From a virus (taxonomy: Duplodnaviria; Caudoviricetes), in the IMG/VR virus record IMGVR_UViG_3300006863_000002, positions 1 to 55,594 of that record: a stretch of 55,594 nt of DNA; one strand, written 5' to 3'. This document shows, in pieces, positions 1 to 55,594 of this stretch. Position 1 is the stretch's first letter; every line of letters starts with the position of its first letter. The position numbers and the translations under genes are program-made. A model generated the notes under the pieces. That model made no database searches and was not told the DNA's origin. It saw nothing but the letters and a program-made list of their open reading frames with translations.

Positions 1-17
1 ATTATATATACCTACTC
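1..17. repeat. 17-bp terminal direct repeat (circular assembly overlap) with 55578-55594
   Basis: ATTATATATACCTACTC is at both ends of the window. Confidence 0.9.
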
Positions 18-81
18 TCTCCCTCCCTCCCCTGCTCCAACCCTTCCACCTTAAACCCACTTTCCCCACCTATTCACTCCC

Positions 82-105
82 AATAGGCCAAAATAAATGT
101 TTGCG
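82..105. repeat. Right arm of 24-bp perfect inverted repeat spanning the genome junction
   Basis: AATAGGCCAAAATAAATGTTTGCG is the exact reverse complement of 55425-55448. Confidence 0.9.
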
Positions 106-199
106 GTAATTGTAACCCGCAATAATCCATCCTATACTTAACCCGTCAATATCACCAACCCAAACCAAACCCAAACCAAACCCAAAAGGAGCCAACAGC

Positions 200-844
200 A
201 TGGCGATAACCCAAAACCGAATGCTCGCGCTCATCAAAATCGCTGATGCATTCAAAGACCAGCTTCTTTTCCAAACCCGATTAATCTCATCCACAATCCG
301 CGATCTGCCGCCAAACCCAGCGCCCGCCGATCTCCTCGCGGCGATCCAGACGCTCCAACACCTCGCGAACGCCACAACGCTCGATCCGAACGCGCTGGAA
401 CTTCTCGCGACTGAAAAGGCGCATTTTAAGCTCAACGCGACGCGAAACAATCGGCTCGCGGCGAAGGCGAGGATTAGACGGGGTCAAGACGCGGATCAAC
501 TCGGACGAACCGCGCCCGCCTCGATCCAGCGCCATGTAACCGCAGGCTATGACGAGTTTTTCCAAAAATCGACGGCAGGGGCGATCCCAAAGACTGAAAT
601 CTCAAAACCGCCCTTCACTGGCGCAGCGGCAGCTTACAACACCACAAGGCTGCTCTCCGACGAAGAACTCGCCAAACACACCAACATCGAACTCGCAGAA
701 CAAAAGATCGAGATTAACAAATTCCACACTGACATGAACATGCCCGAACCTTATCCAGACGTTTACGACGACAGCATTCCACTTTCCGACGACCACAAAC
801 GCCATCTGGGCATTCCCACACCTCCCAGCAGCAGCCTTTTCTAA
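200..844 (+). CDS. Hypothetical early protein (214 aa)
   Basis: AGGAG RBS upstream, long ORF, followed by a terminator. Confidence 0.75.
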   Translation: MAITQNRMLALIKIADAFKDQLLFQTRLISSTIRDLPPNPAPADLLAAIQTLQHLANATTLDPNALELLATEKAHFKLNATRNNRLAAKARIRRGQDADQLGRTAPASIQRHVTAGYDEFFQKSTAGAIPKTEISKPPFTGAAAAYNTTRLLSDEELAKHTNIELAEQKIEINKFHTDMNMPEPYPDVYDDSIPLSDDHKRHLGIPTPPSSSLF

Positions 845-852
845 TCACTTCC

Positions 853-888
853 GGGGCTGGGCGCTCGCAATCCCAGCCCCCCATTTTT
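853..888 (+). terminator. Rho-independent terminator
   Basis: GGGGCTGGG...CCCAGCCCC stem followed by CCATTTTT. Confidence 0.6.
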
Positions 889-892
889 CGTC

Positions 893-921
893 TTGACCTT
901 AGGCCCATTATATGCAATAAA
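893..921 (+). promoter_or_regulatory. Putative sigma70-type promoter with TTAGGCCCAT motif in the spacer
   Basis: TTGACC-17 nt-AATAAA; motif at 899-908. Confidence 0.45.
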
Positions 922-924
922 AGC

Positions 925-1326
925 ATGTCGGGCAAACCACAACGCGCCCGACCAGTTAGCAACCCCGAGCCGCTAATGCGGCAGCCTCCAAGGCCAGGAC
1001 ACTTGCAGATGACTTCCACAAACAACTCCCGCAACCGCTACCAGCAATCAATCCGCAAGAGCAAGTCCCAGCTCTTCGCCTACTACGACGCGCAGCCAGC
1101 GGCCACTCGCAAACTATTCCAAGACTTCCCCGAAAACCTCTGGCCAGCTTCCTACAGCGACCATTTCAACGGCTTCCCAGAAGCCCACAAGCGATACCTC
1201 GCCAACCTCAAAAACATCTGGGGCGCGGATCATCCTGCCGTCATCGACGCCTCGCGCCGCGTCTCCACTCGCCGAAACAAAATCGTCGAACTCGCTGACG
1301 CCGACGACCTCCTTGCCAACTTCTAA
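925..1326 (+). CDS. Hypothetical early protein (true start possibly 1009)
   Basis: ORF in the early operon ending DADDLLANF. Confidence 0.65.
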   Translation: MSGKPQRARPVSNPEPLMRQPPRPGHLQMTSTNNSRNRYQQSIRKSKSQLFAYYDAQPAATRKLFQDFPENLWPASYSDHFNGFPEAHKRYLANLKNIWGADHPAVIDASRRVSTRRNKIVELADADDLLANF

Positions 1327-1376
1327 CGGGCTTCCAGCCCATTCCCTTTTCACCACAACCTAACAGGAGCCATCCC

Positions 1377-1649
1377 ATGTTTCACCCAGTTTCCCTCTCC
1401 AATCTCAAGAAAATCCTCCGCTCCGGGCAATATTCCTGGCCCGGCGGATACCCTCTCTATTTCATAATGGCAGACGGCGAGCCCGCCTCATTCGCTGGCA
1501 TTCGCGCTGAATGGAAACGTATCTGCCGCGCACATATCGCACAAACCTCCTACGATCGCGAGTGGATCGTCGCCGGTTACGACGTAAACTGGGAAGATCA
1601 CGACCTTACCTGCTGCATCTCCAACACCCCGATCCAGTCTGCCTACTAA
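1377..1649 (+). CDS. Hypothetical phage early protein (WPGGYP motif)
   Basis: AGGAG RBS; YSWPGGYPLYF motif typical of small phage early proteins. Confidence 0.75.
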   Translation: MFHPVSLSNLKKILRSGQYSWPGGYPLYFIMADGEPASFAGIRAEWKRICRAHIAQTSYDREWIVAGYDVNWEDHDLTCCISNTPIQSAY

Positions 1650-1674
1650 CCCTTCACCTATCAGGAGCCCTACC

Positions 1675-1908
1675 ATGTGCCGCTATTCAGTTGAAATGAC
1701 CGATACTTTCGGAGGCGAAGCCAACTACTGCTGGGTGCATCGCGCCCTAATCGACGCGCCCTGCGACGCCAGCAGCAAGCTGCTTATTCGTAGAGCCAAA
1801 AAAGCGCTGGGCATCTCCACGCCCCATCGCGTCAGCTATGATCACGGCGACATGCTCCGCATTGACCTCCGCAATCAGCATATCTGCATCTTCATCTCTG
1901 CCCTCTAA
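1675..1908 (+). CDS. Hypothetical phage protein (TDTFGGEANYCW motif)
   Basis: AGGAG RBS; recurrent phage protein motif. Confidence 0.75.
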   Translation: MCRYSVEMTDTFGGEANYCWVHRALIDAPCDASSKLLIRRAKKALGISTPHRVSYDHGDMLRIDLRNQHICIFISAL

Positions 1909-1921
1909 CAGGAGCCCTTCC

Positions 1922-2209
1922 ATGCAAGACTCATCAATTCACATTCACGCCCATGGCGTCAGCTATTCCGGCCCCGACGCTGTTGCATACTTACGCGCCC
2001 GCTCCCTGCGATCCGCGATCCAGCTTTATGTCAAATCTGGCGGCCAGATCATTCCAACTCGCGGCATGGGCATCACCAACATGCTGCGCGCTGCGGGCGA
2101 AATCACACAAACCAAATACAAACGCACCCAGGCTGCAATGGCAATCGACGACCTCACAATCTGGATCGCCACCATGCAGTCGGCCCTTCCCATAACCTCG
2201 GATGAGTAA
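1922..2209 (+). CDS. Hypothetical early protein
   Basis: AGGAG RBS before ATG 1922 (MQDSS...). Confidence 0.7.
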   Translation: MQDSSIHIHAHGVSYSGPDAVAYLRARSLRSAIQLYVKSGGQIIPTRGMGITNMLRAAGEITQTKYKRTQAAMAIDDLTIWIATMQSALPITSDE

Positions 2210-2501
2210 CATGACCCAGACATCTCCCGCCGAAGGCGGGGCGGAGATCACATATCATCGCCCCCTCTGGCTAATCGCCGCTGAAATCCGCGCCAACTGG
2301 CCCAAACCCTATTTCGGAGCCATCCCCTACATCTTCGCGCTCCGCCATCTCAACCAGATCTCGGAGCCTTACGGCCTGGACTCTGGCGTTTCGTGCGTGG
2401 CGTATTTCCTCGCAAACGCACAAACCTGGCGAGGGCCAGAGGCTCGCCGCATCAAATCTGAACTTCGCGAAATCCTGAAAGGAGCAAACTATGTCCTCTA
2501 A
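2202..2501 (+). CDS. Hypothetical phage protein
   Basis: Overlaps neighbours; YFLANAQTWRGPEARRIK motif. Confidence 0.75.
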   Translation: MSNMTQTSPAEGGAEITYHRPLWLIAAEIRANWPKPYFGAIPYIFALRHLNQISEPYGLDSGVSCVAYFLANAQTWRGPEARRIKSELREILKGANYVL

Positions 2502-2772
2502 CACCTACAACGGCTGGACGAACTACGCCACATGGCGGATCAACCTGGAAATCCTTGGCGACCTCGACCTTGCAGAGTTTTTTGACTCCAAGCCTGACCT
2601 TGCTGACGCAGCCACTTGGTGCAGGGAATATGTCGAAGAACTGATAGGCGACGGGAATGACCTCGCCACCAGCTATGCCCTCGCCTTCATCTCCGACGTA
2701 AACTGGCGCGAAATCGCCACACACCTTTTGACTGACTCCACTTTCCCCATACCTGACGGAGATGAAGAATGA
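2491..2772 (+). CDS. Hypothetical phage protein (YNGWTNYATW family)
   Basis: AAGGAG RBS; YNGWTNYATW and VNWREIA motifs. Confidence 0.8.
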   Translation: MSSNTYNGWTNYATWRINLEILGDLDLAEFFDSKPDLADAATWCREYVEELIGDGNDLATSYALAFISDVNWREIATHLLTDSTFPIPDGDEE

Positions 2773-2963
2773 TCGCTGAACTTTACACCGACGGCGCGCA
2801 AACAGCCATCCGCATCCTCGTCGCGAACCTCCAGAACCCCAACTTCCGGCTGACAAAAGACGAGCGGATCGACCTTGAGCAATTCATCTCCGATCTTCAA
2901 GACGCTCTCGACAACGAGGCTGAAGCCGACTGGCTACGCCGCAACTCTTACGACAACAACTGA
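2769..2963 (+). CDS. Hypothetical protein
   Basis: ATGA-coupled to the upstream gene. Confidence 0.65.
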   Translation: MIAELYTDGAQTAIRILVANLQNPNFRLTKDERIDLEQFISDLQDALDNEAEADWLRRNSYDNN

Positions 2964-2979
2964 CAGGAGACCCCTGGCC

Positions 2980-3396
2980 ATGCAAACTTTTCTTCCATAC
3001 TCCGACTTCGCCGCATCTGCCCGTGTCCTCGACAACCGCAGGCTCGGCAAACAGCGCGTCGAAACGCTGCAAATCCTCAACGCACTGACCAACCCGAACT
3101 ACGGCTGGCAACATCACCCCGCTGTCAAAATGTGGCGCGGCCATGTGCCGTATCTCGTCATCTACGGCCTCGCCATCTGCGGGGAATGGAAAAGCCGATC
3201 CTTCAACGACACGACGGGAGCCAAAATCGCGGATTTCATGCCGGACGGGGCGCACTTTGAAAAGCCCCGCTGGCTTGGCGACGACGCTTTCCACGCGTCG
3301 CATCGTTCGAACCTTCTCCGCAAGGAGCCCGACCACTATCGGCAATTCCACTGGGTCGAAGGCCCCGACCTTCCCTACGTCTGGCCCTCGCCCTAA
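2980..3396 (+). CDS. Pyrimidine-dimer DNA glycosylase / endonuclease V-like (MSMEG_6728-like)
   Basis: MQTFLPY...LDNRRLGKQRVETLQIL...HPAVKMW...HRSNLLRK...YVWP. Confidence 0.85.
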   Translation: MQTFLPYSDFAASARVLDNRRLGKQRVETLQILNALTNPNYGWQHHPAVKMWRGHVPYLVIYGLAICGEWKSRSFNDTTGAKIADFMPDGAHFEKPRWLGDDAFHASHRSNLLRKEPDHYRQFHWVEGPDLPYVWPSP

Positions 3397-3430
3397 CGGG
3401 CGAACCCTTCCAAAACAACAGCTTAGAATT

Positions 3431-3465
3431 ACTGACAAACACTGACAAACATTGACAAACACTGA
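3431..3465. repeat. Tandem 10-bp repeat ACTGACAAAC, about 3.5 copies
   Basis: actgacaaac actgacaaac attgacaaac actga in an intergenic gap. Confidence 0.85.
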
Positions 3466-3479
3466 AAGGGCCGAAGGCC

Positions 3480-3803
3480 ATGCAGACCGGCATCTATTTC
3501 ATGGGCCACGACTTCATCCTCGACATCGACTGGACGCTCACCCATCCGGGCACTAAGCCACAACTCTACGGCCCGCCGGAGAATTGTTACCCCGGAGACG
3601 ACCCGGAATGGGAAGTCAACTCGATCTACCTCAAACTCGACGACCCGGACAAACCGGACGCCCCGTTTTTTGAGGCGACTGGCGCACTGCTCGAACTTCT
3701 CGCATCCTCCCGCGCCGTTGACGACGCGATCCTTGATTACATCGGGGAGTGGGGCGAAGATGAGGACATCTATCCAGACGAGGATTACTACCGTGAACGC
3801 TGA
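3480..3803 (+). CDS. Acidic hypothetical phage protein
   Basis: GPPENCYP motif; very acidic C-terminus. Confidence 0.75.
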   Translation: MQTGIYFMGHDFILDIDWTLTHPGTKPQLYGPPENCYPGDDPEWEVNSIYLKLDDPDKPDAPFFEATGALLELLASSRAVDDAILDYIGEWGEDEDIYPDEDYYRER

Positions 3804-3969
3804 CAACCCTCCTCTGCGCCAAACCCTAATCTTCAAATGCAAAACCTGCGACGAGGCTTTCGCCCTGATCCGCGCCCATAAACCTGCAAACTTTTGGGCG
3901 CAGATCATCTGCCTATCCGACGGCTGCGTGGAACTTCACCTCCGCCCTCTCGAAGAAAAGGATTATTAA
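3793..3969 (+). CDS. Small CxxC protein
   Basis: GTG start overlapping the upstream gene; CKTC. Confidence 0.45.
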   Translation: MNADNPPLRQTLIFKCKTCDEAFALIRAHKPANFWAQIICLSDGCVELHLRPLEEKDY

Positions 3970-4152
3970 ATGCTCGCTGCAGCCGTGGTCTCTATGTTGA
4001 TCTTCGCCTTCGTCTGGCTGATCTTCACACTCGTCGCGTATTCCTTCATCTACGGCTCGCTCATCGCAGCGTATGTTTTCATCTGGGACGATGAAACCCG
4101 AAAGTCGATCTGCCCGAAAGGTCTCCTTCGTGCAATCCTCTACGACGAATAA
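3970..4152 (+). CDS. Small membrane protein
   Basis: Hydrophobic N-terminal ~38 aa; abuts upstream stop. Confidence 0.55.
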   Translation: MLAAAVVSMLIFAFVWLIFTLVAYSFIYGSLIAAYVFIWDDETRKSICPKGLLRAILYDE

Positions 4153-4261
4153 TCCCCAGACGCGCGTTAAACCCCTTGTATTTGTCGCGTTTTTGTGTCA
4201 CTATAATCCGTGACTTCCCGCGTTTTTGTCCTTTTGTTTCCTTCCTACCTCGGAGCCTACC

Positions 4262-4636
4262 ATGTCAAGAACCGCCCCGTTCCATGCTGCCGCCGCCATC
4301 TATTCAGAAGGCGACTTCATCTATCTCCAGCTCCGCGCCACAAAAGGCTACACGCAAGAGCTGTCATTCCCCGCAACACCCGGCGGAATGGCAGCGCTTA
4401 TGCGAGTCCTGCGTGAACGTGAGATGGCTGGCGCGCTCACCCCCCACCGCATCGCAGGCCCGACCATGCCGATCCAGTATGTCGTGGACTCTTGGAATAA
4501 ATCTGCGCCAAACGCCGCAGACAAATTGTCCCGCGCAAAGGAGCGCGCCGACAAGGAACGCTTCGCCGCAAAATCTACGAAGGAGAAAATCGCCGATCTA
4601 TCTGCACTCTTCGACAACCCGGACTTTGACTTTTGA
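4262..4636 (+). CDS. Hypothetical protein
   Basis: GGAG RBS; ends ADLSALFDNPDFDF. Confidence 0.7.
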   Translation: MSRTAPFHAAAAIYSEGDFIYLQLRATKGYTQELSFPATPGGMAALMRVLREREMAGALTPHRIAGPTMPIQYVVDSWNKSAPNAADKLSRAKERADKERFAAKSTKEKIADLSALFDNPDFDF

Positions 4637-4724
4637 CGCTTTGCGTTAAACCCACCTGATACTCACTACAGTATGGCCTTAACCCTTAAACTGCTAAACG
4701 CGCCGTAGGCGCAAGGAGCCTAGC

Positions 4725-5024
4725 ATGACCCTTTCCCAAATCTTCTCAAAGCTCAACGTCCTCAACGCTGAAGTCGCGCTTTGCCGTAACAACTACCGAT
4801 TCTCCGACGACTCGGAGCGGTGGGGCTGCTCGATCACGCTTGACCACGAAGGCACGGAGATCAAAGTCCGCGCCAATGCGGCGGACGGAGACGAGGCGCT
4901 CATCAACGCCTTCCGCAAACTTGACGACCTTCTCTCCGCTGGCCAAGTCGTGCGCGCCCTTAACCTTCCTCTTCTTTCCTCTCCCGTTGTGGACGAATCG
5001 ACGGTGCCGTTCAGTGCATCTTAA
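4725..5024 (+). CDS. Hypothetical protein
   Basis: AAGGAG RBS. Confidence 0.7.
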   Translation: MTLSQIFSKLNVLNAEVALCRNNYRFSDDSERWGCSITLDHEGTEIKVRANAADGDEALINAFRKLDDLLSAGQVVRALNLPLLSSPVVDESTVPFSAS

Positions 5025-5055
5025 CACCCAATCCTACATGCAAAAGGTGAGCGCC

Positions 5056-5253
5056 ATGTGCGCTCGCCCAGCACTTTCAGACCCGCAAGACCGCGAGGCT
5101 TTTCTTCGCCGCCTTGTGGCTTATTGGACTCGCCAACTCAACCTTCACACTCGCGGCAAGTCGATCGCCTTCACCCCGCTCGAAGTGGACGAAATACTTG
5201 ACGAACTTGAACACGAAATCAGGAAACTCCGCGATGGCAACAGATCAGAGTAA
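5056..5253 (+). CDS. Hypothetical protein
   Basis: AAGGTGA RBS; operon packing. Confidence 0.55.
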   Translation: MCARPALSDPQDREAFLRRLVAYWTRQLNLHTRGKSIAFTPLEVDEILDELEHEIRKLRDGNRSE

Positions 5254-5569
5254 CGTCCCTCCGCATATCAAGCGTGACGTGCAAAAACTCGCCTACGACA
5301 GAACTCACGACGTTATCAATAACATCGGAGACGTGTTTGGGCGCGACACGGACATCCTCGCGCTTTCATCCGCTGCGGCCATGAACGCATCTTTTCTTAT
5401 GCTTTACTGCGCGACCCGCATCAAACACGGAGACACTTTTGAACCGAACGACCTGCTTCGCATCTGGCAAGAAGCAATGCAGACGGAATTTCTCCACATG
5501 AAACGAGGCTTTGATTTAGCGCAGGACGTTTCCACAGACGATCTTGAAAGGAAAAAGAATGGACACTGA
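5234..5569 (+). CDS. Hypothetical protein
   Basis: Overlapping operon arrangement; AGGA RBS. Confidence 0.65.
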   Translation: MATDQSNVPPHIKRDVQKLAYDRTHDVINNIGDVFGRDTDILALSSAAAMNASFLMLYCATRIKHGDTFEPNDLLRIWQEAMQTEFLHMKRGFDLAQDVSTDDLERKKNGH

Positions 5570-5780
5570 AACACCAAGGGCGATGCAATTAACCCTCGCG
5601 CTTAATATGCTGCGCGATCTATTCCCAGACCAACCAGTCATGGTGATCGTCGTGTTCGAGGCAGACGATGGGTATGAAGTTTGTTCAGGTGGAAATATGG
5701 AGCTTGAGCAGCAAAAAAGATTTTTGTGCGAACTGGTCAACTCGAAAACATCAATCATTACCAGCCCGACACTTAACTAG
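5559..5780 (+). CDS. Hypothetical protein
   Basis: Overlapping operon arrangement. Confidence 0.6.
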   Translation: MDTETPRAMQLTLALNMLRDLFPDQPVMVIVVFEADDGYEVCSGGNMELEQQKRFLCELVNSKTSIITSPTLN

Positions 5781-5790
5781 GAGCAAAATC

Positions 5791-6213
5791 ATGCCGTCAC
5801 ATTCCGCCCCCCTCGTTGGAATGCACTTCCGCCCACCGGCCAAGGCGATACTGCAATCGCTTCCGTCCGCCTACCCGCTGGAACTCCGGCCCGAACCGAC
5901 AAATCCTTACGACGCGAACGCGATTGCGGTCTGGTTCGATGCGAAGCACCTTTCGGACGACTCGATGGAGGAACTCCGCCACACCCTTCCGGGCATGGGC
6001 TCCGACATCGACGACCTTTGCATCACACGATACTGGCACATCGGCTACATGGCTCGCGACGAAGCGGCGAAGCACCAGCACGCAATCGCCAACATCATAG
6101 AAGGACATAACGAAGATGCCACAGTCTCCGGGGAAGGTTTCATTTGGCTCGGTTATCCCGCCACGCTCGGGTTTGACGGTGCCGGGAAGCCCCTCGTCGC
6201 CTTTAACATTTAA
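5791..6213 (+). CDS. HIRAN-domain protein
   Basis: LVGMHFR...LELRPEPTNPYDANAIAVW...HIGYM matches the HIRAN consensus. Confidence 0.8.
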   Translation: MPSHSAPLVGMHFRPPAKAILQSLPSAYPLELRPEPTNPYDANAIAVWFDAKHLSDDSMEELRHTLPGMGSDIDDLCITRYWHIGYMARDEAAKHQHAIANIIEGHNEDATVSGEGFIWLGYPATLGFDGAGKPLVAFNI

Positions 6214-6445
6214 GATCGTGCGAGGCGCGAAGCCGCCTGTTAAATGCAAATACCCGTTTCAATCCATGCAACTCGGAGACGCTTTTTATGTTCCCTGCGC
6301 CTATGATCTTCGCGGAAATGTTTCTACGCAAATCCATAACGCTGCTCGACGCTTTCGTGAAAAGCATAAGGCAGGTTTCAAAATCTCAATCCAATCCGTA
6401 ATGTATAAAGGCGCTTTCGCCATCGCAGTTTTTCGCAAGGGCTAA
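6116..6445 (+). CDS. Small putative DNA-binding protein (KYPF..M..GD.F motif); true start probably near 6200
   Basis: CKYPFQSMQLGDAFYVP motif common in phage proteins. Confidence 0.55.
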   Translation: MPQSPGKVSFGSVIPPRSGLTVPGSPSSPLTFKIVRGAKPPVKCKYPFQSMQLGDAFYVPCAYDLRGNVSTQIHNAARRFREKHKAGFKISIQSVMYKGAFAIAVFRKG

Positions 6446-6479
6446 TGCCCCCCTCCCTAACAGCAGAAAGGTTTGTGGC

Positions 6480-7976
6480 GTGAAACCAACCCCAGAACAG
6501 GCCGCCATCATCGCAGCCGCAACGCAGCCCCAAAGCCTCATGGTCAACGCCCTCGCAGGCACCGGCAAGACCACAACCCTCACCATGCTGGCCAAGGCCC
6601 TTCCGCCTGAACCGGCGCTCGCTCTCGCGTTCAACAAAAAGATCAAAGAGGAACTCGAGAAGCGTTTTCCCAAAAACTTCACAGTGATGACCATGAACGG
6701 TCTCGGCCATCGCGCTTGGTCGTTCACGATTAACAAGAAGAAAATGCTGATCGACACAAACAAAATCGGGAGATTGACGAGCGCGGCGTTACAGGCGTTC
6801 CCCGACTCCCGCCCGCAATGGGGCTCGATCAAAACGATGGTCGCCATGGCGATGCAGCGCGGACTTGTGCCGTCGCATTTCCAGCACGCGAAGTCACTTT
6901 TGCCTGACGCCCCGGCGACGTGGGAGCAAATCGACTATGAACTCGACAGCCAGCTTTCCGCGAACGAACGCAAACTTGCGCGGCACATCTTGATCGAGTC
7001 GATTGAGGAAGGGCTCAAGGGGTGCATCTCGTTTGACGACCAGATTTATCTGCCGATCGTGTTTTCGGGGGCGTTCCCGCGTTTCCCGCTCGTGCTTGTG
7101 GACGAAGCGCAAGACCTTTCGCCGCTTAACCATGAGATGCTTCGCAAATGCGCGGCAGGCAAACTTATCGTCGTGGGCGATCCGCGCCAAGCTATCTACG
7201 CTTTTCGCGGGGCAGATCATAACAGCATGACCAACCTCAAAGCCCTCAAAAAAGAATGGATCGAACTTCCGCTTAACACGACCTTCCGCTGCCCGCAGGC
7301 TATTGTCGAACGGCAGCACGCTCATGCCCCGCAATACCGCGCAGCCGAAAGCAACCCAGAAGGATCAATCAACATCTTCCCGGCAGGCGAAGAGTGGACA
7401 TGGCAGAAAGTCGAAGCACTTTCGACAGGCGAGATCGCCATTCTCTGCCGCAACAACGCGCCGCTTTTAAGCATGGCGTTCAAATTGCTGCGTCAAGGAG
7501 TCGGCGTCAACATGATGGGGAGAGACATTGGACGGGGGCTTTCGTCGCTTTGCCGCAAATTGTCTCCAGACGACAAACTCGCCATCGAACCGTTCTCGCA
7601 TAAACTCGCGGAATGGTTTGAGACGGAACGGACGAAAGCGGAGGTGAATGAGGACGCAAGCAAGATCGACTCAGTGACGGACAAGTTTGAGTGCATCATG
7701 GCAGTCATCACGCATCGTGAACCAAAAACGGTTAGGGTGCTGATGAATGAACTCGAAAACCTTTTCGCCAAGGACTCCGGCATCGTAACCCTTGCAACCG
7801 GCCATAAAGCGAAGGGGCTCGAATGGGACACCGTGCTGCATCTCGATCCGTGGCGCATCCCGTCCAAATGGGCGAAAAAGGATGACGAGATCAGGCAGGA
7901 GAACAACCTAAAATACGTGCTCGAAACGCGAACAAAGCACACACTCATCCTCGCAAACCTAAAGGATTTTTCGTGA
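6480..7976 (+). CDS. UvrD/Rep-family SF1 helicase
   Basis: ALAGTGKT Walker A, VDEAQD, GDPRQAIYAFRGA, TFRCP, HKAKGLEW. Confidence 0.93.
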   Translation: MKPTPEQAAIIAAATQPQSLMVNALAGTGKTTTLTMLAKALPPEPALALAFNKKIKEELEKRFPKNFTVMTMNGLGHRAWSFTINKKKMLIDTNKIGRLTSAALQAFPDSRPQWGSIKTMVAMAMQRGLVPSHFQHAKSLLPDAPATWEQIDYELDSQLSANERKLARHILIESIEEGLKGCISFDDQIYLPIVFSGAFPRFPLVLVDEAQDLSPLNHEMLRKCAAGKLIVVGDPRQAIYAFRGADHNSMTNLKALKKEWIELPLNTTFRCPQAIVERQHAHAPQYRAAESNPEGSINIFPAGEEWTWQKVEALSTGEIAILCRNNAPLLSMAFKLLRQGVGVNMMGRDIGRGLSSLCRKLSPDDKLAIEPFSHKLAEWFETERTKAEVNEDASKIDSVTDKFECIMAVITHREPKTVRVLMNELENLFAKDSGIVTLATGHKAKGLEWDTVLHLDPWRIPSKWAKKDDEIRQENNLKYVLETRTKHTLILANLKDFS

Positions 7977-8323
7977 TGGCAAAACACTTCCTTGCTCCCG
8001 AACGTCCTCGCATATCAGGACTTCCGGCGTTCGCGCCGGAAAGCAACCCCGGAGGCTTGTCGATCATTCCGGGGCTTTACTGCAGCCCTTCGAGCGATAC
8101 CACGATTGAGGTCTCCGGGTTTTTTTCGTCCGGCCCCAACCGATCGACCCGAAAGGTCATCACCATCCACGCCTCTGACTTCGCAGCCTTTTGGACGCGC
8201 TGGTTGGCTGACCCGGAAGGCGTGGCCGAAAAGGAATTTGGCTGGGTGCCGCTTGCGGCCACTCCCACAAAATCACCCGTCGCCACCACGCTTGACCTTG
8301 ACGAACTTCTCGGAGACTTTTGA
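7976..8323 (+). CDS. Hypothetical protein
   Basis: Coupled to the helicase; ends LDLDELLGDF. Confidence 0.7.
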   Translation: MAKHFLAPERPRISGLPAFAPESNPGGLSIIPGLYCSPSSDTTIEVSGFFSSGPNRSTRKVITIHASDFAAFWTRWLADPEGVAEKEFGWVPLAATPTKSPVATTLDLDELLGDF

Positions 8324-8324
8324 C

Positions 8325-8567
8325 ATGACTCGATTTGCACCTATCGCCCTTTGCTTCTGCGTCGGCCTGTGCGATGGCTACACCACGTTTTATGGACCGC
8401 AAGGGCAACTGGCTGGATCGGCAAATTCCATCGCAGGCTATACGCAATACTACGGCCCCCAAGGCCAACTCGTCGGATCGTCAAACAGCATCGGGAATTA
8501 CACCACCTATTATAATTCCGAAGGCGGTTTGGCAGGTTCCTCAAACGGCATCGGAGGAGACGAATGA
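8325..8567 (+). CDS. Putative exported protein with three 20-aa repeats
   Basis: Hydrophobic N-terminus, then GYTxxYGPQGQLxGSxNSI-type unit three times; GGAG RBS. Confidence 0.7.
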   Translation: MTRFAPIALCFCVGLCDGYTTFYGPQGQLAGSANSIAGYTQYYGPQGQLVGSSNSIGNYTTYYNSEGGLAGSSNGIGGDE

Positions 8568-8776
8568 CTGACGACCTTATCAAAGCTCTGCAAAAAGAAT
8601 TACGCGAAGCAGACGCCCGCATCGCTGAACTTGAAAATCTCCTCAAACCTTTTGCTCGCTTAAACGCAAATTGGTTTGGCGATAAAATGCCACTCCAACC
8701 CAAGCAAATCCTGTTCGAACCTCTGCCGGTCCTCTACGCTTCAAAATACTTTTCGGAGCAAAAACATGAAGATTGA
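8564..8776 (+). CDS. Ead/Ea22-like coiled-coil module protein
   Basis: MTDDLI...RIAELENLLKPFA. Confidence 0.65.
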   Translation: MTDDLIKALQKELREADARIAELENLLKPFARLNANWFGDKMPLQPKQILFEPLPVLYASKYFSEQKHED

Positions 8777-9149
8777 AAAGGTCTGCCGATACGTGCCGAT
8801 TGTGCAAGGAGTCAAAAGCAACGGCGCGCAAGCGGGCAGCACGATGCGGCAAATGCTTCTTTCCATCCCGCGAGTGCGCTTTCTTGAAGGAGGCGACAAT
8901 GACTTTTACGACAAATTCAAATCACCCGACGAGGACCCTGCAATCGAGAGCCCGTCCTACACGACGGCATGGTGCAACGCGGTCAAAACGCTGCCTATCA
9001 CCGACCGGGAACTTATCGTGGAGCGCATGATTAACGACGGATCGACGCAACAACAGGTCGCAGATCATCTTGGTATTCTGCGCGGGTCTGTGGCAAACTT
9101 AATTAACCGCGTTCGCGTAAAACGCGCTTACCAGTCTCTCAAAAAATAA
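8766..9149 (+). CDS. HTH protein (sigma region 4 / LuxR-like C-terminus)
   Basis: ITDRELIVERMINDGSTQQQVADHLGILRGSVANLINR. Confidence 0.7.
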   Translation: MKIEKVCRYVPIVQGVKSNGAQAGSTMRQMLLSIPRVRFLEGGDNDFYDKFKSPDEDPAIESPSYTTAWCNAVKTLPITDRELIVERMINDGSTQQQVADHLGILRGSVANLINRVRVKRAYQSLKK

Positions 9150-9159
9150 CAGGTGCCTC

Positions 9160-9516
9160 ATGGATCACACCAACACCTATCCCGACCTCGTGAATGTCGA
9201 GGACTGGCTCAATGCTTCCGGTTATACTGGCGAAGCTGGAGCGTGTCATCAGGCGATGAGTTTAATTCGCAAGCAGGAGAAGCGCATCGCGGAGTTGGAA
9301 GCAGCGCTGGACAATGTTCTTACCGGCGGAAACCACCTTGCGTTACTTATAGGTTCTGACCACCCGTTGCATACGGCTTCGCATGAAGAAGCGATGGCTC
9401 ATTATGGCGCTGGCGACCAATACGAAATTTGGTGCTGCTGGCGCACGATGATGAATGCAGGGCCAGTTCTCGCCGCCCGCGCCGCTTATCTGGGAGATAA
9501 GAATGATAGTATCTAA
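9160..9516 (+). CDS. Ead/Ea22-like module protein
   Basis: RIAELEAAL...AARAAYLGDK. Confidence 0.7.
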   Translation: MDHTNTYPDLVNVEDWLNASGYTGEAGACHQAMSLIRKQEKRIAELEAALDNVLTGGNHLALLIGSDHPLHTASHEEAMAHYGAGDQYEIWCCWRTMMNAGPVLAARAAYLGDKNDSI

Positions 9517-9883
9517 AGACGAGTTGAAGTGGACGGTGAACTACCAAGCCGCCCGTATTGCGGAGTTGTCCGAAGCAATCGGCCTTTTGACAACGCTGAA
9601 ACCTGACATGGAAATTGACGCTAATAACCCAGTTAGCATGGCGACACAAATTGTGGCGCATGTAGACGCCCGCTTCAAAGAGTTAAAAGCAGCGCTTCGT
9701 CCGTTCGCAGAACACATTGCTGAAGCAGAATGGGAACAATACAACGACAACACGCGGGTTGCTGTGCGTCTTGCCGACCTTCGCGCTGCCCGCGCCGCCC
9801 TGCAAAATAAAGAAGCTGACTACGTTTGGGATGGCGATAAATGGGTATATGCGCCGTGGAATAAGGGGGAGGAAAATGGATAA
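9503..9883 (+). CDS. Ead/Ea22-like module protein
   Basis: RIAELSE...LKAALRPFA...DLRAARAAL. Confidence 0.7.
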   Translation: MIVSKDELKWTVNYQAARIAELSEAIGLLTTLKPDMEIDANNPVSMATQIVAHVDARFKELKAALRPFAEHIAEAEWEQYNDNTRVAVRLADLRAARAALQNKEADYVWDGDKWVYAPWNKGEENG

Positions 9884-10049
9884 CGAGCAATATTTAGACT
9901 TGATGGCGTCTGTAGCCTTACAAGGTCTTTTAGCTGGCCCTGAAACGTCCGGTCTTGGTTGGGATAATATTGCCGAGTGCGCTTACTATATGGCTGACAA
10001 AATGTGGGAAGAACGCGAGAAACGCCGTGCCGCTTTGGAGAAGAAATAA
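9876..10049 (+). CDS. Small phage protein
   Basis: ALQGLLA...AYYMADKM motif; GGAGG RBS. Confidence 0.7.
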   Translation: MDNEQYLDLMASVALQGLLAGPETSGLGWDNIAECAYYMADKMWEEREKRRAALEKK

Positions 10050-10198
10050 TGCTCTACATAATGTCGTTTTTGTTTGCCGTAGCTGGTGCCATAGATGGTC
10101 ATTATAGAGGAGTTGATGCGATTTCAACTAACGCCGACTTCATCATTGGCGCTATTTTCTATTCAACTGCTTGCATCGTGGAGGAATTAGAGAAATGA
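10049..10198 (+). CDS. Small membrane protein
   Basis: TAATG coupling; two hydrophobic segments. Confidence 0.5.
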   Translation: MLYIMSFLFAVAGAIDGHYRGVDAISTNADFIIGAIFYSTACIVEELEK

Positions 10199-10500
10199 CT
10201 GACGACCTAATCGCACGGCTGCGCAACTACACTGGCGACTATACTGGCGACTATGTTGCGGGCTTACGCCTAGAAGAAGCCGCCGACGCATTAGAAGCGA
10301 GAGGAAAACGGATTGACGAACTGGAAAGTCGGCTAATCGACAAAGAAGCCCAAATCGCTGAACTTGAAGCGGTGCTGAAACCGTTTGCTAAACACGCGGT
10401 ATGGGTAGCGGATCATAGAAATGATGATGAGGCTTGGGAGTTAAAAGTCCGCGTTCGCGACCTCCGCGCCGCCCGCGCCGTTTTAGGAGAGAAGGAATGA
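10195..10500 (+). CDS. Ead/Ea22-like module protein
   Basis: MTDDLIARLR...EAADALE...IAELEAVLKPFA...DLRAARAVLGEKE. Confidence 0.7.
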   Translation: MTDDLIARLRNYTGDYTGDYVAGLRLEEAADALEARGKRIDELESRLIDKEAQIAELEAVLKPFAKHAVWVADHRNDDEAWELKVRVRDLRAARAVLGEKE

Positions 10501-10802
10501 ATGACGATTTAATCGCACGGCTGCGCAAATACAGCAAAAGACTGTTGCCATGCACACATGAAGCCGCCGACGCATTAAAGGCGCAGGCGCGACGGATTGC
10601 GGAGTTAGAAGCGCGTCTCAATTACATTGAAAACTATATTGAAGGACGCATACGCGGACATATCGCCATCGCAGATGAAGCTGGAACAAGCGCATCAGGA
10701 AAGAAACAGCGTGTTCGGGCGTCAGAGGCATCAGAGATATTAGGAATTATCCGCAAGGAAAATGCCTTGGCTAAGGGAGGTAAAAATGTCGCTATTTCCT
10801 GA
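10497..10802 (+). CDS. Ead/Ea22-like module protein
   Basis: MNDDLIARLR...EAADALK...RIAELEARL. Confidence 0.7.
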   Translation: MNDDLIARLRKYSKRLLPCTHEAADALKAQARRIAELEARLNYIENYIEGRIRGHIAIADEAGTSASGKKQRVRASEASEILGIIRKENALAKGGKNVAIS

Positions 10803-10932
10803 ATATGTCTCACCAATGTTTGCCACCCTAAAAGAGACAAGCCTGCAAAGCGTAAAGATTGCAAAAGAAAATGAGAATTTACGCGCCGCATTGCGCAGAC
10901 GCCGTCACCCGAATGGCGACAGCCGTCATTGA
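10786..10932 (+). pseudogene. Short ORF probably truncated by the WYL insertion
   Basis: GGGAGG RBS; MSLFPEY...ENENLRAALR followed by a short unrelated tail. Confidence 0.4.
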
Positions 10933-10956
10933 GCCTTTCTTTACCCTAACTGGAAA

Positions 10957-10981
10957 AACCAATCAACTTTTTTGATTGGTT
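10957..10981. promoter_or_regulatory. Putative WYL-repressor operator (perfect 10-5-10 inverted repeat)
   Basis: AACCAATCAA-CTTTT-TTGATTGGTT, 33 bp upstream of the WYL ATG. Confidence 0.7.
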
Positions 10982-11014
10982 GCCGCAAAACACATAAAAA
11001 AGTAGGATAGAGAC

Positions 11015-11938
11015 ATGGCCGACGAGACAGTAGAATCACTCAAGTGGAGCGTTAGGCAACGCCTTGAGTTCATTGACTTTCGACTGTTTTGGGAGGGCCG
11101 AGTGAGCCGCCCGGACATCGCGAAGGTCTTCGGGATTTCGGTCCAGCAGGCGTCGGGCGACGTGCAGCTCTATCAGCAGCTTGCCCCGGGCAACATGGAT
11201 TATGACGTCGCGCTGAAACGCTACATACGGCTTCCGTCGTTCGAACCGGTCTTCATAATCAACAGCGCCGATCGGCAACTGCTCAGAATGGTCGCGCTCA
11301 AGAATGGTTGGATGAGCAAGGATGAGACGTGGTTCGACGGCCTGCCGCCGTACGAGGTCGTGTCGCTGCCGAGACGCACGACCGATCCGTTGATTTTGCT
11401 CGCCGTGCTGGACGCGATCCGCCTCAAACAGGAGATCGAGGTCGAGTATCAGTCGATGACCGGGACGCCGCATGGCGTAAGAAAGATCGCTCCACACGCC
11501 CTCTCACACAGTGCAGGCCGCTGGTACATCCGAGCATGGTCTCGCGACCACAACGACTTCCGCGACTATCAGCTAAGCCGCATCAAAAGAATTCTGAGTT
11601 CAAACGAGGTTAATATCGACCTGTCGTTGGACTACGAGTGGAATCACTTGATAGATCTTGTCATAGCGCCAAATCCTGCACTAAGTCCCGCAAAGCAGGA
11701 AGCCGTTGCAGCCGAATATAACATGATAGACAACGAACTAATCATGCCAATTCGGCTAAGCTTAGCATTTTATCTTATCAACGAGCACAATCTGGACGTG
11801 GAACCGGGCAAACTTGAACCGGAGAAGCAGCAAATTGTTCTGACGAACAAGGAGCAGGTCAAACAAGCCAAAGATACTACGAGAGAGATGGCGCGACAGG
11901 CCCTTGCGCGCGCGCAACGCTCGAACAGCCAGCCATGA
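11015..11938 (+). CDS. WYL-domain transcriptional regulator, CapW/BrxR-like (wHTH-WYL-WCX)
   Basis: RQRLEFIDFRLFWEGRVSRPDIAKVFGISVQQAS wHTH; YQSM...IAPHAL...RWYIRAW...FRDYQLSRI WYL; LVIAPNPALS...EYNM WCX. Confidence 0.9.
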   Translation: MADETVESLKWSVRQRLEFIDFRLFWEGRVSRPDIAKVFGISVQQASGDVQLYQQLAPGNMDYDVALKRYIRLPSFEPVFIINSADRQLLRMVALKNGWMSKDETWFDGLPPYEVVSLPRRTTDPLILLAVLDAIRLKQEIEVEYQSMTGTPHGVRKIAPHALSHSAGRWYIRAWSRDHNDFRDYQLSRIKRILSSNEVNIDLSLDYEWNHLIDLVIAPNPALSPAKQEAVAAEYNMIDNELIMPIRLSLAFYLINEHNLDVEPGKLEPEKQQIVLTNKEQVKQAKDTTREMARQALARAQRSNSQP

Positions 11939-12054
11939 CGATCTCGTCTCTGGTCTTGTTCGGTAGCAGAGCGCGGGAAGATAACGACTTACGCAACTGT
12001 CAAAGATTACTTGACGGTTCCCGCGCCGCCCGCTCCGCTTTGGAGAAGGAATGA
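11935..12054 (+). pseudogene. Chimeric remnant: nucleotidyltransferase N-terminus fused to a phage module tail
   Basis: ATGA-coupled 39-aa ORF MTISSLVLFGSRAREDNDLRNCQRLLDGSRAARSALEKE; LFGSRAR is the Pol-beta/MNT GS motif. Confidence 0.6.
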
Positions 12055-12207
12055 TTATCGTGGCGCATGTGTGGTGCCGTTGGGGGCTAACGGCCATTAA
12101 GCAATCTCGTTGCACGAGAGATTGTTCAATGAATTGACCTACTGCACATCGTAACTCGACCCTTGCGGGCCACGACCTCCGCGCCGCTTTGCAAAAAGGA
12201 GAGTGAA

Positions 12208-12387
12208 ATGTCATGGGTTCTAATCATCTGGTTCGCCGGTGCAAGCAGCGCCGTCACAACGCACGAGTTTCTTTCTCAAGAAGCCTGCGAAAATGCGGGA
12301 AAAACTGTGAGCGCAAAAGCGGGTCTAGGATATAAGATCGACTACGCCTGTGTTCCAAAGGAGTTGTTCCATGGCCTTCGACCCTAA
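12208..12387 (+). CDS. Small phage protein (WVLII...F...ACE..G...CVPK)
   Basis: AGGAG RBS; recurrent small phage protein pattern. Confidence 0.65.
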   Translation: MSWVLIIWFAGASSAVTTHEFLSQEACENAGKTVSAKAGLGYKIDYACVPKELFHGLRP

Positions 12388-12913
12388 AGAATGGCGAGAA
12401 GCTAATCGAGAAAAGCAAAGACTGTATTCCGCGCGGTATCGTCTCCGCAAAAAGGGGTGCGATCTTCCGCCGGAAATTCAAGCAGAACTTGAGGAACTTA
12501 AGGCAAAAAAGAAGGCTGAGAGTTTGGAGCGTCTGCGTGAAGCAAAGCGCCGCTGGAACCGTGAACATAAAGAAGAGCGAGCCGCCCGTCGTAGGGAGAA
12601 ATACAACAGTGATCCAGAATGGCGCGCACATAAACTTGCGATTGCGAAAGCTAATCGTGACAAACACAGAGTCGTTCTTACTGAAGAACAAAAAGCAAAG
12701 CGACTTCAGCAAAAACGCGAAGCACAAGTCAAAGCAACTCGAGCGTCAGCTGCAAAGGCCGCACAGCGTCGTGCGGAAATGGGGCCACCCCCAGACGCGA
12801 AGCGTCCTGCACCCAAGCCCAATGTTTTAACGGACGCCCAAAAGGCAGCGCCGAAGTGGAAACTCAAAAAGCCCGGAAGGCTGATCGCGCTTTGCGGCTG
12901 GAATGGATGGTAG
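12371..12913 (+). CDS. Highly basic helical protein
   Basis: AGGAG RBS; K/R/E-rich, repeated W/Y-R-E-x-N-R-E-type units. Confidence 0.7.
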   Translation: MAFDPKEWREANREKQRLYSARYRLRKKGCDLPPEIQAELEELKAKKKAESLERLREAKRRWNREHKEERAARRREKYNSDPEWRAHKLAIAKANRDKHRVVLTEEQKAKRLQQKREAQVKATRASAAKAAQRRAEMGPPPDAKRPAPKPNVLTDAQKAAPKWKLKKPGRLIALCGWNGW

Positions 12914-12996
12914 CGCGGCACAACCATAAGGTTAGGACCCTCGGCTATTGCGTATCGTGTGGCCCTAACTTTTTCGCCCAGCGAGCGACTTTTTCG

Positions 12997-13025
12997 TTGC
13001 AATGGGTCAAAGGTGATGGCATTGT
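12997..13025 (+). promoter_or_regulatory. Putative sigma70-type promoter of the replication operon
   Basis: TTGCAA-17 nt-CATTGT in the intergenic gap. Confidence 0.35.
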
Positions 13026-13085
13026 TTTTAGGCAAGGGGGCGAATGCCCTTTAATTGGCGCAACGCGCCCTCTAAGGAACCGATC

Positions 13086-13571
13086 ATGTCAAAACGAGCT
13101 TTGAAGCTGCCGCACAACGTCACAGTCCACGTCGATCAGCCCTATGCTGAAGGTCATAAGCTGACCGCCCTTGAGGCCGAAAAGCTGAACCACGTTCTTG
13201 CGGACAATATTCGCACTTCGATCATTGCCAAGCTGAAGCGTCTCGCGGACGAAGGCACCATCGACTCTGAGGCTGCGTCGGCTGAGTTCCAGGCTTTTGC
13301 GGATGCTTACGAATTTTCTTCGCGCACTCCGAAAGCGTCTGCCGATCCGATTGCGAAAGAGGCGACGAAGATTGCCAAGGAGCAGGTTTTCGCTGCTATC
13401 CGCCGCAAGGGCGGAAATCCCTCGGACTATTCCGCAGAGCAGATCGCGGAGTATGTCGGCAAGGTGCTGCAGCATAAGCCGGAAATCCGTGAGGAAGCTG
13501 CTCGCCGCATCGACTCGTCCCGTAAGATGGCTGGCGATTTGCTGTCCGATCTTTTCGACGAGGCTGCCTAA
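13086..13571 (+). CDS. Hypothetical helical protein, possibly abundant DNA-binding
   Basis: AAGGA RBS; strong codon bias; ends DLLSDLFDEAA. Confidence 0.75.
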   Translation: MSKRALKLPHNVTVHVDQPYAEGHKLTALEAEKLNHVLADNIRTSIIAKLKRLADEGTIDSEAASAEFQAFADAYEFSSRTPKASADPIAKEATKIAKEQVFAAIRRKGGNPSDYSAEQIAEYVGKVLQHKPEIREEAARRIDSSRKMAGDLLSDLFDEAA

Positions 13572-13580
13572 TGCCATTCG

Positions 13581-13721
13581 GGCATCCCAGATGATACAAA
13601 CTCTGGGATGCCTGTCAGGAAAGCGGGGTTTTCGTTTCCTCCCTTCCCCGCTGTCCGTCAGCCAGACGATGGACCTCTGAAACTTCTGGCGAGCGGGGGG
13701 TCTGCCCCCGCTTTCTTTTTG
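13581..13721 (+). terminator. Multi-hairpin element ending in an intrinsic terminator (possible attenuator)
   Basis: Four successive stems; last is AGCGGGGG/CCCCCGCT plus TTCTTTTT. Confidence 0.6.
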
Positions 13722-13738
13722 CAAAGGCTGTCGCCGCG

Positions 13739-14032
13739 ATGAGTAAAGAAGCAGAAATCCTCTATGAAGCCTACCATTCGGAGTTTGGCATCGAGGTTGA
13801 GCTGCTTGGCAATTACCAAGTTTCTTTGCAGCGCCTTTACGCTGCGCGCAGAAAAGACCCTGATCTTGATATTCTACAAATCTCCCGATCCCCGACCTCC
13901 CCGACTCATATTTGGATATTGAAAACCGACAAACCCTCTCCGCAACCAAGCAGCACGGCTGCACCCTTGAAGGAAAACCCAAGAGGCGAAGGCCCGCTTT
14001 ACAGCCTAGCCGACTTATTAGGAGACGACTAG
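13739..14032 (+). CDS. Hypothetical protein
   Basis: ORF; ends SLADLLGDD. Confidence 0.7.
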   Translation: MSKEAEILYEAYHSEFGIEVELLGNYQVSLQRLYAARRKDPDLDILQISRSPTSPTHIWILKTDKPSPQPSSTAAPLKENPRGEGPLYSLADLLGDD

Positions 14033-14033
14033 A

Positions 14034-14258
14034 ATGGCCGCGCGCCTCGATGACGAAACGACAAAGGTGCATCTCCACCTTTATTCAAAAGACCTTGAAA
14101 AAATTGATCAGTATTTCTGCAGAGCAGGGCTTCGCACGGTCGGAAGATCAAAAGCGATAAGATTGATCGTTCACGCATACGTTCAGCATATGGAGCGGAA
14201 AGCTAATGCAAAACCAGTCCCCTTCGACCAATCCATCACAGACCTCATCGGAGAGTGA
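14034..14258 (+). CDS. Ribbon-helix-helix-like DNA-binding protein
   Basis: TKVHLHLYSKDLEKIDQYF...GRSKAIRLIV. Confidence 0.6.
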   Translation: MAARLDDETTKVHLHLYSKDLEKIDQYFCRAGLRTVGRSKAIRLIVHAYVQHMERKANAKPVPFDQSITDLIGE

Positions 14259-14487
14259 GACGCACGGCGATATTCTTGAAGAAGCGTCTCCCGCGAGTCT
14301 TGATGAATTAATAAACCGCTTTCCGCAGGTTTCAGACGCGGAGGCTGACCGGATTATTGATTATTTGAGGGCGCAACGGGAAAAGTTCGCGCAGCAAGAA
14401 GCGGCCCCGAAAGTCAAAAAAGCCCCGCGTAAAAAAGGCCCGATCATTTCCGCAGATGAACTTCTTTCCGATATTCTAGGTGACTGA
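14206..14487 (+). CDS. Hypothetical protein (start uncertain)
   Basis: IIDYLRAQREKF; ends ADELLSDILGD. Confidence 0.7.
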   Translation: MQNQSPSTNPSQTSSESETHGDILEEASPASLDELINRFPQVSDAEADRIIDYLRAQREKFAQQEAAPKVKKAPRKKGPIISADELLSDILGD

Positions 14488-14686
14488 TATGACGAAGGAC
14501 GAACTTGAGCAACTCGTGCAGGACATTCGGCAACAGGCGTCAACGTGGCTTGGAGATGAAGCAAGTGAAAAGATTGAGCGGTTAATCGCACATACCATGT
14601 TTCTTCGAGGGCACCACGACAATCTCCAGCAAATGCTGCTTAACGGTTATCGCATGGTCCAAGTAGGTTCTGATCCACGCAAATAG
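14480..14686 (+). CDS. Hypothetical protein
   Basis: Operon packing. Confidence 0.6.
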   Translation: MTDMTKDELEQLVQDIRQQASTWLGDEASEKIERLIAHTMFLRGHHDNLQQMLLNGYRMVQVGSDPRK

Positions 14687-14699
14687 ACAGGGACTCCCC

Positions 14700-15644
14700 A
14701 TGTCAGATCAAGTCAACAATTCCCTTTCACTTACATCCCCGCGTTTTCAATTTGCGTGGGACTCGACCTCCATCGGAGCGTTCAAGACGTGTCCGCGCTA
14801 TTACCAACTCAGCATTTTGGAAGGATGGCAACCGAGAGAAATCTCCGTCCATCTTACATTCGGACTTCATTTTCACTCCGCGCTTGAGCGCTATGACCAT
14901 CTGCGGTTTGGCGGGATGGGATATGACGAGGCGCTGCGGGAAGTCGTGCGATATGTGTTGACAATCACTTGGGACGAGCGAAAAAATCGCCCTTGGATTT
15001 CAGATGACCCAAACAAAAACCGCATGACGCTTTTGCGGAGCGTGGTCTGGTATTTAGATCAGTTCAAAGATGATCCGATCGAAACGGTGCGGCTTGCGAA
15101 TGGCAAACCCGCTGTCGAACTTTCGTTCCGGTTTGACTCAGGATATTCGAGCAGCAAGGGCGAAAGCATTTTGTTGTGCGGGCATCTCGATCGCCTCGCC
15201 ACGCTCAACGACAAGGCGTTTGTGCTGGACCGCAAAACCACAAAGTCCACAATCAACCAGTCGTTTTTCGATAAGTTTACGCCTGATAATCAGATGTCGC
15301 TTTACGCGATTGCAGGTAAGATCGTTTACAACGTGCAGATCGAAGGGATCATTGTTGATGGCGCGCAGATCGCGCAGACCTTCACGCGCTTTTTGAGAGG
15401 CGTCGTGCCGAGGACTGAAAGTGGGCTCGAAGAATGGTATTACGATCTTGGGCAGTATATCGCAATGGCGGAATTGTTTGCGGCGCAAAACTACTGGCCG
15501 ATGAATGATAAGTCTTGCGGCATGTATGGCGGCTGTCCTTTCCGCAAAATCTGTGGCCTTCCGCCGACCGTTCGCCACGAATGGCTGCGCGCCGACTTCA
15601 CAAAGCGCATCTGGGACCCGCTCAAAGTTCGTGGTGACATATGA
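14700..15644 (+). CDS. PD-(D/E)XK nuclease, Cas4/RecB-like exonuclease
   Basis: CPRYY...FGLHFHSALE...GHLDRL...VLDRKTT...Q..LY...C....GCPFRKIC (four-Cys Fe-S pattern). Confidence 0.88.
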   Translation: MSDQVNNSLSLTSPRFQFAWDSTSIGAFKTCPRYYQLSILEGWQPREISVHLTFGLHFHSALERYDHLRFGGMGYDEALREVVRYVLTITWDERKNRPWISDDPNKNRMTLLRSVVWYLDQFKDDPIETVRLANGKPAVELSFRFDSGYSSSKGESILLCGHLDRLATLNDKAFVLDRKTTKSTINQSFFDKFTPDNQMSLYAIAGKIVYNVQIEGIIVDGAQIAQTFTRFLRGVVPRTESGLEEWYYDLGQYIAMAELFAAQNYWPMNDKSCGMYGGCPFRKICGLPPTVRHEWLRADFTKRIWDPLKVRGDI

Positions 15645-15790
15645 GCGTTCACATCGTCCGTCACTCAGACGATGGTTACATCATCACAGTCTTTGATCGC
15701 AAAACCCAAGAATGGATCGCAGTCGCCACCACACCTTCACGCCTTTTGGCTGAACAAATCGCAAAAGCAATTCAACGGAGCGCAACATGA
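15641..15790 (+). CDS. Small hypothetical protein (49 aa)
   Basis: ATGA-coupled at both ends; MSVHIVRHSDDGYIITVFD... Confidence 0.55.
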   Translation: MSVHIVRHSDDGYIITVFDRKTQEWIAVATTPSRLLAEQIAKAIQRSAT

Positions 15791-15963
15791 AATTCATAAT
15801 TTTTGAGCCAGACTACGGCTCCCCTTATCATATCCTTATTCGACAGAAGGACGACAGCTATCATTTGTTTGCCTCATGCGAAACGAAAGCGCAGGCAGAA
15901 ATTATACACACCGCATTAAATCATGCGGAGCAGACTTTAGGCTCGAAGAAGGACAAAAAGTAA
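15787..15963 (+). CDS. Small hypothetical protein (58 aa)
   Basis: GGAG RBS; TAATG-coupled to the ATPase. Confidence 0.55.
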   Translation: MKFIIFEPDYGSPYHILIRQKDDSYHLFASCETKAQAEIIHTALNHAEQTLGSKKDKK

Positions 15964-16766
15964 TGCCAGCCCTAAAAGATCATCATTCGTCAGACACGAC
16001 GAAATTATTGTTTGTAGGCGATAGCGGTGCGGGAAAGACCGGAGCCCTCGCCTCTCTTGCGGCGGCTGGATACAAGGTTCGCATTCTTGACCTCGACAAC
16101 GGCGTGGATGTGCTGCGGGACCTTTTGACGTGCGGCAAATACGCGAAGGACGCCATTGCGAACGTGGAGTATATGACCATTACCGAGCCAATGAAAAACG
16201 TCGGCGGAAAATTGATCCCGGCAAAGGCGAGCGTTTGGCAGCGCACCACATCCATGCTGGGTGAATGGAAAGACGGCGACACGTCGCTTGGCCCAATCAC
16301 GACATGGGATGGCAAAACAGTTCTCGTCATTGACTCCCTCACGATGCTTTCGGACGCAGCGCTTTCCTACATCCTCGCCATGAATGGGAGACTTGGGCAA
16401 CATCCTCACCAAAGCGACTGGGGCCTCGCGCAAGTCCTTGTCGAAAACCTTTTACGTATGCTCTACGATGAGTCTGTGAAGTGCAACGTGATAATCAACT
16501 GCCACATCAAACCGATGGGGGACGAAAGTGGCCCGGAGCGTTACTATCCTAACACCTTGGGAAAAGCGTTACCTCCGAAAGTCGGACGTTATTTCAACAC
16601 CGTATTGCTCGCGCAGAGTTCAGGTCGTGGCGCGTCCCTCAAACGCCAGATCTTCACGACATCCCAAGGCACGATCGAGTGCAAAAATACAGCGCCGTCC
16701 AAAGTTCAGCCGTCATACCCGTTAGAAAGCGGTTTGGCGGATTACTTTGCGGCAGTCCGAAATTAA
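15963..16766 (+). CDS. AAA_24 / Sak4-like ATPase (putative recombinase)
   Basis: GDSGAGKT, ILDLDNG, VLVIDSLT; lies between nuclease and SSB. Confidence 0.85.
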   Translation: MPALKDHHSSDTTKLLFVGDSGAGKTGALASLAAAGYKVRILDLDNGVDVLRDLLTCGKYAKDAIANVEYMTITEPMKNVGGKLIPAKASVWQRTTSMLGEWKDGDTSLGPITTWDGKTVLVIDSLTMLSDAALSYILAMNGRLGQHPHQSDWGLAQVLVENLLRMLYDESVKCNVIINCHIKPMGDESGPERYYPNTLGKALPPKVGRYFNTVLLAQSSGRGASLKRQIFTTSQGTIECKNTAPSKVQPSYPLESGLADYFAAVRN

Positions 16767-16819
16767 CGCGAATGCGTTAATGCTCGCCCCTCACGGGGCA
16801 TATCCTGATGGAGTATAAA

Positions 16820-17254
16820 ATGGCTGTTAATTTTCGTGATCTTCTCGCTGTAAATCTTGATGAAGTCAAAGCACCTCTGGCTCTTCCCGAAGGAACTTAC
16901 CACGGCAACATTGCTTCATTCGAATACGGAGACAACAACAAAAACAAAACTCCCTACGTCCGCTTTTCGATCAAGTTTCATTCTGCGAGCGATGACGTGG
17001 ACCCGAAGGATCTGGCGGACATTGATCTGTCGGCTCGTAAGATGTCCACGGACTTCTATCTCACCCCGGACGCGCGTTTTCGTTTGAAGGACTTTCTGGA
17101 GTCCCTTGGTCTGAAAACGGCTGGTTCGACGTTCGACGAGCTGATCCCGGAGGCGGTCGGGCAGAGCGTGATTGCGTATGTGACGCAGCGCTTTAACCCG
17201 GAGCGCCCGGATGATCCGCCGCGCAACAACATCAAGAGCGTGAAGGGCGAGTAA
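16820..17254 (+). CDS. DUF669-like single-stranded DNA-binding protein
   Basis: LPEGTYHGNI...RLKDFLESLG; position after Sak4-like gene. Confidence 0.7.
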   Translation: MAVNFRDLLAVNLDEVKAPLALPEGTYHGNIASFEYGDNNKNKTPYVRFSIKFHSASDDVDPKDLADIDLSARKMSTDFYLTPDARFRLKDFLESLGLKTAGSTFDELIPEAVGQSVIAYVTQRFNPERPDDPPRNNIKSVKGE

Positions 17255-17315
17255 CAATAACGGGGGAGGCAGGAGCCTTTTGCCTCCCCCACCTTGCAAC
17301 TGACAGGAATTGAAA

Positions 17316-18752
17316 ATGGAAATCTCGCTTAATGCTATTTGGATCGACCGTGCAAGCCGTCAGCGCAAGGAGATCGTGATTGACGATTTGCTCGAAAGCA
17401 TTCCGAGACGCGGAGTTCTTGTGCCGATTATCGTCACGAGCGAGCAAGGCCCGAATGGCCAGCCTTTCAAACTAATCGCAGGCGAACGGCGTTACACGGC
17501 GTCGCGGCAGTTAAAACTTGAATCAATTCCCGCGCGCCTGCTGGACGATCTTTCGCCAACCGAGCAGCGGGTGGTTGAACTCGAAGAAAATCTTCGCCGG
17601 AAGGATTTGGGCTGGCAGGACCAGTGTTTGGCGATGGCGAGCGTGCATGAAATTTTGTCGCAAGCTGGCGGCCCGGACTGGGGCTATAACAATACGGCGG
17701 AAAATCTTGGGTTCAGCCCTTCGTGGGTGAATAGGTGCTGCCGGATCGCCAAGGAACTCCATCGAGATAACGTGCGGCACATGGAGTCTGCGACGCGGGC
17801 TTACAATTTTCTAACTCGTGAGGATGAACGGGTCGCGTCGGACGCCATAAGCAACCTATTGCATACGGCCACGGCGGCGGCTTCTGAGGCGATTGAAAGT
17901 GCGTCGGGTGGTAACCCCCTAGACGACCTTTTGAACGCATCCACGGCCCCGGAAAAGGGCGGCACGGGGGCATCCACAACCGCATTTCAATCCGCACGCC
18001 AAGCACCCCTCATAACACCCGCCGACCAGTCTATTCTCCATCAATCTTTTCTTGACTGGGCTCCAACTTACACCGGCGAACCGTTCAACCTTATCCACTG
18101 CGACTTTCCTTACGGCGTGAATGTTTTCGGTGGAGCGTGGTCTGGGAAACTTACAACTCCGGGGTATAACGACTCCCCAGACATTTATACCGACCTGATT
18201 AAATGTCTGTGTGAAAATCTCGATCGCGTGATGGCGCACTCCGGGCATTTGGTTTTCTGGCTTTCCGGCGACATCAAAATTCAGGCCCGGACGCTCCAGA
18301 TGTTTGCGGAACTTGCGCCGACGCTGGCGTTCAACAACTTCCCGCTCGTCTGGCTGAAAAGCGACAACGTGGGAATTGTGCCGGACCCGAAACGCGAACC
18401 TAGACGCATTTACGAAACCGCGCTGATTGCAAGTCGTGAGGATCGTTTGCTGGTTCGCCCCGTGGCCAACGCAATCGCAGCGCAAACGAACAAGGAGCAT
18501 CACCCCCACACCAAACCTGAACCAGTGCTAAAGCACTTTCTGCAGATGTTTGTGGATAGCAACACAAGATTTCTCGATCCGACATGCGGTGGTGGGTCAT
18601 CGCTGCGGGCCGCAGAAGCCCTCGGGGCAGAGTATGTGCTCGGCCTTGAGATTGACGATGAATACGTAACAAACGCGAGACGAGCCCTCACTCAGTCGCG
18701 TGTGATGCGGAAAGCATCGGCGTTAAAAAAGGAGCAAGCGAATGACGGATGA
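17316..18752 (+). CDS. ParB-N domain / N6-N4 DNA methyltransferase fusion
   Basis: GVLVPIIV...LIAGERRY...ELEENLRRKDL (ParB); IHCDFPYG, HPHTKP, FLDPTCGGGS, GLEID (beta-class MTase). Confidence 0.88.
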   Translation: MEISLNAIWIDRASRQRKEIVIDDLLESIPRRGVLVPIIVTSEQGPNGQPFKLIAGERRYTASRQLKLESIPARLLDDLSPTEQRVVELEENLRRKDLGWQDQCLAMASVHEILSQAGGPDWGYNNTAENLGFSPSWVNRCCRIAKELHRDNVRHMESATRAYNFLTREDERVASDAISNLLHTATAAASEAIESASGGNPLDDLLNASTAPEKGGTGASTTAFQSARQAPLITPADQSILHQSFLDWAPTYTGEPFNLIHCDFPYGVNVFGGAWSGKLTTPGYNDSPDIYTDLIKCLCENLDRVMAHSGHLVFWLSGDIKIQARTLQMFAELAPTLAFNNFPLVWLKSDNVGIVPDPKREPRRIYETALIASREDRLLVRPVANAIAAQTNKEHHPHTKPEPVLKHFLQMFVDSNTRFLDPTCGGGSSLRAAEALGAEYVLGLEIDDEYVTNARRALTQSRVMRKASALKKEQANDG

Positions 18753-19158
18753 AAGTTTAGCTGACCGCATAAACATCCACGACCTTTACGAAACCATCGC
18801 TGATCGCAAACAGGAGCCATTTATGATCCCAGCGCCCCCATCTTCCAATCCGCAAAGCAGTGTCATCGCTGACGCGATTGCCCGCGCCGAACATTTGTTC
18901 GCAATGAAAAATGCAGAATACGGCGACTCCGGCGACATCCTCGCAAACTTTCGGAGACTGGCCGATCAGCAAGGCGTTCCGATGTCAACTGCGTGGTTCT
19001 TTCTCGCAGGCAAACACATCGACACGATCTCGCAATACATCAGAGACGTTCGTGAAAACAAGGCTCGTGCAAGAACGCAGCCTGTTTCTGAACGCATCGA
19101 CGACCTTGTGGTTTACAGCTTGTTGTTGCTGGCGATTGTGGCAGAGGAAAACCGCTAA
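18742..19158 (+). CDS. Nucleotide-modification-associated / dNTP pyrophosphohydrolase-like protein (Nmad1/DUF1599-like)
   Basis: KNAEYG...LANF...KH...ERIDDLVVYSLL. Confidence 0.65.
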   Translation: MTDESLADRINIHDLYETIADRKQEPFMIPAPPSSNPQSSVIADAIARAEHLFAMKNAEYGDSGDILANFRRLADQQGVPMSTAWFFLAGKHIDTISQYIRDVRENKARARTQPVSERIDDLVVYSLLLLAIVAEENR

Positions 19159-19397
19159 TGCTAACGCGCACTCATGGCGAAAAGATCGTTCGTAAATCTT
19201 TCCTTCCAACCGAAAAGGCTGAAGTGAGAGAAGCGAAACGCCAAGCCGCTGAGTTGATCGACTTCACATGGGACTTCATTCCAGACAACATTGACACAAT
19301 TAGCGATGAAGAAACCCGCCTCCTCTCAAAAGCGATCGAATGCTTTGAAGAAGGCTGCATGTGGTTGGTCAAAGGTTTAACTGTAGAGAAGCAGTAA
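19158..19397 (+). CDS. Acb2/Tad1-like helical hairpin protein (putative immune-signal sponge)
   Basis: GEKIVRKSF.P...KRQAAELID...RLLSKAIECFEEGCMWLVKGLT. Confidence 0.6.
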   Translation: MLTRTHGEKIVRKSFLPTEKAEVREAKRQAAELIDFTWDFIPDNIDTISDEETRLLSKAIECFEEGCMWLVKGLTVEKQ

Positions 19398-19398
19398 T

Positions 19399-20454
19399 AT
19401 GCACAACGCAGCGCCAGCATTCGCCCACGCAAGCGGACCACGAGACGCCAAAATCGCAATCGTGGGAGAAGCGTGGGGCGAGCAGGAAGCACTCATCGGG
19501 AAGCCGTTTCAAGGTTACAGCGGGCAAGAACTTACCCGCATGTTGCAAGAAGCTGGGTTGTCTCGTCGTGATTGCTTTTTGACAAACGTGCTGGCGCTGC
19601 GCCCACCAAACAATGATCTGCAAGCCTTGTGCGTCAAGAAAGCAGAATGCGGAGAGGATTATCCCCATCCGCATCTTGGCAAGGTCGGGCAATACCTGGC
19701 CCCTCAATACCTGTCAGAATTGGAGCGTTTGCGAAATGAATTGGAAATCGTGCGCCCTAATCTCACTATCGCTCTGGGTGCTACAGCTTGCTGGGCTTTG
19801 CTTGGCACTAACGGCATTGGAAGTTTACGCGGGACAGTGGCGACAGGAACTCTTGCTGGCGGCAAAGTCCTACCGACCTACCACCCTTCGGCAGTCTTAC
19901 GTAATTGGGCGTGGCGTCCAATCGCTCTCGCGGATTTGATTAAAGCGAAACGTGAAAGCGCATACCCAGAGATCAAACGACCGCGCCGCTACATTCTGGT
20001 GAACCCTACGATTGCGGAATGCCATGACTGGATCGCCAAGCATATACGCGCCGAAACCGCTTGTGACATCGAAACGAAATACGGCATGATCGAGATGGTG
20101 GGGTTCAGCGCGGACGCGGAAAACGCAATGGTCGTTCCGTTCTGGGACAAAGCGAAAGGTGGAAATTATTGGCCATCCCCTCGCATAGAGCGTGACGCAC
20201 GAAATGTTGTGCGTTCGATTCTGGAAAACCCCAACATCGTGAAAATATTCCAGAACGGGCTTTATGACTTGCAATATCTAATGAAAGAAGGTTATCGTCC
20301 TCGTTCGTGCCTTCAAGATACCATGCTCTATCACCATGCCCTTTATCCAGAAATGCAAAAGGGGCTGGGCTTTTTAGGCAGCATCTATACTTCCGAGCCT
20401 GCGTGGAAAACCATGCGCGGGAAAAAGATCACGGAGATGAAGAAGGATGACTGA
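19399..20454 (+). CDS. Family-4 uracil-DNA glycosylase fused to the N-terminal part of a PolA 3'-5' exonuclease
   Basis: IVGEAWG..E...GKPFQGYSG, TYHPSAVLR (UDG); CDIET (ExoI), QNGLYD (ExoII), DTML. Confidence 0.88.
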   Translation: MHNAAPAFAHASGPRDAKIAIVGEAWGEQEALIGKPFQGYSGQELTRMLQEAGLSRRDCFLTNVLALRPPNNDLQALCVKKAECGEDYPHPHLGKVGQYLAPQYLSELERLRNELEIVRPNLTIALGATACWALLGTNGIGSLRGTVATGTLAGGKVLPTYHPSAVLRNWAWRPIALADLIKAKRESAYPEIKRPRRYILVNPTIAECHDWIAKHIRAETACDIETKYGMIEMVGFSADAENAMVVPFWDKAKGGNYWPSPRIERDARNVVRSILENPNIVKIFQNGLYDLQYLMKEGYRPRSCLQDTMLYHHALYPEMQKGLGFLGSIYTSEPAWKTMRGKKITEMKKDD

Positions 20455-20676
20455 ATGCAATCACGCAAACATTCCTTTTTCGAGGCCCTGTTAAACACAG
20501 CCTCTGGGTTTGTCACTTCCCTTCTAACGCAATGGCTGGTTTTCCCATGGTTCAACCTACACCCTTCTTTCCAAGAAAACCTGTCTCTCACTGCGATCTT
20601 TACCATTGTCAGTATTGTAAGGAGCTACGCTTGGCGCAGAATGTTCAACCATCTGCAAACAAAAGGAATGCTCTAA
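20455..20676 (+). CDS. Small two-TM phage membrane protein
   Basis: MQSRKHSFFEALLN...SIVRSYAWRRMFN pattern common in phages. Confidence 0.75.
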   Translation: MQSRKHSFFEALLNTASGFVTSLLTQWLVFPWFNLHPSFQENLSLTAIFTIVSIVRSYAWRRMFNHLQTKGML

Positions 20677-20789
20677 TGCTTTCACCCCTCATCCTCTCGT
20701 TTGTGCCTTTCACATATTACATCGTGACTGGTTCCGAAAAAGCCCTCGCCGTTTGGGTGCTGTTTGTCGCTTGCGGAATGGTGATTTAA
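20676..20789 (+). CDS. Small hydrophobic peptide (37 aa)
   Basis: TAATG-coupled at both ends. Confidence 0.45.
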   Translation: MLSPLILSFVPFTYYIVTGSEKALAVWVLFVACGMVI

Positions 20790-22270
20790 TGCCGATCATT
20801 GACACCAGCACTCTTCAAGAAGGCATTGTGCTCGCGGAGAACGAGCAAATCTATAACGGCCTTGATTGCTGCATCACACATGAAGTTTTAGACTCCATCC
20901 GCGCTATAGGCCCTGCGCCAAAAATCTACGATTTCGCCCGTGCGCTCCAGGCTCCGGTTCTGGACATGATGCAGAGGGGGTTTCGCATTGATACTTATGA
21001 GCGCCAGAAAGGTATTGAGACGCTTAATGCGGAGATCGACCGGCTTACTACTCTGCTTAATCGTCTTAGCTACGCTGTTTGGGACAAACCCCTTAAAGCA
21101 AACTCTCCTAAAATGCTTCAAGAGTTTTTCTTTGGAGTGATGCGTATTCCAGAAATCTGGACTTCAAAAAAGGGAGAGCGAAAACTTTCGATGGACCGCG
21201 AGGCCCTTGAAAAACTCGACAACTATTTTCACGCCAGACCATTTGTTTCGACCATCTTGGCTATTCGAGATGCTGTCAAACAACTTTCAGTTTTAAACAC
21301 CGAAGTCGATTCTGACGGACGCATGAGGACATCTTACAATGTCGCAGGAACAGAAACCGGACGCTTTTCTTCCAGCACTAATGCCTTCGGCACCGGAACA
21401 AACTTACAAAACATCACGTCAAGTTTACGCAAAATGTTTGTGGCTGACCCTGGCTACAAAATTTGCGGCATCGACCTCGAACAAGCAGAGTCTAGAGAAG
21501 TTGGATGGCTTTCGGGCACCATTTGTGGTGACTGGTCTTATCTGGATGCCTGCTATAGTGGCGACCTTCACACTCTTGTCGCAAGGACTGCTTGGCCCGA
21601 ATTGGAATGGACAGACGATCCAAAGCGCGATCGTGCAATCGCAGACACGCCCTTTTACCGTCACCTTACCTACAGAGACATGGCGAAAAAACTCGGCCAC
21701 GGAAGCAATTATCGCGGATTACCTCCAACCATGGCCCGTCATGCCAAGCTCCCAGTCGAAGTCGCAGAGTCTTTTCAGCGAAGATATTTCGAAAGATTTG
21801 CTGGAATACCAAAATGGCATAGATGGGTCGCACAACAGCTTCAAACGGCAAACAGAGTCATCACGCCTTTCGGACGCGAGCGGACGTTCTTCGGAAGAGC
21901 GAACGATGATACGACGCTACGGGAAGCGATTGCGTTTTCACCGCAGAGCGCGACGGCGGATAGATTGAATTTAGTGTTGTGGAGAGTTTGGAAATACATG
22001 CCGCAGGTTCAGTTGATCGCGCAAGTTCACGACGCCCTTTACTTTCAATATCCCGAACACCTCGACGAAGTTGCTGTTATTGACGAAGCCCTTTCACATT
22101 TTCACCTCGCGTTTGAGTGCAACGGCCATGAACTCGTGGTGCCGGGAGAAGCCAAGGTTGGCTGGAATTGGGGAAACTTCGACCCCGCCGCTAACCCTGA
22201 CGGTCTGGCGAAATGGAAAAACAAAAAGGACGAGCGCAAACGCACTCCTCTCCTTTCGCAAAAACTATAA
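20789..22270 (+). CDS. polA: Family A DNA polymerase (ExoIII plus polymerase domain)
   Basis: YNGLDC (ExoIII), TETGRFSS, NLQNI, DLEQAESR (A), RDMAKKLGHGSNY (B), QVHDAL (C). Confidence 0.93.
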   Translation: MPIIDTSTLQEGIVLAENEQIYNGLDCCITHEVLDSIRAIGPAPKIYDFARALQAPVLDMMQRGFRIDTYERQKGIETLNAEIDRLTTLLNRLSYAVWDKPLKANSPKMLQEFFFGVMRIPEIWTSKKGERKLSMDREALEKLDNYFHARPFVSTILAIRDAVKQLSVLNTEVDSDGRMRTSYNVAGTETGRFSSSTNAFGTGTNLQNITSSLRKMFVADPGYKICGIDLEQAESREVGWLSGTICGDWSYLDACYSGDLHTLVARTAWPELEWTDDPKRDRAIADTPFYRHLTYRDMAKKLGHGSNYRGLPPTMARHAKLPVEVAESFQRRYFERFAGIPKWHRWVAQQLQTANRVITPFGRERTFFGRANDDTTLREAIAFSPQSATADRLNLVLWRVWKYMPQVQLIAQVHDALYFQYPEHLDEVAVIDEALSHFHLAFECNGHELVVPGEAKVGWNWGNFDPAANPDGLAKWKNKKDERKRTPLLSQKL

Positions 22271-22305
22271 TGGCGTTTTGCCTATAAGAATTTAAGGGGC
22301 TGCTC

Positions 22306-23496
22306 GTGGACTTTGTTGACTCATTCGTGGCGTTCACGGAAGAACGCCCGTCACCTGCTATTTTCCGTAAATGGGCTGCCATCACAACGCTATCCGGCGC
22401 GCTTGAAAAGCGAGTCTGGACGATGACAAAAGCGGGACCGCAATATGCAAACCTATATGTCATGTTGGTCGCGCCTCCGGGCGTCGGCAAGTCGCAAGCG
22501 ATTAACCCTGCGGAGGGCTTGCTCAAGGCCACCAAAAAGTATCACGTTGCGCCCAACAGCGTCACGGCTGCGTCATACATCGACGCACTTAACCGCGCCT
22601 TCCGCACAGTTTTAAGGCCGAACAATTCCGGCTCTTTCACATACCATCACCTCTTTGTGTTCGCAGCAGAACTCGGCGTTTTCATCAACGCGCATGATCT
22701 GGGATTTTTGTCGATTATCAATGAACTCTTCGACCATAAAGACTCGTATAGAGAAGAACGGCGGCATTCGCTCAAAGACCCGATTGAAATTCCAAACCCG
22801 ATGACGACGTTGCTGTTGGGATCGCAGCCGGGATTTCTTGCCTCGATGCTCCCTGAGACTGCGTGGACGATGGGATGGACTTCGCGCCTTTTGATGGTTT
22901 ACAGCAGCCACGCCCCGCGTGTTTCGCTTTTCGGTGAATACAAAGATACGACCGCGCTCCAAAAGAAGCTCGTGGCGAAGCTCGATGACTGCGCGGATTA
23001 TTATGGTGAGATTAAATGGGACGTTCCAGCGGCAAGGGCGATTGAGGATTGGATTGAAAAGGATTGCCCGCCGATCCCAGACCATCCGAAGTTAGCGAAT
23101 TACTTACCTCGTCGCGGAAAGATTTTCGCCGTGAAACTTGCGATGGTTTCTGCGATGTCACGCGGAGCGGAACTTGCTATTCGATTGCAAGATGTGGAAC
23201 GGGCGAAAGAATGGCTGCTTGAGATTGAAGCGCTCATGCCGCAAATTTTCCGCGATATGATTATGCGCTCCGACGACCAAGTGATCGAGGAGACTTTCCA
23301 ATACGCATTCGCGCTTTACATGAAACATCGCTTGCCGCTAGGCTCCGCAACAATCTTGCGTTTTCTATCCCAGCGCACTCCGGCAGAAAAAGCCGAACGC
23401 ATTTTGTCGTTGATGGAAAAGTCAGGGATTTTTGAAAGAGTTGCGGGCACGGAGAACTATATCCCTCGTGCCCGCGAAATGCACGGCACGGGTTAG
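22306..23496 (+). CDS. DUF3987-like P-loop protein (putative replicative helicase)
   Basis: NLYVMLVAPPGVGKSQAI Walker A; GWTSRLLMV; no primase domain. Confidence 0.75.
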   Translation: MDFVDSFVAFTEERPSPAIFRKWAAITTLSGALEKRVWTMTKAGPQYANLYVMLVAPPGVGKSQAINPAEGLLKATKKYHVAPNSVTAASYIDALNRAFRTVLRPNNSGSFTYHHLFVFAAELGVFINAHDLGFLSIINELFDHKDSYREERRHSLKDPIEIPNPMTTLLLGSQPGFLASMLPETAWTMGWTSRLLMVYSSHAPRVSLFGEYKDTTALQKKLVAKLDDCADYYGEIKWDVPAARAIEDWIEKDCPPIPDHPKLANYLPRRGKIFAVKLAMVSAMSRGAELAIRLQDVERAKEWLLEIEALMPQIFRDMIMRSDDQVIEETFQYAFALYMKHRLPLGSATILRFLSQRTPAEKAERILSLMEKSGIFERVAGTENYIPRAREMHGTG

Positions 23497-23525
23497 CCCC
23501 ATGCCATACTCACTACAAGGTGTGC

Positions 23526-25109
23526 TTAATACTGAACGCAGTAAAGCACGCCGTAATTCTTCGGAGTTGTCTCCGTCACACCAGTAGGATCGGTTGTGCT
23601 CCCCGCTGCAGTAGCGCCCTGCGTGATAGCCTGAGTAGTGCCGCCTTGCACAAGACCACTCGTCGTTGCACCCGCAGTATAAAGATGCGAATGGGACGCA
23701 AGAGAGTCGTCGACAAATGCCCCAAGCACCTGAGCATTTAATACATCCGCAGCGGTAATGGCCGTAGATGCGACAACTTGTGCAACACTGAGGGTATAAG
23801 TGCCCGCGCCACCAGTTCCGCTGCCATATGCGGTAATGGTCGTGCCGGGGGTCACGCCTGTTCCTGAGATTACTTGTCCGATTTTTAATTGACCAGAAGT
23901 CACGGCGGTCACAGTCAATATGCCGTTCGGACCTACCGTGGCGATAGAACCTGTAACCGACGCCACATTTGCGATTTGCGTTTTACCGTCCGTGATGCCC
24001 CGCAGAAAAGTTCCACGGAAATCAGGAAGCGTAAAGTTACCAGCCGTGGCTGGACCCCAAGTCGTTCCAAGTGCCGCATAAAGACCGGGATAGGTCGTTT
24101 GCGAAACTGCCGAACCATCCGCTTTTATCCAGCCGGTAGGGCAAGTGCCGGTAGCAAACCCAGCAACCTGTCCCGAAGCGCCACCCGATCCACCCGTGAC
24201 CTGCAGCACTCGCCAAGAGTTTGTCCCTTGGTAAAGCACCGTCAACGACGCGCCGGAATTAACAACAATGTTGCCACCAGATGGTGTAGCGATGTTTGCG
24301 CCAGCCACAACAGTATTCGTGCCGTTGAACTGCAAGAAGAAGATGCTGTTCGCGGCAGCCGATGCGCCACCGGCACCAAAGTTCGAAATGTTGACGCCAG
24401 ACCCTGTGACGTTCACAACATGCGAGGACGAGGCGTTAAGGTCCATCGTGACGGCAGCAGGCACGTTATTGGCAAAACCAAACAGGCGGGAATTGTTAGT
24501 GACGAGATGAAAAGCACCCGTGCCGCTATCATAGGTCACGCCGATGATATTGCCCGCCACGACTTCACCGCCCGTCAACGCAACCGTGCCGGTAGGCGTG
24601 TCACGAATAACGCTAATAGCTGATCCACCATTAACCGCAAGCGTCAAAGCTGACGTGTTCGAGGAGCCAGCCTTGAAGTAAAAGGTCTGGCCATTCGTGC
24701 CGGAAAACGCACTCACACTTACAGTTTGGGCATTTGCCGTTCCGCCACTCGTTCCACCCCAACCCAAGTTCGAGGCGCTTGATGTGTCGGAAGTGTATCG
24801 AGCCCAGATTTGGTTATTGCTTGAGTCTTTTAGAACTTGGCAATACGAACCGGAGCCAAAGATGACCGCACGACCGGCAGCATCCAAGGTGATCGGATTG
24901 GTGTTGAGCACTGTTCCAGCTTCATTCTGGTAAGTGTTTTTTAAGATCGTGCAGGTCGGAAAGTTGCTGTAAAAATACACCTTGCCGGAAGCATACGGCT
25001 TGCCGTTACCGTCGATGAACTGCTGCTCACCGTTCGGCATAAGTGTTGCGCCCCATAAGGCGCTTGTGCTGTATAAAAATGCCGCAAGGGCTCCTGTTAC
25101 CTTTTTCAT
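23526..25109 (-). CDS. Tail fibre with head-binding-like N-domain and tail-collar domain
   Basis: [15 protein letters not shown]...[12 protein letters not shown]; [10 protein letters not shown]...[13 protein letters not shown]...[13 protein letters not shown]; [15 protein letters not shown]. Confidence 0.85.
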
Positions 25110-27538
25110 CTTGCTTTCTCCGGGGCTCCATACCCTGTTAAAACATTTGCGCCAACTCTTGCACCAAATCGTTCCGCCGCTCTTGCCACGTTCGGCAACA
25201 TCTGATTGCCTGTAAAAACCTGTTTTGCCAGATAAGGGCTTTGCATAGCCATTCTTTCCGGCACACGCATTCCATAATTAGCGGCTTGCAGTGCATTACT
25301 TACTGCACCTAAACCACCAGCTGGAACACCCATTCCAAGCAAAGCATGTTCTAAAACCTGCGGGATCGCAAAATTTCGAACATCTCGATATAGAGTCGAT
25401 TGTCGAGTCATCGGCTCTTTCACGATCCTTTTTCCGACTTTTGCTAAATCCAACAAATCACCAGATAAGTTTCGCTTTGACACTTTATCCAGCAAAGACT
25501 TAGGATTGATAAATCCTGTCATGTCATCCTTGGCAAGAGAGCCGATGGCTAACAACTTTTGGTAATGATTTGTCAGTTGGTTATATTCCCCCCGCAATGC
25601 AGGATTTGAGATTTCAAACGAGTCTATTAGCGCATTTCGTAAGTCCCTCCCGACTTTCTTAAATACTGGATCATTCTTGGTCAAAAAGGTGTTTGAGACA
25701 TATCCATGGTATTTAATTAAATCTCGAAATGCCTCACCTTTTATCCCACCGGGGCCCACATTAGCGCGAAGTCTTTGAATTGCATCAGCATACGCTTGGC
25801 GAACAGGATTTGCAGCATCAGTTGTGTTATTGATGTGCTGAGAAATAGCACGAAGCCTTTGCCCTAGTTGTGCATTTGGGGTCAAAGTTGTGCCAGCAAC
25901 AAGATTGTCCAGTTCTTGGCCAGTTGCCCTTTTCGCACTTTCGATTGAAGGCTTTGATAAATCCGAGACGCCGAGATTTGGTTTGCCGAAATTATTCGCA
26001 GTCGTGTTAAGGTCTTGAGCGACAGCCTTGTGCCAATCTTCAAACTGTTTATTCTTCACGCCCGCCGACACAAGTTTTTCATCGGCTTCTTTCAAGACAG
26101 GATTAGTGGAAAGCTGACTTGGGCGAATGTTTAAGCCAAACTTGTTATTGACGTTAAGAGCAGTCTGCGCTGCGCCGGGAGAAATGTTAGCCTTGAACGG
26201 CAAAGTCAAAGCCTTGGTAATCGGAGCAAGCAAGGCAGAGCCCGCACCTCCACCTACGGCACCAGTCAACACATTTCCAAGGCTTCTATCTTCTGGGCGG
26301 GTCATCCAAGGGGCTTGTTCAGCGGCAGCAAGACCGGCCCCTTCAATCGCACCTCTCGTGGCTTTTGACGCCATGCCTCCAGCGCCGCTTACAAATTTGC
26401 TAACGGTGGGAACGGCTGCAGCTAATTCTGGAACGGCCCGCGCCCCCGCAACCGCAGCTTTTCCGATAGCGCCGATGGTTCGTGCGGCAGCAAGGCCAGG
26501 AACACCAACTGCAGCGCCTAACCCTTCAGCAATAGCAGATGTTCCAGGAGCTGCAATGCGATAAGCCTCGCGTTCTTTCGCAATGTTTTCCATGCCCTTC
26601 GAGAAGGCTTCGCCGTAGGACATGCCATGAGTGCCGTGTTTGGCGATTGATGCTGCGACTTCCAGCGGCTCTGCAAGGCCCCAAGACGCACCTCGTGCAA
26701 AAGACCTGCCAACGCCCCACTCTTTCGGTCCGACAGCAGCCACTTCACCCGGCTGTTGATTTTGTCGAGGCGTGGGTTGCGGAGTTTCTTCAATCGCGTC
26801 TAAAAAGTTATCATGCGATAATGGAGCAGGTTGCCCTTGTTGCGCGGGAGCTTTTGCAGTGGCAGGCTGTTCTGATAAAAAATGGTCATCAAGAAAATTA
26901 TCATGTGTCAGCTGCGGAGCCCGAACAGGCGACGCATCATTCATTATTGACGCAGAGGCAACTTGGTTCGCAGGGGCTCTGTAAAGTGGCGCAGGCTGTG
27001 CTTGCGGCTGTGCATAAGCGATTGACTCCGGTGCAAACATCTGTGGAGGCAAAGACTGCGGAGGCAAAGGCTGCAGCGGCCCAGCATATTGCATGAGCTG
27101 TTCTTGCGGAACAAACCGCCTCGTTTCGTAAAGCTGCCCGGCAGGAGGGCCACCCGGAAGGCCAGCACGCGAAGCGCCTTTCCATCCGTGCCAAGCGCCC
27201 CATCCAGATCGCGCGGCCTCTCCTAAAGAAAAGTCAACTTGCGCCTGCCATGTGCGAGGATCACGAGCATTAAGACCTGTCACACGGGTGAACTCATCCC
27301 CAAGGCCACTGACCTTGTTTCCGCCCGGAGCCACATTGCCGTAGTGCAACTGGAAAGGACCAAAAGACGAGCCTTGGTCGCCCACGTAGCCATAAAGCCC
27401 TTCGCTTTTTGCGACACGTAGCGCCACATTTGGATCAATGCCTCGAGCCTCTGCGGCCTTTACAATATAATCCGCCACCATATTCGGATCATAGCCAGAC
27501 GCGAAAGCCCGTTTATCAACAGGTTGTTCAGCCATCAC
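25106..27538 (-). CDS. Large DNA ejection / internal virion protein with N-terminal lysozyme-like domain
   Basis: [20 protein letters not shown]...SFGPFQLH...GWGAWHG; third ejection-gene position. Confidence 0.7.
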
Positions 27539-29073
27539 TTTGCCTCCGCGCTTGGAAGTTTTACGTCGCCATCTTTGGTAAGTTTAATCTCACCTTCTTT
27601 ATACAGACCCATATTTATAAGTTTGTCACGCAGTTTTTCATTGAAGAAACTTGCGCTAAACGAATTATCATTGCGTGGATGGGCAAGGCTGACTTTGCGA
27701 TATTGTTCGAGTGCTTTTGCCTCGACCTTGGCTATTTTCGCCACGCGACGCATATCATTCATCATTCGCTCAATGGCAGGCGTTTCGGCGTCCAGACCGT
27801 AGTTTGCTTGAAGCATGGTCTGCAATTCAAAGTTCGTGAAGCGACCTTGGCCTCCCAATGCAGCTTTTAGTTGTTCGAAAGTGTTTTTAGCCAGTTCCTT
27901 ACGCAGCGCCTGTGCCGCAGCAAATGCCTTGTCAGGATCATTTGTTCCGAGCATCATTGATGTCAGGCGATCAGCGGCGTCTTTTGGCAGCACGCCTCTG
28001 GCAAACTGTGCAAAATCAGCACGAGCTGTTCCAAGCGGCCCCGTGCGGAGCAACTTAAACATTTCTTCCTGATTTTTAAGTTTTGTTTCCATCTCATAGG
28101 CAAGACCAGCATTATGCTGGGCATCTTTTTCACTTTCCGCAAGCCAGCCTTTGCCTTCTTTATAATCCACATACGGCTTGTCTCTCGCAGTCTCCAGCGG
28201 AGCGCGTTCTGTTCGCACAGCACCGTAAGGAAGGCCGGATTCTTGAGTGGCAGGAGCCTCCGAGGGTGAAGGCTCCTGCCCAGCAGGAAGTTCAGAACGA
28301 GGAGCCGACGTTCCCCCTCCCGCTGTTTCTTCTGGCAAGATTGCTTCTGTGCCCGTTGGGGGCAGCATTCCCGGCACTCTTGCTTTCGGAATTTGATATT
28401 TTTCGCCACTCGCTGTAACGCCAGTCATTGGCTCAAAGCGTTTTTCTGCAGACTGCAGAGTATTTGCAAGTGTTTGTTGGGATAAAGCAGAATATTGACC
28501 AAGCATTCTAAAAAGGCCGTTGCGATTATTTCGGTTGCCAATAGGACTGCCAAGCAATCCTTGCAGCATCGTCAACCCTTCTTCTCTATCCTTAAAAACG
28601 TGAGCTGCTTGCAGATTTCCAATCAATCCAGACACATCGGAATCTGTAAGGGTTTTTCCTTCATCAATTTTTTGGATATACGGCGCAACACTGTTGCCGA
28701 TTACATCCAGTTTTGCTTTTTCGTTTTGAAGATACTGCCCGGCTGTTCGCGCTTCAATTTCGTTATTTTGGAGCAAAGTCTGAAAAACTTCTGGAAAAAC
28801 CACAGCCGCATTTGGGTCTTGGGCAACAGTTCCCAAAAATCCATACTTATTAAATTCTCCAGTTTTTGGATCAATATGCGCCTGCATATGCTGCCCGACA
28901 GCAATCTTTGCGGCATTTACACGCGCTTGCTGCTCGGCAGTCTGCTGAACTTGTTGCATCTGTGCAGCACGCAAGCCCATAGCCTGAAACTGTTCGGCTT
29001 GCTGCAGAGGATTGTCCGCAGTGTATTGCGGAGCCTGGGGATATGGAATACCGTCAGCCATTTTTGTCTCCAA
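27535..29073 (-). CDS. DNA ejection protein (P22 gp20-like position)
   Basis: Q/A-rich helical protein between gp7-like and gp16-like genes. Confidence 0.6.
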   Translation of the reverse strand: METKMADGIPYPQAPQYTADNPLQQAEQFQAMGLRAAQMQQVQQTAEQQARVNAAKIAVGQHMQAHIDPKTGEFNKYGFLGTVAQDPNAAVVFPEVFQTLLQNNEIEARTAGQYLQNEKAKLDVIGNSVAPYIQKIDEGKTLTDSDVSGLIGNLQAAHVFKDREEGLTMLQGLLGSPIGNRNNRNGLFRMLGQYSALSQQTLANTLQSAEKRFEPMTGVTASGEKYQIPKARVPGMLPPTGTEAILPEETAGGGTSAPRSELPAGQEPSPSEAPATQESGLPYGAVRTERAPLETARDKPYVDYKEGKGWLAESEKDAQHNAGLAYEMETKLKNQEEMFKLLRTGPLGTARADFAQFARGVLPKDAADRLTSMMLGTNDPDKAFAAAQALRKELAKNTFEQLKAALGGQGRFTNFELQTMLQANYGLDAETPAIERMMNDMRRVAKIAKVEAKALEQYRKVSLAHPRNDNSFSASFFNEKLRDKLINMGLYKEGEIKLTKDGDVKLPSAEAK

Positions 29074-29079
29074 TAGTTT

Positions 29080-29952
29080 TTAGTAGTAAGTCCGGACAGC
29101 GCGATCCCCAAGACCGCCTACCACATTTGACGGTAAATTCCCGCTACCACCTATGCCATAACGCAAAAAGTCAGGCATCATTGAACTAAATGCAGTGCTG
29201 CCTCCAGCAGTGCTCGCCGGATTGTTCCCATAAATAGAGGCCATATAAGGCAGCTGGAGAGCATTTCCTGCCGATTTGAAGGCGGCCATTTCGCCCCCAG
29301 CAAGGGCATTGCCTGCGCCCATAATGCCCTGACCAAGAGCCTGTCCGCCGCCCATTGCAGCATTAGCGATGTTAGTTGCCGCCCCAGTGGCAGCATTCGC
29401 AATTCCACCTGCCGCTTGTGCGCCCAACTGACCGGGATTGTAAAGCATCCCAAAAGCCTGCTGATTTTGACGCAGGTAATTATCAAGCTGCTGCTGAAAG
29501 GTTTGGGAAGCAAGACCCGTCGCAGTCTGTCCGATTTGCTGCACCAGATTACCAGATGAGCCCATGCCACGCGCCGCGCCGCTGTTCGCCATCGCCCCAA
29601 GAGCCTGACTACGCGCCCACTGATAACCGGGAGTGCTTTCGAGCTGTTGCTGTGTGGGCTGGAAGGTGGACATCAAATTCGCACCACCACCGCCGACACC
29701 AGCTTGTTGTGCGCCAGTGCCCTGCAAATACTGCATAAGCAAATCAATCGACTTATTACCAGCCGTTGCATAAGGCGAGAGTGCGGTATTTGCCCGTTGA
29801 TAGCCTTGCTCGGCGGCTTGTGCGGCCAAGATGGACCCAAGCAAGCCCATCTGCCCAGCAGAACCGGCGGCATTTGCTTGCGTGCGTGATCCCAAGATAT
29901 TGCCGATGCCGGTGAGCGCACTTCCGCCCATCATTGCAAATAATGGTAACAT
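29080..29952 (-). CDS. DNA transfer/ejection protein (P22 gp7-like)
   Basis: G/A/Q-rich; LSPYATAG, LESTPGYQW, SGAARG motifs. Confidence 0.75.
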   Translation of the reverse strand: MLPLFAMMGGSALTGIGNILGSRTQANAAGSAGQMGLLGSILAAQAAEQGYQRANTALSPYATAGNKSIDLLMQYLQGTGAQQAGVGGGGANLMSTFQPTQQQLESTPGYQWARSQALGAMANSGAARGMGSSGNLVQQIGQTATGLASQTFQQQLDNYLRQNQQAFGMLYNPGQLGAQAAGGIANAATGAATNIANAAMGGGQALGQGIMGAGNALAGGEMAAFKSAGNALQLPYMASIYGNNPASTAGGSTAFSSMMPDFLRYGIGGSGNLPSNVVGGLGDRAVRTYY

Positions 29953-29961
29953 TTTGCTCTC

Positions 29962-30213
29962 CTAAACCAGCGTAATAACTTTATAGGTGTTTGCACCTAT
30001 AACGAGTGTGTCAATTTGAACCCAACCTTGCGGAACGATTGCCGCGTCCGGCAGCAAAACCGCCCCCGCCAAGGGCGCTCCAGTTGTGCCATCTTCCGTC
30101 ACCGGGACGGTGTTCGCGACAAGCGCCGTAAGCAAAAGCTGAAGCTGCCGCGAAATGCTGCCGTCAGGTTGGATAAGATTTTTAAGTGAGTTCGGGACGA
30201 GCGCGCGTAACAC
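29962..30213 (-). CDS. Small tail-associated protein
   Basis: Follows the gp10-like gene. Confidence 0.55.
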   Translation of the reverse strand: MLRALVPNSLKNLIQPDGSISRQLQLLLTALVANTVPVTEDGTTGAPLAGAVLLPDAAIVPQGWVQIDTLVIGANTYKVITLV

Positions 30214-31839
30214 TTACGTCTCCATTTTCTCAACGTCGATGAACGCACCGTTTAAGGCGGTCGCCGCAGATGCAGTCCATGAAAGTTCAAACACGCGGTC
30301 ACGAGCAAAACCCAGTCTATTCCAACTCGGAATAGTTTTGTATTCACCCGTATGCCCAAGAGATTGCTGCACCACATTTCCGAAACTTACGCCACGGTCA
30401 TCACTCCAACGCAGCGACAGTTGCGGATCAGGCGTGGGATTTTCAAAAGTCAAAGTTTCTCCAACTACTGTAGCTGTAGCTGGTAGTGAAATGGTTATAG
30501 AAGAACCACTATCGACGTTGACTACTGTAGCGCCAGCTTGAATATCAGCGCCAGTTATAAGTTGTCCAATTATAAATTTAGACGTGCTTGGGATATTATT
30601 GATGGTAGTGCTCCCCACAGTCACGTCACCTGTTGTAATTATAGGTGCGTCCAGATAGGTTCCAACCTCAATATCCGCCATGAATTGTTTATAACTGATG
30701 CGATCCAGACTACTAACGATATGCGGGAAAGACCGCAAACGCAGAATATCGCTGCCATCGTCAGTATAGGCGTGCAGGTCCCAGTTGTAGAGTTTCCCGT
30801 TTTGCCAATCTCCGCAGATTGTTTTGCCATAAGCAAACGCAACGCAGTTTGCACGGTGCCTATGGAGCGCCCCGTTCTGATCCATCCACGCCCGCTCATG
30901 CCAAAGCTGAGTCGAAAGATCATAAACCCAAGTATGGTCGGCAGTTGGGAACGTCAGCACATAAAACATATGCGAGCCTTGCTGGTAGCAAAAGCCAATC
31001 GCATCGTTTATGGTTTCATAGCCACCGATGGCTTCTGTAATGGCAGGCGTCGAAATCACATCAGCCTTATATGCCGTGCCCATCATCACGAGTGCTTCGC
31101 CATTGTTGTCCTGCGAAAGCCAGAAAATATTCAAGCCCCATTTCGCAAGCGACCGCAACGCAGCGATACCATGCTGCAGAAAAACACCGGGAATTGGCTG
31201 AAACGGAAACGGAAAAGCCCCGACGTTGCTCCAGACTTCCGTGGTTCGCCGCCCAAAACTCCAGATTTCCTTATGCACCACATCAATGATCTGGAGTTGA
31301 TCCGCGTCACCCGTCATAGTTGCAGACGCAAGTGCGGTATAAGTTTCCGCATTCGAGTCGCTTGACTGAATATTTCCGTTAAGCGTGCTCGACACCAAAA
31401 AGGTATCAATATATCTTACCTGATTTCCGCCGACAAAATTTGCAGGACTGAAAGGCGCAAAGGCCAGTGTCGTCAGATTAACGCTCCAGCCAAACAACGA
31501 CCCGTCCAGAATAATAAGCGTGAACTTATTATCATACATCGAGACAAGGCCGTTTTGCGTGGCGATGGTGCCAAGAGGCTGCAACACAAAACTGTCCGGC
31601 ACATAATAAACCGTATCGCCGATCACCGCGAAAAGCAGACCATTGCTTGCGGTATAAAGCTGCCGCACTTCCGCGACATTCCCCTGAGTCAGTGTCACCA
31701 ACCCAGGGGTGCAATAATGCGTGTAAGGAACCTCGGCATCTTTCGTGTTTAGTTCTGGATACAAGTTTATGCAACGCTGGGCGTTAGCGATAACGCTTCG
31801 CGCTTCATATGCACCTTGAACTAATTGAAGCTGGGGCAC
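30214..31839 (-). CDS. Packaged-DNA stabilisation / tail hub protein (P22 gp10-like)
   Basis: QRCINLYPE, TPGL, TTEVW, YQQGSHMFYVLTFP, TWVYD, LRWSDDRG, RLGFARDRVFEL. Confidence 0.85.
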   Translation of the reverse strand: MPQLQLVQGAYEARSVIANAQRCINLYPELNTKDAEVPYTHYCTPGLVTLTQGNVAEVRQLYTASNGLLFAVIGDTVYYVPDSFVLQPLGTIATQNGLVSMYDNKFTLIILDGSLFGWSVNLTTLAFAPFSPANFVGGNQVRYIDTFLVSSTLNGNIQSSDSNAETYTALASATMTGDADQLQIIDVVHKEIWSFGRRTTEVWSNVGAFPFPFQPIPGVFLQHGIAALRSLAKWGLNIFWLSQDNNGEALVMMGTAYKADVISTPAITEAIGGYETINDAIGFCYQQGSHMFYVLTFPTADHTWVYDLSTQLWHERAWMDQNGALHRHRANCVAFAYGKTICGDWQNGKLYNWDLHAYTDDGSDILRLRSFPHIVSSLDRISYKQFMADIEVGTYLDAPIITTGDVTVGSTTINNIPSTSKFIIGQLITGADIQAGATVVNVDSGSSITISLPATATVVGETLTFENPTPDPQLSLRWSDDRGVSFGNVVQQSLGHTGEYKTIPSWNRLGFARDRVFELSWTASAATALNGAFIDVEKMET

Positions 31840-31854
31840 ATTACACCTTTAAGT

Positions 31855-32247
31855 TTAGGCAGTCAGAAGCGAAAACCACACGCCATTCGTCACAGCGACA
31901 AACAGAATGCGCTTTGCATTCGCCACGCTGATGCCGGTCGCGCCAGCAGTGCCGTTAATGGTGTCCGAACCATTGCCAAAAACCTGCACCGGATTGGCAC
32001 CGGCATTCGCCAGAAACACTACGCTGCCAGCAACCGCACTCGGCAGAACGACGCTATCGCCGCTGCTCGCAGAAGTAGCAACCTGATTTGAGCCAAGCGT
32101 CAATTTCGGCGTTGACGATGATAAAGCACCGCCAGCCAAAGCGACGATACCATAATTAGTCTGCCACTGCGGAGTAGCAAGCGCAGTATTAAGCGCACTG
32201 CCATCTTCGAGACGAAAGCCGGACTGGAAGCGATTAGGAGTAGCCAT
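31855..32247 (-). CDS. Virion structural protein (stand-alone copy of a shared domain)
   Basis: G/A/S/T-rich beta protein; GDSVVLP...ANAGANPVQVFG..SDTING. Confidence 0.7.
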   Translation of the reverse strand: MATPNRFQSGFRLEDGSALNTALATPQWQTNYGIVALAGGALSSSTPKLTLGSNQVATSASSGDSVVLPSAVAGSVVFLANAGANPVQVFGNGSDTINGTAGATGISVANAKRILFVAVTNGVWFSLLTA

Positions 32248-32251
32248 GTTA

Positions 32252-32980
32252 TTACCTCGTCTGGTCTGAGTAAATGTTGTAGACGCCCGGACGGACCAGA
32301 CTATCCGGCATCACAAGGCTAGGTATCTGGGCGTTAGCCGAACGCAGTGTCTGCATTGCGTCTTTCGCCAGATCGTTAAATCCGGGGTCCTCCGGCATTC
32401 GATAAGCCGCCCGCAACCTTACAACCAGATTGTAATGGATCGCAGCCAGATATTCCGGGGGGAAGTCGAACGTGGACGTGAGATCGGCAAACTCCGACAG
32501 CACTTCCTTTAAGATAATGTGAACTGAGTAAAGATTTGCCTGCGGGATCGGCCACGGATAAATCTTTCCAAGAGGATAACCGCTATCATAAAAGATGCAC
32601 TGCGAGAACGACACGAGAGATTTCAACGTAATCCTCGCATAGTCCTCATAAGAGAACAAAATTTGCAACGGGTAATCGACAGATTGCGTTCCAGTCGAAC
32701 CCGGAAGCATTCTAAAAAACGCGCTTTCCAGCTTATCCGGCCTCCACGACACATTAATGTCGCCGCCCGGACCAACTGTGTAACTTTGCGCTCCCGTGCT
32801 TACAATGCTTTTGTCCACAAGATGCCACACAAGCCAGCGTTTAACACGCCACTGTGAAATCATCATGTTAAGACGGGTCAGCGCGTCATTCACATCCTCG
32901 GAAAGCATCGACTGCCCGACACCGAGAATACCTGCGTCTTTGAATGCAAGGTTAATGATGTCTAAGGCAGTCGTCGCCAT
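32252..32980 (-). CDS. Head-to-tail adaptor (P22 gp4-like)
   Basis: TALDIINLAFKDAGILG...DALTRLNMMISQW...PPEYLAAIHYNLVVRL. Confidence 0.8.
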   Translation of the reverse strand: MATTALDIINLAFKDAGILGVGQSMLSEDVNDALTRLNMMISQWRVKRWLVWHLVDKSIVSTGAQSYTVGPGGDINVSWRPDKLESAFFRMLPGSTGTQSVDYPLQILFSYEDYARITLKSLVSFSQCIFYDSGYPLGKIYPWPIPQANLYSVHIILKEVLSEFADLTSTFDFPPEYLAAIHYNLVVRLRAAYRMPEDPGFNDLAKDAMQTLRSANAQIPSLVMPDSLVRPGVYNIYSDQTR

Positions 32981-32983
32981 CTC

Positions 32984-33313
32984 TTAAACCTCTTTCTTGC
33001 CAGCAGGCGTCGGCAGCACACTTGCTTTCGCCTTATCCTGCCCAGCTTTAAGTTCCGCAAGCTGCTTTTTGGCAGCTTCTAACTCCACGGCTTTGCGCTC
33101 AAGTTCTGCCTGAAGTTCATCTTCACGCGAGATATGCGCCCCCGGCGAACCCGTGGTGATAAATTCAACCTCTTCCCGAGCGTCAGCTACGATAATCGGG
33201 TCTTTCTTTTTCTCGTCCCGATAGCCGACGACTTTCGGATATTCCTCGAATTTATAATCAGGGAAATCCATGTTTTCGTAAACACCCAGATATTGCTGTC
33301 TTGTCTTAGCCAT
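32984..33313 (-). CDS. Hypothetical protein downstream of the coat gene
   Basis: AGGAG RBS; FEEYPK motif and coiled coil. Confidence 0.7.
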   Translation of the reverse strand: MAKTRQQYLGVYENMDFPDYKFEEYPKVVGYRDEKKKDPIIVADAREEVEFITTGSPGAHISREDELQAELERKAVELEAAKKQLAELKAGQDKAKASVLPTPAGKKEV

Positions 33314-33327
33314 TTTACCTGCTCCTT

Positions 33328-33360
33328 AGAAGAGGAAGGGGCATTTCTGCCCCCTCCCTA
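33328..33360 (-). terminator. Stem-loop / terminator after the coat gene
   Basis: GGGAGGGGGCA-GAAA-TGCCCCTTCCT-CTTCT on the minus strand. Confidence 0.55.
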
Positions 33361-33365
33361 TGTGA

Positions 33366-34577
33366 TTAGATGATGTCCGCGACGACCACGGCCCATTCCG
33401 GGCGAACCCAGAGGTAACCGTAAAGAACGTCAAGACGTGTGATAAACTGATCCGACTTGATGTCAAAACCAGTAACCATACGCATCGACACGCCGTCCAT
33501 ACGCTCACGAGCGACTTCCTGCATGTTCTTCGGCATTTCCAGATCAGCCGTCGCCATCGTGACCGCATCCGGCACGAAAGCAAGGTTCTTGCGGTAAACC
33601 GCGCCCGTCAGCGTCAGGCTGTTAATAGCCGCGCCGTTCGCAGGCGAAGCCGTAACCGTCTGATACTGAACCGTCGAACCACCAGACGGCGGAACGATGG
33701 CGGGGTAAATGCCAAGAACGCCACCAGCGTAGCTCGTGACAACGAACTGCTGCAGCTCGCCGGTCGTGACCTTGGTGATACGGTTGACGGCATTGACGCC
33801 AGCAAACGTGATGATGTCGCCAACGGTGAACGAGGACGCGCCGATCGTGACGTTGATGCTCGTGCCGGTCTGGTTCGCACCATTCACGGTCGGAGAAACG
33901 CCGACAACATACGTGCCAGTCGTGTGCTTGATAACGGTCTGATCTTCGAACCAGTCGAAGCCGATCGCGTTATAAACTTCACCCTTGCGATACTGCTCAG
34001 AAATCTCCGTCGCCGGATTGAGCAGACCCGTCAGGTTCTGCACGGTGCGGGCCATTGAAACCGGATCAAGAATGAACTTGCGGTTATCCGTGGGAGCCGA
34101 GCGCAACGACAGCAGCGCCTTGGCGTTCAGCCAAGTTTCGAGGGTCGGACGAAGCAGATTGCCCGCAGCGTCAAAGTTGCCGACAAGGTTCGACACGCCG
34201 CCTTCAACGCCAGACATAACGTCCGCCGCAACCGCGCCAACGAGGTTGTTGACCGCCGGAGCCAGAACGCGCTTGGAGTAATCGTCCAAGCTCATCGTGC
34301 GTTCGGCAGAGTTGAACGACACGTCAACGCCCTTCTGGGTCGCCAGCGTCAGGGTGGTGGAGGTTTCCGCCGTATCCTGGATCTGAGCAACCGGACCCGT
34401 GCGAACGGTGTAGTCGTTCGGCAGGCGGATACGCAGGCTCTGGCCGATCTTCGCGCCCGTAACGGCGAACTGATCGTCATACTGCGTGTCGATGTGCTGC
34501 AGGAACGAGTTGGTGTTGACCCAGAGGCGAACGGCCTCACGGGTAATCATGTTAATTGTTAAGAGTGAGTTAGACAT
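33366..34577 (-). CDS. Major capsid protein, P22 coat family
   Basis: NSLLTINMITREA, GAKIGQSLRIRLP, GDIITFAGVNAVN, RLDVLYG...RPEWA. Confidence 0.92.
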   Translation of the reverse strand: MSNSLLTINMITREAVRLWVNTNSFLQHIDTQYDDQFAVTGAKIGQSLRIRLPNDYTVRTGPVAQIQDTAETSTTLTLATQKGVDVSFNSAERTMSLDDYSKRVLAPAVNNLVGAVAADVMSGVEGGVSNLVGNFDAAGNLLRPTLETWLNAKALLSLRSAPTDNRKFILDPVSMARTVQNLTGLLNPATEISEQYRKGEVYNAIGFDWFEDQTVIKHTTGTYVVGVSPTVNGANQTGTSINVTIGASSFTVGDIITFAGVNAVNRITKVTTGELQQFVVTSYAGGVLGIYPAIVPPSGGSTVQYQTVTASPANGAAINSLTLTGAVYRKNLAFVPDAVTMATADLEMPKNMQEVARERMDGVSMRMVTGFDIKSDQFITRLDVLYGYLWVRPEWAVVVADII

Positions 34578-34734
34578 TTGACTGACCTTTTGTTAAAGCG
34601 CGGACGCGCCATGAGTGCCAAAAAGCAAGAGGGAGTCCTCTGCGTTTCGACGGTGCCCGCGTCCGTCACTTTATCGGGCCAGCCCAGACTGTTTGCCCCA
34701 CAGCCAGAGAGGGGGGATCGTAAGGTTATCCCGC

Positions 34735-35523
34735 CTACCTTCTACGACGAGCCTGTGATTGCTCGTTACGTAATCTCGCCCATTCTTCCATAGAAATGTT
34801 AGGATCGTCAAGTGTCGCCGGAGCGCTGCCGATCCCGTTCACCTTTGGAGTAATGGGTGGCGGCGCAGATGAAACCCGTTTCGGGGCATTCACATTCTGC
34901 GCCAATTTCGCCACCGCCACAGCCTGTCGCGTCGGCGGAAGCATCGCAATCCGCGCCGCCTCATCCGGGTTCTTGGCCAGATGGTAAAGCACTTCCTGCG
35001 GATTTCCAGTTTCAATAGCAGCTTCGGTCAGCGTGGTGGGAATGCCACCTAAAATCTGAGCCATGTTGTTAAGCTGCGGAGCCCAGTCCCCGTATTTTGC
35101 AAGCCCGTCGTTCCAGATTTTATCTGTCGTGTCTTTCCAAGCCTGCTGCTTCGCAAGTTCCTGCGCTTGACGATGGACTTCCATCTGTATCTGGCGCGGA
35201 TCGTATGGGACTTCGGCGGCAGGCTGCTGGGCCTGCGGAGCATATTGCGCCTGCTGGTAATATTCAGCCTGCTGCAACCGCTCTTCGAGTTCACGCTTTT
35301 GGCGCGTCAACTGGCCGATGCGATCCAGAAGGCCCTGCGGGGGTTTTGCAGCGCTTTCAGCAATCCCAGACTCCTCGTTACCGAGCGAGGCTTCGGGAGC
35401 CGCTTCCTGTCCCGCATCGGCCACAACGGGGGTTTCGACCACGGCAGGTGCTTCTGGCGTAGCCGCGCCGGTTTCCCCGTCACTTTGCCGCATGGCGGCG
35501 TCCCAAAAATTCATCTTTCTCAT
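34735..35523 (-). CDS. Scaffolding protein
   Basis: Acidic N-terminus, RIGQLT coiled coil, LYHLAKNPDEAARI, SSAPPPITP, SMEEW; directly upstream of the coat gene. Confidence 0.8.
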   Translation of the reverse strand: MRKMNFWDAAMRQSDGETGAATPEAPAVVETPVVADAGQEAAPEASLGNEESGIAESAAKPPQGLLDRIGQLTRQKRELEERLQQAEYYQQAQYAPQAQQPAAEVPYDPRQIQMEVHRQAQELAKQQAWKDTTDKIWNDGLAKYGDWAPQLNNMAQILGGIPTTLTEAAIETGNPQEVLYHLAKNPDEAARIAMLPPTRQAVAVAKLAQNVNAPKRVSSAPPPITPKVNGIGSAPATLDDPNISMEEWARLRNEQSQARRRR

Positions 35524-35524
35524 C

Positions 35525-35857
35525 TTAGGCTCCTGATCCTTTTTTCATTTGAAGGACGCCCTCACGCCCTCGACGCAACGTCGCATCTTTTACTAAGGCA
35601 TCATATATCTGATCTTTCAAGACTTCATCCATGTTCGTCGTCAATAACTGGGTTAAAGTGGCTCTAGCAGCATCAAGATAAAGCGCCCAGCAAGACGACA
35701 CGTAGGACTCACGATCTGGGTATTGCTCGTAAAACTCATTCGAGCGTCCAGCGTTCTTTTCGTAAACTTCTTGCGCCATTTCCATCGCAGTTTTTGCCAC
35801 GAGTTTATGCGCGTGGGCTCCTTTTCCGGGTAGTCTGATAAGTGGCTCTCTTGACAT
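35525..35857 (-). CDS. Hypothetical protein
   Basis: AGGAG RBS; tightly packed. Confidence 0.7.
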   Translation of the reverse strand: MSREPLIRLPGKGAHAHKLVAKTAMEMAQEVYEKNAGRSNEFYEQYPDRESYVSSCWALYLDAARATLTQLLTTNMDEVLKDQIYDALVKDATLRRGREGVLQMKKGSGA

Positions 35858-35866
35858 TCTTGGCTC

Positions 35867-36463
35867 CTATTGCGGCAACAAAACTCGAACAGGGCGCTGG
35901 TGCTGCCCCGCACGATACTCATTCACCATATATGTTCCCTCTGGCGAATGTTCATAATACGCCCCTTGCGTAAAGGGCGCAATTCGATAGTTCTGGTCTG
36001 TGTAGGAATGCAGGACATTCCCTAAACCCGGAAGGCTTTGCACAGGTGGCACGACGTGCCGCATCGAACTAAGTTCCGCGTAAGACATCCCAGGTGCAGC
36101 AACATGCTGCGCGTAATCTGCCTGCTGCCGCAAATAATAATCTCGCATCGCAGCCAAATCTTCCGAAGAAAAGTAGCGCTGGGTAATTGGCTCTTGATCT
36201 CCGATATACGTGCCGTATGCCGCGCGCACGTTAGCTGGCATGAGTGTGTTGAAGAGGTTTTCTGTCCGTGACGGCGTGCCGTAAAGAGCATTCATTTGCT
36301 CGCGTTCTTGCTGACCGTAAAGCACATTCTCACCCGGAGTAACTTGCGCCTCCGGGTGAAGAGCATAAAACTCTTTTTCCATGGTTTTGAAATCTGGCAT
36401 CGGCGCGGGAGGGCCAATCGACACTCCCCCGCTTACACCACTTGGCCATTTCCGGTCAGGCAT
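35867..36463 (-). CDS. Hypothetical protein (198 aa)
   Basis: GAGG RBS; in the head operon. Confidence 0.65.
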   Translation of the reverse strand: MPDRKWPSGVSGGVSIGPPAPMPDFKTMEKEFYALHPEAQVTPGENVLYGQQEREQMNALYGTPSRTENLFNTLMPANVRAAYGTYIGDQEPITQRYFSSEDLAAMRDYYLRQQADYAQHVAAPGMSYAELSSMRHVVPPVQSLPGLGNVLHSYTDQNYRIAPFTQGAYYEHSPEGTYMVNEYRAGQHQRPVRVLLPQ

Positions 36464-36473
36464 TTTTCAATCC

Positions 36474-37919
36474 TCAATACGGCCACGGATTTGTAGCATA
36501 ATACTGCTGGTATTCGCGGCCACGTTCGGCTTCATTGCCACCTGTCAGCCTATCCAGCATTTCCGTGATCTGGTAGTTCAAGTTGGGTTCCCAGCCTGCA
36601 CTGCCGTATTCATCTGGACGACGTGGAGGCATCGGGGCACCCTGACTAGCAGATGCCTTGCCTTTACCCGATTTCTGCGTAGCTTTCGTGGACGCAGGCA
36701 TATTACGCATCTCGTCCATTCTGCCGCCACCACTGCCTCCTTGGCCAAAATTATAATACATATTTGACGGGGGAACCTGACTTACAAGATCAGATGGCAT
36801 CACCGGACTTTGAAGCACTGCCGCCGGCAAAGCAGAACTGCCCGACAAAGGCGTGGACGGAAACTGTCTGCGCCCTTCCAAGTATCCCAATCCTGCCGCA
36901 GCTGCCGCAACTCGCGGATCAAAACGCATTCCCGTAGGCGACACGGCCATGCCTTGAGCGTTTGGTGTATAAGCACCACCCTGCATCGTGAAGTTCGGAC
37001 GATAACCCATGCCATAAGGGATCTGGCCCTGCGGCGGAACTTCCGAAAACTCACCTTCCATCAGCGTCGGGCGCATTCCACGGCCAGATGCGGGACCAAC
37101 CTCACGCCCAGCCGCCCCACCTTGCGGACCAACTGCCTCATAACGCAAGCCGCCCTGACGATATGGCGTGATGGCCGAACCCATTTCCTCTGGCGTATAT
37201 TCGCCATACATTCCGCGAGACGCGCCTGTGCCCATGCGTCCACGACGGTAAGCGTCCATCATGTTCTGGTCGAACTTGTTCATCGGCGTAGGACCGCCCA
37301 TCGTGCGCTGCGATCCAACCGGAGCATAATGTTCAAAATCCGTGACAGCCATCTCCGGCGCATAACCCTGCATACCAAACCGCCCCGTCGAAAGGCCGAC
37401 TTGGTTCTGCTGGAAAGGCGTCATCGGACGCATCGACGTGCCCATCTCCGGCGGGACATTGCGATAATACGGCGCAGCCGGTGCAGCCTGTGCGGCAGGC
37501 AATTCACGAACCGGCGGGGCAGGCAACGCACGCATTCCGCCCGGACCTTCGATCGCCCGGACAGGAGCCTCACCTTGCGCGGGAGAAAAGCGAGTTGCCG
37601 TGAACGGACGAGCCGCACGAACACCACTCAACCCAAGATCAAGCATATACGGGTCAAGACGCTCATTTTCGAGCATCATGCCGCGCCCGAACTCTTCCGG
37701 GTATGCCGCACGAAGAGCCTGCAGCCGACGAATTTCTTCTTCGCCCTGCCGCATACGCTCACCATAGCGCTGGCCAACGGGCGTGCCCATATCCGCACCG
37801 CCCAATTCCGCACCAAGCCCGCTTAACACATTGTAAGCACGCTGCAGCGGAGCGATGTCACCGATAAACGGGTTTTCCTGACCAGCCCGAAAGGCTTCTT
37901 GTTTTGTGCGGCGAGCCAT
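36474..37919 (-). CDS. Low-complexity G/P/M/R-rich protein (481 aa), possibly virion-internal
   Basis: AAGGAG RBS directly after the portal gene. Confidence 0.7.
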   Translation of the reverse strand: MARRTKQEAFRAGQENPFIGDIAPLQRAYNVLSGLGAELGGADMGTPVGQRYGERMRQGEEEIRRLQALRAAYPEEFGRGMMLENERLDPYMLDLGLSGVRAARPFTATRFSPAQGEAPVRAIEGPGGMRALPAPPVRELPAAQAAPAAPYYRNVPPEMGTSMRPMTPFQQNQVGLSTGRFGMQGYAPEMAVTDFEHYAPVGSQRTMGGPTPMNKFDQNMMDAYRRGRMGTGASRGMYGEYTPEEMGSAITPYRQGGLRYEAVGPQGGAAGREVGPASGRGMRPTLMEGEFSEVPPQGQIPYGMGYRPNFTMQGGAYTPNAQGMAVSPTGMRFDPRVAAAAAGLGYLEGRRQFPSTPLSGSSALPAAVLQSPVMPSDLVSQVPPSNMYYNFGQGGSGGGRMDEMRNMPASTKATQKSGKGKASASQGAPMPPRRPDEYGSAGWEPNLNYQITEMLDRLTGGNEAERGREYQQYYATNPWPY

Positions 37920-37920
37920 A

Positions 37921-40122
37921 TCAAATCTCCTTCGTAACGCGGGCCATCATTCCGGGCATTTCCGGGTGCGGCGCATAAGCATGTCCATCTTCTCCACGAA
38001 ACGCGCCTTCTGGCATTTCGTGATCTTCGAGCGGCAAAGACATCTGCCGCCCCGGCATCTGATCTTGGTGCCCTTCGTAGGTATCGCTGATCGGAACTTC
38101 CGTGCTTTCCTGCACAGCCTGATCCGTGACCTCTGCGTTTTGTTGCGCTGAAAGCCCAACATTCTTGAGCAGAATATCGAGGCGCTTCGTGATCGCGTCG
38201 TAAACCTCGACTTCGCGCTTTTCCAGACGAGCCTGAGACTTGCCCTTTTCTTTGGCCAATTCGTCCATCGTGGCCTGCAAGGCTTGCTGCAACTGCTGCG
38301 CCTGCTGGGCAAGCATCTGCTCGTTTTGTGACGGGCCTTGGCCCAACGCCTGCGGAGGCACCATGCGCTTCAAGCGTTCCGCTGCCTCTTCTGCCATCGG
38401 GAAATCGCCCGCACGGAACATAATGTCTCCGATGATGCTGGTCAACGCGGGGTTCTGCGTAAGGATTAGCGTTAGGGCGTTAAACGCTTCCTCACGTCTC
38501 GTCGCATATCCCGGCCCAACGTCCGCCATAACTTCATACTTGCCGATCGCAGGATTCAAAACCCGCGCAACGACTTCGTTATTCTCATTCACTTCCAGCG
38601 CATGAGCCTGCTGGAGTTGCGGGTCCAGCTTAACCTCAAGGCTTTCATTGTTCTCAGCCAAAATCATCACGATACGATTTGTGTCGTAAACTTTCGGCAC
38701 GAGATCAAGAATAATCTTGCCAACCTGACGAATTGCAAGCGCCAGATTGTCGATGAAATGATAAGTCGCACGGTCGCCTTGGCGCTGCCGTTCTGCAATC
38801 GCCTTCCCTGTGCGCTCATTTCCTTGCTGTCCAAGTTGATTTTCGTATTGCCCCGAAACCATCTGCATTTCAACATTCGCCACTTCCATGCCTTTCAGCG
38901 CGACCGGCGATGGAACAGGTGGCTCAATACGAGCAGGTGGAGTAAGAGGCTTACCATCATCTCCGACAGATTTATAAGGCAAATACGCGTGATTTTGACG
39001 ATTGGCCGTCGCCCAGTATTCCTCAAAGCCTTCTACGCTTTCCACTCCAACAATCCATGGAGTTTTGGACTGCAAGGCTCCGTATTCTACTGCAGCTGAA
39101 GCCCAATAGTTATACATGCGCTGTGGGTCTTTGAGGGCTCTCGTGTGGCCCTTGCGGTCCATGCGCCCTTCAATAATTGTCTCTTCACCAATAACTGGGA
39201 TAATCGGAATGGTCTTGCCAATCCAGATTTTTTCTTCTTCCGCGACAACGTGGTTGCCAACGATGAAATGATAATGGATCGTGCGGCGAGTCACGGCACG
39301 TTTACGTGTCTGCGGATCATCAAAGATCGGGCTTTTCGCATCGACTTTCCGCAGATCAGACGCCATAAGCGTCATAGGCTGACCATCCGGCCCATCGAAC
39401 ATCAACAATTCATCGTCAACGTCCTCTGCCTCAAAATATTCCGCGACCCTTACATGGTCCTCATCAAACCAGCCCTTTTCGCCAATCAAAATTTCCCGTC
39501 CAGCATACTGCTTGTATTGCGGGTATTTCTGATCGAAAACCTCTTTCGGCATGTCCTCGAAAATAAACGCAAAACGTGCGTCCTCTTTCGCAGGAGCCTT
39601 CGCATCAGGGTCCATATAAACCGTCAGCGGGTCCGCGATGCTTGTAATATAAATTTCCTGATCGAAAGAATTTTCATCCACGTAGTCTGTATTCACACGC
39701 AGATAACCAATTCCAGCTTCAACCTGATAAGTCGTCGCGTAGTCATAATGCGCCGCCGCGTTTGACTGGTATTCGATATGCCGCGCAAGGCCATCCCAAA
39801 TCCGCGCGCTTTCCGCAGTCGCGCCATTTCCCGCCGCGCGATATTTAATGCTCGGCTTATTCATCTTCGCATCGTTAATGATGTTTAGATTATGCTGGCG
39901 GGTTTTGTTGATTGTGAGGGCAGGGCGCTCGTCACGCTGCCGATCGTTCCACATGCGAGTCGGCCACTGATATTTATTGTCAGCGTCCGCATTCGCAAAC
40001 CGAATATCATCCATGAAAAGGCGTCGTGCATAAGACTCCCAAGCCTCGCAGCGTCTAAAACGCTCCTGCGCCCGCCGTAAAATCTTCTGGAACTTTTCGG
40101 AGTCTACTGCCTGACGTGCCAT
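37921..40122 (-). CDS. Portal protein (P22-like)
   Basis: RPALTINK, GIGYLRV, IPIIPVIG, LKDPQRMYNY, TGKAIAERQRQGD, GPGYATRREEA. Confidence 0.92.
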   Translation of the reverse strand: MARQAVDSEKFQKILRRAQERFRRCEAWESYARRLFMDDIRFANADADNKYQWPTRMWNDRQRDERPALTINKTRQHNLNIINDAKMNKPSIKYRAAGNGATAESARIWDGLARHIEYQSNAAAHYDYATTYQVEAGIGYLRVNTDYVDENSFDQEIYITSIADPLTVYMDPDAKAPAKEDARFAFIFEDMPKEVFDQKYPQYKQYAGREILIGEKGWFDEDHVRVAEYFEAEDVDDELLMFDGPDGQPMTLMASDLRKVDAKSPIFDDPQTRKRAVTRRTIHYHFIVGNHVVAEEEKIWIGKTIPIIPVIGEETIIEGRMDRKGHTRALKDPQRMYNYWASAAVEYGALQSKTPWIVGVESVEGFEEYWATANRQNHAYLPYKSVGDDGKPLTPPARIEPPVPSPVALKGMEVANVEMQMVSGQYENQLGQQGNERTGKAIAERQRQGDRATYHFIDNLALAIRQVGKIILDLVPKVYDTNRIVMILAENNESLEVKLDPQLQQAHALEVNENNEVVARVLNPAIGKYEVMADVGPGYATRREEAFNALTLILTQNPALTSIIGDIMFRAGDFPMAEEAAERLKRMVPPQALGQGPSQNEQMLAQQAQQLQQALQATMDELAKEKGKSQARLEKREVEVYDAITKRLDILLKNVGLSAQQNAEVTDQAVQESTEVPISDTYEGHQDQMPGRQMSLPLEDHEMPEGAFRGEDGHAYAPHPEMPGMMARVTKEI

Positions 40123-41486
40123 TATCCCATCCATCCCAGACTATCAGTAAAATCTTGTAACTTGCCCAAAAGGCCGTTTTGCCTTTTAAGCGCTCCTGCG
40201 ATCTTTCTCGTGCGGGCGTCCGTCGCTCCCTCATTTGAAGCAATCGCCATGTAACGAAAAGCGTCCGCCGCGTGAGACGACCAGTCATGCACGGGCTCAT
40301 TGCTCAAAGTTTCAGTCTTATCATTTTCCGCATAATGATAATGGCGAAGAGCGTGCAGCAGGCCCTTTTCACATCTTGCCGCGTCAAACCAGCAAGTCGG
40401 AAAAATCGAACGCGCCGCGATGATCCCGTCAAACTTGCTCAACCTCGGAACAATGCGAACTTGAAAACCCGCGTCCCGCATTTGCTCTTCGATAGACTTT
40501 TTTGATCCAAGGGTTTTAGCCCGCGCGTCATGGGGAAGCCAGCAATTCCCATATTCATACAGCTCCCCGCTCGTCCCTCGGCGCGACCTTAAAACGTGAA
40601 TGTAGTGATCCAGTCCCTTGAGTCTGTTCTCGTAAAAGTCAATAACTCGTCTTTGCATTCCGACGTATTGCTCGAAGATAATTGACGTGCTGTCAGACCG
40701 GCCAAGATCGAAATATAGATTAACAGGAGAACTAGTATGATGCTGAACAGCCGTGACACGACCCTCTTCAGCGCAGTCACGAAGTTCTTCGGCATAAACC
40801 GCGCCCTCCAGACTTTTCCTGCACTCCCCTTCCCACACATGCAAATAAGCGTCGCGGTCACGGGCTTTAAGGTCCAGCATTTCCTGCTTTAAGACTTGCG
40901 GGAACCACGGGTTATCACGCCACGAAATCTTCTGCACAACCGCATTCGCAGGCGGGTGCAGCACAAACCGCACATACGTATCGTCGCTTTCAAGTTCCGG
41001 GTTAAACGACGCCCAGATCTCCGAATTTTCCTTACGGATCGTGGGAATAAGGACTTCCCAAGAGCTTTTCGTGACCTTGTTCGCCTCTTCCACCCAGCAA
41101 ATGTCCACACCTTCATATGACTTAATCTTCGTGACATTGTTTCGGATGCCTTCAAAAGAAAACTCCGAACCCGTCGCGGGGCAAAAAATACGCGCTTGCT
41201 CAATCTGATAAAAACCAGTCAACCCTAAAAGTTCAATCTGGTCACTTAAAACCTTATGCACGGAGTCTCGAATTGAGTTCTGAAACTCACGCGCACACAA
41301 AATACGAAGGGGGCGTTTCGCCGCCAGAATAACAAGCGCCCTCGCAATGCCCCATGACTTCGCCCCTCCGCGACCGCCATACAGCACACGATAGCGAACA
41401 GGCATTCCGTTGACTTGCGGCCAGAACAAGCATTGCAGCTTCTCTGGCCACTCAACAACCTTCGCATTTTGTGTGGTTAAGTCCAT
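40122..41486 (-). CDS. terL: Terminase large subunit (PBSX/Terminase_3 family)
   Basis: YGGRGGAKS, CAREFQNSI, WVEEA, SFNP, HDWSSHAADAFRY. Confidence 0.95.
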   Translation of the reverse strand: MDLTTQNAKVVEWPEKLQCLFWPQVNGMPVRYRVLYGGRGGAKSWGIARALVILAAKRPLRILCAREFQNSIRDSVHKVLSDQIELLGLTGFYQIEQARIFCPATGSEFSFEGIRNNVTKIKSYEGVDICWVEEANKVTKSSWEVLIPTIRKENSEIWASFNPELESDDTYVRFVLHPPANAVVQKISWRDNPWFPQVLKQEMLDLKARDRDAYLHVWEGECRKSLEGAVYAEELRDCAEEGRVTAVQHHTSSPVNLYFDLGRSDSTSIIFEQYVGMQRRVIDFYENRLKGLDHYIHVLRSRRGTSGELYEYGNCWLPHDARAKTLGSKKSIEEQMRDAGFQVRIVPRLSKFDGIIAARSIFPTCWFDAARCEKGLLHALRHYHYAENDKTETLSNEPVHDWSSHAADAFRYMAIASNEGATDARTRKIAGALKRQNGLLGKLQDFTDSLGWMG

Positions 41487-41509
41487 CCTATACTCAATCC
41501 ATAATGGGC

Positions 41510-41677
41510 TTACTTCTTTTTGCCGACCTTGGCATTGTAAGCAGCTAGACCCTTCTTGTCCATCGCCTTGTCTTTGGCGGAACCTTCTTTGATGCCCTTT
41601 TTCTTGAGCGCTGCGTCCTTTTTCTTATCCATCGGAGAGCGTTCCCACTCCGCCATCGTCATCTTGCCCTTCGCCAT
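41510..41677 (-). CDS. Small Lys-rich protein (55 aa)
   Basis: MAKGKMTMAEWERSPMDKKKD...; GGAGG RBS; TGATG coupling. Confidence 0.65.
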   Translation of the reverse strand: MAKGKMTMAEWERSPMDKKKDAALKKKGIKEGSAKDKAMDKKGLAAYNAKVGKKK

Positions 41678-41850
41678 CACACGCCTCCAAGTTTCTTGCT
41701 GGCTTTCAAATTCTTCAGCTCTTTCTGCTGAGTCTTTTCCGAAATTCCAGAATTATTCGCTTTCGCCTTCATGAGTTTACCCATGTCGTGATGCACTGAC
41801 ATCACATGGCTTTCACGATCCGGGCGTTTATGGTCGCAGCACTTTTTCAT
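41677..41850 (-). CDS. Small basic protein
   Basis: AAGGA RBS; MKKCCDHK... Confidence 0.55.
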   Translation of the reverse strand: MKKCCDHKRPDRESHVMSVHHDMGKLMKAKANNSGISEKTQQKELKNLKASKKLGGV

Positions 41851-41851
41851 A

Positions 41852-42082
41852 TCAATCGTCCTTTCTGCTTCTATCATACAACTTAAATCCGATCTGGAGT
41901 ATCAAGTAAATACAGCCCAAAATCGGCGCAAGTAACGCTGCGATGTCTGACACAGGCTTTACCGCTGTAATCCACATCGGAGACGAAATCATACTCGCCG
42001 CAACAATCGCCCCAGCCTTTTCCGCAGTCGTCGTGAATACCGAATTAAAAAGCTCCGGGAGTGAGGCATCATGTCTAAGCAT
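41852..42082 (-). CDS. Small membrane protein (holin-like)
   Basis: Two hydrophobic segments and a basic C-terminus. Confidence 0.6.
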   Translation of the reverse strand: MLRHDASLPELFNSVFTTTAEKAGAIVAASMISSPMWITAVKPVSDIAALLAPILGCIYLILQIGFKLYDRSRKDD

Positions 42083-42098
42083 TACACTACCCTTTGAA

Positions 42099-44846
42099 TT
42101 AACCGAAAACCTGATACCATTGATTGACGGTGCTTCCGCCCTTCATCAGCACAAACGCATAGACGGTATTTGCCGCCATCACGATGTTTGCACTCGTGCG
42201 CGTTTTAATGACGTTCGCAGCCACTGTGCTGGCGCTATACTGAAGCGTCACTGCAGCGGCGCTCGCGTTATACAAAAATATCATCTGCCCTGGCTTACCG
42301 CCCGTAAATCCTGACAGCGTAGTCGCTACCGAAGCTGCGGTAAAGTTAAAGACATTTCCGTTCGCCACACTAAACGAGTATACGCCACCCGGAAGAGTTA
42401 CATCTATCGACTGTGCATACGAAAACATGCCATACATATTGGCGTTATCGTCAGTCAGTGCGCGACGTTCAGGCTGACGCAGTTCGACGCCCGCGATCAA
42501 CATGGGTTCTGAGAACCACATCTGACCCGTTGCGGCGGTGTTAGCTGAATTTTGTCGAAGCGTAATAGACAAATCAGTCGCCGCAGCCTCAACTTTACAA
42601 ATGGCCGTCAACAACTCCCAATTACCGCTGCCAGTATATGAGTTATTGCCGTATTGTGCGCCGCCGCCAAAAATTTTAAGATTGCCAATCGCCGCCGTGG
42701 CTTTACACCAGACCGCAGCAACAACTGTTTTCCCCCTGAAATCTTCAATCTTTACCTGATTGGCTGAATTATTATTTGCGTTGGCAGACGCAACAAAACA
42801 GGTCAAACTTGTTGTTTGCGCGGCAATCGTAACTGTCGCAGAAGCATACGCGCCGCGTGTTGTTGTTGTATCTTGCGACCAAACGGGGGCAGTCAAGCCG
42901 TTTTGGGACCAGTTGACCGGAACGGCTGCGCCATAAGCATCCGTCCCCCACAGTTTGAATGCGCTATTAGGGATAAGATTTAGCGCGGATGTATTGGTTG
43001 CTGGATACGGGTAGTTAAATCCAACAGGTAGGAACTTAACATTATTCGCCCACCCTTCGTCCAAAATTTTACTATACATATTGTCTGGAATTGGACTTCC
43101 TTGGAAGTGCAGACTGTCGATAAGGCAAGAAAAAGATGTTGACGTAAACCAAAAAAGATATGTGGGTATTCTTAATTCATAATATGGCTCGTGAACTCTA
43201 ATGTTTGTGCCACCAATTTTATAAGCGGCTGTTGGCGTTGCAATAGTGTTATCTGGGTCGCAATCGCCCCCATAAAAACTATTATTTGTTCCGTTAATTT
43301 CGTATAATATGTCAAATCGTCCGCTGACTATTACGTTTCTAAACGAATTGGCATTTGTGCTGGGAAAGCCGCCATCGTTGAACACCCCGCGCAGCGCGTT
43401 TGCGCCCGTGATAGTCGTATTTGCTATATTAACATTATCAACCTTTGCGTAATACGCTCCCGCAACCGGGATAGCGTATGTTAATGGAACAATCGTGCTT
43501 TGAGTGCCTGAGCCAAGTCGAAGCGATACACCGCTAAATCCCCTAATATAAATAGAAGTCAGCACGGGCTCAGCGCCAAGAACAAGAATGCCATCTTGCG
43601 CTGCGCCGTTATTAGTTAATGTAAATCCGCTCCATGTAGCTCCACGGTATGACACGCACACCATAGCCGTGCCTGTGCCAGTATAAACAAGCTCCGTTAA
43701 TATACCGACTGTGGCTCCCGGTCCGCCCGGATTTGACCCCTGAACAGATACGCTGCGGAAATCAAGTGTCTGAGAATATAGATATTTTCCTCCGGGGATA
43801 AATAAAATTGTCTCTCCGGCAACCGTCCCACAGAATGCTATTGCATTTTGGAATGCCGTATTATCGTCAGTTGCGCCATCGCCCTTGGCACCAAACCATC
43901 TGACGTTTATTGCGCCGGAATATTGACGAATCCAAGCCGATGAACCGTCGCCGCCGGTTGGCACAATCACCGTTCCGCCGTTATCAACATAAGTGCCTAC
44001 CGCTGCGCCAGTCACGCCCCAAAATATACCGCCGCCGCCATCCCCATTCGTATAATATCCGTGAACAGCCGCAGTTTGCGTAGAAGAAACCGGCGTCACC
44101 AATCGCAAAGCCGCAATATTCGCAAGCTGCAGCGTGCCTAATTCCGCCAACGCACCTTCAACATTGGTCGAGGTAAAGAAGTTGCCGCTATCCGTAAGTG
44201 CAATATATTGCGCCTGCACAAGTTCACGTTTCCAGCGATTTCCAACCGCATCGACAATGACCGTCGTGCCGTTATCAGGCGTTGTATGATCCGCTGCGTC
44301 TAAATAGAAAAGGCCACCGCCGTCACCCTGCACAGTATTATACACGAGCGCCATAATCGCAGGACTTTGCGCCGCAGGGGTCGCCCACAATCTTAACGCA
44401 GCAATATTGGTCTGTGTTTCAATGAAATTCGCTGCAAATCCAGATGCGATCGAGTCAATCTGAATCCATTGTTTTGGCTGCACGCCGATGTAATAGCTTG
44501 AAATTCCCGCAGCCTGCGTGACGCCGATATTGCCGGGAATAGGACCTGCGCCCGCCGAGATTGTCGAGTCACCTTCCGCGAAAACCACGATCGGAACCGC
44601 AGTCTGGTTCGCAATAAACAGCAAGCGCCCCGGCAGGGCTTGCGGAATTGACAAACTCGCATTCGCCACACTCGCCGTCGTGACTTGCGTAATCGTCTCA
44701 ACAACTTTATGAGAATTATTGACGTTACCGCCCGGAGTCGCAGACACATTTGACTGGATCGACCAAGTAGGATTGCCAAACTTGTCGTTCAGTTCTGTTC
44801 CGTCAATAAGACGGTAGCCATCGACGAAACTATGCGGCTGTGTCAT
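42099..44846 (-). CDS. Tailspike/fibre with pectate-lyase-like beta-helix and carbohydrate-binding-like domain
   Basis: GDGGGG repeats, INVRWFGAKGDGATDDNTAFQNAI, NLIPNSAF..W. Confidence 0.82.
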   Translation of the reverse strand: MTQPHSFVDGYRLIDGTELNDKFGNPTWSIQSNVSATPGGNVNNSHKVVETITQVTTASVANASLSIPQALPGRLLFIANQTAVPIVVFAEGDSTISAGAGPIPGNIGVTQAAGISSYYIGVQPKQWIQIDSIASGFAANFIETQTNIAALRLWATPAAQSPAIMALVYNTVQGDGGGLFYLDAADHTTPDNGTTVIVDAVGNRWKRELVQAQYIALTDSGNFFTSTNVEGALAELGTLQLANIAALRLVTPVSSTQTAAVHGYYTNGDGGGGIFWGVTGAAVGTYVDNGGTVIVPTGGDGSSAWIRQYSGAINVRWFGAKGDGATDDNTAFQNAIAFCGTVAGETILFIPGGKYLYSQTLDFRSVSVQGSNPGGPGATVGILTELVYTGTGTAMVCVSYRGATWSGFTLTNNGAAQDGILVLGAEPVLTSIYIRGFSGVSLRLGSGTQSTIVPLTYAIPVAGAYYAKVDNVNIANTTITGANALRGVFNDGGFPSTNANSFRNVIVSGRFDILYEINGTNNSFYGGDCDPDNTIATPTAAYKIGGTNIRVHEPYYELRIPTYLFWFTSTSFSCLIDSLHFQGSPIPDNMYSKILDEGWANNVKFLPVGFNYPYPATNTSALNLIPNSAFKLWGTDAYGAAVPVNWSQNGLTAPVWSQDTTTTRGAYASATVTIAAQTTSLTCFVASANANNNSANQVKIEDFRGKTVVAAVWCKATAAIGNLKIFGGGAQYGNNSYTGSGNWELLTAICKVEAAATDLSITLRQNSANTAATGQMWFSEPMLIAGVELRQPERRALTDDNANMYGMFSYAQSIDVTLPGGVYSFSVANGNVFNFTAASVATTLSGFTGGKPGQMIFLYNASAAAVTLQYSASTVAANVIKTRTSANIVMAANTVYAFVLMKGGSTVNQWYQVFG

Positions 44847-44948
44847 TTACCGGACTCCAATTATCGCCTCTATGGGCTTTTGCTCACCATACCATATAAG
44901 GCTTTTAATTCTTTGTAAATTTGCCACGCCCACCCAATAACCAGCCTT

Positions 44949-47717
44949 TTATGGGTTTAACCCGACCAAAGCCCACGCACTTTGCACGACTGGCGCAAAA
45001 ATCCATCCAAGATTATTACCGCCATTCACATTGCCGTTGCTTTGCAGCGCCTGCCAATACGAGTTCTCATACCCCGAGCTGTCTGAGATATTCGTGTAAG
45101 ACAAACTCATAGCCGAAACCACAGTTGGATACGTCAAAGTATAACGAGTTCCAGGTGTAGCGCTGTTGACTGTAATTAGGTTGGCGGCGGTCCCGCTTAA
45201 CGCAAACGCTCCCGTAAATGTTGTGGTCGTGGATGCCGTAAACGTCACGGTTGCAGGCTGCACAGTATTCGTCATACCCGCAAAAGTATTATTGCCTGTA
45301 ATCGTCAATGCGCCGCTGCCGCCTTGGTTAAGCGTCGCTGCATAAACAAAACCGCCGCCAGCAAAAGTCTTGGCGCTGGCCGAGGTCATGCTGATAGTAG
45401 AGGTCGTGCCGGTCGAGGTTAAGCCCGTGCCTGTTGCACTCCAAGCCGTCGCACCTGATCCAACTACCGTAATCGTGCCGCTTGTTCCAAAAGCCAGAAC
45501 CCGAGTCAAGGCCCCTGACGTAGCAAAATTTCCAATAGACGCTGTTTTGCCATTTACATCCAGTGTTCCTGCTGTAAGCGCCAAAGCGCGAGTGGAACCC
45601 AGCGTCAAATTATCCGCAAGTTGCGCTGTGCAACCAACACCTGCAACAGTCACCGGAAAGTCCACCGTCAACCCAGCAGACGTAAATGCCTGCGTTCCGC
45701 TTGTCCCTGCAAAAGTCGTTGCAGAAGTTCCGGTGGTCAACGTCATTCCAGTCTTGAACGTCAGATTGCCGTAGATATTGCGAGCTGTGTTTGAGAGCGT
45801 TCCAGTAAAAGTGCCGCTGAACACAAGATTTTTGAAATAGCTTGTGGCCGTGGTTGCGATCGTGTCCGAGCCTGCCGACACCGTAAACGATACAGCGCGG
45901 GCTTCCGTTCCGCTTGACGACGAACTGCCGTGCGAAATTGTTCTGGTATTTGCTGTAGACGCACCGCTTAACGTCACCGACGACGTGCCGGTATAGCTAA
46001 AATTAGTTAGTGTTGCGGCACTCCAGATCGTAATATTTCCGCTTGTTGACGTGCCTGTTAGCGTGATAGCGCCGCTCGCGCCAAAGCTGATCGCACGAGT
46101 TAGCGTGTAGCTGGAAGCAAACAGACCCGTCGAAAGCGTCCGGTTGTTCGTTCCAAGATCAAGCGTGCCGGTGACAAATGTAGTCGTCAACGTCGCGCCA
46201 AGCGTCATATTATCGACCAGCCTAAACGTCCCTGTTCCTGCGGAGATATAAACCGGCTGTGTAAGCGTCTGACTGGCGTTAGTAATATTTTGCACAGATG
46301 AAGAATTTAGAAAAAATGCCGATCCTGTCCCGGTCATCGTTAAGATAGCTGACCCAACAAGCGTCAAATCTTTATGGATAAGAGGAGAAAAAGTTCCTGT
46401 CGCAAACGTCATTGTCGCCGTGCGGGAGGAAAAATCAATCGCGCCAATATTAAACGTCGCATCAAGTGTGAGCGTCTGACCAGCGTTCAAACCAGTATCA
46501 CGCATGATAACGGTGTCTTGCGGCAGAGGAAAATTGTTTACGCTAGGCGCTGTGCCGCCAGCCGTCGTTTCCCATTGTGCTGCTGACCAGTTTCCACCTG
46601 CACCAGTCGCAGAATACCAGTATTTATTTCCGCCAGCGACAAAAGTAATGTTGCTGTTGCCGCCGCCGTCGCCAAGTCGCGTTCCGGTCCACGGCGTTCC
46701 TGCCGTTCCAGCCGCCGTAATATCTTGAAAGTCCACGTCTGAAAGAGCCGCGACCGATCCATTTACGGTAATCGTCCGCGTGACACCTGTGATGAGTGTT
46801 TGGGACGATCCATTATTATCGTTGGCGTGTAGCGATATGCGCCGAACGGCAGTGTTCGCAGCCCCTAGTGTTAATGTTCCGTTAATCGTCTGGTTGTCAC
46901 CAAACGTAAACATTCTCAAACCATTTGAAGCGCGCGATGTGACGCTAAAATTATTAAAAGTATTTGCGCCGGTAATTGGAACAAAAGAGCCGCCGCCCGT
47001 GCCGGTCCAGCTAAAATCATAAAACGTAAGACCCGTCTGAGCATAGATGCCACCACCTGCCGAGTTACCGTTCACAAACGATGACGTTCCGGCGTTAAAA
47101 GTAAGATTCGTCTGATTAATCGCAAAGAAACTGCCACCTATGTTGATCGTTGACGAACCCGCCGTAAATGACCTTGTATTGGTATTATTGTTGAACTGAA
47201 AATTTATACTGACGGTTATTGTATTATTGTTTGTTACGAATGACCCAGCGTTATGCTGATAAGACCCTGCCGTTGACAAAGCGCCGCCTAGCGTCCACTC
47301 GCCACCCACGCCGTTAATATTGACCGTGCTGCCAGACCCAGCGGTGATGCCCACCGCATTAGTCGTAATTGTTTTGCCTGTCGTCGTCGCCGCAAACGTC
47401 AGCGCACCGCTGTAAGTTGCTGCGTAATACGTCGATATGGGGTTTGTCCATGAGCCATAGACATTGAGCGCAGCGCTGCCCGCCAACGTCATCTTTTTTA
47501 GGGGATCGGTGATACTAACAGTGAAGTCCGCGCAGTTTGCCGTAGCATCTACGGTTACTGTAAACGTCCCCGTATAAGACGCGTTATCAAATATGACATT
47601 GTCCGCAGATGTTGGAGGCACAGAATATTTTGTGCTGCCGCCAGAGGAAGTAGCCCAATTTGCGGCGGTCGTCCAGTTAGAAGGCGTAGTAGTGCCAACC
47701 CAATAATAGTCAGCCAT
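44949..47717 (-). CDS. Large T/G/S-rich beta-solenoid fibre/adhesin protein
   Basis: YYWVG...NW..SSGG...VPPTSADNVIFD, internally repeated; GNNLGWIF C-terminus. Confidence 0.75.
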   Translation of the reverse strand: MADYYWVGTTTPSNWTTAANWATSSGGSTKYSVPPTSADNVIFDNASYTGTFTVTVDATANCADFTVSITDPLKKMTLAGSAALNVYGSWTNPISTYYAATYSGALTFAATTTGKTITTNAVGITAGSGSTVNINGVGGEWTLGGALSTAGSYQHNAGSFVTNNNTITVSINFQFNNNTNTRSFTAGSSTINIGGSFFAINQTNLTFNAGTSSFVNGNSAGGGIYAQTGLTFYDFSWTGTGGGSFVPITGANTFNNFSVTSRASNGLRMFTFGDNQTINGTLTLGAANTAVRRISLHANDNNGSSQTLITGVTRTITVNGSVAALSDVDFQDITAAGTAGTPWTGTRLGDGGGNSNITFVAGGNKYWYSATGAGGNWSAAQWETTAGGTAPSVNNFPLPQDTVIMRDTGLNAGQTLTLDATFNIGAIDFSSRTATMTFATGTFSPLIHKDLTLVGSAILTMTGTGSAFFLNSSSVQNITNASQTLTQPVYISAGTGTFRLVDNMTLGATLTTTFVTGTLDLGTNNRTLSTGLFASSYTLTRAISFGASGAITLTGTSTSGNITIWSAATLTNFSYTGTSSVTLSGASTANTRTISHGSSSSSGTEARAVSFTVSAGSDTIATTATSYFKNLVFSGTFTGTLSNTARNIYGNLTFKTGMTLTTGTSATTFAGTSGTQAFTSAGLTVDFPVTVAGVGCTAQLADNLTLGSTRALALTAGTLDVNGKTASIGNFATSGALTRVLAFGTSGTITVVGSGATAWSATGTGLTSTGTTSTISMTSASAKTFAGGGFVYAATLNQGGSGALTITGNNTFAGMTNTVQPATVTFTASTTTTFTGAFALSGTAANLITVNSATPGTRYTLTYPTVVSAMSLSYTNISDSSGYENSYWQALQSNGNVNGGNNLGWIFAPVVQSAWALVGLNP

Positions 47718-47907
47718 TGTTCACATCCTCTGGGGGATTTACCGCCGCAAGCCACGCCGTATAACGAGTCTGCATTTCGGCTTGAATTTCTTCTGCCGTC
47801 ATCGAACCTTCTGGAATGACAATCGCGTCCCGATAAACGAGCGGATACTCACCCATTTCAAAGAAAATAGAGACCATTCCATCCGGGAGCAGCGTCGTCT
47901 CAACCAT
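47710..47907 (-). CDS. Small fibre-associated protein
   Basis: YRDAIV...MQTRYTAWLAAV; typical neighbour of such fibres. Confidence 0.65.
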   Translation of the reverse strand: MVETTLLPDGMVSIFFEMGEYPLVYRDAIVIPEGSMTAEEIQAEMQTRYTAWLAAVNPPEDVNNG

Positions 47908-47909
47908 AA

Positions 47910-48302
47910 TTAAAATCCTTGCACTCTACTCACCATCTGCCACTTGCTTGTCGCCGCTACCCACATAAATCCGAAATAATCGTATTTATTGTTGCTTGAC
48001 GACGCAGGCAGCGAAATGTCCGTAGACCCCTGGAATTGCGTCCCAAACGACAACGTGTTCGCCGCCGCTGTCGTAATCAAACGCAGCATCAAGCGCTGCC
48101 CATCTGACGGAGTTCCCGAAGGATTTGCGATTGTAAGCGTTCCCACATTCGTCGTTGTAGTGGTCGCCAGATCTGTCGTAGACGAGTCCATCGTCAGCGA
48201 TCCGCCCGAAACCGTCGTAACAACGACTCGATAACTTGATCCGCCGCCGCCAGTTCCCGAAAAATCAAATGTGCCTGTGAAGGGATTAAAAACCCATGCC
48301 AT
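47910..48302 (-). CDS. Fibre-associated structural protein
   Basis: FNPFTGTFD; ANPSGTPSDGQRLMLR; KYDYFGF. Confidence 0.7.
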   Translation of the reverse strand: MAWVFNPFTGTFDFSGTGGGGSSYRVVVTTVSGGSLTMDSSTTDLATTTTTNVGTLTIANPSGTPSDGQRLMLRLITTAAANTLSFGTQFQGSTDISLPASSSNNKYDYFGFMWVAATSKWQMVSRVQGF

Positions 48303-48306
48303 GATT

Positions 48307-48582
48307 TTAACTCCGCGTCACAGTCAGCAGATTATTCGATCCGTCATACGTGAGCGTCAGCGTCGCAACCGTCGTGCCGCCAGACCCGCCTAATTTATAA
48401 ACCACGCTCGTCAAATTTGTGCCCGTATAAGAACACGAGATATAATCGTATTCCGCAGGGCTCAAAGGCTGAAATGAAATTACCGCAGGCGCATAAGTGC
48501 CTTGCCCGTCCGACATCGGAACGAGCTTCGTGGCCACGCCCGTCTGATAATCATACATTTTTGCATCAGGAGTGATGGCCAT
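48307..48582 (-). CDS. Small structural protein
   Basis: YKLGGSGGTTVATLTLTYDGSNNLLTVTRS. Confidence 0.7.
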   Translation of the reverse strand: MAITPDAKMYDYQTGVATKLVPMSDGQGTYAPAVISFQPLSPAEYDYISCSYTGTNLTSVVYKLGGSGGTTVATLTLTYDGSNNLLTVTRS

Positions 48583-48602
48583 TTCTTTTCTCCAAAATCA
48601 CC

Positions 48603-48632
48603 TAAAAGGTGAGGGGCACAAGGCCCCTCGCG
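48603..48632 (-). terminator. Intrinsic terminator
   Basis: GAGGGGC-CTTGT-GCCCCTC-ACCTTTT on the minus strand. Confidence 0.5.
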
Positions 48633-48638
48633 CAATTC

Positions 48639-49145
48639 TTAGTTATACGCCCACGCAAAAGTCGTAGCGCCGCCCGTGTTGGTGCAAATCACCGAGCGAG
48701 TCACCGCACCCGTCGCACTAACCGCCGAGCCATAGGTGCCGGTGGCATACGCCGTGCCATTCGTGACCGCAGCAAGAGCGCCATTCAGCGCAGCCGCACA
48801 GGTCGGGAGCGCAGCAATCGTGCTGGTCGGAAGCGCGATATAAGTCGCAACGGTCGAGCCCGAAAGCACATAAGCGCGCAGCTGCGACGTGCTGATCACT
48901 TCCGTCTGCGGATTAACGCCATAAGCCAGATTGGTGTCAGCCGGGATCGTCTCAGAACCCGTCAGCGGCAGCGTCGTAGCAAAACCAGAAAACGGCGAAG
49001 CAGTCGCCTGCGGATAGCCATTCGGGCCATTCACAGGATTCGTCGAGGGCACATTCGTATTGATCGGCCACTGACCAGCAGCAAAAGCGGAGCCTACACC
49101 CAGAAGCGCAAGCAGTCCGCCGTAAAGAGCAACTTTTTTCATCAT
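48639..49145 (-). CDS. Signal-peptide-bearing protein, possibly a virion decoration protein
   Basis: MKKVALYGGLLALLGVGSAFA-AG; LTGSETIPADT. Confidence 0.75.
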   Translation of the reverse strand: MMKKVALYGGLLALLGVGSAFAAGQWPINTNVPSTNPVNGPNGYPQATASPFSGFATTLPLTGSETIPADTNLAYGVNPQTEVISTSQLRAYVLSGSTVATYIALPTSTIAALPTCAAALNGALAAVTNGTAYATGTYGSAVSATGAVTRSVICTNTGGATTFAWAYN

Positions 49146-49411
49146 TTGCCTCTTATGAGCGAGATAGCTCCGCGCAGTCCGTCACTCTGCACGGGAGAAC
49201 CAACATTCTGGGTGACGCCAGACTCAAAATCAGGATTTCCCGGCACAAATCTGTCCGGGGCCTGATAATTCGCATTACCTTTTCGGGCAACTTTTTCGAA
49301 CATGCCGTCTTTCGACAGTTCATATCCGACCGAGTGCTGCACGCGGCTGTTATTCAGCCCTCTGAGCGGGCGTTCAGCCAGCACTTTTCCGCTATTCTTT
49401 TCGTTCGCCAT
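49142..49411 (-). CDS. Hypothetical protein
   Basis: Coupled to the downstream gene. Confidence 0.65.
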   Translation of the reverse strand: MANEKNSGKVLAERPLRGLNNSRVQHSVGYELSKDGMFEKVARKGNANYQAPDRFVPGNPDFESGVTQNVGSPVQSDGLRGAISLIRGK

Positions 49412-49629
49412 GTCAAACCCCTTGCCTCGCGCAAAAAGCGCCTATAGGATTGTGGCGCATACCACTTTCGCGCGCGCGAGCCACCCAGTCAACCCAGATT
49501 TCTCACAAACCTGCTAAAAATGGCCCTGACTTACCAGCACCTTCAACACATTATGCAGACAATTCACAACAATCGCCAAGCCCACCAGTCTGATGGCAAA
49601 ACTGAGAAAAAATTCCCAGTCCGGCGGCA

Positions 49630-50100
49630 TCATAGCGGGGTCCGCTCCATCCAGTGCAGGATCGGGATGATCTTTTGCCTTTCCGCCCTCTCCATCGCCC
49701 CTTTCAACGTGGTCTCCACCAGCGTCAGGTCCGGCGTTTTGCTTAAATGCCTCGCCGCCACGATCCCCAGCGGCTTTTTATCCGGCCAAACCATCTCCGC
49801 GATCGGAAAATACAAGTCTCTAAGCTGATTTTGGCCCTGTTCAACCTCTGTCAGCTTACATTCGATCAACACAACCCGCTTCGATCCCACAATAATAAGG
49901 TCCATCTGGCAATGCCCTGGACCATTCATATCCTGAAATTCAAACCATTGCCCGTGTTCCGCACGCGGGATCGCCGCCGACAGCGCCTTTTCATAGCGCA
50001 ATCCTGCCGCTTTCGCCCCCTTCGGCCTGCTTCTCGGGATATGTGCGGGGCGCAGACACATCGCTGCATACTGCAACCCCACAATCGAGCGGTATGACAT
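49630..50100 (-). CDS. PD-(D/E)XK nuclease (resolvase-like)
   Basis: GLRYEK...QMDLIIV...LIECKLT...QL. Confidence 0.7.
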   Translation of the reverse strand: MSYRSIVGLQYAAMCLRPAHIPRSRPKGAKAAGLRYEKALSAAIPRAEHGQWFEFQDMNGPGHCQMDLIIVGSKRVVLIECKLTEVEQGQNQLRDLYFPIAEMVWPDKKPLGIVAARHLSKTPDLTLVETTLKGAMERAERQKIIPILHWMERTPL

Positions 50101-50103
50101 CCA

Positions 50104-50307
50104 CTACTTACCTTTTTCCGGTGAGGGTTTCCTTTCGGCCACCCAAATCCAGATTTCCTTCCCCCTAACCTCCAGCATCAATTCGCCGTTCGGATAGTCT
50201 TTCGGGGAAAACTGTAAAAACCCGTGCGCCCGGAGAGGAAAGGGGCCTTTTTCGACCCCCTCGATACTTAACTGCCCCGCCATGACGCCCAGTTTATACC
50301 GCATCAC
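50104..50307 (-). CDS. Hypothetical protein
   Basis: Operon packing. Confidence 0.5.
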   Translation of the reverse strand: MMRYKLGVMAGQLSIEGVEKGPFPLRAHGFLQFSPKDYPNGELMLEVRGKEIWIWVAERKPSPEKGK

Positions 50308-50468
50308 TTCTTCTTTTTGGCTTTCGCAGGCAGCGCCTTCATCGCGCCCTTGCCTTTGACCTCAAACTCCCGTCCGACGCTTTGGGGAATGCCCAAACGC
50401 TTCGCGGCCTTGGGGTCATGCGCCACCATCGCCATCATTTTCGCCTGTGCCTTTGATTTTGCGGGCAT
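50304..50468 (-). CDS. Small basic phage protein (54 aa)
   Basis: MPAKSKAQAKMMAMVAHDPKAAKRLGIPQSVGREF...; AGGAG RBS. Confidence 0.7.
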   Translation of the reverse strand: MPAKSKAQAKMMAMVAHDPKAAKRLGIPQSVGREFEVKGKGAMKALPAKAKKKK

Positions 50469-50469
50469 A

Positions 50470-51345
50470 TCAAACTCCTGTCATCGTCACAATCACGGAC
50501 GGGATAGCGGGCCGTGCAGGGCTTACGCCCGGAACCGCCGCTTGCGCCGCCTGTGCAAACAACCGCATATTCACGTCCAGCGACCACCACGCCAATTCCA
50601 GATAATCCCCCGCCGCCAATGGCAGCACAAAATTCCACGCCGCCACGACCTTCGCATTGTTATTGTTCGCATCGCTTGTCGTATTCGACCACGCTAGCGG
50701 CTGCCCGTTTTTCTTCAGCCAGACCTCAAAAGTGTCCTGCCCGGAGTCCGTTTTGTCGAACTGCGCGGAAAACTGTAAATTATAAACCCCCGCTCGCGTC
50801 ACGGTGATCTGCGAGCCGCTGACGATGCTAATTCCCAGCGACGAGTCCACCGTGTTGAGCGTCATAATCTGCTCATTCGCCGCCGTCGCGGGAGGCGAAG
50901 TCGGCTGGATCGTCGTGTCATACGCCGAAATGTAATCGCTTGACGCAGCTGACGCTATCGGCAGAAACGAATAAGACCATTTCCGCAATTCCTGCGCCAC
51001 AAACATGCACGCCGATGTCCCTCGCTGCAAAATCCCGACATCGCCCGTCACCCCGTCGATGCTGGACCCGCCGTCCGCAAACACTCTCATGTCCGTCGTG
51101 GAATTGTTGTAGACCAGCACAACCTTGCCCGGAAGCGCCACCGGCAACGTCACGCCCGCGCCTGTCGCCCCAACCGTCGCGACATTCGCAATGGCCTCAG
51201 TAATCTTTTGACTCGTCGCCCTCGTCCCGCCAATCGTGGCCGTCAGCGGCTTACTCCACGACCAAACCGGGTTCGCTAAAGTCTCATCCAGCGTTTGACC
51301 GCTTTGCAATCTTTTCCCGAAATCAAACGGCTGGGGAAGCGTCAT
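50470..51345 (-). CDS. Virion protein: shared N-domain plus C1q/TNF-like C-domain
   Basis: SQITVTRAGVYNLQFSAQF...VWLKKNG...AAWNFVLPLAAGDYLELAW. Confidence 0.7.
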   Translation of the reverse strand: MTLPQPFDFGKRLQSGQTLDETLANPVWSWSKPLTATIGGTRATSQKITEAIANVATVGATGAGVTLPVALPGKVVLVYNNSTTDMRVFADGGSSIDGVTGDVGILQRGTSACMFVAQELRKWSYSFLPIASAASSDYISAYDTTIQPTSPPATAANEQIMTLNTVDSSLGISIVSGSQITVTRAGVYNLQFSAQFDKTDSGQDTFEVWLKKNGQPLAWSNTTSDANNNNAKVVAAWNFVLPLAAGDYLELAWWSLDVNMRLFAQAAQAAVPGVSPARPAIPSVIVTMTGV

Positions 51346-51348
51346 GGC

Positions 51349-51552
51349 CTACGGCCCTTTCTTCGCGGGCATCCACCCGCATTTCAGCGCCACGCCGACC
51401 GCATTATGCTCTCGGATCTGGGCGATTGTCGGTTTCGTATCGTGCTTGGAATAGTATATCGCTTTTGCGACCTGACAAAAAGAGGCGCTTGACGGCTCAA
51501 TCCCGTCTGAAGGGGTCGTCGTCTGGCACGCTGTCAGGGTTGGCAGCAACAT
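51349..51552 (-). CDS. o-spanin (Rz1-like lipoprotein); start may lie further upstream
   Basis: LTAC lipobox; FCQVAKAI...QIREHNAVG..C; overlaps the i-spanin. Confidence 0.75.
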   Translation of the reverse strand: MLLPTLTACQTTTPSDGIEPSSASFCQVAKAIYYSKHDTKPTIAQIREHNAVGVALKCGWMPAKKGP

Positions 51553-51733
51553 GAGCCCGAACAGCTTCCCGCGCCGCGACAGCGATCTGTGCGTCCCGAA
51601 CCTGCTTCCGCAGGGCATCAAGTTGCGCTTGAACTTTTCCGGCATTCACCAGATCTCGCTCGTAAAGCCATTCAAACATTTTGCCCACGGCGCTGAAAAG
51701 CGCCGAGAGCAACGCTATCGCGGCGGGGATCAC
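51497..51733 (-). CDS. i-spanin (Rz-like)
   Basis: N-terminal TM, coiled coil, DDPFRRD end. Confidence 0.75.
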   Translation of the reverse strand: MIPAAIALLSALFSAVGKMFEWLYERDLVNAGKVQAQLDALRKQVRDAQIAVAAREAVRAHVAANPDSVPDDDPFRRD

Positions 51734-51936
51734 TGCTGTTTCGTTCCGCCCGTCACGTTACTATCCTTCGCAGACGCGCCAACACCCAGCACCGCTAAGA
51801 TCGGAGGCCAAATCTGGTCGAACGGCGGAAGCGGGATGCTCGACGGCCAAAAGCCCGCATACTGCAGCACATACGGAATTACCGCGATCAGCGCGGTGCT
51901 TGTGGTTTTCCAGTTCACTGTCAGTCCCTTAAACAT
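51730..51936 (-). CDS. Holin
   Basis: NWKTT, two TM segments, AKDSNVTGG. Confidence 0.75.
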   Translation of the reverse strand: MFKGLTVNWKTTSTALIAVIPYVLQYAGFWPSSIPLPPFDQIWPPILAVLGVGASAKDSNVTGGTKQQ

Positions 51937-51948
51937 CGTTCGCTCCTT

Positions 51949-52107
51949 TTAGTTACAAGGCCGGGACGTGCCATCCCGCAAAAGGCATTCCACAAACTTC
52001 GCGTCATCGCGAGTGCTCTGACATCCGGTCAGCATCATGGCCGTCCCAAACAGCACCAAACACGCCAACGTCGCGCAAATCACAAATCTTACAGACTCTT
52101 GCAACAT
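51949..52107 (-). CDS. Small lipoprotein (52 aa) in the lysis cassette
   Basis: MLQESVRFVICATLACLVLFGTAMMLTGC lipobox; TGATG-coupled to the endolysin. Confidence 0.6.
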   Translation of the reverse strand: MLQESVRFVICATLACLVLFGTAMMLTGCQSTRDDAKFVECLLRDGTSRPCN

Positions 52108-52700
52108 CACGCAGCCCCTTTCGAAGCGGCCTTTTGCCCGGACACTTTCTGAGCCGCAGGCGCTTGGGGCACCGGGATTTGTTTGGCCTGCCGCAGGGCA
52201 TCTTGGAAAGCCAGCGCATAATGCGCCACTAGCTTGGCCCGATCCGTTCCATTTATAATCTGCCGCGCCCCGACGTAGTTCGGCTTTTTCCCCGGAACGA
52301 TATAATCCGCCAGTTTTTTCCCCGTGAACATCCCTTTAATCATCCCGCGAAAGCAGATGTCGAGGGCGATCGGCCATTCCAGCGCTTTGTCAGCCGGATC
52401 GACTTTGAAAAGTTTGTAATTCCGCTCCCACGTGATCTGGACAAGACCTCGCCCGTAAAACGGAAAATAGGGTTTGGACTGCAGGTATTTCTGCCCGCCC
52501 CGCTCCCGAATAGGCTGCATCTCGAACGCCGTTTCGTGCACGACAGTCGCCAGTAGATAGGCCAATTCGTCGTCCGACATTGACGGCCACGAGTAATCGC
52601 GGAAATCCAAAATCCGCGTCATCCCATCGACCTGCTTCGCGGTGAGGCGTCCGCCGAACACTGCCCGCCTTACTCTATCGAAAAAGTATTCTTCGTTCAT
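52107..52700 (-). CDS. Endolysin, GH19 chitinase/lysozyme-like
   Basis: LAYLLATVVHET...PIRE...YGRGLVQITWERNY...ARQIING. Confidence 0.88.
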   Translation of the reverse strand: MNEEYFFDRVRRAVFGGRLTAKQVDGMTRILDFRDYSWPSMSDDELAYLLATVVHETAFEMQPIRERGGQKYLQSKPYFPFYGRGLVQITWERNYKLFKVDPADKALEWPIALDICFRGMIKGMFTGKKLADYIVPGKKPNYVGARQIINGTDRAKLVAHYALAFQDALRQAKQIPVPQAPAAQKVSGQKAASKGAA

Positions 52701-52867
52701 TTCCGCCCCGCTCGCATATTGTCCACGAGGTTCGGGTAAGGCCGTCCAGCCTTTTTCGCGGCGGCTTTCGCGCTCGCCTTTTGCTTCGGGGAAAGAGGCT
52801 TCGGCTTGCCGAGTTCCTTCGGGCGGGGCTTTTCCCATACAGGTTTGTTTTTGCTGGGCGCAGCCAT
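52697..52867 (-). CDS. Small basic phage protein (56 aa)
   Basis: MAAPSKNKPVWEKPRP...AGRPYPNLVDNM. Confidence 0.7.
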   Translation of the reverse strand: MAAPSKNKPVWEKPRPKELGKPKPLSPKQKASAKAAAKKAGRPYPNLVDNMRAGRK

Positions 52868-52868
52868 G

Positions 52869-53129
52869 TCAGCAATTCCACGCGCGAAGCGATTTATTGA
52901 TCCGGCTATCCGGGTCTTTCGCGGTCTTTTCGCTCGTAAGTTTCGCTTTCATCCCCTTCATCCGCGCGCAAAAACTTTTCCGCCGTTTCGCGTCGGACTC
53001 AGTTTTGGGGTGCGGGGCGGGAGGTTTCAGATTATGGCCTTCGGCCTTGGCGCTCGCTCGGCCTTTCGCGTTCAGCCCTCCGGCTGGGTTTTTGCCCTCT
53101 TTTCGCGTCCATGCTGGGGTTTTAGGCAT
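52869..53129 (-). CDS. DUF6321-like basic protein
   Basis: GKNPAGGLNAKGRAS...RRKSFCARM...SRINKSLRAWNC. Confidence 0.8.
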   Translation of the reverse strand: MPKTPAWTRKEGKNPAGGLNAKGRASAKAEGHNLKPPAPHPKTESDAKRRKSFCARMKGMKAKLTSEKTAKDPDSRINKSLRAWNC

Positions 53130-53979
53130 TTGGGGTCAGCCTTTTCGCCATGTATTCCGCCCGGATACGGTCGCGTTCCGCAGCTTCCGCTTCCCGCTTC
53201 GCAATCGCATCGCCCGTTGCGTCGAACCGCGCTTGCTGGACTTCGGCGGCGGACGGGGCCGGAATTGGAGTATGCGGGACAAACGGTTCCCCGTCAACGT
53301 CAAGTCCGGGGGCCATGCCCAAAGAGTCCGCAAGAAGGGGTCTAACGTGCGTCACGCTTTCGGAAAGCTGTGGGGAAGAGTTGCCCGTCAGAGCCGCAGG
53401 CGCGAGGCGCGCTTCGAGGGTTTCGGGTTCGGCGGTTTGCGGGGCGACGAAGTTGATCTGGAGCGCAAGGCCCCCGGCGTTTCCGCCCAGCGAGACGCCC
53501 TGTTGTGGGGACGGCCCGCCCTTCGCAGTCGGGATCGAGCGGTCCGCCATGGTCGTGAACAAATCCATAAGTTCGCGCTTCGTGAATTTATCCGGGTCCG
53601 CCTCAAACCGTTCCTGAAGTTCTTCCAGCACACTTGTCCCCAGCGACGCCATCCGCTGATGCACGTCCACGTAAACCTCATGGAGTTCCTCCGCGTAGAA
53701 AGAAACAAGTTCCTGAAACGCTGGGTCGTTTTTAAGGTCCGAAATCCGTGAGCCCGTGAGCCCCGTGAGCGCGGAGCATTCCAGCAACGATTTTCCACTG
53801 GCCACCGCTTTCGCGAGCAGATGGTGGTTGTATCGCAGCGTCTTGAGCCTCGGAATGCCCTTCGCCCCCTCCACCTGCGGGTCCCAGAGCGCGGCGATGT
53901 CGGTTTCAGAAAGGGCGCGGGGAGGCCCGTAAATTATCGGGGCGGGGCGTCTGCCTTTTCCGGGCGGGGCGATATACAT
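53122..53979 (-). CDS. HTH protein, candidate terminase small subunit
   Basis: HHLLAKAVASGKSLLECSALTGLTGSRISDLKNDPAFQEL; first gene of the late arm. Confidence 0.55.
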   Translation of the reverse strand: MYIAPPGKGRRPAPIIYGPPRALSETDIAALWDPQVEGAKGIPRLKTLRYNHHLLAKAVASGKSLLECSALTGLTGSRISDLKNDPAFQELVSFYAEELHEVYVDVHQRMASLGTSVLEELQERFEADPDKFTKRELMDLFTTMADRSIPTAKGGPSPQQGVSLGGNAGGLALQINFVAPQTAEPETLEARLAPAALTGNSSPQLSESVTHVRPLLADSLGMAPGLDVDGEPFVPHTPIPAPSAAEVQQARFDATGDAIAKREAEAAERDRIRAEYMAKRLTPNA

Positions 53980-54013
53980 GCAAGCTCCAATGGGTTAAGT
54001 CCATTAGAGACTG

Positions 54014-54042
54014 AGTATATCATGGCTCTGACCCTACAGCAA
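54014..54042 (-). promoter_or_regulatory. Sigma70-type promoter for the late arm
   Basis: TTGCTG-17 nt-TATACT on the minus strand. Confidence 0.6.
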
Positions 54043-54202
54043 CAAGGGTTGTCGATAGGACAAAGGGGGTTTATTTAGGCCCATTACCTTTTTTCCACTC
54101 CGACAAATGTTGGATCGGCAAAGCATTACAACAATCCCCCGCTGGGCCATACCCCCGGTTCATCTGGGCGGGATTGATCTGGGGCGCGGACGCCCCAGAC
54201 TA

Positions 54203-54307
54203 TCACCAAAAGCAACTGGCTGCTTTCAGCAGCATCGCCTCGTCGCTGGTGGATTTGGCTACATACCAGTAGCACCAGCTCCACAGATGCTCGTTTAACT
54301 GCTGCAT
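54203..54307 (-). CDS. 34-aa Trp/Tyr/Cys-rich micro-ORF
   Basis: AAAGGAG RBS, upstream TTGACA, downstream 9-bp hairpin; MQQLNEHLWSWCYWYVAKSTSDEAMLLKAASCFW. Confidence 0.5.
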   Translation of the reverse strand: MQQLNEHLWSWCYWYVAKSTSDEAMLLKAASCFW

Positions 54308-54336
54308 GGATCAAGCTCCTTTCGTTTCGATGACCG

Positions 54337-54365
54337 TTTATTTCATGTTAGGCCCATCGTGTCAA
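54337..54365 (-). promoter_or_regulatory. Putative promoter with ATGGGCCTAA in the spacer
   Basis: TTGACA-17 nt-AATAAA, same layout as 893-921. Confidence 0.5.
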
Positions 54366-54409
54366 TCCCTCTGGGCGAAGAAAAACGCAATCGGGCGCGT
54401 TTTAATGCG

Positions 54410-54497
54410 GATCGATCCCAGCGCCACAAAAACGGCCCTACATGCGCCGATCGATCCCTTCTGGTGCTATCCTACCCGATCGATCCCCGATCGATCC
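54410..54497. repeat. Four GATCGATCC copies
   Basis: Starting at 54410, 54449, 54478 and 54489. Confidence 0.85.
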
Positions 54498-54518
54498 TAC
54501 GGCCTTCCTTGTGGCTTG

Positions 54519-54599
54519 TGATGGGCCTAAAATTATTTTCCAAAATTATGCAGATTTTTCTTGCATTGTGATTTTTTATCTATATGCTTAGGCCCATCA
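54519..54599 (+). promoter_or_regulatory. Early promoter bracketed by inverted TGATGGGCCTAA / TTAGGCCCATCA sites
   Basis: TTGCAT (54561) ... TATGCT (54583) in an AT-rich block; 12-bp inverted arms at 54519-54530 and 54588-54599. Confidence 0.6.
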
Positions 54600-54683
54600 A
54601 AGCAATATTGCTTTGTGAGCCCTACCGGGTTCTGCTGTTTGAAATCGTGAACCCGATAGGGCCTTAACCAGCAGGAGCTAGTT

Positions 54684-55250
54684 ATGGTTTCTATCAATCT
54701 TTCGTTCGCAGGTCATTCAATCGACTCCAGCGCGCTGCCTTCCAACAGCCTAGAGCATCTGCTCCAGCTTGGCTTTTCAACTGCTATCAAAAATAGCATT
54801 GCAGGCGTGAAGGCCGGTATCATGGGCAATGGCGCGAATCCGTGGAGCGACGACGACATAGCGAACGAGTGCAATCGTTTCGGCATTTCACACAAATCTG
54901 AAACGGGGCGAGATGAGGAAACAGCCGCTGCCATTTGCGCGGCAATCCAGAAGGAAATGTTCGACAGCATTGTTTCTGGCGTTGCGCGAAAGGGTCGCGC
55001 CTCATCCCCCAGACTGTCCGACGACGACAAACTGCGTCAGGCCGTGGCGATTGAAATGCTTTCCAATATCGCCAAGGCCAAGGGCAAGGCATTGCCAAAG
55101 CGCAGCAAGCCCGACGAAAAGGCTGCTTTCGACGAAATGCTTTCCAAAGCACTCTCGAACGACAAGTTTGCCGCTGCCGTCGAAAAGGAATTTTTGGCGC
55201 GCAAGAAAAAGGCCGCGCAAGCAATCGACGGTCTCGACGATATCTTCTAA
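54684..55250 (+). CDS. First early gene; helical K/A-rich protein
   Basis: AGGAG RBS; ends AIDGLDDIF; followed by a terminator. Confidence 0.8.
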   Translation: MVSINLSFAGHSIDSSALPSNSLEHLLQLGFSTAIKNSIAGVKAGIMGNGANPWSDDDIANECNRFGISHKSETGRDEETAAAICAAIQKEMFDSIVSGVARKGRASSPRLSDDDKLRQAVAIEMLSNIAKAKGKALPKRSKPDEKAAFDEMLSKALSNDKFAAAVEKEFLARKKKAAQAIDGLDDIF

Positions 55251-55267
55251 TCGCGCGCAAGCGCAAC

Positions 55268-55299
55268 GCCCCGGCGGGTCAAACTGCCGGGGCTTTTTT
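55268..55299 (+). terminator. Rho-independent terminator
   Basis: GCCCCGGCGG-GTCAAA-CTGCCGGGGC-TTTTTT. Confidence 0.85.
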
Positions 55300-55424
55300 A
55301 TTGCTCCGGGCGATCCCGATTGAACCAACTGGCTTGCGCCGCGAGGCGCATTGGCGGCAAATGGTAAATGGCGGCAGTAAATGGTGGCAAATGGCTGGGG
55401 TTAATTAAATAGTGTAATGTTTAT

Positions 55425-55448
55425 CGCAAACATTTATTTTGGCCTATT
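55425..55448. repeat. Left arm of 24-bp inverted repeat spanning the junction
   Basis: CGCAAACATTTATTTTGGCCTATT. Confidence 0.9.
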
Positions 55449-55594
55449 ACCTTGTCAAATGGTCCTTAAATGGTTCTAACCTTAGGCCCCCCAGATACTG
55501 ACTCTCTAATGTGCTTAACCTCAAATCCACTTTTCCCCCTTTCTGGGGGTGACACGTTTAGTCTAGTATTTTTATATATTATATATACCTACTC

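Follow-up and report, generated by a model that had tools for sequence, protein, structure and literature searches.

Characterized members of the CapW family occupy a palindrome over the promoter of a defense operon and release it once their WYL domain binds single-stranded DNA (ssDNA), a response that PMC11662680 describes for the WYL repressor CapW. Table S1 of PMC9122588 comprises 160 CapW-linked CBASS systems. BrxR (structures 7qfz and 7t8k), a WYL repressor of BREX and other defense islands, belongs to the same family as the phage protein described below. HalB, the nucleotidyltransferase of Hailong, synthesizes ssDNA, according to a review (PMC13434031) and to PMC13275509. Control of defense by WYL repressors is a young field, and the literature examined treats these proteins as tools of the host; no description of a virulent phage carrying a WYL defense repressor was found in the literature on these repressors. 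The locus presented here encodes an orphan CapW/BrxR-family repressor in an apparently virulent phage, as the sequence-only reading of this DNA had proposed, and the gene was taken from a bacterial defense-regulator locus.

A CapW repressor and its candidate operator in a phage genome

The window, that is, the whole stretch of DNA analyzed (55,594 bp), is a virus record with a CheckV completeness of 100% and an exact 17-nt repeat common to both ends, and it encodes a P22-like portal and large terminase. That it lacks a lysogeny module, as had been claimed, was borne out by searches in six frames of the whole record, which gave no match at E ≤ 1 to PF00589, PF00239, PF07508, or PF00717 (14 named control genomes were run alongside each), and by Pfam scans of 30 ORFs, in which no integrase, recombinase, or S24 repressor was found. 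Judged by its gene content the phage is apparently virulent; unusual lysogeny genes may still be present. The repressor gene, capW, is co-oriented with the + strand block 200–23496, with a sigma-r4-like gene to one side and the replication/recombination genes to the other; related phages differ from one another in this part, and the position agrees with the earlier placement of capW in an early accessory region. The interval measures ∼366 nt in the closest relatives, compared with 1,361 nt here. None of 36 related phage loci contains the capW block (18 of these extend far enough upstream for its absence to be assessed), the genes downstream of capW are conserved in these 36 loci without it, and the flanking genes are phage genes common to relatives. 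No defense gene was found among the phage ORFs scanned.

The gene (11015–11938, + strand, ATG start) is intact and encodes a 307-aa protein with the wHTH-WYL-WCX architecture read earlier from the letters. This architecture was confirmed over the full length, residues 5–300 aligning to residues 4–296 of Rhizobium CapW 9c5g (phmmer versus PDB, E 2.9e-61), and further phmmer matches were CapW 7tb5 and 7tb6 (E about 1e-46 to 4e-47) and BrxR 7qfz and 7t8k (E 1e-34 and 7e-33, respectively). Residues 128–193 match Pfam WYL (E 1.3e-15), and the domains precomputed in a protein database are PF26109, PF13280, and PF26107. Because the Pfam scan returned WYL and two weak HTH matches and no match to a WCX model, the WCX assignment rests on the full-length alignment to solved structures. 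The same protein, identical in sequence, is recorded on eight contigs; the closest non-self database proteins (P0003–P0008) are 63–77% identical, a metagenome scan for homologs returned none above 58%, and a search for shorter homologs yielded 10 short proteins that look like fragments on short contigs.

Sm CapW contacts DNA through R32, S42, Q45, and S47 (PMC9122588), and all four residues are present in the phage protein, under the same numbers in an ungapped alignment to Sm CapW 7tb6, and are invariant in 24 family members. The residues of the ssDNA pocket (S147, R169, W170, R173, and R189) are present as well, and invariant or nearly so in the 24-sequence family alignment. For Rl CapW, PMC11662680 gives the ssDNA contacts S144, R164, R168, and R184 and an RWHVR motif; S147, R169, R173, and R189 of the phage protein correspond to these four (mapped by hand from the 9c5g alignment, one constant offset suiting all four), and its RWYIR motif fits RW(H/Y)(V/I)R. 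Going by sequence, phage CapW is thus essentially a wild-type repressor, and the solved dimers suggest that it forms a domain-swapped homodimer.

Upstream of capW, 58 to 34 nt from its ATG, lies the perfect inverted repeat AACCAATCAACTTTTTTGATTGGTT (10957–10981; 10-nt arms, 5-nt spacer), which is a candidate CapW operator. By estimate, ∼0.0016 such repeats are expected by chance in 132 nt. The palindrome is single-copy in the 55.6-kb genome at ≤3 mismatches and matched in 0 of 100 shuffles; its half-site occurs at chance frequency (4 found versus 3.0 expected). Homologous bacterial loci have palindromes at the same distance upstream, and the inner core is kept in the CBASS locus of genome G154. 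A promoter scan upstream of capW revealed no convincing promoter. When 401 genomes of the order of G001 were searched at ≤2 mismatches, 171 contained matches, which is about the chance expectation (about one per genome), and a reversed-pattern control gave fewer. No exact copy was among the matches listed, and those listed for G001 and G151 fall away from the known position of capW.

Capture of bacterial DNA and its breakpoints

The segment 10883–11989 (+ strand, 1,107 bp), which comprises an intergenic promoter/operator region, capW, and codons 1–18 of a partner gene, is bacterial (non-phage) DNA that a phage with a complete genome and an apparently virulent lifestyle has acquired very recently. 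Contigs from two soil runs (X5 and X7) match the phage exclusively within 10883–11989, with 0–2 differences per piece, and turn into unlike sequence exactly at these two positions (viewed for ∼30 nt past each block end). Identity between the phage block and the two soil metagenomes is 99.7–99.8%, 2 of 889 bases differing in X7 and 3 of ∼1,016 in the main X5 variant. One contig, X5 record 5, spans the operator whole; its palindrome is identical, and the difference closest to it falls 2 nt upstream, at 10955. The three coding differences between phage and soil contigs (V6A, I81M, and T277K; n = 3) all change the residue. To the right of 11989, the soil contigs continue into an intact partner gene, including the conserved catalytic motif that is absent from the phage. 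The CBASS locus of G154 covers 10936–11988 of the block (76.5% over 1,059 nt; blastn). Homology to related phages is back at 12025–12047 (+ strand; 3′ end of a small phage ORF; L179 4909–4931, 95.7% over 23 nt, blastn), so that the right junction is bracketed to 11989–12025. The block was inserted in sense orientation within the variable stretch of the early region; its breakpoints fall without regard to where genes begin and end, leaving the partner gene as a useless stub.

The sequence-only reading was right that no defense genes follow capW, with the nuance that a 39-codon ORF overlapping the capW stop (ATGA; 11935–12054, + strand) carries in codons 1–18 a remnant of a HalB-like nucleotidyltransferase, the rest being unrelated and ending in the tail of the small phage ORF. 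Against positions 1–20 of the partner-family HMM, this stub scored 14.4 bits (E 0.0014 among 1,281 six-frame pieces), compared with a best score of 6.8 bits in 5× shuffled pieces, and it is 73% identical to the G154 partner over 26 aa. It breaks off before the catalytic Asp-x-Asp motif, and its 39-aa product had no match in NCBIfam, including the Hailong HalB model NF051895.

In the bacterial members of the clade of phage CapW, a HalB-like putative ssDNA synthase is almost always paired with the repressor, without HalA: of the loci that could be assessed, 74 of 78 from genomes and 58 of 69 from metagenomes have an intact HalB-like nucleotidyltransferase directly downstream of capW. In this capW–halB-like two-gene module (a grouping made here, for this clade only), bacteria have the intact partner gene and the phage has 18 codons of it. 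That an ssDNA-sensing repressor and an ssDNA-synthase homolog are paired in more than 130 loci suggests a regulatory circuit, of which no description was found in the literature searched on these repressors and HalB.

The possibility that an assembler stitched the block into a phage contig appears extremely remote. It would fit the existence of the block outside the phage at near-identity, and the runs containing the stretch in full may all be the source sample or come from one campaign. However, phage sequence flanks the block on both sides in the right order, the identical protein occurs on eight contigs, and the Logan assembly of run X2 contains a 10,317-nt contig across 9500–13500 with 0 differences. 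This independent assembly of a single run contains both junctions, although the run may be the source sample. Furthermore, four freshwater runs (which may likewise be the source sample or one campaign) hold 100% of the sampled words, and a fifth, X6, has both flank and capW pieces at similarly low depth (2.0–3.2). X5 and X7 showed no cover on the phage flanks, and X6 no junction-bridging contig; such blanks prove nothing, and loose ends and pieces were relied on instead.

Because the block diverges from non-phage contigs by only 0.2–0.3%, the intactness of the ORF and the perfection of the palindrome are inherited features that give no indication of selection in the phage; the recency of the event means that the intactness of capW says nothing on this matter. 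Two candidate signs of selection were rejected. One was that the palindrome had been “improved” in the phage relative to the imperfect G154 copy, since X5 record 5 has the same palindrome; the other was a dN/dS of 0.087 (versus G154) as purifying selection in the phage, since, with soil contigs 99.7–99.8% identical, this value describes the bacterial family and not the phage branch.

Possible roles of the captured repressor

In the nearest sequenced relatives, capW lies divergently beside defense operons. Among 77 bacterial loci with a called ORF, capW is divergent to CBASS-type genes in 42 (one with a Pycsar cyclase too), to a Pycsar cyclase in 5, to E2-E1-JAB operons in 18, and to none of these in 12; a defense operon thus adjoins capW in 65 of 77, and also in G154. 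The latter contains the closest sequenced homolog (80%), which has a CD-NTase/patatin operon on one side and an intact HalB-like gene on the other and differs from phage CapW within wHTH residues 13–70 by the single exchange V38L.

The reading we tentatively favor, with rather less than even confidence, is that captured CapW damps a host defense operon by trans-repression at an identical operator. The donor would be the phage host or a close relative of it, with methanotroph-type Alphaproteobacteria as a first guess at the host. Transcription of capW early in infection would start at its own promoter and would also reach it by read-through from early genes further upstream; negative autoregulation by CapW would buffer its dosage unless such read-through, which would escape it, occurs. 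The extra CapW, arriving without the HalB-like partner, would occupy the identical operator of the host capW–defense locus, most likely a CBASS-type operon, and would raise the ssDNA signal required for derepression, so that infection-triggered induction of defense is damped; the advantage would go to the phage, or to sibling phages in later infections. Silencing of host operons with the same operator, as proposed in the sequence-only reading, is physically feasible, because a donor-type contig has the identical 25-bp palindrome and a capW differing at 2–3 of ∼900–1,000 bases. By reasoning, without computation, a random 1.1-kb piece of a multi-megabase genome should rarely hold a complete gene with its control region, and a defense repressor more rarely still, which speaks for trans-repression, as does the fact that the block lies on the same strand as the early genes in a variable stretch, with all DNA-contact and ssDNA-contact residues kept. 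The stand-alone CapW-type wHTH of the lytic phage Sonora offers an independent parallel. Against trans-repression, the breakpoints that ignore genes and the leftover stub look like an accident. In addition, CapW mutants that repress constitutively protected E. coli against lytic lambda as well as the WT did (PMC9122588), which means that basal CBASS can suffice and that repression after entry may come too late; and given its intact pocket, phage CapW itself should be released by the ssDNA of infection. A more specific version, in which the host's own ssDNA-gated CapW is expressed early, and deliberately without the HalB-like ssDNA synthase, to lock a CBASS-type operon (repressor piracy), is possible, if somewhat more doubtful than damping as such. 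If trans-repression is true, it would constitute a transcription-level anti-CBASS layer that silences the operon rather than attacking its products, and an unusually clean test system in which the operator and repressor agree with the donor locus at almost every base. It would also bear on whether CBASS-type induction matters in lytic infection, as blocking induction pays the phage only if this is the case.

A neutral or slightly harmful passenger, put into a dispensable, variable region as ∼1.1 kb of host DNA by illegitimate recombination and bound to be lost, is nearly as likely an explanation as trans-repression, though we would not bet on it either. Identity of 99.7–99.8% to non-phage contigs left almost no time for selection, the block is found in 0 of 18 assessable related phages, and the failure of constitutive repression to weaken CBASS against lytic lambda (PMC9122588) points the same way. 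The breakpoints, which leave 18 codons of the partner gene and run into the small phage ORF, fit a passenger, as do V6A, I81M, and T277K, all of which change the residue as neutrality predicts (n = 3). What sits less well with a passenger is that the only complete gene in the block comes in sense orientation together with its control region and encodes a defense repressor; that the variant is present at 100% of sampled words in four freshwater runs and as low-depth pieces in a fifth (maybe one campaign); and that a diverged CapW wHTH has been kept in phage Sonora, which shows that lytic phages can retain such modules. Moreover, little room for junk DNA is expected in a virus whose portal and large terminase are P22-like. 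Even as a passenger, the block would be a rare snapshot of host-to-virulent-phage capture, with both breakpoints and near-identical donor sequence known.

Two other readings are improbable. Abundant phage CapW could soak up the ssDNA inducer or form mixed dimers and thereby blunt ssDNA-sensing regulators generally, for which the intact ssDNA pocket, the near-identity to donor CapW (mixed dimers are to be expected), and the loss of the HalB-like partner, a candidate ssDNA source, could be adduced. However, the affinity of E. coli CapW for ssDNA is reported as 7–13 μM (PMC11662680), which makes it a poor sponge amid replicating phage DNA, and no residue change hints at altered inducibility. The non-inducible heterodimers of the sequence-only reading find no support, given the four intact ssDNA-contact residues and the intact RW(H/Y)(V/I)R motif; as phage CapW is nearly identical to that of the donor, mixed dimers would act as WT. 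Equally improbable is a phage switch, in which CapW would sense replication ssDNA and time downstream phage genes from its own promoter. The gene does head a same-strand run into the recombination/replication module, and the protein should be ssDNA-responsive by homology (PMC11662680). Against a switch, there is one operator in 55.6 kb at ≤3 mismatches, with 4 half-sites for 3.0 expected, 36 related phage loci keep the downstream genes but lack capW, and too little time has passed since the capture for a circuit to be rewired. The timing of phage gene expression offered in the sequence-only reading finds no support, the gene also being absent from all 18 assessable related phages.

Comparison with known systems

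Phage CapW shares its three domains, contact residues, and upstream palindrome with the CapW proteins of Rhizobium (9c5g), Stenotrophomonas (7tb6), and Pseudomonas (7tb5; E 3e-61 to 1e-46). Unlike bacterial CapW, it has no adjoining defense operon, its HalB-like neighbor is cut to 18 codons, and it is encoded by an apparently virulent phage. Relatives with 33–50% identity are present in 41 viral contigs, where a same-strand gene of at least 570 aa follows in 25 of 30 assessable loci; the nine following genes that were scanned match HmaA, DrmA, type I and IIG restriction enzymes, Snf2/HKD, and GajB-like helicases, and a HalB-like neighbor was found in 0 of 33. These BrxR-type copies look like regulators traveling with defense cargo, the opposite of the orphan phage CapW. 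A single-protein scan of viral contigs for CapW gave 0 relatives, megablast of 9000–14000 gave only a 140-nt match, and tblastn against deposited phages returned only two Acinetobacter phage MD-2021a contigs (30%) and Sonora.

The anti-CBASS proteins Acb1, a nuclease, and Acb2, a signal sponge, act on the cyclic-nucleotide signal once it is made. Phage CapW would serve the same end, escape from CBASS, but would act on transcription; PF13876, which we take to be the Acb2 family, had no match in six frames of the phage.

CPT_Sonora_088 (75 aa) of the lytic Stenotrophomonas phage Sonora is a stand-alone CapW-type wHTH in which the Arg and Ser..Gln.Ser DNA-contact positions are kept. It lies inside a tightly packed row of genes and matches Pa and Sm CapW at E 5e-15 and 4e-13, respectively, a moderate similarity to the solved CapWs; judged by this, it does not appear to have been acquired recently from a close relative of those proteins. 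Unlike phage CapW, it is the DNA-binding domain alone, without linker, WYL, and WCX, and perhaps phages such as Sonora also use repressor piracy in this truncated, sensor-less form. The idea is the same for phage-encoded H-NS, which has been proposed to silence host CRISPR-Cas (PMC3097231), again a copy of a host silencer in a phage. H-NS, however, is a general nucleoid silencer, whereas phage CapW would be a dedicated, ligand-gated single-operon repressor with a matching operator in the donor.

The captured repressor

The ORF at 11015-11938 (+ strand, ATG start) encodes a protein of 307 aa. In a phmmer search against PDB sequences, its residues 5-300 aligned with residues 4-296 of Rhizobium leguminosarum CapW (9c5g; E 2.9e-61), which confirms the intact wHTH-WYL-WCX protein proposed by the sequence-only reading. 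The next matches were the CapW proteins of Pseudomonas (7tb5) and Stenotrophomonas (7tb6), at about 1e-46 to 4e-47, and BrxR structures were matched as well (7qfz, 1e-34; 7t8k, 7e-33). Pfam recognized a WYL domain (E 1.3e-15) and returned weak HTH matches only; CRISPR-associated WYL models (PADLOC) and a family of unknown function (PHROGs) also matched, and a search of NCBIfam gave no match. A large protein database contained 624 relatives, the best 120 of which all carry the precomputed domain set PF26109, PF13280 and PF26107. Because of these domain sets and of the PDB alignments, which were considered decisive, the phage protein is, as far as homology can tell, a genuine member of the CapW/BrxR family of wHTH-WYL-WCX repressors.

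DNA binding by Stenotrophomonas CapW requires R32, S42, Q45, and S47 (PMC9122588), which in the PDB alignments correspond to R32, S42, Q45, and S47 of the phage protein. The ssDNA pocket of the Rhizobium protein comprises S144, R164, R168, and R184, within an RWHVR motif (PMC11662680); its phage counterparts are S147, R169, R173, and R189, and the motif reads RWYIR. The mapping was done by hand, a single constant offset suiting all four Rhizobium residues. Across 24 aligned family members, R32, S42, Q45, S47, R169, W170, and R173 did not vary, and S147 and R189 were almost invariant. With the pocket residues present, the earlier suggestion of a non-inducible variant found no support.

Compared with its nearest sequenced homologue (80% identity, bacterial genome G154), capW showed 0.37 synonymous differences per site in the wHTH part and 0.81-0.83 in the WYL and WCX parts. 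This unevenness hints at either a mosaic (recombinant) history of capW genes or strong constraint on the nucleotide sequence at the 5′ end.

A recently inserted block in an apparently lytic phage

The virus record comprises 55,594 bp (CheckV completeness 100%), and an exact 17-nt direct repeat is common to both extreme ends (1-17 and 55578-55594), which fits a circularly closed assembly, though the record is classed as linear. A Pfam scan of 30 ORFs identified structural genes (P22-type coat, portal, large terminase, tail-collar protein, pectate-lyase-like protein), a UvrD-type helicase, a PD-(D/E)XK nuclease, an AAA_24 ATPase, a DUF3987 protein, a ParB-N/DNA methylase fusion (17310-18752), and a uracil-DNA-glycosylase-family domain fused to a 3′-5′ exonuclease (19399-20454), the latter separate from the gene for the family A polymerase domain (20753-22270). 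Matches to sigma-70 region 4 in a small protein (8676-9149) and to a NERD domain (49630-50100) were weak. The absence of a lysogeny module, as previously noted, held up: six-frame searches of the whole record, each run beside 14 named control genomes, revealed no tyrosine integrase, resolvase, large serine recombinase, or S24 peptidase at E<=1. It is thus fair, if not proven, to regard the phage as apparently lytic.

Related phages were found via the conserved 175-aa protein encoded at 13044-13571. All 36 loci share the gene order from 13044 to 15644, and none contained capW (tblastn, E<=1e-4), 18 of them being assessable because they reach at least 2,200 nt upstream. In the two closest phages, where the products of several flanking genes are 85-93% identical to those here, the gap between the homologues of 10434-10802 and 12163-12387 is about 366 nt, compared with 1,361 nt here, and homology to them resumes at 12025-12047. 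By this comparison, the capW block is an insertion. The preceding stretch (9160-10802) consists of small, mutually similar coiled-coil-like ORFs whose number and sequence differ among the related phages; recurrent endings (...IAELEA... and ...RAARAAL..KE) are found there and at 12025-12054, where the captured block has replaced the front of one such ORF.

At least part of 10300-12700 was listed for 24 public sequencing runs. All (100%) of the sampled words were present in four freshwater runs, possibly the source sample, and about a third in one more freshwater run and two soil runs. Four runs were compared over 9500-13500. In X2, a Logan contig of 10,317 nt crosses the entire region, including both junctions, with 0 differences, which answers the concern about the junctions as far as a run that is possibly the source sample can. 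X6, freshwater from another sample and study code, contained small identical pieces on both phage flanks and within capW (depth 2.0-3.2), consistent with a low level of this phage in that sample. That the block is an assembly chimera is highly improbable.

In the soil runs X5 (2024) and X7 (2020), from different studies, near-identical pieces were confined to 10883-11989, and exactly at these two positions the contigs pass into phage-unlike sequence. Differences from the phage block numbered 2 in 889 bases for X7 and 3 in about 1,016 for the main X5 variant. Coding differences that could be placed (V6A, I81M, T277K) affect no known functional position. Beyond 11989, the soil contigs continue, in the frame of the truncated downstream gene, into the conserved Ser-Asp-x-Asp-Leu-Leu catalytic motif of the partner family, and by this motif carry the intact partner gene. 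A second X5 variant (11715-11939) showed 6 differences in an 83-nt piece and 12 in a 172-nt piece; several related capW cassettes coexist in that sample.

A non-phage genome thus carries a nearly identical copy of the cassette; the simplest candidate is a bacterium, either the host or one similar to it. Since the neighbour is truncated in the phage copy, the block is absent from the phage relatives, and the sequenced relatives of capW are all in canonical defence contexts, transfer from bacterium to phage is the economical direction; the donor could itself be a mobile element. Judged by the sequences compared, the capture is very recent.

Operator, partner stub, and bacterial operons

Blastn aligned 10936-11988 with the G154 locus (76.5% over 1,059 nt); the alignment starts 79 nt ahead of the capW ATG and reaches 53 nt beyond its stop. 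Upstream of the gene lies a perfect inverted repeat of 10-nt arms and a 5-nt spacer (10957-10981), unique in the phage genome at <=3 mismatches; about 0.0016 such repeats are estimated to occur there by chance. Palindromes occur at equal distance from the ATG in homologous bacterial loci, with different sequences, and that of G154 shares the inner core with the phage palindrome but not the outer arms. Published CapW sites are 19-24-bp palindromes in a shared promoter (PMC9122588), which the phage palindrome, a candidate operator, matches. X5 record 5 crosses it with identical sequence, the nearest difference (10955) being 2 nt upstream. Operator-like patterns at <=2 mismatches were present in 171 of 401 genomes of the order of G001, a bacterial genome of the same genus as G154, and in clearly fewer with a reversed control of the same composition. 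In G001 and G151, for which the position of capW is known, the listed matches lie elsewhere.

Downstream, a 39-codon ORF (+ strand, starting at 11935 and ending at 12054) overlaps the capW stop by ATGA, an arrangement also found in several bacterial loci. Its first 20 residues match positions 1-20 of an HMM built from the genes downstream of bacterial capW (14.4 bits, the top score among 1,281 six-frame pieces; five shuffled sets reached 6.8 bits at best) and it is 73% identical to the G154 neighbour over 26 aa, but it diverges and ends ahead of the catalytic Asp-x-Asp motif.

The proposed check on bacterial homologues was carried out on 80 loci (39-59% identity; ORF called in 77), whose neighbours were clustered and annotated by one representative per cluster. 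Divergent CBASS-type genes (CD-NTase, patatin effector, Cap2 E1-E2) lie beside capW in 42 of 77, one of which also has a Pycsar cyclase; a divergent Pycsar cyclase alone is found in 5, a divergent E2-E1-JAB fusion operon in 18, and none of these clusters in 12. The G154 gene is flanked by a divergent CD-NTase/151-aa/patatin operon and a same-strand gene of 229 aa.

A profile of 19 such downstream genes matched solved Hailong HalB over its full length (9dbh, 9dbj, 9dbi; E 3e-59 to 2e-56). The NCBIfam HalB equivalog model (cut-off 190) was matched end to end at 174-190.2 bits, the G154 partner being above the cut-off (190.2) and four others just under it, and a HalB-named cluster was among the nearest neighbours in a protein atlas. 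Of the loci that could be assessed, 74 of 78 from genomes and 58 of 69 from metagenomes have a HalB-like gene of ~227 aa directly after capW, those without it being mostly the most distant copies; the effector HalA was not detected above its cut-off in 6 genomes. A review describes protein-primed poly-dA as the product of HalB (PMC13434031); the habitual neighbour of an ssDNA-sensing repressor is thus a homologue of an ssDNA synthase. This pairing suggests an undescribed regulatory circuit. One caveat is that binding of E. coli CapW to poly-A was not detectable, although it bound poly-T, poly-C, and poly-G (PMC11662680). In the literature searched, no paper mentioned Hailong HalB alongside WYL or CapW.

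What the phage might gain

From published CapW biology (PMC9122588, PMC11662680), the phage protein is expected to form a dimer that occupies its palindrome and is released from it by ssDNA. The sole phage target recovered by the operator search is the candidate site in its own promoter, hence autoregulation and nothing else, and a phage timing switch is correspondingly unlikely. In a donor-type locus of the host, operator and repressor would match, which is therefore the one place where phage CapW could matter: as an extra repressor in trans, it would damp induction of the host operon. Read-through from upstream same-strand early genes might let capW escape autoregulation, and the loss of the HalB-like partner may be meaningful or accidental. 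This trans-repression is the favoured reading, if still tentative.

Whether the phage would benefit is another matter. E. coli was protected against lytic lambda equally well by wild-type CapW and by mutants that repress constitutively (PMC9122588), phage CapW is expected to be as inducible as that of the host, and the capture is so recent that the sequence shows no sign of selection. That capW is a neutral passenger is a real possibility, only somewhat less likely than trans-repression. On the other side, blocking of prophage induction did depend on induction of the defence (PMC11662680); in Vibrio, cells are primed against later attack when a restricted infection has led to WYL-mediated derepression (bioRxiv 10.1101/2025.11.13.688357), exactly what a phage-borne repressor could blunt; and a diverged stand-alone CapW wHTH is present in the lytic phage Sonora. 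Anti-defence action by titration, another earlier proposal, is improbable. The earlier interpretation is supported in part: while capW should not yet be called an anti-defence gene, trans-repression merits a bench test because the test would be unusually clean.

The Sonora protein (Stenotrophomonas phage, Mesyanzhinovviridae, MZ326860.1; CPT_Sonora_088, 2498-2725, 75 aa, annotated 'hypothetical protein') matched Pseudomonas CapW at E 5e-15 and Stenotrophomonas CapW at 4e-13. It retains the DNA-contact Arg and Ser..Gln.Ser positions without the sensor domain, and could be a sensor-less operator binder in a phage of a species where CapW was characterised.

A profile scan detected relatives at 33-50% identity on 41 viral contigs (ORF called in 38). 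In 25 of the 30 loci with an assessable downstream gene, the next same-strand gene encodes at least 570 aa; nine such proteins from seven loci matched HmaA, TmtA, HKD-Snf2, type I restriction enzyme, DrmA, type IIG, and GajB/UvrD-like helicases, one of the nine having a weak type III restriction-enzyme match only. Many of these regulators are close to the end of their contig, a position that fits defence islands within or next to prophages. They are BrxR-type regulators accompanying defence cargo, probably in prophage-like records. The captured capW falls in another clade and stands as an orphan in the genome of an apparently virulent phage. Its product is of a familiar type, found here in a new setting and very soon after the capture.

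Follow-up and report, generated by a model that had tools for sequence, protein, structure and literature searches.

A 39-residue chimeric reading frame as the probable scar of a recent capture of a CapW-type repressor gene by a phage

The window analysed here is a phage record of 55,594 nucleotides (IMGVR_UViG_3300006863_000002), which is rated 100% complete and has replication and structural genes spread across it. Synteny with related phage loci delimits a hypervariable accessory slot at 9151–12191 (+ strand), which holds a captured bacterial block at 10883–11989 (+), consisting of an upstream region, a complete capW-type WYL gene and the start of a halB-like nucleotidyltransferase gene (18 codons and 1 nt). 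The block splits a small phage gene in two. The head of this gene (10786–10882, +; 32 codons plus 1 nt), placed from the sequence, the ORF list and the limits of matching contigs, is preceded by a GGGAGG Shine-Dalgarno sequence, and its tail (11990–12054, +; 21 codons and a stop) was placed from two repeat families (D1 and D3), the gene ends of related phages and a frame check.

The original prediction had noticed, outside the ORF track, an ATGA-coupled reading frame at the right end of this region. Our ORF list contains it at 11935–12054, with 39 amino acids and the peptide as quoted, made up of 18 enzyme codons followed by the 21 codons of the phage tail. Its ATG (11935–11937) overlaps the TGA of the WYL gene (11936–11938), and its own TGA overlaps a following ATG at 12051. 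The enzyme part (11935–11988, +), delimited by blastn, tblastn, alignment and soil contigs, carries the hG[GS] motif of the Pol-beta superfamily as LFGS at residues 8–11, on the family-invariant G10 and S11; homology stops at residue 18, and D22 and D24 of the family are absent, as are the catalytic DxD motif (S-D-x-D-L-L) to which they belong and the rest of the fold. Pfam assigned no family to the 39-residue ORF. Lacking the catalytic DxD together with over 90% of the protein, the stub cannot be an enzyme, and at most it hands ribosomes on through the ATGA overlaps at its two ends. It is very improbable that the fusion functions as a small protein in its own right, such as a peptide interfering with HalB tetramers. 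In favour of this are an uninterrupted ORF with translational coupling at each end and the retention of HalB's first beta-strand and G-S motif; against it, 18 residues are unlikely to fold, an in-frame tail has a one-in-three chance of arising, and the ORF, at 99.6% donor identity, shows no sign of selection.

The proposal that the N-terminal part is the start of a nucleotidyltransferase reflects homology and not chance. Using blastn, we aligned 10936–11988 of the window with a genome of the genus Methylocystis (G206) in one block, at 76.5% identity over 1059 columns; the alignment begins 79 nt before the WYL gene of G206 and ends in codon 18 of the next gene. This next gene encodes a nucleotidyltransferase of 229 amino acids, whose first 18 residues match the phage ORF at 16 positions, and tblastn with the 39-residue ORF retrieved the N-terminus of the gene directly 3′ of WYL in many of 80 bacterial loci.

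The limits of the captured block were set by contigs from four soil-metagenome runs (X5–X8), which are at least 99% identical to the window and confined to 10883–11989. The donor allele is 99.6% identical to the phage block, with 4 differences in 1107 nt, all three coding differences being non-synonymous; individual soil records differ at 0–2 positions each (for example, 1 difference in 603 nt). To the left of 10883, contigs of X5 and X6 carry identical non-phage sequence. To the right of 11989, X5 (two contigs) and X6 extend into the catalytic SDIDLL motif, reading C-R-S-D-I-D-L-L-L-I in the enzyme frame, whereas the phage does not, which bears out the prediction that the stub stops before the catalytic DxD; X7 holds only the first nine letters of the X5/X6 continuation. 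These contigs are 83–635 nt long, their loose ends were read for 30 letters each, and the donor organism and its neighbouring genes lie outside them. They gave no cover of 10000–10845, and gaps elsewhere in 10000–12800 are likewise a mere absence of cover. An earlier left boundary at 10936, taken from the 76% relative G206, was dropped in favour of 10883 from the near-identical soil contigs. Separately, a global alignment suggested weak similarity to the left of 10936.

From these identity limits, the block measures 1107 bp, exactly 369 codons, and lies in frame within the phage gene at 10786–12054. The soil contigs and a frame check place the left joint at 10882|10883 (L32|R33) and the right joint at 11989|11990. 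The overlap at each joint is at most 1–2 nt, and a TTACGC hexamer straddles both. The head and tail of the phage gene are in one common frame, and when 10882 is connected directly with 11990, 53 codons stay open up to the native stop; the T at 11989 can be assigned to either side, and counting it as phage would make the rejoined frame close at codon 41. Because the fragment is divisible by three and the enzyme ATG is in the frame of the phage gene, two chimeric ORFs arose, the 39-residue one and another at 10786–10932, in which 16 codons and a stop of donor upstream DNA (10883–10932, +) are read from the phage head. The original prediction rightly saw a break in this left ORF and traced about 1.1 kb (10895–11995) to a WYL-to-nucleotidyltransferase operon, with similarity now found to end within 6–12 nt of its junctions. 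It misplaced the left break, which it set after LRAALR and which lies 12 nt further left: with the break at L32|R33, the residues RAALRRRRHPNGDSRH ("RAALR") are donor DNA. A likeness of 29 nt between 11543–11571 and 11974–12002 was taken as chance, being no better than the other two-copy families listed.

The C-terminal part of the 39-residue ORF is, as had been proposed, a phage module. The tail includes a recurrent gene-end module of repeat families D1 and D3, copies of which lie at 9779–9815, 10025–10050, 10453–10498, 12010–12055 and 12179–12204, and the same kind of end motif closes small genes in the four related phages examined. As in the mosaic gene boundaries of other phages, short conserved gene-end and ribosome-site modules recur at cassette borders. 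The head of the split gene had no relative in viral contigs, and for this reason no uninterrupted copy of the gene has been seen. Among related phage loci, five (L098–L101 and L103) are syntenic with parts of 7002–9151, and 12191–15000 is syntenic in the same five and in L102, for which coverage starts only at 12540; between 9151 and 12191 the related loci differ from one another, and none of the six has a WYL gene. Against a phage collection, megablast of 9000–14000 gave just a 141-nt match elsewhere, and blastn of 10890–12060 gave no match. The PHROGs families of the 30 larger ORFs included no integrase or repressor, which is not proof of a lytic phage. Phages are known to capture host genes as morons or accessory-slot cargo, foreign genes that bring their own promoter and occupy a variable slot flanked by conserved modules. 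The phage capW is arranged in the same way, with the difference that both joints are resolved here to the base and that a 99.6% identical donor allele is still present in environmental data.

All sampled words of 10700–12300, including those across both joints, were present in four freshwater runs, which are possibly the source of the phage record and hence not independent; no RNA datasets were listed among the runs holding the stretch. The exact WYL protein occurs on 8 contigs, the longest of 55,718 nt, possibly from one campaign. An assembly artefact, with bacterial DNA spliced into a phage contig, is scarcely credible. The record does come from metagenome assembly, and the runs holding the whole stretch are perhaps its own source; but such an error would need two joints within one small gene with the frame preserved, the same protein recurs on the 8 contigs, the four runs contain every sampled word across both joints, and the soil runs with the donor allele have no cover of the phage flanks. 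There is no evidence against the capture itself, and we consider that the ORF at 11935–12054 is the scar of a recent host-to-phage gene capture with a probability of about 90%. In this reading, illegitimate recombination placed a 1107-bp fragment of a capW–halB-like operon into an accessory phage gene of ~53 codons, within the hypervariable early part of this tailed freshwater phage. The cargo comprises the promoter/operator region of the operon, the whole gene of the CapW-type repressor and 18 codons from the start of the following gene. The locus presents a host-to-phage capture nearly in the act, which is rare material on how phages acquire cargo.

The captured gene (11015–11938, +) encodes an intact repressor of the CapW/BrxR family (wHTH-WYL-WCX) with 307 amino acids, assigned by Pfam, profile searches and alignment of homologues. 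Pfam detects the WYL domain at 1.3e-15, and an identical protein has the precomputed architecture PF26109+PF13280+PF26107. The family profile matches solved CapW (9c5g) at 4.8e-77, CapW and BrxR structures being matched over residues 5–297, and the phage protein shares their three-domain architecture with full-length matches to 9c5g, 7tb5, 7tb6, 7t8k and 7qfz. Aligned at full length with 30 homologues, it retains all 84 of the 84 invariant columns. Its closest bacterial protein, from Methylocystis, is 80% identical; G206 alone reaches this identity among 78 genomes of the genus, and a search for closer genomic relatives in 401 genomes of the bacterial family gave just 4 weak matches. The sequence RWYIR at residues 169–173, in which R169, W170, Y171 and R173 show no variation across 31 sequences, occupies the place of RWHVR, which the available text of PMC11662680 describes as the ssDNA-contact motif of the CapW WYL domain, and contact with ssDNA is predicted on this basis. 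By the same partial account, CapW occupies its own promoter until its WYL domain binds ssDNA. The dN/dS of the phage gene against G206 is 0.087; because the capture is so recent, this value reflects bacterial history only, an intact WYL gene is the default expectation and no argument for function, and we rejected both the conservation of the gene and its dN/dS as signs of selection in the phage.

A perfect palindrome (10957–10981) with 10-nt arms, a 5-nt spacer and the core TCAA-N5-TTGA lies about 55 nt ahead of the WYL start and overlaps a TTGATT −35-like hexamer. Among 37 distinct upstream regions in the family, 26 show the pattern TCAA-N5-T[ATG]GA at −56 to −40, where shuffles lead one to expect 0.19, and the palindrome is likely to be the CapW operator, as predicted from its sequence and position. 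As in CapW/BrxR systems, the palindrome stands in the promoter of the gene itself. Bacterial relatives of the gene are divergent from CBASS or 6A-MBL operons that they adjoin, whereas the phage gene stands alone between small phage genes with no adjacent defence operon; the bacterial clade of the phage CapW differs further in being co-transcribed with a halB-like gene. The palindrome occurs once in the 55.6-kb phage, which bears on the idea that the phage uses CapW for itself, as an ssDNA switch timing the genes 3′ of 10957–10981 once replication yields ssDNA. We regard this as improbable: the promoter and operator arrived with capW, capW is co-oriented with the flanking early genes, and ATGA overlaps tie it to the following ORFs, but there is only one operator copy in the phage genome, transcription from upstream phage genes would read through regardless, and related phages do without capW.

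In bacteria, the repressor belongs to a conserved pair. The check suggested by the original prediction, a nucleotidyltransferase gene following close WYL homologues, succeeded. Among 80 genome loci, 55 have such a gene directly 3′ of WYL, corresponding to 55 of the 57 assessable ones with a WYL identity of at least 41%, and 62 of 80 metagenome loci have it there too; the two genes overlap by ATGA in at least 15 loci. More than 100 pair loci were found, adjoining CBASS, 6A-MBL and other systems. The pair is rare: members of the HalB family at E 1e-25 or better were found in 0 of 400 other genomes of a class-wide sample. The pairing was not found in the portions available of PMC9122588, PMC9122601, PMC11662680 and PMC13373217.

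Profile and sequence matches identify the lost gene as homologous to that of HalB, the protein-primed poly-dA synthase of Hailong defence. The donor enzyme matches solved HalB at 1.6e-59 by profile and at 5.4e-34 as a single sequence, aligning end to end (residues 2–225 of 229) with common motifs. Membership of the HalB equivalog family appears borderline, as NF051895, with a cut-off of 190 bits, gave 190.2 for G206, 204.8 for L006 and 183.9 for L002. According to the accessible part of a review (PMC13434031), HalB makes tyrosine-primed poly-dA and is the negative regulator of Hailong. Tyrosines Y47, Y93 and Y226 are invariant across 22 enzyme sequences of the donor family, in which poly-dA synthesis is putative. 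The original suggestion of a Hailong-like donor is therefore right for the enzyme and wrong for the system. In none of 9 pair-bearing genomes did HalA (NF051894) reach its cut-off, two matches of ~22 bits being no better than those in control genomes, and the 55 pair loci showed no conserved membrane-protein neighbour and no conserved neighbour 3′ of the nucleotidyltransferase. The donor operon is not a Hailong system: the partner of its enzyme is an ssDNA-sensing repressor instead of the DNA-gated channel HalA, and the phage retains just 18 codons of the halB-like gene. An MNT-HEPN donor, also suggested, fails as well. The N-terminal hFGS...DxD Pol-beta motif invited this comparison, but the MntA model (NF047752) scores donor-family enzymes at 16.7–28.2 bits, where 60 would be needed. 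A HEPN partner is absent, WYL being the sole conserved partner found, and the protein has 227 amino acids with the HalB C-terminal domain. The further statement that the phage kept the regulator and dropped the effector holds for the regulator; "effector" is the wrong label, because HalB is a negative regulator by the review account. The effectors proper (CBASS, 6A-MBL and others) lie on the opposite side of the WYL gene from the enzyme and were not captured either.

As to the role of the captured repressor in the phage, the reading that we infer and favour, if tentatively, is anti-defence: an autoregulated, ssDNA-responsive CapW expressed from the phage may damp the neighbouring defence operon of the host, along with halB. 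In a host with a cognate locus, it would occupy the same TCAA-N5-TTGA operator and thereby damp induction. Apart from a single whole gene and the region that controls it, the fragment contains next to nothing, and a cargo consisting of a defence regulator without the effector turns repressor theft into a testable idea of counter-defence. In the parts available of PMC9122588, however, CapW mutants with constitutive repression left E. coli still protected from lytic lambda, and for this reason added repression may not help a lytic phage; moreover, since the phage copy keeps the ligand-binding residues, ssDNA should release it too.

About as likely as the anti-defence role, though still short of even odds, is that the gene is a young neutral passenger, a recent accident of illegitimate recombination that brings no benefit and is yet to be purged. 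Identity of 99.6% to the soil allele leaves no time for decay or visible selection, only a small gene was destroyed, in a slot that varies freely among related phages, and the operator has no second copy in the phage. A random fragment would nevertheless not usually comprise exactly one complete gene plus control region and leave just 132 nt and 51 nt of donor DNA to spare, and the carrier was assembled repeatedly, though perhaps in one campaign.

The stub has also led to a conserved pairing of an ssDNA-sensing repressor, CapW, with a homologue of a poly-dA synthase. We think it unlikely, though worth stating, that the two form a self-contained ssDNA signalling pair, of which the phage acquired the receptor half, operator included, but not the signal generator. 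The poly-dA of the co-transcribed enzyme might then be the ligand, or a ligand reservoir, of the CapW WYL domain, and a first ssDNA cue could, through positive feedback, lock the adjoining operon (CBASS, 6A-MBL or other) in the on state; alternatively, the switch might be reset when phage nucleases attack the poly-dA. If there were such a pair, the captured receptor half would keep the host switch off. The natural cues for WYL repressors remain unknown according to the accessible text of a preprint (10.1101/2025.11.13.688357), and an enzyme of the same operon that makes ssDNA, as is putative here, bears directly on that question.

With the WYL protein alone as the query, no relatives were found in viral contigs. 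Searching with the family alignment gave 42 viral loci, at 33–58% identity over the matched segment, of which the top two, L222 (50%) and L224 (58%), are partial matches; none of the 42 has a halB-like gene. In most of the 25 viral WYL loci inspected, a large ORF on the same strand comes next.

The phage carries a block of 1107 nt (10883–11989, exactly 369 codons) captured from a bacterial WYL-to-nucleotidyltransferase operon, as the original prediction had proposed; we establish the borders of this block, which differ from those first suggested, and the identity of both donor genes, a CapW-type regulator and a HalB-like enzyme. The ORF at 11935–12054 is present as first described, encoding 39 aa, with its ATG overlapping the TGA of the 307-aa WYL ORF (11015–11938) as ATGA. 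No Pfam family was detected in the 39-aa ORF, and PADLOC matched its residues 2–18 only faintly to small nucleotidyltransferase models.

To test the original proposal, we retrieved 80 bacterial genome loci containing relatives of the WYL protein. A gene of ~227 aa lies directly 3′ of the WYL gene in 55 of them, opening with M-x-I-x-A-x-L-L-F-G-S-x-A-R followed by S-D-T-D-L-L, and at least 15 bacterial pairs show the identical ATGA overlap. All 55 fall within the 59 loci with a WYL identity of at least 41%; two of the other four are unassessable at contig ends (L041, L044) and two (L034, L055) have no nucleotidyltransferase gene. The gene is missing from all 21 genome loci at 37–42% WYL identity, in which large unrelated genes follow instead. 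Among 80 metagenome loci, 62 have the nucleotidyltransferase, with no match in five of the 67 higher-ranked loci (L104–L170), three of which end within ~115 nt of the WYL match, or in any of the 13 lower-ranked ones (L171–L183, 37–41% identity). The expectation that close WYL homologues are followed by a nucleotidyltransferase was thus borne out. At the DNA level, blastn gave a single alignment (1059 columns, 76.5% identity) of 10936–11988 to G206, a genome in the genus of Methylocystis sp. JAN1 that carries an 80% WYL homologue. The alignment runs from 79 nt 5′ of the WYL start to codon 18 of the next gene; the 229-aa product of that gene and the phage ORF agree at 16 of their first 18 residues.

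Words from 10700–12300 occur in 20 public sequencing runs, all of them in four freshwater runs, possibly the source of the record, and part of them in several soil runs. Contigs from four soil runs (four studies) placed on 10000–12800 cover only 10883–11989, at an identity of at least 99% (for example, one, zero and two differences over 603, 337 and 299 nt, respectively). Left of 10883, contigs of runs X5 and X6 carry on with one common sequence unrelated to the phage. Past 11989, non-phage sequence follows in contigs from three runs; in X5 and X6 it reads C-R-S-D-I-D-L-L-L-I in the enzyme frame, corresponding to the catalytic motif, and in X7 it is seen for the first nine letters only. Soil thus harbours a donor-type allele whose second gene is intact. 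Four positions separate this allele from the phage block: a single one precedes the gene, and the three within the coding sequence are all non-synonymous (V6A, I81M and T277K, read from coordinates). Run X5 also contains, beside the near-identical allele, a second one at 11152–11353 and 11715–11939 that is about 7–11% different; the operon is carried by at least two strains there.

These borders place the left joint at 10882|10883, 12 nt to the left of the break after LRAALR that was originally predicted. The interrupted phage ORF, preceded by a good ribosome site, begins at 10786 and runs for 32 codons to 10882, then through 16 codons of donor upstream DNA to a stop at 10930–10932. Its tail, which resumes at 11990 and is closed by the TGA at 12052–12054, lies in that frame too; joining 10882 to 11990 yields a single open frame of 53 codons closing at this TGA. 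The hexamer TTACGC straddles each joint (10879–10884 and 11989–11994) and may be a short target duplication, possibly of 3–6 nt, or microhomology. As the donor has only GC (left) and T (right) in common with the joints, these show little or no homology. A 29-nt stretch within the WYL gene (11543–11571) is 76% identical to one over the right joint (11974–12002; family D11), a likeness that is probably due to chance.

The first 18 enzyme codons read on into the phage tail because the enzyme ATG shares the frame of the phage gene, a one-in-three chance for which selection is not required. The stub lacks the catalytic residues and is presumably inert, save for a possible hand-on of ribosomes through two ATGA overlaps. 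As such it is an ordinary scar; of more interest are the operon behind it and the fact that a defence regulator was captured recently, with joints resolved to the base.

The phage WYL protein is full length compared with 30 homologues, has a PF26109+PF13280+PF26107 architecture, and is closest to a Methylocystis echinoides protein (80% identical). Its family profile matches solved CapW (9c5g, 4.8e-77; 7tb5; 7tb6) and BrxR (7t8k, 7qfz) structures over nearly the whole length, identifying it as a CapW/BrxR-type repressor. Such repressors keep a defence promoter closed, and binding of ssDNA to the WYL domain relieves the repression, according to the accessible portion of PMC11662680. Relative to G206, the phage gene has a dN/dS of 0.087 and keeps 84/84 invariant columns; since the capture is recent, this intactness is uninformative about the phage. 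Distant WYL homologues occur on 42 viral contigs, in none of which a HalB-like gene follows, and most of the 25 inspected have a large same-strand ORF next.

A profile of 22 downstream proteins matched solved HalB (9dbh, 9dbj, 9dbi) at 1.6e-59 to 1.1e-56, the next best matches being minimal nucleotidyltransferases at 1e-4 or worse, and the G206 protein alone aligned to HalB over residues 2–225 (5.4e-34). The NCBIfam HalB equivalog scored three members at 190.2, 204.8 and 183.9 bits (cut-off 190). As described in the available part of PMC13434031, HalB synthesises poly-dA primed on tyrosine, and closure of the HalA channel is maintained by short oligo-dA. HalA did not exceed its cut-off in any of nine pair-carrying genomes, and clustering of all larger ORFs at the 55 loci revealed no conserved neighbour 3′ of the enzyme. 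Conserved neighbours lie instead on the opposite side and point away from the WYL gene. They comprise a CBASS phospholipase accompanied by a cGAS-like cyclase (G206; 233.5 bits, cut-off 200), 6A-MBL system proteins (509.8, cut-off 320; 410.4, cut-off 220), a CBASS oligonucleotide cyclase with an AAA ATPase (403, cut-off 200) and further unnamed genes. The donor is therefore a regulator module in which CapW is followed by a HalB-like second gene. Of the donors first suggested, the Hailong-like label holds for the enzyme, but the operon is neither a Hailong system nor MNT-HEPN, the MntA model scoring donor-family enzymes at 17–28 bits (cut-off 60). We did not find the bacterial CapW–HalB-like pairing in the searchable literature, which does not include the primary Hailong paper or any supplements, so it may already be in print. 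Matches to the HalB-like gene are partial or split in three bacterial loci (L007, residues 82–227; L027 and L028, 17–102 each), where this gene may also be decaying while the WYL gene stays whole.

Upstream of the WYL gene, a family-wide element centred on TCAAG lies ~55 nt before the start. Of 37 distinct upstream regions, 26 contain the form TCAA-N5-T[ATG]GA between −56 and −40 (0.19 expected from shuffles); the regions derive from the 38 of 55 loci with a script-placeable start, together with G206 and the phage. In the phage, the strict form sits in a perfect palindrome with 10-nt arms (10957–10981), which overlaps a TTGATT hexamer and is present once in the genome; its position and symmetry suggest a putative CapW operator. 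A second, also conserved palindrome, CCATA-N3-TATGG within GTCCATAAGATATGGG, is found ~85 nt before the WYL start in many of the loci L002–L057, in the interval that separates the WYL gene from the divergent defence operon, and is absent from G206 and the phage.

Six related phage loci (L098–L103) were located through a conserved 187-aa protein. Five of them (L098–L101 and L103) align with parts of 7002–9151, and the same five together with L102 align with 12191–15000, L102 only from 12540. Between these flanks, the five slot-reaching relatives differ completely. Several small genes across 9779–12204 end in common DNA, represented by repeat families D1 and D3 and including 12010–12055, and small slot genes with like end motifs were seen in all four related loci whose ORFs were listed; the WYL gene is absent from all six. 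Like flanks, a differing middle, recurring gene-end motifs and relatives without the WYL gene indicate that the block lies in a cassette-swapping accessory slot. Another small gene in this slot also looks broken, judging from the reading frames of 12051–12207: an ORF of 28 codons terminates at 12135–12137, and its frame continues into a gene-end module copy (12179–12204) with a TGA at 12204–12206 ahead of the next ATG at 12208.

Phages are known to capture genes; this case stands out for its resolution and for its cargo, a defence repressor taken alone. The functional reading we favour, at a probability of roughly one in three, is an anti-defence role, in which phage-made CapW would add repressor at the cognate operator of the host and so damp induced expression of the defence operon and halB. 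Use of capW by the phage is favoured by a fragment that comprises one whole gene and its control region with almost nothing besides, and by a carrier that has been assembled repeatedly. Against anti-defence, constitutively repressing CapW mutants still shielded E. coli from lytic lambda (in the accessible text of PMC9122588), phage CapW should itself be freed by ssDNA, and the phage has no known host. Induction does matter in prophage induction and in priming after failed infection, as stated in the parts available of PMC11662680 and 10.1101/2025.11.13.688357, respectively. That the block is a neutral passenger has a chance somewhat short of even, service of capW as the phage's own switch is improbable, and other readings take up the remainder.

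The record itself is rated 100% complete (IMG/VR, 55,594 bp). Its plus strand encodes a helicase, an exonuclease, a Sak4-like annealing protein, a ParB-methyltransferase, DNA polymerase A (two ORFs) and a primase; the portal, the terminase, the major head protein, a tail fibre and an endolysin are encoded on the minus strand. ORF 17310–18752 combines a ParB-like N-terminal domain with a DNA methyltransferase domain. The two DNA polymerase A ORFs (19399–20454 and 20753–22270), ~300 nt apart, match consecutive stretches of one PHROG profile (476–798 and 809–1232); the gene could be split, frameshifted or interrupted by an intervening element.
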